Origin: a virus
Taxonomy: Duplodnaviria; Caudoviricetes
Virus record (IMG/VR): IMGVR_UViG_3300012001_000021
Coordinates: 1 to 40,370 of that record
Length of the DNA stretch: 40,370 bases
Reading direction: 5' to 3' (one strand)
Both the position numbers and the translations under genes were made by a program. Position 1 is the stretch's first letter. Each line of letters opens with the position of its first letter. Under the pieces are notes generated by a model, which worked only from the letters and a program-made list of their open reading frames with translations, made no database searches and was not told the origin of the DNA. Below, piece after piece: positions 1 through 40,370 of this stretch.

Positions 1-77
1 TTGTTAACAAATATTGCGTATTTGTCGTCCATCTCACTATATTCTTTCGCAGAGATATAAAGATTCTCCATTCTAGT
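1..77. repeat. Terminal direct repeat copy 1 (circular assembly overlap)
   Basis: 1-77 is identical to 40294-40370; the MCP reading frame is continuous across the join. Confidence 0.97.
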
Positions 78-902
78 AAGGGTTAAAGCCTCGCTTGTTG
101 CATCAAACTGAGGAGTCCAGCCAATTACACTACGTGCAACTCCCGCATACTGTGAAGTACCGGTAGTTGATGATAATGCTGCTCTGACACCTGTAAGCTC
201 TGCTGTCCCTGCTCCAGCACTATCTCCATCAAGGATGTAAATAGCTGAACCAGCACTGTTAGCAACTGAGGAGGTAGTATTAACTGTCGTACCTGAAACA
301 GATGCGATAGTTGTTGTACCTGCTGCTGCTGAACCAATACCGATAATTTGTCCTGCGACTAGATACTTATTAGCAGCAATGTCTCCATTGACTGAACCAT
401 AAGTATTAAGTACACGAGTATCATCAATAGCTGAGGATACATTTCGGATTGTGAATGCTGTACCACTTGTTGATCCTGCAACTTCTGAAACGACACCGAA
501 ACCATCTCCGTAGAGCTGTCGGTTAACATTTCTTGCGAAGTCTGAGGCAAGGGATGTAGCTTGGAATGATAAAGCCCTAGCAACGGATTGTTTAGTTGCA
601 CTGGTCGCATCGATAGTCAACTTTTGAATATCGAACGTGCCTGTTAACAGCTTAACCTGCGTATTAGCAGAACCAATTGTTGCACCTCCTGAAACCAGTT
701 TAGAACCACCGTTAGCAAGGTTTGTGACGCCTCCTTGACGGGAAGTACGAATAGGAGCATAGAAAGCATTGTTAAACATTTCAACATCTGCATCCCGCTT
801 CATCTGATCCAGTAAGATTGTTTTCTTAGGAAAGTTATCTTTGACGTAAGGCATGATTACTGTACGTAATGCACCCGAAACGTCGGAAAGTGAAACTGCC
901 AT
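1..902 (-). CDS. Major capsid protein, 5' part (continues at 40293 down to 39951; 414 aa total)
   Basis: Missed by the ORF track. ATG at 902 with SD GAGGGGTGA; reads MAVSLSDVSGALRTVIMPYVKDNF...DFARNVNRQLYGDG...ALTLTR, in frame with MENLYISAKEY; lies directly after the scaffold gene. Confidence 0.9.
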   Translation of the reverse strand, partial: MAVSLSDVSGALRTVIMPYVKDNFPKKTILLDQMKRDADVEMFNNAFYAPIRTSRQGGVTNLANGGSKLVSGGATIGSANTQVKLLTGTFDIQKLTIDATSATKQSVARALSFQATSLASDFARNVNRQLYGDGFGVVSEVAGSTSGTAFTIRNVSSAIDDTRVLNTYGSVNGDIAANKYLVAGQIIGIGSAAAGTTTIASVSGTTVNTTSSVANSAGSAIYILDGDSAGAGTAELTGVRAALSSTTGTSQYAGVARSVIGWTPQFDATSEALTLTRMENLYISAKEYSEMDDKYAIFVN

Positions 903-967
903 ATTATAAATCACCCCTCTTTCCCCTTATATTGTCCGTATTAATACGTAAAGGCATAAAAACAATC

Positions 968-1672
968 CTAGTCACCCATCGTTTCCTTAATGAGATCAAT
1001 AAGATTGTCCTTAGTAGGTTTAACAGCCGGTGGTTGTTTAGACCCTAAGCTTGATTTATCTTCTGTATAGATACCCGGTCTTTTAACAGATGCAAACTGT
1101 TGCTCTTTCCACGCATCTAACTCCTTCTCGTATTTAAGTTTATACGCAAAATTAGGATCAGGGATATTACTCTTACTCATAAAGTCTAATATCTCCTGTG
1201 CATTAAACTTAGGACGTCCGTCTGCGCCGTCTATCTCAGAAGCTAGACCATTAAGCGATTCATTTAGCTTTTCTGCCTGTCGCTCTACAACATAACGATT
1301 CCTGAATTTACTCTCAAAGTCATCGTTAGTAACAACTCCCATTTTATCCTTAAGTAAGGTTTTAGCCTGACTTAGCTCAAGTGCCTGCCTCTCCTCATCA
1401 TTTTGAGGTTCTTTAGGTTCTTTTTTAGGGATTTGACTTTCTAACCATTGATTCTTCTCTTTGCGAAGCTCTGCTAACTCTTGAGTAGTTTTTGTATACG
1501 CCGGCATTAGACTATCAATCTTGGTACTCCACTTAGTCTCTAGGTCTCTACTTTGTTCCCCAAGACCTACTAACTGATTTAGATCGTCTTGACTATACTC
1601 CTTACCGTTGATAGTAATTGCTTGTGGTTCGTCCATTTTCTCTTCTTGTTTTTTATCAAAAAAATCTGACAT
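968..1672 (-). CDS. Capsid scaffolding protein
   Basis: Charged helical protein (ITINGKEY...YTKTTQELAELRKE) immediately upstream of MCP; SD GGAGGAGGTGA. Confidence 0.75.
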   Translation of the reverse strand: MSDFFDKKQEEKMDEPQAITINGKEYSQDDLNQLVGLGEQSRDLETKWSTKIDSLMPAYTKTTQELAELRKEKNQWLESQIPKKEPKEPQNDEERQALELSQAKTLLKDKMGVVTNDDFESKFRNRYVVERQAEKLNESLNGLASEIDGADGRPKFNAQEILDFMSKSNIPDPNFAYKLKYEKELDAWKEQQFASVKRPGIYTEDKSSLGSKQPPAVKPTKDNLIDLIKETMGD

Positions 1673-1726
1673 ATATATTATTATTCACCTCCTCCGCTTC
1701 CTAGTATAGGAACGTAATTTAGTTAC

Positions 1727-1763
1727 AAAAAAGATCACCGCTCCTTATAGGAGTGATGACCTT
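1727..1763 (-). terminator. Terminator-like hairpin inside the scaffold/MCP leader
   Basis: AAGGTCATCACTCC-TATAA-GGAGCGGTGATCTT followed by a T run. Confidence 0.6.
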
Positions 1764-1804
1764 CTGTTCGTCAACGTGGTAGCCCTTCATTGGCTACTTA
1801 GTCA

Positions 1805-1833
1805 ATCGTATATAAGCAAGCCTTACTTGTCAA
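1805..1833 (-). promoter_or_regulatory. Sigma70-type promoter for scaffold/MCP operon
   Basis: TTGACA (1833-1828) N17 TACGAT (1810-1805). Confidence 0.75.
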
Positions 1834-1835
1834 GA

Positions 1836-3164
1836 TTAAAGCCCCATACCCTGTAACATTCTGGTAGGGATAACTGTAGATGTAACAATAGATGCAGCAT
1901 TTATATCTCTTAATGCATAAGCTGCTATAGCCCAGGTTGTAGTAATACCCATACCAGTATAAGACATTGTAACTGCTCCCGCTGGAGTCTTAGGTGCACC
2001 GTTATCTTCATTACCTCCACTTCCTAAAGTTCCTGGTATGTTATTTCTTGAAGTATTTCCTGCGGTAATTGCAGTATCATTTGCAACCACAGCAGCATGT
2101 ACCCAGTCATTATCAGCTACTGTAGTAACAGCAACGGAAGCATCTGTTGCACTTCCTGCATTAGTAGCTTGATTTGAATTAAAGCCCTCGATAGGAGAGG
2201 TTTGATGAACACCGGTATAGGATACCCACTCAACGGCGAACTCAAGCGAGCCAGAAAGAGTTACTGCTAGAGTATTAGCTCCTGTAGCAGGAGCTCCTGA
2301 ATCTGATTGTAAAATACGCCATTGCTCGACCCGCCCAAAACTGGTCACAGTGGACTTAACCCCAACTAAAGTACAAGCTGCTCCCCCGTAAGTCATGGCT
2401 GTAACAGTTACTCCCGCTCCAAGCATAGATACATCCACACATAGGACACGATTTGATCCGTTCCATGAAGCACTCCCCGAATAAGAACTTGCGGCGGCTT
2501 GATCACCTGAGTTAGAAGCAACGTCAAAAGTAATACCAGTTACTGCTGGTTTTACAGCAACTGAGCTAAGAGCCCAGGATTGACCTGAACTAAGAGTAAA
2601 GCCTTGAGTATCTGATCCTGCTGAAGTTTTTGGTCCTTCATAAGTTCCTCTGGCATTTTCATATGATTGATCAGTTAATGTGGCTATAGTTGTTTGACCC
2701 GTACCATTAGCTGAAAATGTAGCCTCCGCAGAACACATAGCCAGAAACCAAGCGTTGTCAGTAACGCTAGTTACTATAGTAGCTGGCCCTGAACTATTCC
2801 CGCTCGTTCCATTCTGAGCATCTGTTGGAGTCGTTTGGTCTACCCCTGAAAGTGAGATACCTATAAGGGCAAATTCCCCCACCGCTCCTGTAACAGTGGC
2901 AACTATATTTGCTATTCCTGCTGTAGGATTTATAAGTCCCCATATTTCCGTTCGATTATTCCCTACCGCCTCGTCAGATCGAACCTTCGTCAGGGCTACT
3001 CCGCCAAACGTAATGCCAGTAACGGGCATATTCGCATGATTAGAATCCTGAGCTGAGGTAAGAACATAGAGCACGCCATTGGAAAGCGAGCCAACTGTGT
3101 GGGATACCGTAATAGTGCCTGTGCTATTTCTCCCCGAGGACGTTGCATCTAAAACAATAGCCAT
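1836..3164 (-). CDS. Putative virion surface protein with two tandem homologous beta-rich domains
   Basis: S/T/G/A-rich; internal duplication (VTGITFGGVALT vs VTAMTYGGAACT; GVDQTTP vs GVHQTSP; TDNAW vs ADNDW). Confidence 0.6.
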   Translation of the reverse strand: MAIVLDATSSGRNSTGTITVSHTVGSLSNGVLYVLTSAQDSNHANMPVTGITFGGVALTKVRSDEAVGNNRTEIWGLINPTAGIANIVATVTGAVGEFALIGISLSGVDQTTPTDAQNGTSGNSSGPATIVTSVTDNAWFLAMCSAEATFSANGTGQTTIATLTDQSYENARGTYEGPKTSAGSDTQGFTLSSGQSWALSSVAVKPAVTGITFDVASNSGDQAAASSYSGSASWNGSNRVLCVDVSMLGAGVTVTAMTYGGAACTLVGVKSTVTSFGRVEQWRILQSDSGAPATGANTLAVTLSGSLEFAVEWVSYTGVHQTSPIEGFNSNQATNAGSATDASVAVTTVADNDWVHAAVVANDTAITAGNTSRNNIPGTLGSGGNEDNGAPKTPAGAVTMSYTGMGITTTWAIAAYALRDINAASIVTSTVIPTRMLQGMGL

Positions 3165-3167
3165 AGT

Positions 3168-3767
3168 TTAAGGAGTTCCTTTAGTAGAATATAAAACAGA
3201 TAGCGAGATAGTCCCTGCTCCTGATAAGACGTTCCAGGTTAATGCACTGTTTGCCGTTCCATAAAAAGAAGGGTAAGGGAAAGGAATAACAGCTCCACCA
3301 GTTGCAGCATATACTCCTCTATTGACTACCTGATTACCACTAGCTTGTAAACCAAATGAGACAACTACATCAGGAGTACCTGAAGAAGCATTAATTATTA
3401 AGTTAGTCGGATAGATACCAGTCCCTGCACCGATTGCTGCAACGAGTGTCCCGATTGTTCCTGTTGAGACAGTTCCTGCCGATAGCACCTGCGTAGCGGG
3501 GAAGGGTTGATTGGTTATAGTACCCGCATTAATCGTCCCAGAATTAACTGTACCAGCAGTAACCTTTACTGACCCATTAGTAAGATTGGAAACTGTAGTT
3601 ACAGTGGTAACTACTCCAACACCAGGGACTGTACCGACGGTTCCGCCATTTGGAACTACCGTGCCTGTATTAAGCGTGCCCCCTGTAAGCGTAAAGGTTC
3701 CGGCATTAATAGTACCCGCCACTAGCGTCCCTATATTCCCAATAATTTGTGTTCCAGAATCTATCAT
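3168..3767 (-). CDS. Gly-Thr-rich putative virion protein
   Basis: 19 GT dipeptides in 199 aa; C-terminus similar to 34013..34549. Confidence 0.6.
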   Translation of the reverse strand: MIDSGTQIIGNIGTLVAGTINAGTFTLTGGTLNTGTVVPNGGTVGTVPGVGVVTTVTTVSNLTNGSVKVTAGTVNSGTINAGTITNQPFPATQVLSAGTVSTGTIGTLVAAIGAGTGIYPTNLIINASSGTPDVVVSFGLQASGNQVVNRGVYAATGGAVIPFPYPSFYGTANSALTWNVLSGAGTISLSVLYSTKGTP

Positions 3768-3774
3768 AATTTAA

Positions 3775-5151
3775 CTATACACCACTCCTTGTTTTCATTA
3801 CAACATCAGTTGAGAATGCTCCTGAAGTAATAACTCCTACATTTCCATTACCACTTGAGTCAGCTACTGATGTACCCGATCCTTCATCAAACTTCCACCA
3901 GGCTCTGTTATTAGCAGGGGCGGGATCTACACCCTCAAAATAGATCTGGTTTATTTGATCTTGAGTAAGCTCAATATTATAAATCCTAAAGTCGTCAATA
4001 TTTGCAAGGAGATGATTAGTATTTGTCGGCGAGACCCCGATATATAAATCAGTAATCGTTAGATTGGTATGATCGGTTAAGGCTCTGTTATAACTTATGC
4101 CTGCATTAAAATAACACTTCTGAGCACCCGCAGCATTCACAGAAATAACAATATGTGTCCATCGTGAATTAAGAATTCTATCGTTTACAGAGCCTAGTGT
4201 ATTATCGGTAGTTCCGCCAATATGGCCATATAAATAAGCGACGCTTGTTGTTCCATTAAAATAGACTTGTACTCCGGTTGCTTGAATTAATCGGGCAAAG
4301 TTAATTGATTGATAAGCAGGAGCTTTAAACCAGAAAGCAAATGAGTAATCAGTCGCCAAGGAGAGAATTGTCCCCGCATTAGCTCTAAAAGATGTAGTAG
4401 CACCATCAAAACTCCCACAGTAACCAAAATCCCTAACTAAGAGGGGAGAACGCATGGGTGTATTGCCCCCTCTCCATTGCGAGTCCTGTCCTACCGTGCC
4501 GTTATATGTTCCTGTATTAGCAAAGCCTGAGGAGTCATTAACGACAGTGCCCGTCCCCTCATCTAATTTCCACCAGCCAACATTGTTACTAGGAGATGGA
4601 TCGGTTCCCTGAAGGTAAATTTGATTGATCTGGTCTTGTGTGAGAGCTGCATCATAGATACGCATATCGGCGGTATAACCCTTAAAGGAAATAGCCCCCA
4701 AAGTCATAGAAGTAGTAGCATCAAAAGTAACTCCACTCTGAATAGTCGTCCCAGCAACTACTCCATTTATATAGAGTAAAATAGAAGTGCCATCATAAGT
4801 CATTGTCACATAAGTCCATTGATTAGCAACGATACGCCCTGATGAAACTAGTTGAGAAGTTCCCTGAGATATACCACCAGCCACAGTATTGGTAGCGGCA
4901 TTATAGTATAAAATCCACGCATTCTTACCAGCTGTTGCCCAATTATCCCGATTAAAGATTCCATATTGGCTCGTAGCAGATTGTGGGTAAATCCAGGTAC
5001 TTAAAGTAATTTGGGTAGTTGGACTCCTCAAGTTAGTCACATTAATAGAAACATTATTATTAGCTCCATTAAAACTGCCTGCATAAGGAAAGTTGCGAGT
5101 AAGAAAACGATTTGAGGCGGTAGTACGTGTTCCAGCGGTTGTACGTGGCAT
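3775..5151 (-). CDS. Tandem LamG/ConA-like domain protein (putative adhesin/spike)
   Basis: ITLSTWI, NQWTYVTMTYDG..LYING, IDDFRIYNIELT, two WWK(L/F)DEG.G...DSSG motifs. Confidence 0.85.
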   Translation of the reverse strand: MPRTTAGTRTTASNRFLTRNFPYAGSFNGANNNVSINVTNLRSPTTQITLSTWIYPQSATSQYGIFNRDNWATAGKNAWILYYNAATNTVAGGISQGTSQLVSSGRIVANQWTYVTMTYDGTSILLYINGVVAGTTIQSGVTFDATTSMTLGAISFKGYTADMRIYDAALTQDQINQIYLQGTDPSPSNNVGWWKLDEGTGTVVNDSSGFANTGTYNGTVGQDSQWRGGNTPMRSPLLVRDFGYCGSFDGATTSFRANAGTILSLATDYSFAFWFKAPAYQSINFARLIQATGVQVYFNGTTSVAYLYGHIGGTTDNTLGSVNDRILNSRWTHIVISVNAAGAQKCYFNAGISYNRALTDHTNLTITDLYIGVSPTNTNHLLANIDDFRIYNIELTQDQINQIYFEGVDPAPANNRAWWKFDEGSGTSVADSSGNGNVGVITSGAFSTDVVMKTRSGV

Positions 5152-5393
5152 TATATCTCCTGTTCTTGACCGACTATATCAGTCATAGACTGGTCAATTG
5201 GAGGAGCCTGATTCTCAATAGTCTTACCTGTATCAAAAGCAGCCATGTAATCTCGCATAAAGGTGTCAAGACCGTCTTTATCTAACCCTACGGCATTGGA
5301 GAGATTTTCTGTATTAGTATTACCTTCCCCAGTTGTATACGTGATAGTCGGTACACCCGTTTTCTGATTAATTGATACTATTTTATAGTTCAT
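5151..5393 (-). CDS. Hypothetical protein
   Basis: 80-aa ORF overlapping both neighbours. Confidence 0.7.
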   Translation of the reverse strand: MNYKIVSINQKTGVPTITYTTGEGNTNTENLSNAVGLDKDGLDTFMRDYMAAFDTGKTIENQAPPIDQSMTDIVGQEQEI

Positions 5394-6073
5394 CTGTAAG
5401 TAATTGTAATCTTAGTTGCAGCAGAAGTAATTATAGTTAAACCAGTTCCGAAAGAGACATCAAAGATATGGTTATAAGGATAGTTCGTACTATCATATGA
5501 GGCAATAATAGTACCACTTGCCGCCGTATTATCATAAATAATAATCGTTCCTGTAGTTCCCCCCTCAATAGTTATTGAGTGAAGCGTACCGGCTCCTGTC
5601 TTGGCAGTTGTAGTTGTAGCCGTTGCAATATAACTAAAAGAGTAAACAGGTTCATTGTTTAATCTATTAGTAGTTAGGTTCTCTCCTGCTAAGAGTGTAT
5701 TTACATTTATCTGCGTATTAGCATTAACGTCTAGTTGACTATCTCCTCGTTGTCCATCAGTTAAAGTCGGAGGAGTAGCATTATAAATACCGCCTATCTT
5801 AATAGGATTACCACTATCTGTTGTACCTGAGGCGACATTACCAACAACCGTCCCCGATGAAACGACAACAGTACCGGCTATAGTAGTTGTTCCAACCGCT
5901 CCTGATAAATCATTAACATAGATTGCCCCTGTAGCAGGATCAAGACTAACAGGCATAACAGGAGATGTACCACCTGTATCTGCCGTTCCCGCTGTACCTT
6001 GTACGCCAAGTAATGAGTAGACTTGATTATTGTCTTGCTGGGAGTTTCGATTAAGAGTGAGGTCTTTAGCCAT
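5390..6073 (-). CDS. Putative virion decoration protein
   Basis: T/G-rich; C-terminal domain (GTIIIYDNTAA...FDVSFGTGL) similar to 34750..35025. Confidence 0.6.
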   Translation of the reverse strand: MAKDLTLNRNSQQDNNQVYSLLGVQGTAGTADTGGTSPVMPVSLDPATGAIYVNDLSGAVGTTTIAGTVVVSSGTVVGNVASGTTDSGNPIKIGGIYNATPPTLTDGQRGDSQLDVNANTQINVNTLLAGENLTTNRLNNEPVYSFSYIATATTTTAKTGAGTLHSITIEGGTTGTIIIYDNTAASGTIIASYDSTNYPYNHIFDVSFGTGLTIITSAATKITITYR

Positions 6074-6354
6074 TAGTATTCCTTTCTGACTCTATCCAAG
6101 TCCTTTTTAACAGGAATCTTAGGAGCAGGCTTTCTAGAGGTATCCTCAGGTTGTCCTTTAGCAAACTCCATACGAGAAATGAGAAGAACGCGCTTACCTA
6201 CTTGTCCGTCAGCCGTACGCATAATTTCTGACTCTAACTCATGAGCTGCAAAGAAATCAGCTAAATCACTTTCAAACGACGGGAGAGATGTCCATGTTAA
6301 AGACGGCTCAAATATAAAAATGTAATCTAGAAAAACATACTTTCTTCTGTCCAT
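6073..6354 (-). CDS. Hypothetical protein
   Basis: 93-aa ORF; TATACT 6 nt upstream of ATG. Confidence 0.7.
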   Translation of the reverse strand: MDRRKYVFLDYIFIFEPSLTWTSLPSFESDLADFFAAHELESEIMRTADGQVGKRVLLISRMEFAKGQPEDTSRKPAPKIPVKKDLDRVRKEY

Positions 6355-6374
6355 AATTTTAGTATAATAGATTG

Positions 6375-6521
6375 TTAATCTTTTCGCATCTCCTTTACTT
6401 TCTCTACTACTTCCCTAGAGTAATTCATAGTTTCAGTTCCCTTTTTCCTAATAGCATCCCCTGTATGCCCACTTGTCTTAGGAGCGTTTTTAGATACTAC
6501 AGGTTGTTTATCCGTTGCCAT
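6375..6521 (-). CDS. Small basic hypothetical protein (48 aa)
   Basis: MATDKQPVVSKNAPK...EKVKEMRKD; SD GGAGGGG; overlaps portal end. Confidence 0.55.
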   Translation of the reverse strand: MATDKQPVVSKNAPKTSGHTGDAIRKKGTETMNYSREVVEKVKEMRKD

Positions 6522-8826
6522 TTGCCCCTCCTTCCGTTTGGTTAGCTTGAGACTGATTTAATTGCTGTTGCTGTAACTGATTCTCCTTCTGAGCCTGGGC
6601 TTGTTGTTGAGCTAATTGCATTACTTCAAGAGCATGCTGGCGTTGGGCTTTTAAAGCTGATTGATTAGTATTAGTATGTTTAACTATCTGATCAGACCCT
6701 GATGGTGATAACGTTTGGGACGGTTGAAAGCCTGCCTCCCGCTCCATTTGCCTTTTAACATCTTCAGGAGCGTCTTTATAATTAATTGATACGGTCTCTT
6801 TAGCAGGTTGTGGTGTAGCCATATTCTTAGCAAGGCCTGATTGCTGCAATGCCTCTAAAACACCTACTTTTGTACTATCGACTAACTTCTGGTCCGCCTG
6901 TGGTCCAACAACCCCTGTATCCTTCATTGCCTCAAGCATAGCAACCTTCATCTGCATTATCTGATCATCCTTCATGCCATCAATTGGCTCGCCTGACTCT
7001 AATGCTTCCATAAACTCTTGCGTTGAACCAAAGTGATAAATCTCTAAAAACTTCTCAGTAATAATACTCATCGCCTGCTTAGTAACCAAGCCTTGTTGCA
7101 TCATAGTATCCATAAACTTAATAATCTCCTGCATGGTTTGTTTTTTACCTGCCTCAGTAAAGCCTATGCCTGACTCAATCTCTATCTTAATTCTTGTATC
7201 CTTTTTAATAACTACACCGTCCATACTATCCATTTTAGCTTTCTTTCTTGCCTTCTGACCTACCTCACCAACAACTTGAAAGTAATCAGATTTCCCTTTA
7301 TTCATTTGATAGACGGTTTGAGGCTGGATGAAATGATTAGCGGCGATATCAAACATTCTCTCAGTTATATGCTTAACCGTTCTTTTCATCTGATCAGTTG
7401 GAATCTTTAAATTATCATACTCTGATGCTTTAAGCGTCTCAATTGCATCCCCTGATCTAACTCCTGTAGGAATTTGATTAAGCGTTGAGACACTAGCCCC
7501 CTGCTCTTCAATATTTCTTTCAAGTAAGTTAATTAACTCAAACATTGAGGCGGGAGCGCCCTGGAGTGGCATTTGTACAGGTGCGCTAGTCTCGTATTCA
7601 ATTTCCTGGGCACTACTGGAGTTAGTTATCTTATAATTCTCTCCCTTACGCTTCATAATAACCCCAACTCCCATAGTATTTGAGTAGCGTTCCAGTCTAC
7701 TCATTAGAATATCAAGAGACTTATTAGCGGGGATAAATCTTTCAATTAAAGGGACTTGATAAAGAGGACCGGGTTCAAACCTAAACTCAGCAAAGGGATA
7801 TCTAGTAAGAGCGGTGTACTTATCATAAAGCCAGACACCACCTGCGGTAAATATCTGTCTAATAACAGTATCTCCCGCCTCTATTTGTTTAAAGTCCTCA
7901 CCTAGATCCTTAGCAACCTTAATAGCATTAGCGCTAGTTAATGGCTCTTTAATAAACGCTTCTCGTAGTTGTAACGTTGCTACTGAGTCAACGGGCATGC
8001 CCGAACCGAAACGAGACTGCATATAGGCTTGTTTTATCTCACTGGTTGCAAACTTGTTATCAGCAGATAGTTTTAAGCGTTGATCCTCATCAAACATCTC
8101 ATTATTACGTAAATCACTAATCAGTCTACTAGCCGTCTTAACGATCATTGGCTCATCCTCTAAATCATCATATTGCCCCATTATCCAGATATCAAAGGCA
8201 TCATAGACTTTTGTTCTAATTTGTTCTTTAGTGTGATCAGGCCAGACTTGAATAAAGGAGATACCATGCTTTGCAGCTAAGATAACCATTTGAACTAACT
8301 TATCTTTTAACTCTTGCTTCTCCCATTCATGCTCTACCCATGCTCCTTTTTGTTGTGCTTCCTTCTTAGCTGAGTCCTGAGCCTTCGTATATGCAGGATT
8401 TTCAACTGAGGGAGGGAGTTGACCATTAGCCTTTTGCGCTAGCATCTGTTGAACATCGGGAGGGAGATTAGCCGTACTAATATCAGGATAAGTGGTTTTT
8501 GAGATAAAGTCAGGATAAATTGTCGGGGTTGGCTCAAACTTTAGCAGTAGATTAGCAACGCCTCTAATTTGCTTTGAGGCTTTAGGAATAGCTCGATTAG
8601 GGGCAAAGGCTAGGTTCTTCTCGTTTTGATCAACTATGCGTCCCGTGGTTCGTGAAACGTATCTAAAATGATACCCGTCATCAAAGAAGTTATTATCATA
8701 CCACCTACGTTCAAACCCCTTACGATTCATCTTAACTAGTTGAACGAATCTATCAACCTCACCGGCTACCTCTTCAGTATCAAGAGTTGAGGTAAAATGT
8801 AAATCTGTCTGTTTATCTTGTGACAT
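6508..8826 (-). CDS. Portal protein
   Basis: 772 aa, downstream of TerL; helical with SGDAIETL-type motif and Q-rich C-terminal tail as in podovirus-type portals. Confidence 0.85.
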   Translation of the reverse strand: MSQDKQTDLHFTSTLDTEEVAGEVDRFVQLVKMNRKGFERRWYDNNFFDDGYHFRYVSRTTGRIVDQNEKNLAFAPNRAIPKASKQIRGVANLLLKFEPTPTIYPDFISKTTYPDISTANLPPDVQQMLAQKANGQLPPSVENPAYTKAQDSAKKEAQQKGAWVEHEWEKQELKDKLVQMVILAAKHGISFIQVWPDHTKEQIRTKVYDAFDIWIMGQYDDLEDEPMIVKTASRLISDLRNNEMFDEDQRLKLSADNKFATSEIKQAYMQSRFGSGMPVDSVATLQLREAFIKEPLTSANAIKVAKDLGEDFKQIEAGDTVIRQIFTAGGVWLYDKYTALTRYPFAEFRFEPGPLYQVPLIERFIPANKSLDILMSRLERYSNTMGVGVIMKRKGENYKITNSSSAQEIEYETSAPVQMPLQGAPASMFELINLLERNIEEQGASVSTLNQIPTGVRSGDAIETLKASEYDNLKIPTDQMKRTVKHITERMFDIAANHFIQPQTVYQMNKGKSDYFQVVGEVGQKARKKAKMDSMDGVVIKKDTRIKIEIESGIGFTEAGKKQTMQEIIKFMDTMMQQGLVTKQAMSIITEKFLEIYHFGSTQEFMEALESGEPIDGMKDDQIMQMKVAMLEAMKDTGVVGPQADQKLVDSTKVGVLEALQQSGLAKNMATPQPAKETVSINYKDAPEDVKRQMEREAGFQPSQTLSPSGSDQIVKHTNTNQSALKAQRQHALEVMQLAQQQAQAQKENQLQQQQLNQSQANQTEGGANGNG

Positions 8827-9071
8827 TATTGTATTGCCTTAATTGCCTCATCAAACTCTTCATCGGTTGCTGACTCTAGGGACTTATACTCAGGTACTTC
8901 CTCCTCAGTCTCTTCTTGCTTATCAACTAACTCAGCTCTACTTACCTCATCTAGCGTATTAGCTTTAATCATGCGAAGTAAGTCCTTACGCTCACTCTTA
9001 TTAACCTCTTCACGATAAAGAAGCGCAAGCACTAAAAAAACAATAAGACCTATTAAAAATATATCATTCAT
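8826..9071 (-). CDS. Small protein with N-terminal TM helix
   Basis: IFLIGLIVFLVLALLY followed by an acidic tail. Confidence 0.7.
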   Translation of the reverse strand: MNDIFLIGLIVFLVLALLYREEVNKSERKDLLRMIKANTLDEVSRAELVDKQEETEEEVPEYKSLESATDEEFDEAIKAIQ

Positions 9072-9591
9072 AGAGTCGTTGATACTGCTTATACGGATTA
9101 GGGATTTTAAACATCTCTATCCAGTAATTAACATAATCAGGATTAGCTAGAAGCGGCTCATCAGTTGGTAGTATCTTTATAACTACAGGGATATTATTAC
9201 AGCTAAAGGTTATTATATCCGTTGCAACAACTACATTTCTTGCCCAGTGATCAAGTATTGAGATATGAGCATCAGTTACCTCGCTGCGCTTAATAGCTAG
9301 CTCTATTTGATCATCTCCTGTTAGCTCTTCTTCTTGACTCATAGCATGCTTTAAAGTTTTACCCCACAATACATAAGGGATATCACACCTCTCTAGGTAA
9401 TCAGCCGCCATCATTAAGACGTCTCTAAGTTGTTCGTGTGTATATGTGGATAACTTAGGGGATATCTCTTGAGGTTTCTCGATAATAGGATCAACAATAC
9501 CAGGTGTTGGCTCGGTTACTTCATTTGCTATCTCCTCAGCTATCTTAAGTAAGTCTTGCTTAGTATCAATTATCATCGTTTGGTTGTTCAT
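9064..9591 (-). CDS. Degenerate LicD-like nucleotidyltransferase-fold protein
   Basis: LERCDIPYVLWGKTL...GDDQIELAI resembles LicD I.Y.L..GTLLGA...DDDID; C-terminal FKIPN..QRLYE. Confidence 0.45.
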   Translation of the reverse strand: MNNQTMIIDTKQDLLKIAEEIANEVTEPTPGIVDPIIEKPQEISPKLSTYTHEQLRDVLMMAADYLERCDIPYVLWGKTLKHAMSQEEELTGDDQIELAIKRSEVTDAHISILDHWARNVVVATDIITFSCNNIPVVIKILPTDEPLLANPDYVNYWIEMFKIPNPYKQYQRLYE

Positions 9592-10891
9592 ACTCTATAT
9601 AATCATCAGGCTTTGTTCCTGATAAAGCACCTTTATACATCTTCTCAATAATTGTATCATCTCGTTGCTTAAGCTCTTTATAAAGAGGTTGGAGAGTCCA
9701 AATAGCCAAAGCGTGAGATATAACGACATCATCATGAAGCCCTTGGGGTGCGTTATAACGTGTCTTTCCTGTAATAGATATGTCATAGGTAAAGTTAGTA
9801 AATTCTTTTAGAGTCTCATCTAATGGTAGCATAAGAAAGCGCTTTTGTTCTATCCAGATGATTAGTTTCTCTATCATTTCTTTTTTTCTTTCATTTGTCA
9901 ACTTAACAGGCTCAACGGCCACACCTATACGAACTAGGTCATCAACAATAGGATCACCCAACCCTGTAGCATCTGCCATAACAAGAGCGTTATTATAATG
10001 CTTTGCAATAGCGGCTATCTTTTTCTTCTGCAGCGTCCAGTCAAGGGTATTAAATCTATCTTGATAAACTTGACAGTTATTCATTCGGTCATAAACACTA
10101 ATAACCGTATAATCCTGTACTCTCGCTAGGTCTAATCCAATAACATACATATGAGCTTGTTGTGGCTCTTGGGGGACTGAGCGCATGATAGCTCTGATAT
10201 TTCTAAAGACGATACCCGAATCGTCCATAAACTGAGCATAAATCTCTTGTAAGATAACCCTTTCGGGCATATCCTTAATTTCATTTGCGATTAGCTCTTT
10301 GTCTAAATAAGGATTATCGAAGGTGGAAAAGTGAAGCGTTGCATACATCTCATTAGGTGTAACACCCTTCTCAGCTAACTCGTAAAATACACCCTTACCT
10401 TTAGGTGTACCGCCAATTACTCCTCTAGCCTTATAGTCCCATAACATCGGGCGGATAGCGTTACTCCAAAGGTAGGGATCTTTTAAAACAATTCCCGCTT
10501 CGTTTATAAAGAACTTATCATAGCCAAACCCCTCGATATTCTCTGGTCTGTCACTTGATCTAAAGTCTATATAAGCGTCTTTGATCATGACGATCTTATC
10601 TTGTTTACGCCACCTCCACATGCTATCGGGTAGTTTCTTTAAATGGGGTAAGAAGTAGCGTTCTATATAACGATCAATATTGGTATTGACTGTGTCGATC
10701 CATAGAGCCTTAGAGTACTTTCCCATTAGCGCCTCTTCTATAAAGTTATTGGCCGCACCTTTGGTTAGGCCAAATCGTCTCCCTTTGGGAACGATGGTAT
10801 ATCTGGATTTTTGCGAAAATATCTTTTCTTGGGCCGGGAAGTTAAGTATGGGTAGCTCTATATGAACTTTTTTCGGCGGATATTGAAACAT
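9566..10891 (-). CDS. terL: Terminase large subunit
   Basis: Walker A KGRRFGLT, Walker B FFINEA, coupling GGTPKG, nuclease IGLDLARVQDYT and HDDVVIS; start moved to MFQYPP, 6 nt after TATACT. Confidence 0.93.
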   Translation of the reverse strand: MFQYPPKKVHIELPILNFPAQEKIFSQKSRYTIVPKGRRFGLTKGAANNFIEEALMGKYSKALWIDTVNTNIDRYIERYFLPHLKKLPDSMWRWRKQDKIVMIKDAYIDFRSSDRPENIEGFGYDKFFINEAGIVLKDPYLWSNAIRPMLWDYKARGVIGGTPKGKGVFYELAEKGVTPNEMYATLHFSTFDNPYLDKELIANEIKDMPERVILQEIYAQFMDDSGIVFRNIRAIMRSVPQEPQQAHMYVIGLDLARVQDYTVISVYDRMNNCQVYQDRFNTLDWTLQKKKIAAIAKHYNNALVMADATGLGDPIVDDLVRIGVAVEPVKLTNERKKEMIEKLIIWIEQKRFLMLPLDETLKEFTNFTYDISITGKTRYNAPQGLHDDVVISHALAIWTLQPLYKELKQRDDTIIEKMYKGALSGTKPDDYIEYEQPNDDN

Positions 10892-11172
10892 GTGTCTAGT
10901 ATACACGCTATTATTAGCTTTTCCGGTGTAAATCGGGTAGGATAACGCACTATTGAGTGATTATACTCATAGTTTGTATAGTCGATGGCATATAGTCGCT
11001 TTCATTCTCGAAGCCATCCAAGTCTCACATCTTACAAGTTTCTCTTGTTATCGAGTGTCATTGTAAGTCGGTTAGTCAGAGACAAACCAAATCGTTTAGG
11101 GCGGTATTTTGTCAGCCATACCGCAGGCATCCCTTATGTCCCCCCTTCTTTTATATAGCGCTAGTATTGCGC

Positions 11173-11427
11173 TTAGGCTAGGGGCGCTCTCGCTTTGGTC
11201 GCCTCTTCTTGTAACTTAGATTCAACCTTATTATTTAAGCGATCAACTAGCTCCGAGAGGATACGAGTAGGGATATCATTAAAACATTTAACCTTAGCGT
11301 ACTTAATAGCTCGTTTCTTTATAAGTTCAGTAGAATGACCTAATTCACCCGCTAACACAAAGAACATCGCTCGCTGTTGTGGCGAGTGAAGAGAGATAGG
11401 ATTATGTTTATGATTATGTTCAGCCAT
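11173..11427 (-). CDS. Hypothetical protein behind a leader hairpin
   Basis: 84-aa ORF; ATG directly follows a hairpin and T run. Confidence 0.7.
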   Translation of the reverse strand: MAEHNHKHNPISLHSPQQRAMFFVLAGELGHSTELIKKRAIKYAKVKCFNDIPTRILSELVDRLNNKVESKLQEEATKARAPLA

Positions 11428-11539
11428 AAAAAAGACCCCTTAATCCCGGTACGGTACAGTTTGCAACTAAGAAACCGTACCAAGACTAAAAGGTCTTGTG
11501 TTGCAAATCTGATTACGTATATTATATCACGCTTGTCAA
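11428..11539 (-). promoter_or_regulatory. Promoter plus attenuator-like structured leader
   Basis: TTGACA at 11539-11534; 23-bp stem 11433-11455/11474-11496 with G-U pairs, then T run, then ATG. Confidence 0.7.
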
Positions 11540-11665
11540 CTATTCCTCAACTATCTCTTGCTTTTTAATCTGATAACCAATAAGAATCGGGGCAATGATA
11601 GCTTTCCATACCAAAGTATCTTTAGCTACTTCATAAGTTAAACCCTCTAATTCACTTAACTGCAT
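11540..11665 (-). CDS. Small hypothetical protein (41 aa)
   Basis: MQLSELEGLTYEVAKDTLVWKAIIAPILIGYQIKKQEIVEE fills the gap after terS. Confidence 0.45.
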   Translation of the reverse strand: MQLSELEGLTYEVAKDTLVWKAIIAPILIGYQIKKQEIVEE

Positions 11666-11670
11666 ATTCG

Positions 11671-12372
11671 TTACTCTTCCCCTACCACTTCCTGCTTTTG
11701 CTTAACAATGTCAATAACCATTGCTAAAGGTGCTCCTTCATTACCTGTAACCTCTTGTCTATCAGTCCATTTGTGCTTATTCTTCATGTTAAATATCCAT
11801 GCTGCAGTATTAAATCCGTCTATCTGACCAACTGATCCACCTACGCCTAGTTTCTCCCAAAATAGGAGTGATTTAGCCACGCCATTTTTATGAGCATCGG
11901 AAAAGAGAGGGTAAACTGACTTCCATTCATAGAGCGTATCTTTATTAACATCAATCAATCCTGCAAATGATTCAAAGGTAAATCCCTTATTCATGTGATC
12001 TACTAATTCTTGTGGGTAAGTATCTTTATATTTAGTAGGTCTGCCTCCTGGGTCAGGTGTTGGAGTTGCTTCTATTGTAGGCTCAGCAACAGGAGTCTCT
12101 ATAACTGGTTCAGGAGTAGGATTAACTGTATCTGTAGGTACTGCAGCTCCTTCAGGCGTAGGCGTAGTAGTTCCCTCATTAGCTACTCCTTCAGTAGGTG
12201 GTGTAACGATCTCAGCTTGAGGCGCAGGATCAGGTACAACAGGCTTATCTAACACCTTCCCACAGACTAAACAATTCTCTAGTCCATCGGGATATTGACA
12301 CTCATGAGGATCAACAGGGAGTGCTTCAGGAGGGGTAGCTTGTACTTCTTCCATAGGGGTAGATTCGTCCAT
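11671..12372 (-). CDS. terS: Terminase small subunit with long N-terminal P/E/T-rich extension
   Basis: GRPTKY...HTH (ESFAGLIDVNKDTLYEW)...AWIFNMKNKHKWTDRQEVTG; start at MDESTP after TTGACA-N18-TACCAT. Confidence 0.8.
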   Translation of the reverse strand: MDESTPMEEVQATPPEALPVDPHECQYPDGLENCLVCGKVLDKPVVPDPAPQAEIVTPPTEGVANEGTTTPTPEGAAVPTDTVNPTPEPVIETPVAEPTIEATPTPDPGGRPTKYKDTYPQELVDHMNKGFTFESFAGLIDVNKDTLYEWKSVYPLFSDAHKNGVAKSLLFWEKLGVGGSVGQIDGFNTAAWIFNMKNKHKWTDRQEVTGNEGAPLAMVIDIVKQKQEVVGEE

Positions 12373-12376
12373 ATGC

Positions 12377-12574
12377 TTATGGTAATAGACTAGGAGAGGT
12401 CTTGTCAAGCCTTACTTTCTTTACACTCTTATAGCTTCGTTTTCTGATAAGATTAATATGTATTCGATGCTCCTCGCAGTATCGTTTTGATCTCTTTGAT
12501 ACTGGTTTACCACACGTCATACACGTGCCTAGCTCTTTTTGTTTCAATTGCCAAAGTCGTTGTCTACTTACCAT
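12377..12574 (-). CDS. Small basic Zn-finger protein
   Basis: CMTCG...YCEEH. Confidence 0.6.
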   Translation of the reverse strand: MVSRQRLWQLKQKELGTCMTCGKPVSKRSKRYCEEHRIHINLIRKRSYKSVKKVRLDKTSPSLLP

Positions 12575-12576
12575 AC

Positions 12577-12807
12577 TTAATTTTTAAGCTTTACTCTCTC
12601 ATGTTTAGCTAGTGTTTTTCTAATAAGTACATCAATCTTACCCATTTTCTTTAAGTCAGCCTTTGTCCTAGGTTTATTAGCAGCTTGGGGAATTACTTTC
12701 TCTTCTCGTCCACAATTTAGACACATCATTGTATATCCATAGGTAGGATCGTAATGAATATTGGTTTCAAAGCTGCGACATGTGAGACAAAGTAAGGCAA
12801 AAATCAT
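12577..12807 (-). CDS. Small Zn-ribbon protein
   Basis: CLTC...CLNCG. Confidence 0.6.
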   Translation of the reverse strand: MIFALLCLTCRSFETNIHYDPTYGYTMMCLNCGREEKVIPQAANKPRTKADLKKMGKIDVLIRKTLAKHERVKLKN

Positions 12808-13280
12808 CGTTTTAAATTAATATAAGAGGCTTTTTTACCTTCTAGTGCTAGTTTAGTTACTTCTTCTAGCTGTTTACTGTCTATAGGCCAACAAGATTGA
12901 ATATTCTCTAGTTGCTGCATAAACTTATAATCATCAGTTGCATCATGTGAGTATCCGTCATGAGTGTAATCTTTTCCTCTACCTGAACCTACCAGAATAA
13001 CAGGTATAGACTCATGATTTATATACGTTCTGATCGTCTCAAATCCTCTATAAAGTAAAAATGGTGTTATTGAATAACAGATAGGCTTCTTACCAGATAG
13101 CGCTAAACCTACACCTATATCTAGCAGTGTCTGTTCAGCGGCACCTACATTAATAAATCTATCGGGAAAGTCATCTCGTATCTTATCCCAAAGCCCAAAG
13201 CCTAGATCTGCAGTAACTACAATGATTGAATCATCTTTAAGCATGGCTTTATATAATAATTCAGCAAAATATTTACGCAT
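12804..13280 (-). CDS. Transketolase-like beta subunit (pyrimidine-binding domain only)
   Basis: TADLG, FPDRFINVGAAEQ, GLALSG, RGFETIR, DGYSH; lacks the transketolase C-terminal domain. Confidence 0.9.
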   Translation of the reverse strand: MRKYFAELLYKAMLKDDSIIVVTADLGFGLWDKIRDDFPDRFINVGAAEQTLLDIGVGLALSGKKPICYSITPFLLYRGFETIRTYINHESIPVILVGSGRGKDYTHDGYSHDATDDYKFMQQLENIQSCWPIDSKQLEEVTKLALEGKKASYINLKR

Positions 13281-13635
13281 GATTACTCCCTAATAAATCA
13301 ACCATATATTTAGAGAAATTATTACTCATATAATCCATTGTTTTATCGTAGGGCTTGTACCACTTCTGCCACTTGTTCTTAATAAGAAAATCTATAAATA
13401 CCTTAAACTCCTTACGGGGGAATGCGTGAGGTATAATATCCTCGATCTCTTGTGGGTGCTGCAAGTAATAATCAATCATATAGCTATCCCAGATAGCCTT
13501 GCACCAACATTTCTTGCCCTCACGCTCATAGTATCCGTCCATAGCTTTATATGATTTAAAATCACGCTTAAAGAAAATGCAGGTATTAAGCGCTTGATCT
13601 AGTTCTTGCCAAAATATTGTTGCTTCTTTTCTCAT
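13273..13635 (-). CDS. Hypothetical protein
   Basis: 120-aa ORF overlapping both neighbours. Confidence 0.7.
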   Translation of the reverse strand: MRKEATIFWQELDQALNTCIFFKRDFKSYKAMDGYYEREGKKCWCKAIWDSYMIDYYLQHPQEIEDIIPHAFPRKEFKVFIDFLIKNKWQKWYKPYDKTMDYMSNNFSKYMVDLLGSNHA

Positions 13636-13769
13636 ACTCGCTCCTCTACTCCAAATTTATCCTTAAGCTTTCTAAAAATATCCTTTTTAACTCGTGCTAC
13701 TTCTTTCTTAGTTAGGTTTCTATCAGTCGCCTGAAATATAATGCGATATGTTCTAAATTCTTTTGTCAT
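13632..13769 (-). CDS. 45-aa protein resembling the C-terminal half of the PheRS-beta FDX-ACB domain
   Basis: MTKEFRTYRIIFQATDRNLTKKEVARVKKDIFRKLKDKFGVEERV; ATGA overlaps at both ends; SD GAGGAGG. Confidence 0.6.
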   Translation of the reverse strand: MTKEFRTYRIIFQATDRNLTKKEVARVKKDIFRKLKDKFGVEERV

Positions 13770-13939
13770 AACTTTTTAAACTCCTCCTCATTAAGCATAT
13801 AAATAACTCCTGGTGGACAGTTTGGATTAGAGTAAACTGGATTCTTGCCGATAAAGCCGATAAGATCCTTTTCTGCTACGTGCATAGAGTTTTTAAACAA
13901 TGTCTCAAGCTGCTCGAGTGTTAAATTATTCTTTTTCAT
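13766..13939 (-). CDS. 57-aa protein with capsid A-domain-like motif
   Basis: MKKNNLTLEQLETLF...GKNPVYSNPNCPPGVIYMLNEEEF; ATGA overlaps at both ends. Confidence 0.6.
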   Translation of the reverse strand: MKKNNLTLEQLETLFKNSMHVAEKDLIGFIGKNPVYSNPNCPPGVIYMLNEEEFKKL

Positions 13940-14691
13940 TTTAATATCTCCATCGCTTCTTTGTGCTGTTCCTTGGACATTACAAGATAATGACCAATCT
14001 GACCCTTAAGAAAAGGAATATAATCAACATTAGTTTGGATTAAATGAAGGACGGGTGCCCTAGTATAATCTTTAAAATGCTTAATATTCTCCTTAAGAAG
14101 ATGGTGGGGTGTTGTAGTAGAAACATTCATGCCAAAAGCAGCAAAACGCTCTGATAGATCAACATGACTAGCAAATGGATGTCTCCATACATTTGTATTT
14201 AATATCTCTCCATAGGCTCCCCAGCCATTAAAATTACAAAATATTTTAAGATTAGTTAATTTCTGTTCAGCTATTACTCGTAAAGCTTCCCAAATACTCC
14301 CCTCAGCACATTCTCCATCTGAAATCAGACAGTAAACATTCTTTGATCTATCCGCTAATGCCATTCCGACTGCTATTCCTAGACCATGACCTAAGCTACC
14401 ACTTGAGCACCAGATACCGTTCTTCATATCCCTATTTGGGTGCACTCCGTGTAAATCAAATAATTCCTCAGCAGTTAATCCCGTATTTGAACTTCCATAC
14501 TTCTCTAATATTACATACAGAGCAAGTCCCGCGTGTCCGCTAGATAAAATGAAAGGTTCATCCTGTTTCTTAACGTGGTAAATTTCATCAATAATATCTA
14601 CAGCACCCAAGCACGAGCCCAGATGAGATAAGCACTTTTTATAAGAAATATCTATAATTCTTCGTTTTAAGTCCCTATTCGTTATTGGCAT
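13936..14691 (-). CDS. Transketolase-like alpha subunit (ThDP-binding N-terminal domain)
   Basis: HLGSCL, FILSSGHA, GSLGHGLGIAVGMALA, SDGECAEGSIWEA...N. Confidence 0.93.
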   Translation of the reverse strand: MPITNRDLKRRIIDISYKKCLSHLGSCLGAVDIIDEIYHVKKQDEPFILSSGHAGLALYVILEKYGSSNTGLTAEELFDLHGVHPNRDMKNGIWCSSGSLGHGLGIAVGMALADRSKNVYCLISDGECAEGSIWEALRVIAEQKLTNLKIFCNFNGWGAYGEILNTNVWRHPFASHVDLSERFAAFGMNVSTTTPHHLLKENIKHFKDYTRAPVLHLIQTNVDYIPFLKGQIGHYLVMSKEQHKEAMEILK

Positions 14692-15505
14692 CTACCATCC
14701 CTCCTATAATATCCGGTAACTTCTCTTTCTGTTTCCAGCCTAAAGATTTAATAAGTGTTGGATCAGCTACCCAGTCGTTAGTATCATACGAGCGCGGAGA
14801 ACCCAAACTTACCGCCGCAGTCTGTCCGACTGCTTTTTCTACCAACGCTCGTATGACTGAGTTAGTGGTTTTCTCTCCCGTGCCGATAGGGATTATCTTA
14901 CCAGCAAGAGAGGAGGCGTTATCAATAATTAACATCAAAGCATCAATAAAGTCATTTACTCCGATAAAGTCATGAGTCGGCTCAGCACTAAATGGCATCT
15001 CTTTACCCGTCTTGCAGCTCTCAATAAGACGAGGAATTAAGTGAATACGATGCTCTCCCTTGCCAATAACGGTATATGGTCTAACTGAGACAATAGGCTT
15101 GCCAAAGAGATCATAATACGCTTTACACAGTCTTTCCCCCGCTGCCTTCGTTGCGCTATAAATCGTTTCATTTGCCAGAGTTACTGATGAGGAGGAAAAA
15201 TTAACTAGTAGTTTAAAAGGAATATCTTTTGAGGCCTGAAGTAAATTAACCGTACCACCGATATTAGTGTTAATGGTCGTTACTATATCTTCCTGCGTTG
15301 ATAGATTACCGAATGCCGCTAGGTGAAAGATTACATCAGGTGACTTTAGTTGAAAGTAAACCTTAAGTAGATCGGGTCGTTGTAACATATCCCGTTCAAT
15401 AGGCCACACTATCCAGCCTTCTTTTTCTAGTCTATCTACTAAGTAAGTGCCTATAAAGCCCTTTGATCCCGATACACAAGCCACCTTTTTAACTACTTTT
15501 ACCAC
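14675..15505 (-). CDS. NAD-dependent nucleotide-sugar epimerase/reductase (extended SDR)
   Basis: GSKGFIG, VIFHLAA, FSSSS, YSATK, HDFIGVND. Confidence 0.9.
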   Translation of the reverse strand: MVKVVKKVACVSGSKGFIGTYLVDRLEKEGWIVWPIERDMLQRPDLLKVYFQLKSPDVIFHLAAFGNLSTQEDIVTTINTNIGGTVNLLQASKDIPFKLLVNFSSSSVTLANETIYSATKAAGERLCKAYYDLFGKPIVSVRPYTVIGKGEHRIHLIPRLIESCKTGKEMPFSAEPTHDFIGVNDFIDALMLIIDNASSLAGKIIPIGTGEKTTNSVIRALVEKAVGQTAAVSLGSPRSYDTNDWVADPTLIKSLGWKQKEKLPDIIGGMVDANNE

Positions 15506-15729
15506 ACCCCTCCTTGATCTGCTTTGATATAGACAACCTCTTTACAATCGTTACAACGAACCCTCAAATTAGTTCCTGAGATACGGGTATAGTAGTTTCT
15601 AAAGCGTTTGATGAGGATATCATTGCCGTCTATTTCAGCGAGGATTACTTTCTTTCCATTTACTTCACAATTAGGGCAACTGAGAAGATTTTTAACCATA
15701 GATTTACTATATATAGTTACTTGACGCAT
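15499..15729 (-). CDS. Zn-ribbon protein
   Basis: CPNC...CNDC. Confidence 0.65.
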   Translation of the reverse strand: MRQVTIYSKSMVKNLLSCPNCEVNGKKVILAEIDGNDILIKRFRNYYTRISGTNLRVRCNDCKEVVYIKADQGGVW

Positions 15730-15730
15730 G

Positions 15731-15871
15731 TCAACTAGTGAGGTAAATTCCCTTAGTTGTTATGCCGCTGCGTTGGTTTTTAGCAATGGCCTTAATTGAC
15801 TCTTGCTCTATAAACTTTTTAAGACAGCGGGGGCAATAATTTGCGTTGCGTTTATGGCTGCATTGCTTCAT
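15731..15871 (-). CDS. Small Zn-binding protein (46 aa)
   Basis: MKQCSHKRNANYCPRCLKK...; preceded by TTGACA-N19-TATACT. Confidence 0.55.
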   Translation of the reverse strand: MKQCSHKRNANYCPRCLKKFIEQESIKAIAKNQRSGITTKGIYLTS

Positions 15872-15913
15872 AGTCTGATACAGTATAACCAAACGTACTG
15901 CCCCCTTGTCAAG

Positions 15914-16096
15914 TTATAACTTAACGATAAAACCTACCGCAAAGATAATGAGTAAGCAAACGATTAATAAGACGATTTTAAATGTCTCATTTGCCTTAGG
16001 GTCTTTAACTAATGTGTCAATTAGTATATTAAAGAAAAAATAAATAAAGAAAGCGACCACTAAACGAACAACGATATTATTCATATCAAGTGTCAT
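15914..16096 (-). CDS. Small two-TM membrane protein
   Basis: Two hydrophobic helices; SD GGAGGAGGTGA. Confidence 0.7.
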   Translation of the reverse strand: MTLDMNNIVVRLVVAFFIYFFFNILIDTLVKDPKANETFKIVLLIVCLLIIFAVGFIVKL

Positions 16097-16284
16097 AAAT
16101 AATCACCTCCTCCCAATCTCCTACTAGCTTTAAATGTCTCTTTAAACGCTTGTGGTATCTTACCCGTTCCTGAGCAAGTAGGGCATTTAATAAGTCTTAT
16201 TGAGGGATGTTTAAAACGAGGAGTAGCAGGCTTAAAATGTAAGCAACGGGTACAGTTTCTTTTTGCTTGATGTATGCAAGTCAT
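16093..16284 (-). CDS. Small Cys-rich protein
   Basis: CIH..CTRC and CPTCSGTG. Confidence 0.6.
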   Translation of the reverse strand: MTCIHQAKRNCTRCLHFKPATPRFKHPSIRLIKCPTCSGTGKIPQAFKETFKASRRLGGGDYL

Positions 16285-16904
16285 GCTTTCTTAGGCTTAA
16301 AGCTTGTCCCACATGAGGGGCAAGTTACCTCCTTATTATCAGTCTTCTTTTCTGGTGGCATCTCAACGCTTTTAATAAGAATATCTTGCAGCGTAGGTAA
16401 ACTGGAAAGATTAATCGCATAATCTACGGAATTAATATCAAACTGATCTATGGCTTGAAAAATATCAGTTGTATAATGTCCTGAGGTATCATTATCTGCT
16501 AGTCCATACTCCATGACAGCTTGCTCAATAGTTTTAAAGACCTTAGGCTGCTCTTCTTCATCAATGATTACGATTACTCCCCCGTCTTTATTAATAAAAT
16601 CTAAATAAGAGACTTTAGGAAGTTTTGCTTTCTCAATAATAATTGATGCTAGCTCTTCTGAGATATCTCTATTAATCTCTGTTTTAATATAGTCTTGGAT
16701 ATCAAACGGCTGCATCTGGGATATCTCTTTGTAGACTTGATAACGGGTATGACCTCCCACAATCATCTTCTGTTTAGTAACAAGGAGAGGTTTAAACTGT
16801 CCGAGAGTAATTATCTGTTTCTTTGTGCGTTGAAATGCCTCGGGAGAAATGTCCTTGTTGTTATGAGGGTTAAGCGTTAATTCGGTTAGTAATAAATGAT
16901 CCAT
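16281..16904 (-). CDS. ParB/Srx N-terminal domain protein
   Basis: LNPHN...GQFKPLLV...IVGGHTR...LADN; C-terminal CPSCG. Confidence 0.8.
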   Translation of the reverse strand: MDHLLLTELTLNPHNNKDISPEAFQRTKKQIITLGQFKPLLVTKQKMIVGGHTRYQVYKEISQMQPFDIQDYIKTEINRDISEELASIIIEKAKLPKVSYLDFINKDGGVIVIIDEEEQPKVFKTIEQAVMEYGLADNDTSGHYTTDIFQAIDQFDINSVDYAINLSSLPTLQDILIKSVEMPPEKKTDNKEVTCPSCGTSFKPKKA

Positions 16905-16963
16905 AAACTATAAAAGAGTCCTTCGACCCTCTTATAGTAATAAATCCCTTTATGTTTAGCAAG

Positions 16964-17200
16964 TTACTTTGCTGTAGGACTTGCGACCTTAATAGGAAAA
17001 CTTGCCTTAGGACTAATCTTAGGGCTAATTGTTGCTGCCGGCGTAGCTGTTGGAGTAAGTGTAACTACGGGAGTAGTATCAACAACAAAAACCTTGTTTA
17101 AAACAGCTTTTTTAACACTCTCTACTGATACCAGTATAGAGACTAGTAAGAGACAGACAATGACAAAGCCAACGAGGAGTTTAAATTCTTTAGTAAACAT
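16964..17200 (-). CDS. Membrane-anchored protein with P/T-rich tail
   Basis: N-terminal TM then TPTATPAATISP; own promoter TTGACA-N17-TACGCT and SD AGGTGGTGA. Confidence 0.75.
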   Translation of the reverse strand: MFTKEFKLLVGFVIVCLLLVSILVSVESVKKAVLNKVFVVDTTPVVTLTPTATPAATISPKISPKASFPIKVASPTAK

Positions 17201-17258
17201 TAATAAATCACCACCTTACTGTTAAGTTAAGCGTAGTAAATTGTAATGAGGTTGTCAA

Positions 17259-17432
17259 TTAAACATTAGAGGACTTAAATTTACTAAATATCTCAAGTAA
17301 CTCTTCTCTAGTCTTTTGGGTTACGTAAACCTTACGAGGAGTAGGAGAGGGATTATTCTTTGCATCTAATTGCAATCCTAAAACTTCCCGTAAAGGTCTA
17401 TTATTCCAGTTTGTATTAGACTTGGATATCAT
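17259..17432 (-). CDS. Hypothetical protein
   Basis: ATG at 17432 with SD AAGGAG. Confidence 0.55.
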   Translation of the reverse strand: MISKSNTNWNNRPLREVLGLQLDAKNNPSPTPRKVYVTQKTREELLEIFSKFKSSNV

Positions 17433-17559
17433 ATACTCCTTCAAGATATAACTTTTCTGCCTCTATTTCAAGCTCTCCGCAAAAGATACAAAAGTATGCG
17501 TCTGCTTTAATTAACTCCCCGCAACTATTACAGGTATCGTAAACTATTTTGTCTGACAT
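17416..17559 (-). CDS. Zn-ribbon mini-protein (47 aa)
   Basis: CNSCGELIKADAYFCIFCG; SD GGGAGG. Confidence 0.65.
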   Translation of the reverse strand: MSDKIVYDTCNSCGELIKADAYFCIFCGELEIEAEKLYLEGVYDIQV

Positions 17560-17708
17560 ATTACCCTCCCTTCTGCTTTTACTAAGACTTGTCCCATGAC
17601 TATATTCTGAAAAACAAAGTAAGCACTAAAGAGAATAAACGCCAGTAGGATAAACTTCTTGATATCCTCAAATGGATTGTAATATTGATAGTTTTTGTAA
17701 TCCGTCAT
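17544..17708 (-). CDS. Small single-TM protein (54 aa)
   Basis: MTDYKNY...FILLAFILFSAYFVF; first gene after promoter. Confidence 0.55.
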   Translation of the reverse strand: MTDYKNYQYYNPFEDIKKFILLAFILFSAYFVFQNIVMGQVLVKAEGRVICQTK

Positions 17709-17709
17709 A

Positions 17710-17754
17710 ACTATCATATACTATCACTGACTATCAGACTTGTCAAGTAGCAAA
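17710..17754 (-). promoter_or_regulatory. Promoter with three phased ACTATCA repeats
   Basis: TTGACA N17 TAGTAT; ACTATCA at 17710, 17720 and 17730. Confidence 0.8.
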
Positions 17755-17755
17755 A

Positions 17756-18073
17756 CTAAACCGGGGAGTTAAAAGTTCTGGCAAAGCGTCTTTTTAAAAT
17801 AGCCACGATCTCGAAATAAAGAGTATCTATTAACTCATCCCCGTCCCAGGCTATTGCAGCCTCGTTTAAAAGAAGGATGTTATTTAAAAACCGTCCGTCT
17901 GAGTAATCATGATAATAGGTATATGAGACGGCAATGAGTAATTCTATGCATTGTCCAAGGGTAGGGAGAGGGACTTCATTAGGATAGCCCTTGTTGATTT
18001 TCCATTGAGCTATGAAGTCTTGGATCTTAGAGGGGGTTTCATTCCACTGAGTCAAGTTTATCGTCTGTTTCAT
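17756..18073 (-). CDS. Hypothetical phage protein
   Basis: 105-aa ORF, SD AAGGAG. Confidence 0.7.
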   Translation of the reverse strand: MKQTINLTQWNETPSKIQDFIAQWKINKGYPNEVPLPTLGQCIELLIAVSYTYYHDYSDGRFLNNILLLNEAAIAWDGDELIDTLYFEIVAILKRRFARTFNSPV

Positions 18074-18224
18074 AGCTCCTTTCTATAGGTGTTGTGATAA
18101 ATGTCTCTATGTCATCACAGCATAAAACACAAACATCATACGCTGCCTTAGCTCTGACTATAACTATCTTAGGATACATTTTCTGATTACAACGCTGACA
18201 AAGTAAATCCATACTAAATATCAC
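18039..18224 (-). CDS. Small Cys-rich protein
   Basis: CQRC...CVLCC; start uncertain. Confidence 0.5.
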   Translation of the reverse strand: MIFSMDLLCQRCNQKMYPKIVIVRAKAAYDVCVLCCDDIETFITTPIERSYETDDKLDSVE

Positions 18225-18480
18225 TTTCCTCTAAGCTACGTATAGGTAGACTGGTCGAGATAGGGATATTTCGTTTATATAGTACCTCACAATACATCCC
18301 CTCATCAAGGATGGGATAAATTCTCCGCTCTATCTGATTTATACTGTCGATAATTTGATACCAGTAACCCTCTTCATCAACTCGATAGCCTTCATTACGG
18401 AATTTATGGAGTGTCTCCGGATCAGTAATTTCCTTTACATGAATGAAGCTGTCTTTTAAAGCCTCATTAAAAAATTTCAT
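18214..18480 (-). CDS. Hypothetical protein
   Basis: ATG at 18480 with SD GAGGTGA. Confidence 0.65.
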   Translation of the reverse strand: MKFFNEALKDSFIHVKEITDPETLHKFRNEGYRVDEEGYWYQIIDSINQIERRIYPILDEGMYCEVLYKRNIPISTSLPIRSLEESDI

Positions 18481-18633
18481 ATTCACCTCACTTTCCAAAT
18501 ATAGGCAGGATTAAAAGGAAAACTACCGCTAGTATAGCACTAGCGATAAAGAAGCGCTGAGGACGAGAATAGACTTTAGCTAGGACAATATCTAATCCAT
18601 AGATAAAAGCTAAAGTGAGCAGAAAAATAATCA

Positions 18634-18795
18634 CTAATCGTTTCTCCTTAAATAGTTTCCTTTTGCCCTATGATTATGATGCATAATTATATAATCCCTA
18701 CAATCCATACAGTATTTAGTACTCGCAATACCTCTCCCTTTAACATAAAAGAGTTTGCTGCATCGTTGACACGTTTTCTCTCTAATTATTGCCAT
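18634..18795 (-). CDS. Small Zn-finger protein (53 aa)
   Basis: MAIIREKTCQRCSKLF...KYCMDCR. Confidence 0.55.
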   Translation of the reverse strand: MAIIREKTCQRCSKLFYVKGRGIASTKYCMDCRDYIIMHHNHRAKGNYLRRND

Positions 18796-19138
18796 CTAAC
18801 TCCTTTAGCTCTATCTCTACTCGTGGGTTATCTTTGTCTATTCTGCTTATCATAGTTACTGAATCAATATATTTACTGGTGTCTTGTGTAATAAAGATGC
18901 CTTTGAGGCCGTCAATATAAGGTTTTGCAGCAATATTATCCGGGTCATAAGGCCGTTTGTCAAAAAACACAGTGATTTTAACGGTAATGAGAGTCTTAAA
19001 TAGCCCCTTTGTTTTAAGTGTCGAGTACTTGATAAGGCTATGAACTCTTACCGCCTCTCTGTTTCGTGCTGACCAATGCATGCCCGACCAGTACTTATTC
19101 CAAGACAAGGGGCGTTCATTAGGCAGTGTTATAGTCAT
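18782..19138 (-). CDS. rusA: RusA-like Holliday junction resolvase
   Basis: PLSWN...DPDNIAAKPYIDGLKGIFITQDT...NPRVEIEL. Confidence 0.75.
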   Translation of the reverse strand: MTITLPNERPLSWNKYWSGMHWSARNREAVRVHSLIKYSTLKTKGLFKTLITVKITVFFDKRPYDPDNIAAKPYIDGLKGIFITQDTSKYIDSVTMISRIDKDNPRVEIELKELDGNN

Positions 19139-19278
19139 TTACTCAATTTAAAATCATCCATAAAGGTGTCTTCGTTAATAAAATAAACCATATCTTTAGG
19201 ACAATCTATCCTCGTATGTACCATAATCCCATTAAGCATATTGTGGTTAAGTAAGTTAGTAGGTGGTAAACAGTCCAT
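19135..19278 (-). CDS. 47-aa protein with capsid A-domain-like motif
   Basis: MDCLPP...LNGIMVHTRIDCPKDMVYFINEDTF; stop overlaps the rusA start; start uncertain. Confidence 0.5.
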   Translation of the reverse strand: MDCLPPTNLLNHNMLNGIMVHTRIDCPKDMVYFINEDTFMDDFKLSK

Positions 19279-19375
19279 ATACAGAACATTTAGTTTTCAT
19301 ATTTCCTTCCATATCCTTTCTAGCGCTATATTATCTTCCCTTCGCCTTTAGTATTTGACAGCTGTCGTATAGTTT

Positions 19376-19822
19376 TTAATCGTTTTTTTCATGTTTTTCC
19401 TTTATAGAATTAGCCCACTTTTCGCACATTACTAGATGTCCTTTATATGCCTCTCCAGCATCGTTATAGCCATTACTATCTACTTCACTAGGATCACTCA
19501 TCTTAAAAGGACAACACGCAGTCTCGTCACTTTCCGCTTTGAATACAAATGTCTCATATGTTCTACCATAGCCTATTTCTTCAAAGCCGAATCTTTTCAT
19601 ATAGGCACGGTCAAAGTTGTCACCCTTAAGACGCCCATTCTCGAAGAGCCATTTTGGATCGTGAACTTGTGCATGAATCTCTCGCACAGGTCTTTCCGGC
19701 CACCATTCACCGACAGTCGAGACAATAAAATCTCCCACATAAGTATTGAGATGAAAACGACAATCGCTCCCTACCGCTAAGTGTCCTGGATGTGGCATCC
19801 ATATCCAATCTTGTTTTTTCAT
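19376..19822 (-). CDS. Hypothetical phage protein
   Basis: 148-aa ORF, WMPHPGH...CRFHL...VSTVGE...YETFVF. Confidence 0.75.
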   Translation of the reverse strand: MKKQDWIWMPHPGHLAVGSDCRFHLNTYVGDFIVSTVGEWWPERPVREIHAQVHDPKWLFENGRLKGDNFDRAYMKRFGFEEIGYGRTYETFVFKAESDETACCPFKMSDPSEVDSNGYNDAGEAYKGHLVMCEKWANSIKEKHEKND

Positions 19823-19823
19823 A

Positions 19824-20009
19824 TTATTTATCGTCAACAATAGCGTCTAAGCCTCTCATTTCTGACTTAGTCCCATTTCCAATAAGCATTTCCTTAAGCA
19901 TCTTCTCTATAGTCTTATCCATCTGTCTGCTTATTGACCAAGGTAGTTTGAATCCTTTACCATGAACCCACCAATTTAATGCAAACAAAAAACTTCTGAT
20001 TATCCTCAT
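19824..20009 (-). CDS. 61-aa protein with capsid spine-helix-like C-terminus
   Basis: ...MDKTIEKMLKEMLIGNGTKSEMRGLDAIVDDK. Confidence 0.6.
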   Translation of the reverse strand: MRIIRSFLFALNWWVHGKGFKLPWSISRQMDKTIEKMLKEMLIGNGTKSEMRGLDAIVDDK

Positions 20010-20014
20010 TTATT

Positions 20015-20269
20015 TTACCCTCGTGCTTTTAATATCCTACATGAGTCTATCCAGTCATAACTCTCACTCCATGATTTAAATAACTTCTCAGTACAGTTAC
20101 AAGAGTTCTTAGGTAGAACACCTGCACGCTCGTATTCTTCACATTTGAGTCGATCCTGATCTTTAGAAACACTGTTCATTAGCTCATAGCCTGCAAAGAA
20201 CAAGACACCTACTATAACCACAGACGCTGTGAAAAAGAGTATTACCTCAAAAAGTGGATCTGCTCTCAT
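20015..20269 (-). CDS. Small membrane protein
   Basis: N-terminal TM, Cys-containing tail. Confidence 0.65.
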   Translation of the reverse strand: MRADPLFEVILFFTASVVIVGVLFFAGYELMNSVSKDQDRLKCEEYERAGVLPKNSCNCTEKLFKSWSESYDWIDSCRILKARG

Positions 20270-20424
20270 GTTAATAAATGGGAATATGGAATAATACCCA
20301 CACCGCTACAGCTATCCCGCATAGGGCTACAAAAACAGCAACGGCGATATGCGCTCCTAAAGAGGCTTGATCGTGTTCACACCTAGTCTCCTCTCGTGTT
20401 TCTTTTGTTACTCCTTTGATACAA

Positions 20425-20592
20425 TTACAGGTCATTATTTAAGTATAAAAATCCCTCTTTATTTACTTTTACTTCTTTTTGTTTTATAGCCCATTCATAT
20501 ATCTCATCCATAGGTCTTATCCTAGCTCTATTACCAGTCTTTTGTGTATAAAAATCAGCTAAGTCGTCCCATGTAAGAGTTTTCTTTTTCAT
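20425..20592 (-). CDS. Small hypothetical protein (55 aa)
   Basis: MKKKTLTWDDLADFY...RARIRPMDEIYEW; follows the ERF stop. Confidence 0.6.
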   Translation of the reverse strand: MKKKTLTWDDLADFYTQKTGNRARIRPMDEIYEWAIKQKEVKVNKEGFLYLNNDL

Positions 20593-20595
20593 AGC

Positions 20596-21426
20596 TTATT
20601 TATTAGCCTCTAATATCTCAATTAGTTCTTCTTTACCCATATCGTTTAAATCCTTAGTTGGTGTTTCTATTTTACCTTTTTGTTTAAGCGTCATAACCTC
20701 TAATTGAACCTTTGCCCTAGACCAATCTTTGTAAGGGTCTACAATCGTTTTCACGGGGGTTAAATTATCTGGGATAGAGTCTAGTACTATTTCTTCTTCA
20801 GGACTAGCTTGCTGCTCATCCTGCGGCGTTTCTTGGGTATCTGGTAAAACGGTTTGACGCGCCATATCTCCTTTATAACCGGTTCCATTACATTTTTCCC
20901 ATGTATCGTCTGGGTTTTTATGTCTATGGTCATAATAATGCCCCCCGTTAGGCGAAGTGCGTTCCTTCATCTCAATCTTGTGAAGCTCGCAATAGTGATC
21001 ACTTATGACAAGGGGTGTTTGTTTAGCGGCGCTGTGATTAGTAGCCTTTTCAGCATCATCATCTTCACTAGGGACGAAGACAAGGGATTGAAGTGAATAA
21101 CGACGTCCGTATGAAATAGCAGAGCCTAAATCCTGAGGATTGTTCTCTGACTTAACAGCAAGCCTCATCTGAGCGGATAGGAATTCACCTGATTCATGAA
21201 GAAGCATCGTTTCTACATAAGTTCCGTTTTCATCAGAAACGACGGGCTGGAGAATGGTAATCCCGTTTTCATTTAACGGTTCTTTACAAACCTCCATTAC
21301 TGCACCTAGGTCAGCGTAATTTGACTTAAAGAAGGGGTTAACTGCATCTTTCTTAGCTGCACCCATTTTCTTTTGCGCTGCAAGAAGTGCGATAGCGATT
21401 TTTGTGATTGTATTACTTGTTGTCAT
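20596..21426 (-). CDS. erf: ERF-family ssDNA annealing protein
   Basis: KKDAVNPFFKSNYADL, TMLLHESGE, PQDLGSAISYGRRYSL...EDDDAE; ATG at 21426 with SD AAGGAG. Confidence 0.92.
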   Translation of the reverse strand: MTTSNTITKIAIALLAAQKKMGAAKKDAVNPFFKSNYADLGAVMEVCKEPLNENGITILQPVVSDENGTYVETMLLHESGEFLSAQMRLAVKSENNPQDLGSAISYGRRYSLQSLVFVPSEDDDAEKATNHSAAKQTPLVISDHYCELHKIEMKERTSPNGGHYYDHRHKNPDDTWEKCNGTGYKGDMARQTVLPDTQETPQDEQQASPEEEIVLDSIPDNLTPVKTIVDPYKDWSRAKVQLEVMTLKQKGKIETPTKDLNDMGKEELIEILEANK

Positions 21427-21578
21427 ATATCTCCTTTGCAATCTCCAGACCTCTTTCAATTCCCATAATATAAGTTTGTCTAGTTATAGATATTAAGTAT
21501 TTACTAGACTTTGTATTTAACTTAAGATCTTCAGTTGCCTTAGCTATTAGAGCTATTGTCTTCTGATCCATTTTAAAC

Positions 21579-21752
21579 TTATCGTTCATATACTTTCCTC
21601 AAATCTTCTACTCGGTATAAAACTTGTCCTGATGGTTTCTTAATAAAGGCAATATGACCCTTATTTCTCCATCTCCTCAGAGTATGCTCGGAAACTTGTA
21701 AAATCTCCATTGCTCCTTTAAGTCCTACTGTTCCGTTGTTATCGTTTATCAT
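21579..21752 (-). CDS. MerR/Xis-like winged-HTH protein (57 aa)
   Basis: GLKGAMEILQVSEHTLRRWRNKGHI...PSGQVLYRVEDL. Confidence 0.8.
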   Translation of the reverse strand: MINDNNGTVGLKGAMEILQVSEHTLRRWRNKGHIAFIKKPSGQVLYRVEDLRKVYER

Positions 21753-22066
21753 AAAAACTTCTCCAGATATCTAAGTGGGTTCTCCTCGAGTACCATAATC
21801 TGTAATTTAAATTGCCATCGTGTAAGACCCGTGTCATGATAATCGTGTCCTCCCTGACAATAAGCCTCTTCGTTCCACTCTTCCGTATATTCGATTGGAT
21901 CATCCCCCCAGAATGCTTTAGCAAAGTCGTGGCGAAAGACAATAGCGGGCATAGCTGCCCCCCAGACGATATCGCTCAGTTGAAAAGATCTGGTATAGAT
22001 AGGGGACGTCCATCCATTCTTCTCAGCCTTTAATATGGCTTTCTTTATTATCACTTCGTTTGTCAT
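21749..22066 (-). CDS. Hypothetical phage protein
   Basis: MTNEVIIKKAILKAEKNGW...HDFAKAFWG; ATG 6 nt after the -10 box. Confidence 0.75.
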   Translation of the reverse strand: MTNEVIIKKAILKAEKNGWTSPIYTRSFQLSDIVWGAAMPAIVFRHDFAKAFWGDDPIEYTEEWNEEAYCQGGHDYHDTGLTRWQFKLQIMVLEENPLRYLEKFL

Positions 22067-22072
22067 AAACAT

Positions 22073-22109
22073 ATACTATCATCAACTATCATATCTGTCA
22101 AGTAGCAAA
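22073..22109 (-). promoter_or_regulatory. Promoter with two phased ACTATCA repeats
   Basis: TTGACA N17 TAGTAT; shares TGTCAAGTAGCAAA with the 17.7 kb promoter. Confidence 0.8.
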
Positions 22110-22325
22110 GTTGCGACAATTCTATTACACAATTGGGGTAATTCTCTTAAGCGGGGTTGTTATCATTTGCTTATGAGATAAATTGTTTTCTTCGAAAAGC
22201 CATCTTTCTAAAAAACTCTTGGGAAATATAAGTTAAGCTTGTAACTTTCCTCAGAGTTTTTTTGTGTCTAGTCCTCGAATGTGAAAAGTCTTGTGAAAAG
22301 TCCCCACTTGTGATTTACTTGATAT

Positions 22326-22436
22326 ATGACTACCTTTAATGCTTTATTTATTATCTTTTCCGCCGTTTATACCTATATTGCTTATGTGGATAATCCTTTT
22401 AAATTAAGGAAACGGAGACGTAGAAGAAGATACTAG
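22326..22436 (+). CDS. 36-aa hydrophobic peptide with poly-Arg tail
   Basis: MTTFNALFIIFSAVYTYIAYVDNPFKLRKRRRRRRY; TTGTGA-N17-TTTACT-6nt-ATG. Confidence 0.5.
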   Translation: MTTFNALFIIFSAVYTYIAYVDNPFKLRKRRRRRRY

Positions 22437-22508
22437 AGGCCTTTGCTTCTTTCCTCAGCTTGGAAGATGGCCTCTTGATGAGCTTTATATTCTCGATCAA
22501 CTTCTTGT

Positions 22509-22952
22509 TTATTCACTTTCACCACTCTCAATTTCATCTGCTGAATCGATTTGTTTAGCGTTCATAATAAACTTTTTTACAGAAGGATATGCCCCATTGG
22601 CATCACGATCCCATAAGTATTTAGTCTCTGAATACCCAACTCTTTTAATAAGTTTTATTGCATAAGACAAAGATTGTTGATCTGACCAGTCTAGCTCATT
22701 TATTGGGCGTGAAAGCCATTCTGATATTTTTTCAGCTAAGAGCATTTCTTGGCTATTAAGATCTTGTTGTTGAGTTTCTCCTTTAGGTAAAATCCAGGTA
22801 AAGTTAGTTGAAAAAGCCCTATTGCTAAATTTCACTAATTTTGCTCCCTCTTCGGCAGCCCTTACTAATTCCTGCGCCTCTCTCTCTGTTAATTCAAACT
22901 TGTCTTGATAACCATAAGCTACGATATAATTATCCGATGTGTGTTGCGTCAT
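22509..22952 (-). CDS. Hypothetical protein coupled to the replication initiator
   Basis: ATG at 22952 with SD GGGAGGAG; overlaps the initiator end. Confidence 0.65.
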   Translation of the reverse strand: MTQHTSDNYIVAYGYQDKFELTEREAQELVRAAEEGAKLVKFSNRAFSTNFTWILPKGETQQQDLNSQEMLLAEKISEWLSRPINELDWSDQQSLSYAIKLIKRVGYSETKYLWDRDANGAYPSVKKFIMNAKQIDSADEIESGESE

Positions 22953-23607
22953 GTACTCCTCCCTTCTTGGTTTGTCCCGTCTCAATTTGTTTCTTAGCAT
23001 CACGTAAAACCCAATTACGAAGACCGGCTTTATAATCTTTATAGACTTTCCCTTTAGCAGCCATCCAGTTATCCATTTCTTCTTTAGATAACTTTACCAC
23101 CGAGAGAGGAATCTTATATTTATCTGCTATCTCTTGTAAATCCCCCTCAGATAAATCCCCCTTAACAATCCCCCTATTACTATTACTATTACTATTACTA
23201 TTACTATTAGGAGTATCTATGGGGTATAGATACTCTATCGATAGGGTATCTATTTGTCTTAGCTTATCAGCTAAATCGATAATCTCTTTAGGAATTTCTT
23301 TTAGTTGACTGTTTTTAGCAATTTCTAATTTACCCCCCTTAAAATTGTCGTATTTCTCTATATTTTTAACAATAACCCACCCATTATAAAAAAGAACTTT
23401 GCCTTTAAGAGATATTTTTGCCTTACCTAGTTGGGGCGTTGTTAATCCCGTCTCTACCAGAATTCTCCTATCGGAAAGCTCATAGATACCAGGAAGATTT
23501 ATATGCTCGTTAGTTATTACATAAATAAACAATAGTTTCTCAGACCAGTTTAGTTTTTCAAACCAGCCATCACCCCATATTCGTGTATGTATAGAACGTG
23601 TTTTCAT
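22930..23607 (-). CDS. Phage replication initiator (replisome organiser-like)
   Basis: RSIHTRIWGDGWFEKL...KLLFIYVITN...GIYEL..ETGL; SN linker; C-terminal YKDYKAGLRNW. Confidence 0.8.
   Translation of the reverse strand: MKTRSIHTRIWGDGWFEKLNWSEKLLFIYVITNEHINLPGIYELSDRRILVETGLTTPQLGKAKISLKGKVLFYNGWVIVKNIEKYDNFKGGKLEIAKNSQLKEIPKEIIDLADKLRQIDTLSIEYLYPIDTPNSNSNSNSNSNRGIVKGDLSEGDLQEIADKYKIPLSVVKLSKEEMDNWMAAKGKVYKDYKAGLRNWVLRDAKKQIETGQTKKGGVHDATHIG
23175..23253. repeat. Candidate replication origin inside the initiator gene
   Basis: (TATTAC)5 followed by overlapping palindromes 23211-23235 and 23226-23253. Confidence 0.6.
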
Positions 23608-23733
23608 AAGAAAAGCCCCATGTCTACGAGTGGTAAACACGAGGCTATTCCTACTTATAAGCCATTAAAAAGAGCCCTGTTCCCACTCGCTAGACTACAT
23701 ACCCAGTTAATACCAAATTAATCCACTTGTCAA
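23608..23733 (-). promoter_or_regulatory. Initiator promoter and terminator/antiterminator leader
   Basis: TTGACA at 23733-23728; 14-bp stem 23614-23646 plus T run; 23673-23695 is complementary to 23622-23646. Confidence 0.7.
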
Positions 23734-23777
23734 TAGGACAAACTTGACACAAACTATATCAAGTGCTAATATAACCC

Positions 23778-23846
23778 CGAGTAAATATATTCCTCAATTC
23801 ACTCGGTTTATCCGAGACTAACTCCCCGCCTCATGGGGAGTTTTTT
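23778..23846 (+). ncRNA. Candidate small RNA of about 70 nt
   Basis: TTGACA(23744)-N17-TAATAT with extended TG, no ORF, terminator AACTCCCC-GCCTCAT-GGGGAGTTTTTT. Confidence 0.6.
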
Positions 23847-23976
23847 ATCTAATAGCCCACAAGATCCACCCTAGACCAATAAAGACTAGTCCCGTACAAA
23901 AGCCCAGTATCGCTGTAAAAAGCAAGGCGTCTTTATGCTCATCTTTAAAAACATGAATCTCATTAAGAAGCTTCAT
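23845..23976 (-). CDS. Small TM protein in the lysis cassette (43 aa)
   Basis: ...ALLFTAILGFCTGLVFIGLGWILWAIR; ATGA overlap with holin. Confidence 0.6.
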   Translation of the reverse strand: MKLLNEIHVFKDEHKDALLFTAILGFCTGLVFIGLGWILWAIR

Positions 23977-24254
23977 TGTGTCATTGTCTCTGAGGCAGTA
24001 CTAGAGATTTCTGGTGTGACAACGGTGGTGCTATTTGTTGTTTTAAGAGTTGGATGTGGTTTTTTAAACTCATGATAAACAACTATCGTAGAGAGAAGTA
24101 CCGATCCAAAGGCAGTTATAATTTGTGTCCATGCCTCTACCCACTGCTGGCGTTGATCAGGCATTAACCATCCCCGAGCTATAGCAAGGTCAGAGAGCAG
24201 GCCTATGGCGTAAAGTAAATATGGTCTAATTAATAAAAATCCTTCAGGTGTCAT
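23973..24254 (-). CDS. Putative holin
   Basis: Two hydrophobic segments, directly after the endolysin. Confidence 0.65.
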   Translation of the reverse strand: MTPEGFLLIRPYLLYAIGLLSDLAIARGWLMPDQRQQWVEAWTQIITAFGSVLLSTIVVYHEFKKPHPTLKTTNSTTVVTPEISSTASETMTQ

Positions 24255-24261
24255 ATGGGTG

Positions 24262-25134
24262 TCATTTTAAAATAAACGATTTAACTGTCCTAAGTAATAT
24301 TACTAAAAAGGAGGGGTTTGTAGTAAGGTCTGTCGTATCAATGGGGATTATGTCGGGTTGAGTAGCTAAAGAGTCCACAGAAGGCGCTACAGAGGCCTCC
24401 GTGGTATCTGTAATAGTTGTTGTAGACATACTAGCTCTTGCCTCAAGAAGTTGACGGTTAAGCGAAGTGATCTGGTCACGAAGTACTTGAATCTTCGGTA
24501 TAGCCACAGTATAAGCTCCATCAGGATTATCAATGTCTTGATCGGAAAGATTGAGGTTTTTTGCAACATTATCCCAGTTAGTACTTTTCCCTACCAGTTT
24601 AGCATAAAGAGAGATAGTAACGTTACTCATTAACTCTTCTGAGGGGATAGGAAGTGAGGTAGAAACAGGAGCAGTGGAATTAGTAATAGTCCATTGACAT
24701 CTATCTCCCATAACATCTATATATCCAGAGTATCCGTTATTTTGTTCTGTCTTGACTCCAGCCCCGTCACACGGTGCAACTCCAAAATGAAGGTGGGGAC
24801 CATCACTAAAGCCTGAATCGTTTGAATGCGCAATAAGTTGTCCTTTAACCACCTTATCACCATTTGCAACCGTGAGATCATTAAGATGTCCGTAGAGGGT
24901 AATATATCCGTCGTGTTTAAGTTTAATATAGTTTCCATAGCCGTTTGTATCAAAGCCTGTTTCTAGTACTACTCCATCAGCAGCAGCAAGGATTAGTGTA
25001 TTTGTTGGACAACCGATATCTGTACCATTATGTCCTTTTAAGCCAAACCTAGCGCTGTAAACCTCTGGATGCGCTCCAAAGTTCTGCGTTATTGGGAAAT
25101 CTCCGATGTAGATATCCGATAATTGAAAAGCCAT
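24262..25134 (-). CDS. Endolysin, peptidase M23
   Basis: HNGTD, YGNYI, YGHL, GPHLHF intact; C-terminal coiled coil. Confidence 0.88.
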   Translation of the reverse strand: MAFQLSDIYIGDFPITQNFGAHPEVYSARFGLKGHNGTDIGCPTNTLILAAADGVVLETGFDTNGYGNYIKLKHDGYITLYGHLNDLTVANGDKVVKGQLIAHSNDSGFSDGPHLHFGVAPCDGAGVKTEQNNGYSGYIDVMGDRCQWTITNSTAPVSTSLPIPSEELMSNVTISLYAKLVGKSTNWDNVAKNLNLSDQDIDNPDGAYTVAIPKIQVLRDQITSLNRQLLEARASMSTTTITDTTEASVAPSVDSLATQPDIIPIDTTDLTTNPSFLVILLRTVKSFILK

Positions 25135-25164
25135 CTATAAATAATGTAAGCTACTTTTACTATC

Positions 25165-25470
25165 ATGTCAAGAGAAACTAAAAAGTGGTATAGGAATAGG
25201 GTCAGAAACGATGATATGTGGGGAGATGCTAAAAATAGAGCCTACAAACGTCTTAAAAAGTGGCAGTGTAACTTTTGTACTCAGCGGAAACATTTAGAAT
25301 GGCATCATGTCGATTACAGTCATCTAGGAGAAAAGAAGGAATATAAGGATATTAGATTACTATGCCATCCGTGTCATCTAAAAGCGCATTACATATTATT
25401 CTTTAGATTACCCCTTACCCCGTTTTGGTTAAAGACAAGATATTACTATTTACGCCTTAAAAAGACTTAA
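25165..25470 (+). CDS. HNH endonuclease
   Basis: CNFC...WHHVDY..LG.E...DIRLLCHPCH. Confidence 0.85.
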   Translation: MSRETKKWYRNRVRNDDMWGDAKNRAYKRLKKWQCNFCTQRKHLEWHHVDYSHLGEKKEYKDIRLLCHPCHLKAHYILFFRLPLTPFWLKTRYYYLRLKKT

Positions 25471-25663
25471 GGACGCCTTCAGCTTTTAACGGCTTCTAGC
25501 ATCCTCTTATCTATACCCGGCAGGACAGTAAACCCCTGCGTATTGTATTCTTACTTTTCGTCTATCTATTACTAGAATGTCTACTTTCGGAATATGACTG
25601 TAGTCCCTTGTTTGAAGGACAATTCTCAACAACGAGTACTATACTAGTGTTACAAACCCTTTT

Positions 25664-25843
25664 ATGAAAGTCAAGTATTTTATTTTAAGCCTAGACGAGT
25701 TAGAGTGGGCACTTACTATTTTAAACAAGCATTATTATTCTGAGGATTTACGCCATCTAGCAAGAGTTTTAGCGTCCATGCCTGAGGTAATCAAAGAGGA
25801 GAATAAGACTGACAATAAGAAAGTAAATTCCAAGAAAAATTAA
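25664..25843 (+). CDS. Small hypothetical protein (59 aa)
   Basis: MKVKYFILSLDELEWAL...; open frame fills the gap, convergent with 25849. Confidence 0.4.
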   Translation: MKVKYFILSLDELEWALTILNKHYYSEDLRHLARVLASMPEVIKEENKTDNKKVNSKKN

Positions 25844-25848
25844 GACGT

Positions 25849-28113
25849 TCATCGACCCGGGACGCCCGATAACCCATTCAAGTAATTAACAAACCCTCCC
25901 GGCGTTGTAGGAGTGCTTTGCGTAGCTGATTGCTGTGGGGCGGCAGGGGCTGTTTGCTGACCTGACTGACCAGATAGACTATTAAGCGTGTATCCATAAA
26001 GAGGCGCCCAATCATTATACTTTCGTATAAACTGAGTCTGTAATTGATCTAACTTAGCCAATGCCTGTGTCTGTGTATCTCCTTTAGCAGGACTAATACC
26101 TAATACGGAAGTTACGTCAAAGTTACTAGGTCTTCCCCCCTCAGCAGATCTAGCACCAGAAAATCCTAGTTGAGTCATAAGTTGTACCATCTGTTGATAT
26201 TTAGGATCAGTAGCAGCCTTTACCATCGAATAAACAGGATTGTCGTTTAGAACTGATGTAAAGAGGCTTTTACCCGCCGAACTAGAAACTAGGCCACGTA
26301 AGTCTTGTAATTGCTGGTAGGTATTAGCAGAGTTCTGTACAAATTGTACCTGTGGATCTCCCAATTGATGTGTCTTTAAATACTGATTAACTATCTGATC
26401 ATTTTGTGAAGCCTTGCGTTGGATATCAGATGCCTGTTGATTAACCTGTTCTTGAGCAAAAGGATCACGAGAAGCAGCCGCTTGCGCTTGGTTTTTCTCC
26501 AAAATAGCTTGATCTGCTTGTTGTTGTTCAGGAGTATAGGTTTGTCCAGGTATTCTATTGCTAATAGTTGATAATTCAGGTAACTGACTAGGAAAAACTT
26601 TATTACCATTCTTATCCTGAGTAATACCTAGGTTATTGACAGTTGACGCATCTTGTGATACACTCTGTCCATGATTATCTTGGACGCCCTGTTGTTGATT
26701 GTTTTGACTTTGGTCTACTATGTTTTGCCCTGGGTTCTGTTGTTGGGAGGAGCCTTGTTGTTGATTATTATTATTCCCCGAGACTAAAGAACCCGCTATT
26801 GCTCCACCACCTAATGTTGCTGCTATAGCAGCGGGGTTAGTTAGTTTACTGACAATCCCTGCCGATTTACTAAGTCCCGATGAAAGCAGGTTAGCTACAA
26901 CCGGATTTCTTAGAGCAGACTCAATTCCTTGTTCTCCTGCGACCCCAGCAATTGAACCAGCTAGAGGATTGCCTACCAGAGTTCCAACTGCTCCACCTGC
27001 AAGTGCTCCTACAGACTTTCTCAAAAGATTTCCTGTTCCAAAAACAGAAGGAGATGACCCAAGTCTTTTACCAGCCATATCTGCTAAATCATTAAGGTGC
27101 ATAAGGTTGACTCCCGTTTGAGCTAATTTACTTCCTCCAGGTAATAACCCAGCCTTCTCAGCATCAGTAGCGGATTGATTAAGTGTCTGTCTTAAAATGT
27201 TGCCTGCTAAACGATTAACCCCAAACTTCTCAGGATCGGCGGCAAACTGTGCAGATGTCGTTTGCGCTGCGAATGCCTGTTTACCCTTCAAAATATCCGC
27301 CATAGTAGGTGTCTTTGACGCATCTGCTACTAGGTTTCCTGTTGCATCCTCAGTAATTCCCATCTTAGGAAAAACATTACTCTTTAGTTCCCCATAAAGA
27401 TTATCCCACGTCTTTTGAGCACCACTTGGCACTATCCCGTCTTTAGATCCCAGAATATTTGACTTAACCTTGTTTAGGTTATCTATAAAAGCTTGTTGTG
27501 AGGCGGGAGCACCTACATTAGCCATATCATCATAAGCCTTATTAGCTGTCTTTAGGCCTACGTCTAGACCTTCTTTATCGACACCACTTAAGCCAAACTT
27601 AGCTAAGAAGTCAGTTACGGGTTGGCCGATCTCTGAGCCAAACTGCGCTATTTGCTTACCAGATAAGTTGAGTGGTCCTAATGCGGCATCGACTGCACCC
27701 TTACCCAAAACGCTTGATAGTATCTTTCCGCCAATTAATCCAGCACCACCAGTAAGTCCTCCTATGGCTCCTTGTCCCGCCACATCCCATCCTGGTTTTT
27801 GTCCAGTTAATAAATCCTTAATATATTGTCCACCCGATTGTCCTAGCGCTGCTCCTCCAACTTCACTAATTCCAGTCTCTCCTGCAACGGGTACAAATGC
27901 TCCTGCAACTCCTCCTAAAATTCCTCCGGCGGTCGGAAGCCAATCAAGTAGTGGATTGCCCTGTGACTTCTGTATCGACTGATTACTTGGCTGAGAGGAA
28001 GCTTGTTGAGGAGCATTAATTACCTTTAAGTTAGGATTAGCCTGTAGATATTTTTGAATATCATTAGGATTAGCACCGTCTTGAATAGCGGCATTATAAT
28101 CAAAATTGTTCAT
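25849..28113 (-). CDS. Putative DNA ejection/internal virion protein
   Basis: 754 aa, G/A-rich hydrophobic stretches, Q/N-rich linkers, last gene of the virion module. Confidence 0.65.
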   Translation of the reverse strand: MNNFDYNAAIQDGANPNDIQKYLQANPNLKVINAPQQASSQPSNQSIQKSQGNPLLDWLPTAGGILGGVAGAFVPVAGETGISEVGGAALGQSGGQYIKDLLTGQKPGWDVAGQGAIGGLTGGAGLIGGKILSSVLGKGAVDAALGPLNLSGKQIAQFGSEIGQPVTDFLAKFGLSGVDKEGLDVGLKTANKAYDDMANVGAPASQQAFIDNLNKVKSNILGSKDGIVPSGAQKTWDNLYGELKSNVFPKMGITEDATGNLVADASKTPTMADILKGKQAFAAQTTSAQFAADPEKFGVNRLAGNILRQTLNQSATDAEKAGLLPGGSKLAQTGVNLMHLNDLADMAGKRLGSSPSVFGTGNLLRKSVGALAGGAVGTLVGNPLAGSIAGVAGEQGIESALRNPVVANLLSSGLSKSAGIVSKLTNPAAIAATLGGGAIAGSLVSGNNNNQQQGSSQQQNPGQNIVDQSQNNQQQGVQDNHGQSVSQDASTVNNLGITQDKNGNKVFPSQLPELSTISNRIPGQTYTPEQQQADQAILEKNQAQAAASRDPFAQEQVNQQASDIQRKASQNDQIVNQYLKTHQLGDPQVQFVQNSANTYQQLQDLRGLVSSSAGKSLFTSVLNDNPVYSMVKAATDPKYQQMVQLMTQLGFSGARSAEGGRPSNFDVTSVLGISPAKGDTQTQALAKLDQLQTQFIRKYNDWAPLYGYTLNSLSGQSGQQTAPAAPQQSATQSTPTTPGGFVNYLNGLSGVPGR

Positions 28114-28847
28114 TGGTTTCCTCCTGTCGGAAAGTAATTAGCATAAACAGATTTTAAAACATCCCCCATATTTCCATTAGGGTCATAGTATTCAACTCCT
28201 AGATTTGGTCCTGTGGCATTTCCTGACATACCAGTTAATCCTACCACAGTATTCCCCTTAACAGTATCGCCAGGATTTACACCGACTTGGGCTAGATGAA
28301 TGAAATGCAGTTTTTCTCCCGTATCTTTATTCTGTAACATAACTGCATTGCCATATCCTTGGTTACTTCCATCTCCCGGCCTGCCGTTAGGATTAGCCTG
28401 ATTATAGGCATTAATTACCTGCCATGTTCCAGGAGGAGCAGCTACAGGAGTGTTTGAGTTAGTAGCAAAGTTAGTATCCCTAGCATAGCCTTGAGAGAAA
28501 ACTTCAAGACTAGGATTATAGTTACCAAAGTTTTGTGTAACTTGAGTCTGGTTAGGTAAGACGTTGTTTTGAGTTAATCCACTATCCCATCCATTAGGAG
28601 CATTAACAACTTTGACACCTGGGTTTTGAGTCAGGTAGGACTTAATGAGTAGAGGATGAACACCGTCACTAATTGCCTTCTGATAATCAAAACTCCCCCC
28701 ACTTCCTTGCTGTGGAGCAGTAGTTTGAGATACGTCTTGAGCAGTGGGAGCACCAACGGATTTAAGATTAGGATTTGCAGCAAGATAGGCTTGAATCTGT
28801 TGAGAAGTAGCACCATCCTTTATCGCTTGTTGGTAATCAAACTGCAT
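28110..28847 (-). CDS. Virion protein with degenerate M23 domain
   Basis: Start MQFDY; GYGNAV, FIHL, GMSGNATG retained, Zn ligands altered. Confidence 0.75.
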   Translation of the reverse strand: MQFDYQQAIKDGATSQQIQAYLAANPNLKSVGAPTAQDVSQTTAPQQGSGGSFDYQKAISDGVHPLLIKSYLTQNPGVKVVNAPNGWDSGLTQNNVLPNQTQVTQNFGNYNPSLEVFSQGYARDTNFATNSNTPVAAPPGTWQVINAYNQANPNGRPGDGSNQGYGNAVMLQNKDTGEKLHFIHLAQVGVNPGDTVKGNTVVGLTGMSGNATGPNLGVEYYDPNGNMGDVLKSVYANYFPTGGNQ

Positions 28848-28848
28848 A

Positions 28849-29682
28849 TTAGAACTTATATGGTTGAGAAGCACCGCCACTACTATATCCCGTAGAGCTT
28901 GGAGTTACATATTTACTAAAGTCTATTGGTTTTGAAGCTGCGACAGGAGCGGGAGTATAACTAGCAGCAGCAGAACTTAAGGGCTGTATCCCACCACTAC
29001 TCCCACCAGCTACATTAGAGTTAGTACTAGTGTTGTAAAGTCCTCCCCCATAGGGAATTTGTCGGTACTGATTTGTGTCTTTAGCTATCTGGATTTGGGC
29101 TGCGTTTTGTGCTGCTATATTAGCTGCTTGCTGTTGAACCCCATAGATAGTATTTAGATTTCCTGAAGCTAGGGTAGCTGAGTTTTCAGGATTACCAGCC
29201 TGTAGGGTAGCTATAGAGTTTGCAACATCATTTAATTGTCCTTGTTCAGCAACTCCCGTTTGAGCAGATAAACCCTGATACTGTGCATCAACTGGACGAA
29301 GAGCATTAGCCTGCTCTTGCTGATAGACACCTGATTGGTTATTAATCCCTCTCTTACCTAGCTCGTTTGAGGTAGCGGTAATTTGTTGATTTTCAGCAAC
29401 TCCTTGTTGTCCCTTAATTGAGGTTAATAAGTCCTTATAGCGAGATTGTAAATCAGTTGATTGCCCCTGAAGAGAAGTAATAGCAGGTTGGTTGTTTTGT
29501 ACATTAAAGTCACGAAGTGCTTGAGCTTGTTTGACAATATCTCCCGTTGAGGGAGCGCCACTTGATCCGCCACTATTGCCAGCTTGTGGATTTTGTTTTA
29601 AATAGTCAGCGAGGGACATGCCTGTTACAGCCTTAGCCCACTCGTCGGTGGGTTCAAAGTTTGCCATTGTATATTGTGCCAT
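28849..29682 (-). CDS. Putative ejection protein
   Basis: Q/A-rich coiled coil with ELGKRGINNQSG; promoter TTGACG-N17-TACGAT-6nt-ATG. Confidence 0.6.
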   Translation of the reverse strand: MAQYTMANFEPTDEWAKAVTGMSLADYLKQNPQAGNSGGSSGAPSTGDIVKQAQALRDFNVQNNQPAITSLQGQSTDLQSRYKDLLTSIKGQQGVAENQQITATSNELGKRGINNQSGVYQQEQANALRPVDAQYQGLSAQTGVAEQGQLNDVANSIATLQAGNPENSATLASGNLNTIYGVQQQAANIAAQNAAQIQIAKDTNQYRQIPYGGGLYNTSTNSNVAGGSSGGIQPLSSAAASYTPAPVAASKPIDFSKYVTPSSTGYSSGGASQPYKF

Positions 29683-29713
29683 ATTATTATCGTAGCTCTT
29701 TTTTTAAGACTCG

Positions 29714-29950
29714 TCAATCAGTCTTAGCAGTATGTACGACCTGCTCGCCTCTACCGCTTAAATCAAAGTCAAGACTTATCTTATGAAGATTATATTTATC
29801 TATTCTAATGTTCCCCTGATTATCTTTAATCACATAATGAAGTTGATTATTCTCATCAACCTCTGTTCCTATAACCGCATCTCCTCTTGTTGTTTTCATA
29901 ATAGGAACTTGATGTTTATTATATTTATTTAATAAGGCTTTAGTATTCAT
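29714..29950 (-). CDS. Hypothetical protein
   Basis: 78-aa ORF coupled to the upstream gene. Confidence 0.6.
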   Translation of the reverse strand: MNTKALLNKYNKHQVPIMKTTRGDAVIGTEVDENNQLHYVIKDNQGNIRIDKYNLHKISLDFDLSGRGEQVVHTAKTD

Positions 29951-30720
29951 TATGTCCCTAATATAATATATGACAGTACATAAGCATTTAGCTTAGCAGT
30001 TCCCCCGCCATTAATTTTATAGTTAAGATTTAATGTATGTGTCCCAGCGGCAAGCGTATAAATAATAGAGGAGGCTGAGACAGCATTGTCTAGATTTGTT
30101 GTCCAAGATGAGCTTCCAAAGTTAATATTTTGCAATGCCCAAAACCCAAAAACAGGATAACTTAAAATCTCCCCTGCAGAACTATCAGCTATTTGAAACT
30201 GGATAGAGCTTGCATTCTGACTACAGTCATTATTATACGCTGCTATAAAAAGATTAATCAGTACATTAGTCGATCTGGGTAAGTTAAAAGCGTTAAGACT
30301 TGCTCCCGGTACAGCCGAGTAAGCTGTACCAGTAGTAGTATGAAGAGTTGTATCGATAATTTGATCATTAGGAAAGTTAACCGTTGAAACAACCCCCGCT
30401 GAGTCTAGTATGGTCTGAAGATTACTATTATTAATAGTAATACTCCCGCTTGTTACTGAAAGACCAGTATTATCTCCCTGGACTATTACCGACCCTAAGC
30501 TATTTTTGATTTTAATCATCCCGTTACCATTAGCTGTTCCGCCTAGAGTAACCGTTCCACCATTACCTTGGGAAAAATTAAAGACTCTAATTTTTGATCT
30601 CCCGATAATGTTACGATCAGTTGAGATGTCAAATTGTGAGGCTGTATCATCTAGGGGACGACTAATAAAACTATCGTTAGCTACTCCCGTTTGAGATAAG
30701 TTAAGTGCTTTAAAATCCAT
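29950..30720 (-). CDS. Putative tail spike/needle protein
   Basis: Beta-rich; C-terminal AGTHTLNLNYK domain; start MDFKAL. Confidence 0.55.
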   Translation of the reverse strand: MDFKALNLSQTGVANDSFISRPLDDTASQFDISTDRNIIGRSKIRVFNFSQGNGGTVTLGGTANGNGMIKIKNSLGSVIVQGDNTGLSVTSGSITINNSNLQTILDSAGVVSTVNFPNDQIIDTTLHTTTGTAYSAVPGASLNAFNLPRSTNVLINLFIAAYNNDCSQNASSIQFQIADSSAGEILSYPVFGFWALQNINFGSSSWTTNLDNAVSASSIIYTLAAGTHTLNLNYKINGGGTAKLNAYVLSYIILGT

Positions 30721-30721
30721 A

Positions 30722-32158
30722 TTATGATCCTGTCTGGATACCCTCCACATCTATTTCACCACCAAAACAAGTCCACTGTGATGTCTTAGAGTCGTCCGAT
30801 ACTTTCCAGAATAAAAACTTACCTCTCGATCCTACAGGAAAGCGATAATCCATTACACCCGATGAACTATCAAAACCATTAATTGATAGAATCGGCGTCC
30901 ATGCTCTTTGATCAGTTGGGATACGTAAACTATCTGTTAGGGCAATTGAGAATCTTGCCTGAGAACCGGGATCAAACATCATACGCATCCTGTTCCATTT
31001 CTTATCAAGAAGTGTCCCGCCATGAATAACACCGACTACCTCAGAGTAAATAGCCGTACCGTTATCGGTAGTTGCCGTTCCCGACGTTTGATAAACTTGT
31101 CCAGCATTATTACCCATAATAAGTTGCTGATTACCCTGATAGTCTTTATATGAGTGATAACTTGTTGGTAAGAAAGGATATTGATAAACGCCAAAGTTAT
31201 TCTGGAGATAGTCGTAATACAAAACGGCATTATCTATAGTCTTACCCACAGAGTCATCAGTTATTGTACCTAGTGACATATAGTAGTTATATCTATGCAC
31301 TCCCCCAGCCATTACATCAAATTGTGTTCCTGCAACGGCAGAACCTGTATTGTTATAAAAAAGAGGCTGAACTAGACGAGAAATTAACTGCGGTCTTCCT
31401 CCGTCACAACCATACACCCCTAATCTGTTAACCCAAAAGCCATAGTCCTCAGACTTGTCAGAAACCATTGGTGATGTCATAGCTAAATTAGTTGCCATAT
31501 CGACTAAAGAATAACCATCCCAGCGATGCATTAGGCCTGATGATTTATGTGTTAATAATCTATCGGCTAACTTAATAGCCTTGATTAATTTACCAGCTCC
31601 CGGAATATTTAGCGATGATGAGTCAGAAGTCCCTGATGTATTCCAGTTCGTAGCGTCTCCTGTGGTTGAGTAGAAAAGATCTGATGCAGTTCCTACGGCA
31701 TACATTCGCTGCTGATAATCTATAAAGTCTTTAGCAAGAGGAGCAAGGGTAGTATTAGTAAAAGATGTCCCATCAGTTGTGTGACGAGTTGAGCCAACTC
31801 CATCACCAACGATCATGACATCATTTAATATTCCTGATCTTACTGTTCCACCAGTTGCAATAGAGCCATTAGTAGCGGCTGTCCATGCTCCAGTTCCTTG
31901 AGCAGAGTAATATATGTTAGTGCCAGAAGATCGGTAAAGAGTGGGAGCTGTCCCTTGTGAGGTACGAAGGGAAAAAAGTGAGGTCACTTGGTTGGTATCT
32001 GGCGTTCCTAGAAAAGCATTTATGCCACTACGCTTTGACATAGCACCAATAGGATTAAAGTCGACATTAATAGCAACTAACGTGTCTCCTATTTGGTGAT
32101 TAACAAGACTGGTCTGTAGATTAAGACCGTCTAGCTGAAACATTGGTACTACAGGCAT
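30722..32158 (-). CDS. Putative tail nozzle protein
   Basis: 478-aa beta-propeller-like; GAMSKRSG near N-terminus, RMYAVG..LFYS; follows the adaptor. Confidence 0.7.
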   Translation of the reverse strand: MPVVPMFQLDGLNLQTSLVNHQIGDTLVAINVDFNPIGAMSKRSGINAFLGTPDTNQVTSLFSLRTSQGTAPTLYRSSGTNIYYSAQGTGAWTAATNGSIATGGTVRSGILNDVMIVGDGVGSTRHTTDGTSFTNTTLAPLAKDFIDYQQRMYAVGTASDLFYSTTGDATNWNTSGTSDSSSLNIPGAGKLIKAIKLADRLLTHKSSGLMHRWDGYSLVDMATNLAMTSPMVSDKSEDYGFWVNRLGVYGCDGGRPQLISRLVQPLFYNNTGSAVAGTQFDVMAGGVHRYNYYMSLGTITDDSVGKTIDNAVLYYDYLQNNFGVYQYPFLPTSYHSYKDYQGNQQLIMGNNAGQVYQTSGTATTDNGTAIYSEVVGVIHGGTLLDKKWNRMRMMFDPGSQARFSIALTDSLRIPTDQRAWTPILSINGFDSSSGVMDYRFPVGSRGKFLFWKVSDDSKTSQWTCFGGEIDVEGIQTGS

Positions 32159-32159
32159 A

Positions 32160-33302
32160 TTAAATTAAAAGTGCATCTTGACCGTCCGAGGGTTCTATTT
32201 GTTCGATATAAACAGCTCCACTAAATGACCGGGGAGTAATCTGAGAAGTAAACTTCTGTAATCCTAACTTAGCGTTGTTCTCAAGATTAGTCCCCTCATC
32301 TATCTTTCCATCTCGTTTTCGTGCCTGAGCCTCGCCATAGTCTACAAATGACTTCGTGTAATTATGCATAACTACAGGTAGTTCGTCAGTATCCTCAACT
32401 AAAAGAGGGGTAGTTTTATAGTAGACAAGTCGTGCTGATCCTGCTACGTCATTAGGGAGTCTCCCAATAATATTATCTCCCTGAAAGAAATAGTAAGGGT
32501 GAGATTGATTAAAAAGCTCAGTTGGTTCAAAGCCGGTAATATCTTTCTTAGTCGCCTTAACCCACGTATTACCACCATCATAGGTAAACCAAACTCTACG
32601 AATATCTTTATAGTCAGTACTAGTAATCGTCCCTAATTGAGCCGTTCCACCAAAGTCAATATCGACAGTTCCGAGTGAGTAATCTTTGTTAACATCTATT
32701 GCCGCATTGGTCATTACCTCCATCCATTCGTTTATCCAGTCATCGAGGTCTGAGTCTTGAGGAATATAGGAGGAGTCATATAATTTCCCTCTTATGCGTT
32801 GTCGCATTTTAGCCTTTGAATAAAAAGTAAATCCTGCTGAGGTAATCCAGTCCGACTCAGTTGAATTAACTGATAGAAGAGAAGCTCTAAAGTAGGTTTT
32901 ATAAGCGTAGGCAGTTGAACCCGAGGTATCGTCAAAGAAAGTAAATTTACTATCTGGTGTTATGTTAATTGTTCCGTTAGTAACAGGTGTGGCAGCGCCT
33001 GATGTCCCTAGCGTTGATCTCTCAAAGACTAACTGATCATACTTTATCGCATAAATAGGTGTATCGGTCTGATGATCAAAGCGTGATGTCCCTGTTGTTG
33101 TTATTTGTGTACCTGAGATATTAGACGAGGCTATCAGTATTTCTGCTTTTTCCTCTCCTGTTTTACCTAACTGAATAGCCCAACTGCCTGTAAACTGATT
33201 GATATTTTGAAGAGGGAAGGCTGTACCGCCTGCTGAGACAGAAGAGGTTAGATAGGTAACGGGGGCATTAAGATCAAGCGTATTTTTAGTTTTCAGCAAC
33301 AT
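32160..33302 (-). CDS. Putative head-tail adaptor protein
   Basis: C-terminal half MRQRIR...DSDLDDWINE...DTDELP; start MLLKTK 6 nt after TACTAT. Confidence 0.65.
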   Translation of the reverse strand: MLLKTKNTLDLNAPVTYLTSSVSAGGTAFPLQNINQFTGSWAIQLGKTGEEKAEILIASSNISGTQITTTGTSRFDHQTDTPIYAIKYDQLVFERSTLGTSGAATPVTNGTINITPDSKFTFFDDTSGSTAYAYKTYFRASLLSVNSTESDWITSAGFTFYSKAKMRQRIRGKLYDSSYIPQDSDLDDWINEWMEVMTNAAIDVNKDYSLGTVDIDFGGTAQLGTITSTDYKDIRRVWFTYDGGNTWVKATKKDITGFEPTELFNQSHPYYFFQGDNIIGRLPNDVAGSARLVYYKTTPLLVEDTDELPVVMHNYTKSFVDYGEAQARKRDGKIDEGTNLENNAKLGLQKFTSQITPRSFSGAVYIEQIEPSDGQDALLI

Positions 33303-33320
33303 AATAATATAGTAGCACAA

Positions 33321-34013
33321 CTACCAGAATTTAGAGTTAGGTGTCATAAAATGACCACCTACATATATTATTTGTACCTCTGCTGCAGTTAAAGCCCTGC
33401 TAAACACTGCCACATCGTCAATAACCCCAGCAAAAAAATTAGTAGCCGTAGTATCACCACTTATTGCAAAGCCATCTGTACCTGTACTAATGCCACTTCC
33501 AGAAGAAGCACCACCACCCTTACTTACCCCATCAACGTATAAAAGGTAGTTTGCTGCGTCATAAGCATATACGTAATGATGAAAGACACTATCTGCTATT
33601 GAGCCTGTGTAATTTGTTCTATCATTAGCTACACCTATTCTTGTTCTCCCAACAACTAGCCTTGGAACCCCAACATTATAATCGTAATAAAAGTCAGTTC
33701 TTGTATCCGTAACATTACTACTATGACAAACTATATTCTGAATACCTGATGTTATCTCAGAGGTAACCTTAGCCCAGAACGAAATAGATATAGCTCCTCC
33801 ATCAATTCCTAGTTTACTTGTAGTGTTTAGGTGTTTAGTGGTATTAGGAGTTCCAAAATCAAATCCGTTATTAAACTTAGCAGCATTGAAAGCTACTGAG
33901 CCTGTATCGGTAAGATTGAAAGCGTTTGTTGTTGAATCATTAACATTCTCAGCCTTATAGTAAGCTACTAGGGAAGCATCATTGATTAGATTAGTGTCTA
34001 CTACTTGAGGCAT
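33321..34013 (-). CDS. LamG/ConA-like domain protein
   Basis: LVAYYK, SISFWAK, FHHYVYAYD..LYVDG, GVIDDVAVFSRALT. Confidence 0.88.
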   Translation of the reverse strand: MPQVVDTNLINDASLVAYYKAENVNDSTTNAFNLTDTGSVAFNAAKFNNGFDFGTPNTTKHLNTTSKLGIDGGAISISFWAKVTSEITSGIQNIVCHSSNVTDTRTDFYYDYNVGVPRLVVGRTRIGVANDRTNYTGSIADSVFHHYVYAYDAANYLLYVDGVSKGGGASSGSGISTGTDGFAISGDTTATNFFAGVIDDVAVFSRALTAAEVQIIYVGGHFMTPNSKFW

Positions 34014-34549
34014 TATTTAACGAACCCTGAGGCGGTAATGCTCATAGTTCCATTAGCAGACTGGATATAGGTAATAGCTGATCCCGAAGAACCGAAAAGA
34101 GGCGTTCTGAAATTACTTGTTACACCGCCATATTGAGCAAAAGAGACTGTGCCAAAGATAGGATTAGCCGTACCGCCATTATGTAAAGCAAAGGTTGTTT
34201 GTGTTCCCGCTGAAACGATAAGATCAGTAATATAAATACTCGATCCACCAACTGCTGCCTTTAGCGTTCCTATGGTTGAAGTACCAATATTGACAGTCGT
34301 TCCCCAAACATTAATAGGTAGTGCGGATACTGCATCAACTGTCCCTAGACTAAGTACTCCAATCGTGCCTGAGTTGATTGTCCCCACTGTTAAAGCATTA
34401 GTTCCCACAGTTACAGTCCCTTGCCACGGGACTGAAGAACCAGAAGCTCCGACATCAATTTTTACCACAGGATAGTTAGCAGTACCCACTAGGTTAGCAG
34501 GAATAGGGCTTTGAGTTCCCTGATTGATCAAAAGGTTAACATTAGCCAT
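34013..34549 (-). CDS. Gly-Thr-rich putative virion protein
   Basis: 14 GT dipeptides in 178 aa; paralogous to 3168..3767. Confidence 0.6.
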   Translation of the reverse strand: MANVNLLINQGTQSPIPANLVGTANYPVVKIDVGASGSSVPWQGTVTVGTNALTVGTINSGTIGVLSLGTVDAVSALPINVWGTTVNIGTSTIGTLKAAVGGSSIYITDLIVSAGTQTTFALHNGGTANPIFGTVSFAQYGGVTSNFRTPLFGSSGSAITYIQSANGTMSITASGFVK

Positions 34550-34552
34550 AAA

Positions 34553-34750
34553 TTATGAGGTTATAGGTGACATAAATGTCTGAGTAGCAGAATAAGTGAT
34601 TGCCATAATAGGCATAAGCATTCCACTAGTTATCGTTACTGAAAATAATTGATCAACAGGCGGATTTACCTCTCCTAGATTATTAGGAGTTATGTCAAAT
34701 GCAGATAACATTTGTGGTTTAGTATCGTTGACTGAATCATTATTTGGCAT
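34553..34750 (-). CDS. Small hypothetical virion-module protein
   Basis: 65-aa ORF coupled to the upstream gene. Confidence 0.6.
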   Translation of the reverse strand: MPNNDSVNDTKPQMLSAFDITPNNLGEVNPPVDQLFSVTITSGMLMPIMAITYSATQTFMSPITS

Positions 34751-35025
34751 TATTCAAAGAAAAGAGTAACGCTTGGTGTTCCTGTAGCTACATAGTAGAT
34801 ACCATGCTTAAATCCTATATCCAAAGCGTGAGCTAGTGGACTCTGTGTAGGTGTACCGATAGTTATAGGAGTGGCTGTAGTCGTCCCTGCGGCATTATCA
34901 TGTAAAACAACCGTTCCAGTATAAGCAGAGTTAACATAAAATCCCGTTACCCTTGAGGGAATATTTTTAACTACTGCTGATCCTGCTGCGCTTATTACTA
35001 AATAGTCAAATCCTGAGTTTGGCAT
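34750..35025 (-). CDS. Putative decoration protein
   Basis: GTVVLHDNAA...DIGFKHGI, similar to the C-terminus of 5390..6073. Confidence 0.6.
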   Translation of the reverse strand: MPNSGFDYLVISAAGSAVVKNIPSRVTGFYVNSAYTGTVVLHDNAAGTTTATPITIGTPTQSPLAHALDIGFKHGIYYVATGTPSVTLFFE

Positions 35026-35081
35026 CTATACTTAGATTATAGTAGTTTAAAGGAGGTGTCAAGAGAGTTGTTCACCATAAA

Positions 35082-35549
35082 CTAATTAAGCTTGGCATAC
35101 TCCCCATAATATTTGAGAGCAGCGTTATTATAAGCAGTTATAGCATCCTCTCTTTTTATAAAACTTCCTAGATGATGCCTCAGCCTATTAACAACAATGT
35201 AAGCCCTCCACTTACCACTATCTTTCCTGAGATGTACCCCTCTATATCCTGAGGTATTATTTTTTTGAGGGTTCTTATTATGATTATTTAAGTGATAAGT
35301 AGTGAGTCTTAAATTTAACTTAGTACAGTTCAATTTATCAAGATTAATATGATCTATATATTCACCTTTCTTGACTCCTAAGACTTCTCTATGAAGAAAG
35401 ACTGTATTTCGCTTTTTAGTTAATGGGTCTGTGAAATTACGAACTGCATAGCCAGTATGGTGATAATACCACTTATGTTTGCTTAACCTCTCAAAATCAT
35501 CGCTGTCAACTAAAACAACCCTATTTTGAGTTAATAGTATCTTCTTCAT
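35082..35549 (-). CDS. HNH-AP2 homing endonuclease
   Basis: LHREV...IDHINLDKLN...NLR; AP2 domain SGYRGV...KWRAYI...HLGSF. Confidence 0.92.
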   Translation of the reverse strand: MKKILLTQNRVVLVDSDDFERLSKHKWYYHHTGYAVRNFTDPLTKKRNTVFLHREVLGVKKGEYIDHINLDKLNCTKLNLRLTTYHLNNHNKNPQKNNTSGYRGVHLRKDSGKWRAYIVVNRLRHHLGSFIKREDAITAYNNAALKYYGEYAKLN

Positions 35550-36699
35550 AAACTTCCGCTTGAACCTTCTCTAAGAAAGGGATAAGATGTGTCTTCATTA
35601 CATACTCCGTGTCATATTGCATAATACTTAGCCTACAAAATACACCCATTTTCTTACGATCATCTTTAAAAATTTGCTCCATATGCATATACAGAGAATG
35701 ACTATCTACAACACCCACATATGAGAGTAGTGGTGTGAATCGTTTATAAAGCACCTCTGTAAGATATCCATTTTTGCCTGGCTCGATTAACTCTGTCATT
35801 GAGGTAAAGTCATTTGCAATTACTGGTATTCCACAGGCCATAGCTTCAACAATAGGAACACCCCACCCCTCGGACACTGAGGGAGCTAGTAAGCAATCAA
35901 AGGTAGAATAAATCTTAGCCATATGCTCTTTACTGATCTTGTAGGCTAGATCATAAGGAGGAGGATAGAAAACTACACTTGGATTAAGACCTAAAAACTT
36001 GACGTATTCATTAATAGGGAATCCACCGGGATTATCAACCGCTACATGAAAGTAGATAGCAGATTTAGGATGCTCTCTGTGAAAGACAGCAAAGGCATCT
36101 AATACCTCTTGAAAGGACTTACGAGGAGGATTATCCTTATTAGCCGCCACCATACCAAATAAGAAAACGTCTTTAGGAATACCAAGTAACTCCCGCATCT
36201 CATCTTTCTTATATGGCTTAAATATCTTAGTATCTACCATAAGAGGAAGATAGGTAGAATGGACACCGTTATCGGCGAGTTGTTTTTGAGCGAACTTTGA
36301 ATAGGCTAGAATACGATAGGCCATTTTAGCCCGTTGTAAAACAGCAGGGGGAATAGGATCATGATCAACGGGAAGCCATGGAATCCAGCGCTTAACATGC
36401 TGAAGGGCATTAGGATCTAGTGTCCAGATGTCCTGATTAGAAAGAGTGATATCAGTATTGAAATCCTTACCATGCTCAATCATGGCATCTAACCCCCAGA
36501 TATCGGCTATTCTAGGATAGTGCTTAACACCCTCAAGCTCTACAATCCCTCCCTCTAAGCCGTAAAAGTCTATATGTGCCTGAGTCCAGCCATCTTTTGT
36601 TAAGGCTGGTAAAACGTACGCTTGCTGCTGAGCATATCCCGAATTTGACCAAAAAGCATTGGAGTTCCATAAAATCTTTAAACGTCTATCTTTCTTCAT
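35521..36699 (-). CDS. Glycosyltransferase, GT4-like (GT-B)
   Basis: SGYAQQ, VDTKIFKP, RKS, SVSEGWGVPIVEAMACGIPVI. Confidence 0.92.
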   Translation of the reverse strand: MKKDRRLKILWNSNAFWSNSGYAQQQAYVLPALTKDGWTQAHIDFYGLEGGIVELEGVKHYPRIADIWGLDAMIEHGKDFNTDITLSNQDIWTLDPNALQHVKRWIPWLPVDHDPIPPAVLQRAKMAYRILAYSKFAQKQLADNGVHSTYLPLMVDTKIFKPYKKDEMRELLGIPKDVFLFGMVAANKDNPPRKSFQEVLDAFAVFHREHPKSAIYFHVAVDNPGGFPINEYVKFLGLNPSVVFYPPPYDLAYKISKEHMAKIYSTFDCLLAPSVSEGWGVPIVEAMACGIPVIANDFTSMTELIEPGKNGYLTEVLYKRFTPLLSYVGVVDSHSLYMHMEQIFKDDRKKMGVFCRLSIMQYDTEYVMKTHLIPFLEKVQAEVYEEDTINSK

Positions 36700-37493
36700 T
36701 TTTTATCTCCTACTAAATAATCAAAGTGCTTAATTAAATCCTCATTAAACTCAACCCGATAGTTAAACTTCTTAACTGGACCACCCCAGTGATATAATTT
36801 CACGAGTATATCGGTATTAGGATAACCACTCTCAGACTTAGGTAAAATAACCTTAGCCTCGCTCCTAATCTCTTCGTTATTAATTAGCTTCATTCTTAAC
36901 CCTTCGCCCTTAGCGACGATTCCATGCCATCTATGCTCTGTTTCAAATTCGTCCATTGCATCAAAACACTTAACATTATAAAGACCAAACTTACAAAGAA
37001 TATTTAAAATATCCTGTTCACGATACTGAAGATTTAAAAAGATATCATCTTGAAAACAAAGCTTCTTCCAGTGTTCTATAAAGGCTTTAGAACGCATAGC
37101 GACTAACCCACAGTTAAAGTATTTAGTACAGTCGATAATATACGTTGTAATAGGACCATACTGCTTAAAGTCAGTCGGGTTGAAGTTAAGTACAGTCCCA
37201 ACGTCGTAATCGGCATCTTCCCATAAATGCTTAAGATCCCCACAAACTAGTTGGTCTATATCAAACCCGATCACTGTCTCGTATTGGTACATTAATTCTG
37301 AGGCTATAATAGGCTTTTGACGGTAAAAGAAATGAGGATCTTGAGCTAAACGCTTCTTGATATCTTCACCGCATATTTCAACTAAAGGGAGTTCTTCTTC
37401 AGAGTGGAATTTACGAAGACTATTTTTGAATTTACGAGCATCTTCTTTGTGAGACTCGTCATAGGTAATAAAGGCTACTACTGGTTTTTTCAT
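36696..37493 (-). CDS. Glycosyltransferase, GT8-like (GT-A)
   Basis: NSLRKFH, FDIDQLVCGDL, YFNCGLV, EQDILN, LYHWGG. Confidence 0.8.
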   Translation of the reverse strand: MKKPVVAFITYDESHKEDARKFKNSLRKFHSEEELPLVEICGEDIKKRLAQDPHFFYRQKPIIASELMYQYETVIGFDIDQLVCGDLKHLWEDADYDVGTVLNFNPTDFKQYGPITTYIIDCTKYFNCGLVAMRSKAFIEHWKKLCFQDDIFLNLQYREQDILNILCKFGLYNVKCFDAMDEFETEHRWHGIVAKGEGLRMKLINNEEIRSEAKVILPKSESGYPNTDILVKLYHWGGPVKKFNYRVEFNEDLIKHFDYLVGDKK

Positions 37494-37930
37494 AAATTAA
37501 TCCTTTGTCTATCATGAATACCGTCATATTTGTGGTGGCACTTAGTACATAACCTAAGCCAGTCAGTTAATTCTCTTGTATACAGTCCTGATTTATTAGC
37601 CCACTCAAACTTTTTAGCCGAATCTGTGCCACAATGATCACAGAGAGAGGGTTTGCCAAGACGCTTATATATCCACCTATGCAGTCCTGAATATCCTACC
37701 TTATCACCCTTCCATTGCTGATTGTCGCTTTCCATATTCTCACCCTTTTTAAAGATAATAGATCCTTTAGGGACTATACCCTTCTTAAACTCTGTATTGG
37801 GTGAGTTTCTCCTACCTAAGGCTGCCTTGTTAGCGCATGGCTTTGAACAATACTTCCCCCTATTATGATGGAGTACATCCCAATCACTCTTTTCAAATAC
37901 CTTATTACAAAGTAAACAAATCCTAGTCAT
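37490..37930 (-). CDS. HNH-type endonuclease with N-terminal Zn finger
   Basis: Start MTRICLLC; KYCSKPC, GYSGLHRWI, CDHCG, EWAN, LCTKCH. Confidence 0.8.
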   Translation of the reverse strand: MTRICLLCNKVFEKSDWDVLHHNRGKYCSKPCANKAALGRRNSPNTEFKKGIVPKGSIIFKKGENMESDNQQWKGDKVGYSGLHRWIYKRLGKPSLCDHCGTDSAKKFEWANKSGLYTRELTDWLRLCTKCHHKYDGIHDRQRINL

Positions 37931-38589
37931 AAATCCTCTCTTATACAACCTAAAACATATGCTTCTGTAGCCATTTTTTTTAAGGTGTACCCTGCATCTC
38001 GTAAAGCTGCTACGCCTTGGCTGTAATTTACTTGAGGCCATGCATGAAACTCCGTCACCATAGCATCAATCTTTTTAGCCGTCTCTTTAAAGTCTTGACT
38101 TGCCAAAATTCCAAATTCAGATCCCTCACAATCTAACTTACAAAAATCTATCTTCTCTATCTTGTTCTCTTTCATCAAGACATCAAGTGTTACTGTTCGT
38201 ACCTTTTCGCTCGTTCCGGCGTTATCCATACCATGAAGTAAAGAGTGAGCCGTAACATTCTTAGAGTGGAAAAGCTCCATCTCGCCGTTTTCATGAGAGA
38301 GGGCATAAGGTAAGACGGTTACTTTATCCTCAATACCATTAAACTTAGTCATCTTTTTAATAGTCTCAATATGTCCCTTACTAGGCTCAACGATATAACA
38401 ATGTTTAGCCCCGTTAAGAATAGCAAAGTAAGTAAACAGTCCCACATTTCCACCAACATCAAGCACAATACCATCTTTAATATATTTCATATAAGGAGCG
38501 TATACCTGATCTATGAAGATTTCTTTGAGAATATGGGGAATGTAGGATGACGTAAAATCGTCAAAAAAGATAGCTTGTTGTGTAGACAT
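37927..38589 (-). CDS. FkbM-family SAM methyltransferase
   Basis: VLDVGGNVG, VEP, VTLD, IDFCKLDCEGSE, EFH; start probably MSTQQ. Confidence 0.92.
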   Translation of the reverse strand: MSTQQAIFFDDFTSSYIPHILKEIFIDQVYAPYMKYIKDGIVLDVGGNVGLFTYFAILNGAKHCYIVEPSKGHIETIKKMTKFNGIEDKVTVLPYALSHENGEMELFHSKNVTAHSLLHGMDNAGTSEKVRTVTLDVLMKENKIEKIDFCKLDCEGSEFGILASQDFKETAKKIDAMVTEFHAWPQVNYSQGVAALRDAGYTLKKMATEAYVLGCIREDL

Positions 38590-38677
38590 GTTGTTAATGT
38601 TTACTAGGGGCAAGATAGTCTCGCCCCCGTAAAACATTTATCTACTGTATCAAGTAAAACAATAGATTGTCAAGACA

Positions 38678-39358
38678 CTAGAGAAGAACTTGATTTTCTT
38701 CTGCTGAGTATGATGACTTATAGGTAACTACTAACCTATCGGTAACAGCGACAATCGCCGTGCCTTGGAAGGCATTAGACGGTGTACCACTATTAGTCTT
38801 AAGGTTTGCCCCTATCGTACCACCGTTGAAGGTAGTTGTAGTACCGTTGTTAACCCAATTAAAGAATTTAACATCGGCAGTTGAACCAATCTTATCAGGT
38901 AAGCCAAACCAGTGAACTAAACCTGCAGCTGTGCCGATAGCTACACCGATACGAGCAGAGCCGTTTCCAGCATCTCCTGTACCAAGATTAGCCGTACCAG
39001 TTGTCATTTTAGACCAAATCTGTGTCCCGGCTACTGTGCCTCCTCCTACTGCAGGAGCGATAGCGACAGTCTCAGTTTTATTAATACCAAATTGGTCTTT
39101 TCCATTAACCACAAGAGTACCACCAGTAACTGAACCTGCGGCAGCAGCGAGAGAGTAAACGGCATTTCTTGGATAATCAGCATTACTGTTAATTAGTACA
39201 AGAACCTTAGATTGAGTCTGCGTACCAACAGCTGTCCCAAACCATGTTGGGTCAACTGATGGATGCATGATGGTATATTGACGAGTAAAATCTACCTCAT
39301 CGGCAGCTACGTCATAACCAGCATTACGAAGTTCGAATAAAGTTTTTTTAAGTGCCAT
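38678..39358 (-). CDS. Putative capsid-associated structural protein
   Basis: YPRN...GKDQFG...ETV...FGLP; near MCP; GT-rich. Confidence 0.6.
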   Translation of the reverse strand: MALKKTLFELRNAGYDVAADEVDFTRQYTIMHPSVDPTWFGTAVGTQTQSKVLVLINSNADYPRNAVYSLAAAAGSVTGGTLVVNGKDQFGINKTETVAIAPAVGGGTVAGTQIWSKMTTGTANLGTGDAGNGSARIGVAIGTAAGLVHWFGLPDKIGSTADVKFFNWVNNGTTTTFNGGTIGANLKTNSGTPSNAFQGTAIVAVTDRLVVTYKSSYSAEENQVLL

Positions 39359-39491
39359 AATTTATTTTAAGTGTTCACCTACTTTCATATCTTTTATAAT
39401 GTATTTGTAAAGTCTAACCCTCTGTACAGGGTTTATTCCTAACATCTGACACGCCTGTTTATAACTAAGACGGGTGTCGTGTCGTCTCCCT

Positions 39492-39845
39492 CTAGTTTTG
39501 TGATTTCTTCTCGGCATGATTTTGTCGTTGCATAGAGGCCATACGAAGTCGCATCTCTCCTAAGATATCCTCTCCTCTAAGTCTAGCCAACTCTTTTTTA
39601 CCAAAGTACTTTAAAGAGTTTGTAGACTTACCTCCGTCAATATGTTTTAAAAGCGAGGCGACTGCATCAGCACGCTCTCCTAAGCTTTCAGCAAAAGCCT
39701 TATCAGCCTTAGATCGCTGCAAATCATAAGCCTTAATAGAGTCCTCAATAATTTGCTTATTGTGAGCCTCCGAAAAGTCAGCGTCGCCCTCAGGCTTAAA
39801 CCATACCTTTAAATCTAATATTTGATTGTCTGTTAGTTTAGTCAT
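39492..39845 (-). CDS. Hypothetical protein downstream of MCP
   Basis: Start MTKLTDNQ with SD GGAGGAG. Confidence 0.7.
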   Translation of the reverse strand: MTKLTDNQILDLKVWFKPEGDADFSEAHNKQIIEDSIKAYDLQRSKADKAFAESLGERADAVASLLKHIDGGKSTNSLKYFGKKELARLRGEDILGEMRLRMASMQRQNHAEKKSQN

Positions 39846-39950
39846 ATGTATATAGTCTCCTCCGTCTACACGAGAGAGGAGACTATATGTCACGATTGTT
39901 TGTATTACGGCTTACCGCAACGGAAGTGTTAATCGTGACCAAATGCACTA

Positions 39951-40370
39951 TTACCCCGTCTTTTGAACACCACGTGCGTTAGCACCAGGAGCGATACATA
40001 AAACGTTCATGAACCACACCATAGTTGCTTGGTACGTTAGATAATCCGGTCGTCTTAACAGACTTCCTGATTCTGGGTTTTCAGCCCAATTCAAATCTGA
40101 TACCTGAGCCATGATCCAAGAGTCCATATTTAAAATAAGGACTTCGCCATCTGGGACGTCGTAGTCCAAAAAGACTCCGACAGTACCAGCGCCAGCGGCA
40201 AACTCTAGACCTGACCAGCCTCCGAGAAGTTGAGTTGTATTAACTGTTCTTCGCATAGAGGTAAGGATGTCTCCATATTTACGATAAAGTGTTTTGTTAA
40301 CAAATATTGCGTATTTGTCGTCCATCTCACTATATTCTTTCGCAGAGATATAAAGATTCTCCATTCTAGT
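39951..40370 (-). CDS. Major capsid protein, 3' part
   Basis: In-frame continuation of 902..1; GGWSGLEF...VFLDYDVPDGEVLILN...NVLCIAPGANAR. Confidence 0.9.
   Translation of the reverse strand, partial: TRMENLYISAKEYSEMDDKYAIFVNKTLYRKYGDILTSMRRTVNTTQLLGGWSGLEFAAGAGTVGVFLDYDVPDGEVLILNMDSWIMAQVSDLNWAENPESGSLLRRPDYLTYQATMVWFMNVLCIAPGANARGVQKTG
40294..40370. repeat. Terminal direct repeat copy 2
   Basis: Identical to 1-77. Confidence 0.97.

What the first reader, a model, noticed from the sequence alone, without database searches (positions are those of the whole stretch)
13632..13769. 45-aa mini-protein resembling half of the PheRS-beta anticodon-binding domain
Seen: TYRIIFQATDRNLTKKEVARVKKDIFRKLKDKFGVEER follows the PheT C-terminal pattern as I recall it (x-R-hh-FQ-xx-DRTLTxxEV...I...L..KFG.ELR). 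It is a beta-alpha-beta half of a ferredoxin fold, very basic, and coupled by ATGA overlaps. Inference: it may homodimerise into a tRNA-binding module or act as a host-protein mimic or decoy.
Basis: partly seen in the sequence, partly recalled or inferred. Interest (0 to 1): 0.75.

Follow-up and report, generated by a model that had tools for sequence, protein, structure and literature searches.

The report
Captured host pheT tail in phage
A 45-codon gene in a 40-kb phage is the detached tail of a bacterial phenylalanine-tRNA synthetase gene, found in no other phage searched and lacking three of the four anticodon-gripping residues, so it is likely a recombination leftover that serves as filler in an operon rather than a tRNA-binding protein.

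Summary
13632-13769 (-) is an intact 45-aa ORF matching the last 38 of 94 positions of Pfam FDX-ACB (E 3e-6, under the cut-off). A profile of 41 Microgenomates-type PheT tails, built without it, scores it at E 9e-15. It is a singleton: almost all other matches examined were PheT C-termini, and related phages lack it (0 of 42 records, 0 of 101 loci). Three of four G34-contact residues are absent or changed. Its charge is ordinary for PheT tails. ATGA overlaps are common here (8 of 46 pairs), and its last strand now encodes the next gene's ribosome-binding site. Three Microgenomates genomes hold detached pheT tails starting at nearly the same codon, beside inserted genes, like the icd tail displaced by prophage e14. 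Best reading (0.6): a captured host gene end, likely kept open as a translational spacer between split transketolase genes. A folded mini-protein with a new job is not excluded (0.2). It points to a Microgenomates host.

The parts
13632..13769 (-). 45-aa ORF (P0001), detached 3' end of a Microgenomates-type pheT gene
13644..13763 (-). Part homologous to PheT (residues 3-42; strand 3, helix 2 and start of strand 4 of FDX-ACB); clear similarity from residue 6-7
13781..13789 (-). Shine-Dalgarno-like GAG run in the end of the 57-aa ORF, 11 nt before the mini-ORF start
13641..13646 (-). Codons 42-43 of the mini-ORF, which read as a Shine-Dalgarno site 5 nt before the start of the 120-aa ORF; codon 43 replaces a conserved L/I of PheT with E
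13766..13939 (-). 57-aa ORF without relatives found, first gene of the insert
13273..13635 (-). 120-aa ORF without relatives found, last gene of the insert
13936..14691 (-). Transketolase N-terminal half, upstream flank of the insert
12804..13280 (-). Transketolase pyrimidine-binding half, downstream flank; adjacent to the N-half in most related phages

Best explanation
The ORF is the last ~40 codons of a Microgenomates-type pheT gene, likely picked up by the phage lineage through recombination at the host pheT 3' end and likely kept open as a translational spacer in a coupled operon, not as a tRNA-Phe-binding protein. Shown: the homology and its lineage type; the end at the natural pheT stop position; the loss of three of four G34 contacts; the singleton status in what was searched; the position in a three-ORF insert between transketolase halves; and detached pheT tails with almost the same start in three host genomes. 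Inferred: (1) an insertion at the host pheT 3' end displaced or replaced the gene end, as prophage e14 does with icd, and this piece entered the phage; (2) it gained an ATG overlapping the upstream stop, and its codons 42-43 were recast as the ribosome-binding site of the next gene; (3) ribosomes would pass from the 57-aa ORF through it to the 120-aa ORF and transketolase-C, which would favour an open frame whatever the peptide does; (4) the peptide would be a helix with two unpaired strands and no anticodon specificity.
For: Singleton. phmmer over 1.84 billion representatives gave only itself and two PheT C-terminal fragments at E <= 0.001. Its 90% cluster has 1 member. 17 of 17 genome and metagenome matches end long PheT frames, 14 of them the short-hairpin Microgenomates type. 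Of the 10 other short proteins found with alignment A3, 9 carry further upstream PheT sequence with differing starts. Related phages lack it: 0 of 42 whole records and 0 of 101 viral loci. The two transketolase halves are adjacent in 19 of 21 loci; 13 of 66 have gaps over 200 bp, and those inspected hold unrelated ORFs. Anticodon site: G34 contacts are D729, Y731, S742 and R780 (PMC9976931; numbering). The D lies one residue before the start (D in 39 of 41 PheT). Y/F/H (41 of 41) is T, and T/S (33 of 41) is F. L/I at position 43 (36 of 41) is E and coincides with a Shine-Dalgarno site. Host parallels: G157, G110 and G190 each carry a detached pheT tail 0.3-2.4 kb downstream of an intact pheT, with similarity starting at positions 10, 7 and 12 and with inserted genes between. 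The uninterrupted state is pheT directly followed by a convergent PBP gene (G052). Precedent: e14 separates a 163-bp icd 3' end (PMC6379469).
Against: All 11 hydrophobic-core columns stay hydrophobic and several changes are conservative. In a neutral-decay simulation matched to its identity (10-15 substitutions), 55-65% of copies stayed open; of those, 8-32% scored as well and 18-23% kept the core. That is a joint chance of about 0.04-0.2, a mild hint of selection on the protein. It has its own Shine-Dalgarno-like site and ATG, and it starts at the hairpin between the two halves of the fold. Detached tails are rare in hosts: 3 of 262 matching genomes in the class sample, 1 of 237 in the order sample. 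Their similar start points are partly set by the detection limit. No integrase, resolvase or serine recombinase was found in this genome, so the capture route is not shown. The ESM Atlas lists clusters of 39-51-aa FDX-ACB-like proteins with 81-148 members whose context is unknown.
Confidence: 0.6

Rival explanations
1. The peptide is a selected mini-protein: two copies pair their strands to rebuild a symmetric ferredoxin-like fold, or it binds host PheRS or RNA as a decoy, with a specificity other than the Phe anticodon.
For: It starts at the hairpin between the two beta-alpha-beta halves. The hydrophobic core is fully kept and neutral decay is mildly disfavoured (joint about 0.04-0.2). It has a Shine-Dalgarno-like site, an ATG and coupling on both sides. 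The end branch is long, 2.06 against a median of 0.36, on 45 columns. The Atlas has short FDX-ACB-like clusters at score 0.93.
Against: No second phage copy was found. Strand 4 has lost its conserved L/I. Three of four G34 contacts are gone. The charge is ordinary for a PheT tail. Host genomes make similar fragments as by-products.
Confidence: 0.2
2. The stretch is a working attP-type replacement end: the phage integrates into host pheT near codon 6-12 of this tail and supplies a new C-terminus, so selection acts on it as part of PheT.
For: It ends at the natural PheT stop position and similarity begins where the host duplicates begin. This would explain the conserved core. 2 of 5 related phage records tested carry a tyrosine integrase. 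The e14/icd precedent exists.
Against: No integrase or recombinase in this terminally repeated genome. The site is in mid-operon between transketolase halves. Its leave-one-out score is near the bottom of real PheT tails (65 vs 105 +/- 17; 1 of 41 lower), with changes at near-invariant R28 and K44 and at conserved L/I43. The best nucleotide identity to a sampled host is 62%. No closely related prophage was found in 401 class genomes; of the two distant terminase hits, the one examined is not at pheT.
Confidence: 0.1
3. It is a neutral, decaying fragment whose open frame is luck, with no role even as a spacer.
For: In simulation 55-65% of tails stay open at this divergence. It is a singleton.
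Against: Both ends overlap neighbours by exactly ATGA and codons 42-43 form the next gene's Shine-Dalgarno site, which suggests the DNA was fitted into the operon.
Confidence: 0.08
4. The likeness to PheT is chance convergence of a basic amphipathic peptide.
For: The score is below the Pfam gathering cut-off.
Against: E 9e-15 against an independent PheT-tail profile; 121 of 401 Microgenomates-class genomes match at E <= 0.01, nearly all in long frames of PheT size.
Confidence: 0.02

Closest known systems
FDX-ACB / B8 anticodon-binding domain of bacterial PheRS beta subunit (Pfam PF03147), Microgenomates short-hairpin type
   Same: Sequence of strand 3, helix 2 and the start of strand 4; up to about 50% identity; ends at the same place.
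   Different: Only the second half; stand-alone in a phage; D729 absent, Y731 and S742 equivalents changed; conserved L/I of strand 4 replaced.
Displaced or replacement gene 3' ends at integration sites (icd' of prophage e14, 163 bp; PMC6379469, passages read)
   Same: A detached 3' end of a conserved host gene of similar size (about 120 bp here), diverged from the host copy, ending at the natural stop.
   Different: No integrase found in this genome; lies inside an operon, not at a known element boundary; has its own start and ribosome-binding site.
Detached pheT tails in Microgenomates genomes G157, G110, G190
   Same: Similarity starts within the same seven codons (positions 6-12); G157's copy is a 40-aa ORF that passes the FDX-ACB cut-off.
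   Different: Chromosomal, 0.3-2.4 kb from an intact pheT, beside a REP-type transposase and DUF218 gene, a short gene on the other strand, or a PqqD cluster; each has an unrelated N-terminus.

Membership tests
FDX-ACB domain (PF03147) | Sequence homology to the family profile | tested here: met
   E 2.9e-6 to Pfam; E 9e-15 to a PheT-only profile
FDX-ACB domain (PF03147) | Score above the gathering cut-off (31.1 bits) | tested here: not met
   28.1 bits
FDX-ACB domain (PF03147) | Complete four-strand, two-helix ferredoxin fold in one chain | tested here: not met
   Model positions 57-94 of 94 only; no first half in upstream frames; the AlphaFold monomer shows only helix 21-39
FDX-ACB domain (PF03147) | G34-contact residues D729, Y731, S742, R780 | tested here: not met
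   D absent, Y to T, S/T to F; R44 kept. Mapping; R780 placed through the terminal LR of the E. coli chain, which is inferred
FDX-ACB domain (PF03147) | Binds the tRNA-Phe anticodon | not testable with these tools
   Needs a binding assay
att-site replacement 3' end (e14/icd type) | Detached 3' end of a conserved host gene, ending at the natural stop | tested here: met
att-site replacement 3' end (e14/icd type) | Integrase on the same element, next to the site | tested here: not met
   No PF00589, PF00239 or PF07508 match at E <= 1; neighbours are transketolase halves
att-site replacement 3' end (e14/icd type) | Core sequence nearly identical to the host gene at the crossover | tested here: inconclusive
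   True host not sampled; best nucleotide identity 62% over codons 6-40
Conserved phage mini-protein family | Copies in several phages under purifying selection | tested here: not met
   No second phage copy; single-sequence selection test inconclusive

The most novel reading that the evidence does not exclude
A phage of Microgenomates bacteria has domesticated exactly one half of the host's PheRS anticodon-binding domain into a homodimeric ferredoxin-fold mini-protein with a new RNA or protein target: a natural return of a fold to its half-size unit, born from the pheT 3' ends that insertions shed in these hosts, with the short FDX-ACB-like Atlas clusters as its wider family.
Probability: 0.12. 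Interest if true: 0.75.

Novelty: new variant of a known kind. Interest (0 to 1): 0.3.

Why it matters
On the likely reading it matters modestly. It is a host fingerprint that ties an unassigned 40-kb phage with split transketolase and sugar-modifying genes to Microgenomates (Patescibacteria). It also shows one way phage orphan genes arise: a shed host gene end gains a start and is fitted into an operon. The side result, detached pheT tails with nearly the same start in three host genomes, hints at an insertion site in the pheT 3' end of this lineage. If the peptide proved to be a folded dimer with a target, it would be a natural half-ferredoxin protein and a new kind of phage mimic of the translation machinery.

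Tried and rejected
Homodimer prediction with alignment A3 gave no verdict (ipSAE 0.02, 0.02; mark 0.42); it is no evidence either way. No RNA holder was listed for the region, which says nothing on expression. Reads gave no variants inside the ORF, so no population dN/dS was possible. The search for longer relatives by shared words found 5 candidates and none scored. The scan of viral contigs with A2 matched 232 stretches and confirmed none. tblastn of 50,697 GenBank phage records gave 5 hits at E 1-2 inside a Cronobacter/Kosakonia phage virion gene, taken as chance. The one FDX-ACB hit among 22 related phage records (G005, E 0.001, model 11-60) lies in a 118-aa ORF that I read as RusA-like from memory; rejected. 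Second matches in G358 and G613 are weak and inside long unrelated frames; those in G025 and G318, and the short frames of G153 and G562, are contig-edge PheT pieces; G672's second match (284-aa frame) was not opened. A frameshifted first half upstream was not found. No PBP-gene or other host DNA was found beside the ORF. The 120-aa and 57-aa neighbours gave no usable relatives. Repeats around the insert are short chance-level pairs. Codon-position identity to hosts (0.63/0.65/0.40, against 0.63/0.73/0.41 among PheT) cannot date the capture. The tree on 45 columns does not place the ORF. The distant terminase 36 kb from pheT in G052 belongs to another element. No tRNA genes are in the window. 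Earlier scan notes held nothing.

Full report
Observation. The window is a whole virus record of 40,370 bases with direct terminal repeats. It encodes terminase subunits, portal, a major head protein, an Erf-like recombinase and no tRNA. The finding is a minus-strand ORF of 45 aa, P0001. Pfam FDX-ACB matches residues 7-44 to positions 57-94 of 94 (E 2.9e-6; 28.1 bits, cut-off 31.1). A profile of 41 PheT tails built without P0001 scores it 54.4 bits, E 9.4e-15. No upstream frame holds the first half of the domain. Contigs from three runs of one study agree with the window letter for letter where they cover the ORF; two may be its source.

Where it comes from. phmmer over 1.84 billion representatives returned, at E <= 0.001, only itself and two C-terminal PheT fragments, one clustering with a 652-aa PheT. 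All 17 are the ends of long PheT frames, two of them cut by a contig edge; 14 have a shortened hairpin between strands 2 and 3. Seven of the 13 genome records are titled Patescibacteria, Microgenomates or Levyibacteriota. One titled Acidobacteria (G026) falls in the same order as a Levyibacteriota genome. In 401 genomes of that class, 121 match P0001 at E <= 0.01. The host assignment rests on this gene alone: a terminase search of the same 401 genomes found only 2 distant hits.

Is it a family? The word-index search found only itself. With a 15-row alignment, 11 of 129 short candidates scored: itself, 9 proteins that carry more upstream PheT sequence with differing starts, as cut PheT genes would, and one weak partial match with an unrelated N-terminus (P0014). 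Their genomic context could not be fetched. Related phages were gathered through the transketolase halves and terminase. None of 101 viral loci has a profile match. Of 50 loci submitted, 42 records were held and none matches. 22 records gave one spurious Pfam hit. Loci L132-L157 were checked mostly as loci, not as whole records. In 19 of 21 loci the two transketolase halves are adjacent. In a wider set 13 of 66 have a gap over 200 bp; those inspected hold unrelated ORFs, some also joined by ATGA overlaps. So the gap takes in orphan genes, and P0001 is the middle one of three. Against this picture, the ESM Atlas lists clusters of 39-51 aa with 81-148 members, 36-57% carrying FDX-ACB, at score 0.93; I could not see whether they are cut genes.

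Can it read an anticodon? In T. thermophilus PheRS, G34 is held by Asp729, Ser742 and Arg780 and stacks on Tyr731 (PMC9976931, passages read). Numbering and alignment A3 put D729 one residue before P0001's start (D in 39 of 41 tails), Y731 at position 2 (Y/F/H in 41 of 41; T here) and S742 at position 5 (T/S in 33 of 41; F here). Only the terminal arginine is kept, and its mapping is inferred through the E. coli chain. Net charge +7 lies within the PheT range (+5.1 +/- 3.3). The AlphaFold monomer has one helix, 21-39, and no strands (mean pLDDT 82.9, pTM 0.51), as expected of strands that lack their partners.

Selection. P0001 scores 65 against the PheT profile; held-out PheT tails score 105 +/- 17 and 1 of 41 is lower. 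The 41 were picked as best matches to P0001, which favours it; three long-hairpin tails and one mis-cut locus were dropped. All 11 core columns stay hydrophobic. With 10-15 random substitutions, 55-65% of simulated tails stay open, and of these 8-32% score as well and 18-23% keep the core. Neutral decay is therefore mildly disfavoured, not rejected, and the real donor is unsampled (best nucleotide identity 62%). The sharpest change, L/I to E at 43, has a DNA-level reason: codons 42-43 form a Shine-Dalgarno site 5 nt before the next start. Such sites precede 15 of 47 listed genes against a background of 12%, and ATGA overlaps join 8 of 46 adjacent pairs.

A source for the fragment. With A3, 262 of 401 class genomes match and 6 have two matches. 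Three are detached pheT tails just downstream of an intact pheT. In G157 a DUF218 gene and a REP-type tyrosine transposase lie between, and the distal copy is a 40-aa ORF abutting the convergent PBP gene. In G110 a short gene on the other strand lies between. In G190 a PqqD cluster lies between and part of the PBP 3' end is duplicated too. Similarity to their own pheT begins at positions 10, 7 and 12 in P0001 numbering; in the phage it is clear from 6-7. G052 shows the uninterrupted state, pheT followed directly by the PBP gene. This resembles prophage e14, which separates a 163-bp icd 3' end and supplies a replacement (PMC6379469, passages read). The limits: such tails are rare (1 of 237 in an order-wide sample), shorter ones may escape detection, and this phage shows no integrase, resolvase or serine recombinase, although 2 of 5 relatives tested have a tyrosine integrase. 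The route of capture is inferred.

Mechanism. Most likely (0.6) a shed pheT end entered the phage, gained an ATG overlapping the upstream stop, and had its last codons recast as the next gene's ribosome-binding site. It would stay open because translation is coupled through it to the 120-aa ORF and transketolase-C. Rivals: a selected mini-protein (0.2), a working att replacement end (0.1), a neutral fragment (0.08), chance (0.02).

Literature. Eight full-text searches showed, in their listings, no paper on stand-alone FDX-ACB halves in phages or on pheT 3' ends as insertion sites in Patescibacteria. PMC10250203 (one passage read) reports defence systems clustering near pheT in Pseudomonas aeruginosa, at a region that also holds a tRNA gene. 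Subscription journals and supplements were not covered. The strand and helix naming of the fold, and translational coupling at ATGA overlaps, are from my own knowledge.

Verdict. Real and correctly recognised homology; function as a tRNA-binding module or decoy not supported; new variant of a known kind; interest 0.3.

Noticed in passing
window 12804-15505 and loci L002-L024, L088-L164: An epimerase, transketolase-N, transketolase-C cassette recurs in many viral contigs, in several next to the terminase genes; the window also has glycosyltransferases and an FkbM methyltransferase (35521-38637), suggesting a sugar-modification pathway.
   Followed up: partly
L073:2390-5913 (G157), L086 (G110), L085 (G190): The junction between pheT and the convergent PBP gene in Microgenomates takes insertions that leave a second, diverged pheT 3' end starting at nearly the same codon; G190 also duplicates part of the PBP 3' end.
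   Followed up: partly
L086:844-903, 1034-1094, 1365-1422: The pheT gene of G110 holds three copies of a ~55-bp repeat, 93-100% alike, inserted in frame within the coding sequence.
   Followed up: no
L026-L040: Microgenomates-type PheT has a hairpin about ten residues shorter than typical bacterial PheT in its anticodon-binding domain and is only ~650 aa long.
   Followed up: partly
L026 (G026), L027, L033: Records titled Acidobacteria or Gammaproteobacteria carry Microgenomates-type PheT; G026 falls in the same order as a Levyibacteriota genome, so at least that title looks wrong.
   Followed up: partly
window 13632-13769: Weak matches to DUF6981 (E 0.002) and PDB 4hlb, a 115-aa uncharacterised protein (E 0.014), which may be a stand-alone relative of FDX-ACB.
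   Followed up: no
protein P0014 (58 aa, 1,153-bp contig): Unrelated N-terminus followed by a PheT tail from about position 18; may be a shorter detached end or a frameshift.
   Followed up: no
window 16281-16904, 20596-21459, 22930-23640: ParB-like protein, Erf-like recombinase and DnaD-like replication initiator are present while no integrase was found.
   Followed up: partly

Follow-up and report, generated by a model that had tools for sequence, protein, structure and literature searches.

Here we report a family of 12 short proteins, among them a 57-aa phage protein (P0001), for which profile comparisons support an origin in a major capsid protein that lost an internal stretch. Two short capsid segments, a helix and a hairpin, can be aligned with P0001, and approximately 30-40 residues that separate them in capsid proteins are missing from it. 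P0001 is encoded by an accessory gene inserted into a conserved gene pair of the window, by which we mean the whole 40,370-nt stretch of phage DNA that was analysed.

The 57-codon gene and its genomic locus

The gene lies on the minus strand at 13766..13939, and its product consists of a predicted helix (residues 8-18), a short linker, a predicted hairpin (25-37), a CPPG-x-x-Y-x-x-N motif, and a C-terminal helix. A Shine-Dalgarno-like GGAG (13948..13951, minus strand) is located 8 nt ahead of the ATG, and the ORF overlaps both of its neighbors via ATGA, its start sharing bases with the stop of the upstream gene. The capsid gene is about 13 kb away, and the gene for the terminase large subunit lies about 3 kb downstream of P0001. 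An earlier sequence-only reading of this DNA had described an intact, coupled gene far from the head module, and both parts of that description are confirmed. A public soil-metagenome contig covers positions 12800-15500 with no differences; no variants are thus present within the gene in this single contig, which may be the source of the DNA itself.

A 655-nt insert (13281..13935, minus strand) carries three coupled ORFs, with P0001 in the lead, and lies between the two halves of a transketolase, the N-terminal half on the upstream flank (13936..14691, minus strand; PF00456, E 8e-13) and the C-terminal, pyrimidine-binding half on the downstream flank (12804..13280, minus strand; PF02779, E 3e-21). 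The third gene of the insert is a 120-aa ORF (13273..13635, minus strand) with no significant family match. The remaining gene, a 45-aa ORF (13632..13769, minus strand), resembles the extreme C-terminus of the phenylalanyl-tRNA synthetase beta subunit (FDX-ACB), with E 2.9e-6 and 28.1 bits to PF03147, which is below the cut-off of 31.1, and E 0.0017 to positions 761-798 of 798 in TIGR00472. From these similarities it is possible that a host-protein-fragment mini-gene is coupled here to the capsid fragment.

The transketolase halves are spaced by -23 to +34 nt in six of seven related phages and by 150 nt in the seventh (G005), where the gap holds an unlike 54-aa ORF (L020 15554-15718, minus strand) whose presence suggests that the junction is an insertion hotspot for small genes. 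As a candidate homolog of P0001 this ORF scored 4.6 bits and was not counted. A search of five records from related phages that share this capsid type (39-80% complete) did not recover P0001, and across 112 loci with 13,070 ORFs the family HMM detected no other short family member. A foreign base composition was considered and rejected, the gene having 35% GC vs 35-37% in its flanks. P0001 is an accessory gene inserted into a conserved gene pair.

Together with an NAD-dependent epimerase the split transketolase forms a module (window 12804-15505, minus strand) that is kept in all seven related phages examined (G001-G005, L002, and L113) and probably serves sugar-nucleotide synthesis; a glycosyltransferase-like ORF was noticed by eye at 35521-36699. 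The genome gave no match to PF00589, so no tyrosine integrase was found; it has a ParB-like ORF, and lysogeny by a serine recombinase or in a plasmid-like state may occur. Since no tyrosine integrase was found, a role in lytic growth fits better than a prophage-type defense.

A family of short homologous proteins

We searched 1.84 billion cluster representatives, setting no limit on length, and obtained 10 homologs of P0001 at E up to 0.001, which are 55-92 aa long except for one of 132 aa; full-length capsid proteins are absent from the 10. One further homolog came from a profile search, so that the homolog search proposed in the sequence-only reading gave 11 short proteins, or 12 members with the query, at 39-54% identity to P0001. 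The homologs are known as protein sequences, and their 90% clusters hold one or two members each without an informative name. All 12 members start alike, end a few residues past the motif, and share invariant G28, P34, P42, and G44. Contig-edge capsid fragments were rejected as the source of the homologs because the members share a common start and an internal deletion. The family also carries a shifted glycine and extra conserved residues that are absent from capsid proteins, and three of its 12 members (P0127, P0130, and P0134) have a Cys-rich N-terminal extension that resembles the zinc fingers of DnaJ and anti-TRAP. Similar stand-alone zinc-finger ORFs occur in the window, for example at 16093-16284.

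The family profile matched none of 401 bacterial genomes from one phylum, and a word-indexed search with P0001 matched only P0001 itself. DNA searches for homologs returned three loci, two of them chance matches in a non-coding frame and the third failing the family profile. In the ESM Atlas, two family members had as their first match a cluster whose 56 hypothetical proteins are 47 aa long, 43% of them having PF20911; the first-match scores of 0.89 and 0.87 are under 0.9 and are taken as leads only. This cluster is possibly a larger family of capsid mini-proteins.

Single-sequence comparisons and structural model

The window edge splits the major capsid protein gene of the phage into an N-terminal part (3..914, minus strand), which ends just past the helix motif, and a C-terminal part (39951..40370, minus strand), which carries the hairpin motif. 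Both parts match NF033394 and phrog_14242, a genome search with NF033394 recovered these two pieces only, and the virus record has a direct terminal repeat of 77 nt. In this lineage, capsid proteins have 414-427 aa and are approximately 90 residues longer than the Mx8-like capsid proteins; the middle region of the lineage (window 3-914) is rich in Gly, Ser, and Thr and looks like an inserted domain.

On its own, P0001 resembles the capsid protein of its phage no more than chance would give. It aligned with the capsid protein of its own phage at 6/24 in BLASTP (E 0.033, not above chance) and at 2.5% in hhalign, and it was not among the matches listed for the profiles of 120 capsid proteins of that lineage over 2,719 ORFs. 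It had no PHROG match, and its matches to Pfam T4_MRH (E 0.065) and to an NCBIfam aminotransferase (E 0.023) were taken as chance. Single members gave no capsid-family match in PHROGs (0/11), Pfam (0/11), or NCBIfam (0/12), and neither P0001 nor the 11 homologs matched NF033394, a model of 311 positions with a curated cut-off of 80 bits. Searches of cultured phages by tblastn were at chance level for P0001, with capsid genes in two of 14 records, and for P0126, with a capsid gene as the top one of four; for P0128 the 30 matches listed of 214 fell in a ribonucleotide reductase region. Two further mini-ORFs of the window, described below, gave no match in the same search (47-aa ORF) and no capsid gene among five (61-aa ORF). 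No capsid protein was among the matches listed in PDB sequence searches with P0001 and with the family profile, nor in a PDB search with the profile of the capsid lineage of the phage.

The structural model of P0001 built from the 12 sequences (pLDDT 67, pTM 0.36) is not compact and contains helices at 8-18 and 51-56, with strands at 25-30 and 33-37 between them. Fold searches in BFVD, in the PDB, and in a wide search returned nothing significant, the starting point being a low-confidence model that excludes nothing.

Profile comparisons with capsid proteins

The family profile aligned with eight capsid proteins of the phage's own lineage in two segments separated by a 37-column gap (hhalign 45.9%, E 2e-4). 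After trimming, it gave 22.5 against a 120-sequence capsid profile, a value reached by one of 150 column shuffles. Against four capsid proteins it gave 92.7% (0/150 shuffles), a figure that is biased since these proteins were picked via the motif. For five cultured Mx8-like capsid proteins, which had been selected on similarity in other parts of the sequence, the result was a weak 18.4 (4/200 shuffles) with the same motif aligned. The capsid protein of Nostoc phage A1 (AND75579, identical to PDB 7f38_A) gave 26.7, which no shuffle of 200 attained. Within the 7f38 protein the helix motif (191-202) ranks first of 354 positions and the hairpin motif (262-286) first of 341, and the A1 capsid protein is first among 73 ORFs in the fetched parts of that genome.

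We then represented the helix and the hairpin by ungapped profiles placed 5-70 residues apart and applied them to 207 ORFs of at least 150 aa from the window phage and related phages, the split capsid gene of the window not being among them. The eight capsid proteins, which are mutually related, took ranks 1-8 with segment limits that were set after the alignment had been viewed; these ranks were unchanged when P0001 was left out, and none of 1000 shuffled profiles reproduced them. The helix segment alone did not single out the capsid proteins, which had ranks 6, 8, and 10 among the best 12, and in the Manatee-Spring, Mx8-like, and L008 proteins its profile did not fall where expected. The ungapped profile also missed the five Mx8-like capsid proteins, which carry a loop insertion. 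A pattern search of IMG/VR gave 50 matches, of which three were confirmed, all three inside capsid genes of 337-341 aa. Among HK97-fold capsid proteins (NF033394 type, capsid_maj_Podo, Mx8-like; A1), the helix and hairpin motifs of the 7f38 protein match the family profile in the same order, and the same two places are matched in the phage's own lineage; both motifs lie in the C-terminal third of the capsid protein. In the HK97 fold, we take both kept segments as parts of the axial (A) domain.

The two segments differ in the capsid proteins that they resemble most. The helix is closest to the phage's own lineage and to A1, ranking first in 113 of 114 located proteins, whereas the hairpin scores 47.5 and 50.1 in the Manatee-Spring type (chosen by motif) and 34.8 in Nostoc phage A1 against a median of 25.3 in the own lineage. 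Since the helix is nearest to the own lineage and A1 and the hairpin to other lineages, the capsid donor was probably an unsampled relative rather than the phage's own capsid gene; a direct copy of the latter was rejected because the hairpin scores favor other lineages.

Profile or structural similarity to capsid proteins was the check that the sequence-only reading had put forward; profile similarity was found (45.9%; ranks 1-8 of 207), while the structural comparison gave nothing with a low-confidence model, so that this reading stands on the point where it could have fallen. Its interpretation is partly supported: capsid ancestry with an internal deletion holds, and the two roles that it offered, a decoy or an inhibitor of competing phage assembly, are candidates. 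Its two quoted motifs do occur in the split capsid gene of the phage. Its statement that P0001 parallels the phage's own capsid protein with about 30 residues removed holds at the level of the family, in the two-segment alignment with its 37-column gap and shuffle controls, and does not hold for the single sequence, where the likeness is at chance; the choice of the own protein as the parallel likewise suits the helix and not the hairpin.

P0001 is not itself a capsid protein, from which it departs in length, domains, and position. HK97-fold capsid proteins have 320-430 aa and P0001 has 57, with all other domains absent; only two short segments align, and the full set of HK97 elements (N-arm, E-loop, P-domain, and A-domain) is lacking. 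Unlike the capsid gene, its gene is outside the head module with scaffold and portal, and the product would be unable to build a shell.

Other capsid-like small ORFs

Two further small ORFs of the window, picked out by eye ahead of any search, resemble capsid proteins. The first (19135..19278, minus strand; 47 aa) has the same hairpin motif as P0001, and major head protein is its sole PHROG match (E 0.042). It aligns with the 7f38 protein at 42% over 36 aa (pairwise E 1.2e-6), more closely than P0001 does, and scores 14.5 bits on the family HMM; no clear Shine-Dalgarno sequence was seen in the 22 nt upstream. The second (19824..20009, minus strand; 61 aa) weakly resembles a different conserved capsid segment in its C-terminal half, with E 0.053 to phrog_9953, E 0.077 to NF033394 positions 115-148, and 2.4% in hhalign. 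The best PHROG match of both is a major-head family, as against none of 42 other ORFs. Against a capsid profile of seven proteins, two of them motif-selected, P0001, the 47-aa ORF, and the 61-aa ORF take ranks 1-3 of 39 small ORFs, the score being clear for P0001 only.

Discussion

The major capsid protein is a common trigger of host immunity and is hard for phages to mutate. We propose that P0001 acts as a decoy against sensors that bind the capsid A-domain, such as Avs7, Avs8, and Avs10, by binding without activating them, and we hold this reading at somewhat less than even likelihood. It is favored because the accessory gene keeps only two motifs of the sensor-bound A-domain region. P0001 would be produced during infection, would fold by itself or upon binding, and would sit in the pocket with which a host immune sensor binds capsid protein, while being too small to switch the sensor on, much as DSAD1 mimics the tail tube protein on DSR2. 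According to Lee et al. (10.64898/2026.01.04.697583), three receptor families converge on the capsid A-domain; Avs7, Avs8, and Avs10 bind its penton/hexon-forming face, target monomers, and use large shape-matched interfaces, and Avs7 reads shape, burying approximately 3,700 square angstroms over the P-domain, A-domain, and E-loop. Avs7, Avs8, Avs10, and Dsr1, which are themselves host sensors and bind the A-domain face of the capsid monomer (10.64898/2026.01.04.697583), are the candidate targets.

DSAD1, likewise a small protein made by a phage, imitates a trigger from the virion, the tail tube protein, fills the sensor pocket without activating the sensor, and blocks DSR2 (PMC10973363); the same mode is proposed for P0001. 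DSAD1 differs in its tail tube trigger, in its sensor, and in having demonstrated activity, whereas the function of P0001 is proposed only. Both the precedent of DSAD1 for trigger mimicry and the two further capsid-like small ORFs in the genome would speak for the decoy reading. P0001 has the trait expected of a trigger mimic, being a small accessory phage protein that resembles an immune trigger, and unlike DSAD1 it would be recognizable by its sequence as a descendant of that trigger. Against the decoy reading, a 57-aa piece may be unable to reproduce the large interface of Avs7, or to bind at all. The likeness of the hairpin to foreign lineages would fit an anti-competitor role equally, and the neighboring gene resembles a host housekeeping domain, so the phage may recycle fragments for other reasons.

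The last point belongs to an alternative that we consider unlikely, in which a recycled capsid fragment has taken up work outside capsid sensing and assembly, such as that of a small module binding a host protein; its ancestry would then be silent on the target. Such a module would be in keeping with the adjacent gene that resembles a tRNA-synthetase tail, with the Cys-rich, zinc-finger-like N-terminal extension of three of the 12 members, and with the shifted glycine and extra conserved residues that set the family apart from capsid proteins. What it does not account for is the same hairpin motif occurring twice in the genome in otherwise dissimilar ORFs, a recurrence suggesting that the capsid surface itself is kept.

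In a further alternative, P0001 would be a dominant-negative poison of assembly that caps the A-domain contacts of capsid monomers from co-infecting phages of other lineages, blocks capsomer closure, and spares the phage's own head. We regard this as distinctly unlikely. The own lineage is indeed less close to the hairpin than are an abundant other lineage (an estimated 2,100 or so IMG/VR stretches) and Nostoc phage A1, but the helix is like the own lineage (first in 113 of 114 located proteins), which carries a risk of self-poisoning, and a small fragment would have to outcompete a very abundant protein. There is a precedent in the defense Tab, a phage gene that blocks the virion assembly of other phages (PMC10884400). 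Tab is a prophage product, while no tyrosine integrase was found in the genome studied here; it is also directed at the assembly of tails, is paired with an anti-Tab, and is not described in its abstract as a capsid fragment (PMC10884400).

It is improbable that P0001 is what remains of a capsid gene that lost its function, or that it resembles capsid proteins by chance without sharing their ancestry: chance-level single-sequence scores, the empty fold searches with a weak model, and segment limits picked after the alignment was viewed would agree with it, but 12 divergent proteins agree in length, start, deletion, and invariant residues, the capsid ranks hold with a profile that lacks P0001, and none of the 401 bacterial genomes matches the family profile. 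Very improbable is an accessory factor for assembly of the phage's own head, either a minor capsid component or a transient chaperone, which the two-segment homology to the own capsid lineage and the shared transcription direction upstream of the terminase genes would suit, but whose gene sits in an insert outside the head module and was found neither in the five related records of the same capsid type nor among the short ORFs of 112 loci.

With respect to the decoy reading, a wider proposal, which we hold as tentative and less likely than not to be right in full, is that phages delete the middle of capsid genes and so obtain several minimal A-domain mimics from different lineages and segments, a decoy set against Avs7/8/10, Dsr1, CapRel, and Thoeris. 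Escape of phages by mutation is described in the available portion of the capsid-sensing literature, and capsid-derived inhibitors are not described in that portion (10.64898/2026.01.04.697583). We found no description of internally deleted capsid mini-proteins in the full-text literature, which covers few subscription papers, including the accessible part of a November 2026 review (PMC13728456).

If poisoning of assembly were the true function, P0001 would represent a new way for phages to sabotage one another's heads. With the family it could be tested cheaply and directly whether fragments of their own trigger serve phages as decoys, and which capsid surface suffices for sensor binding without activation. 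If the wider decoy proposal is true, the 12 family members would form a natural panel of inhibitors, available as they are, for mapping the minimal capsid epitope.
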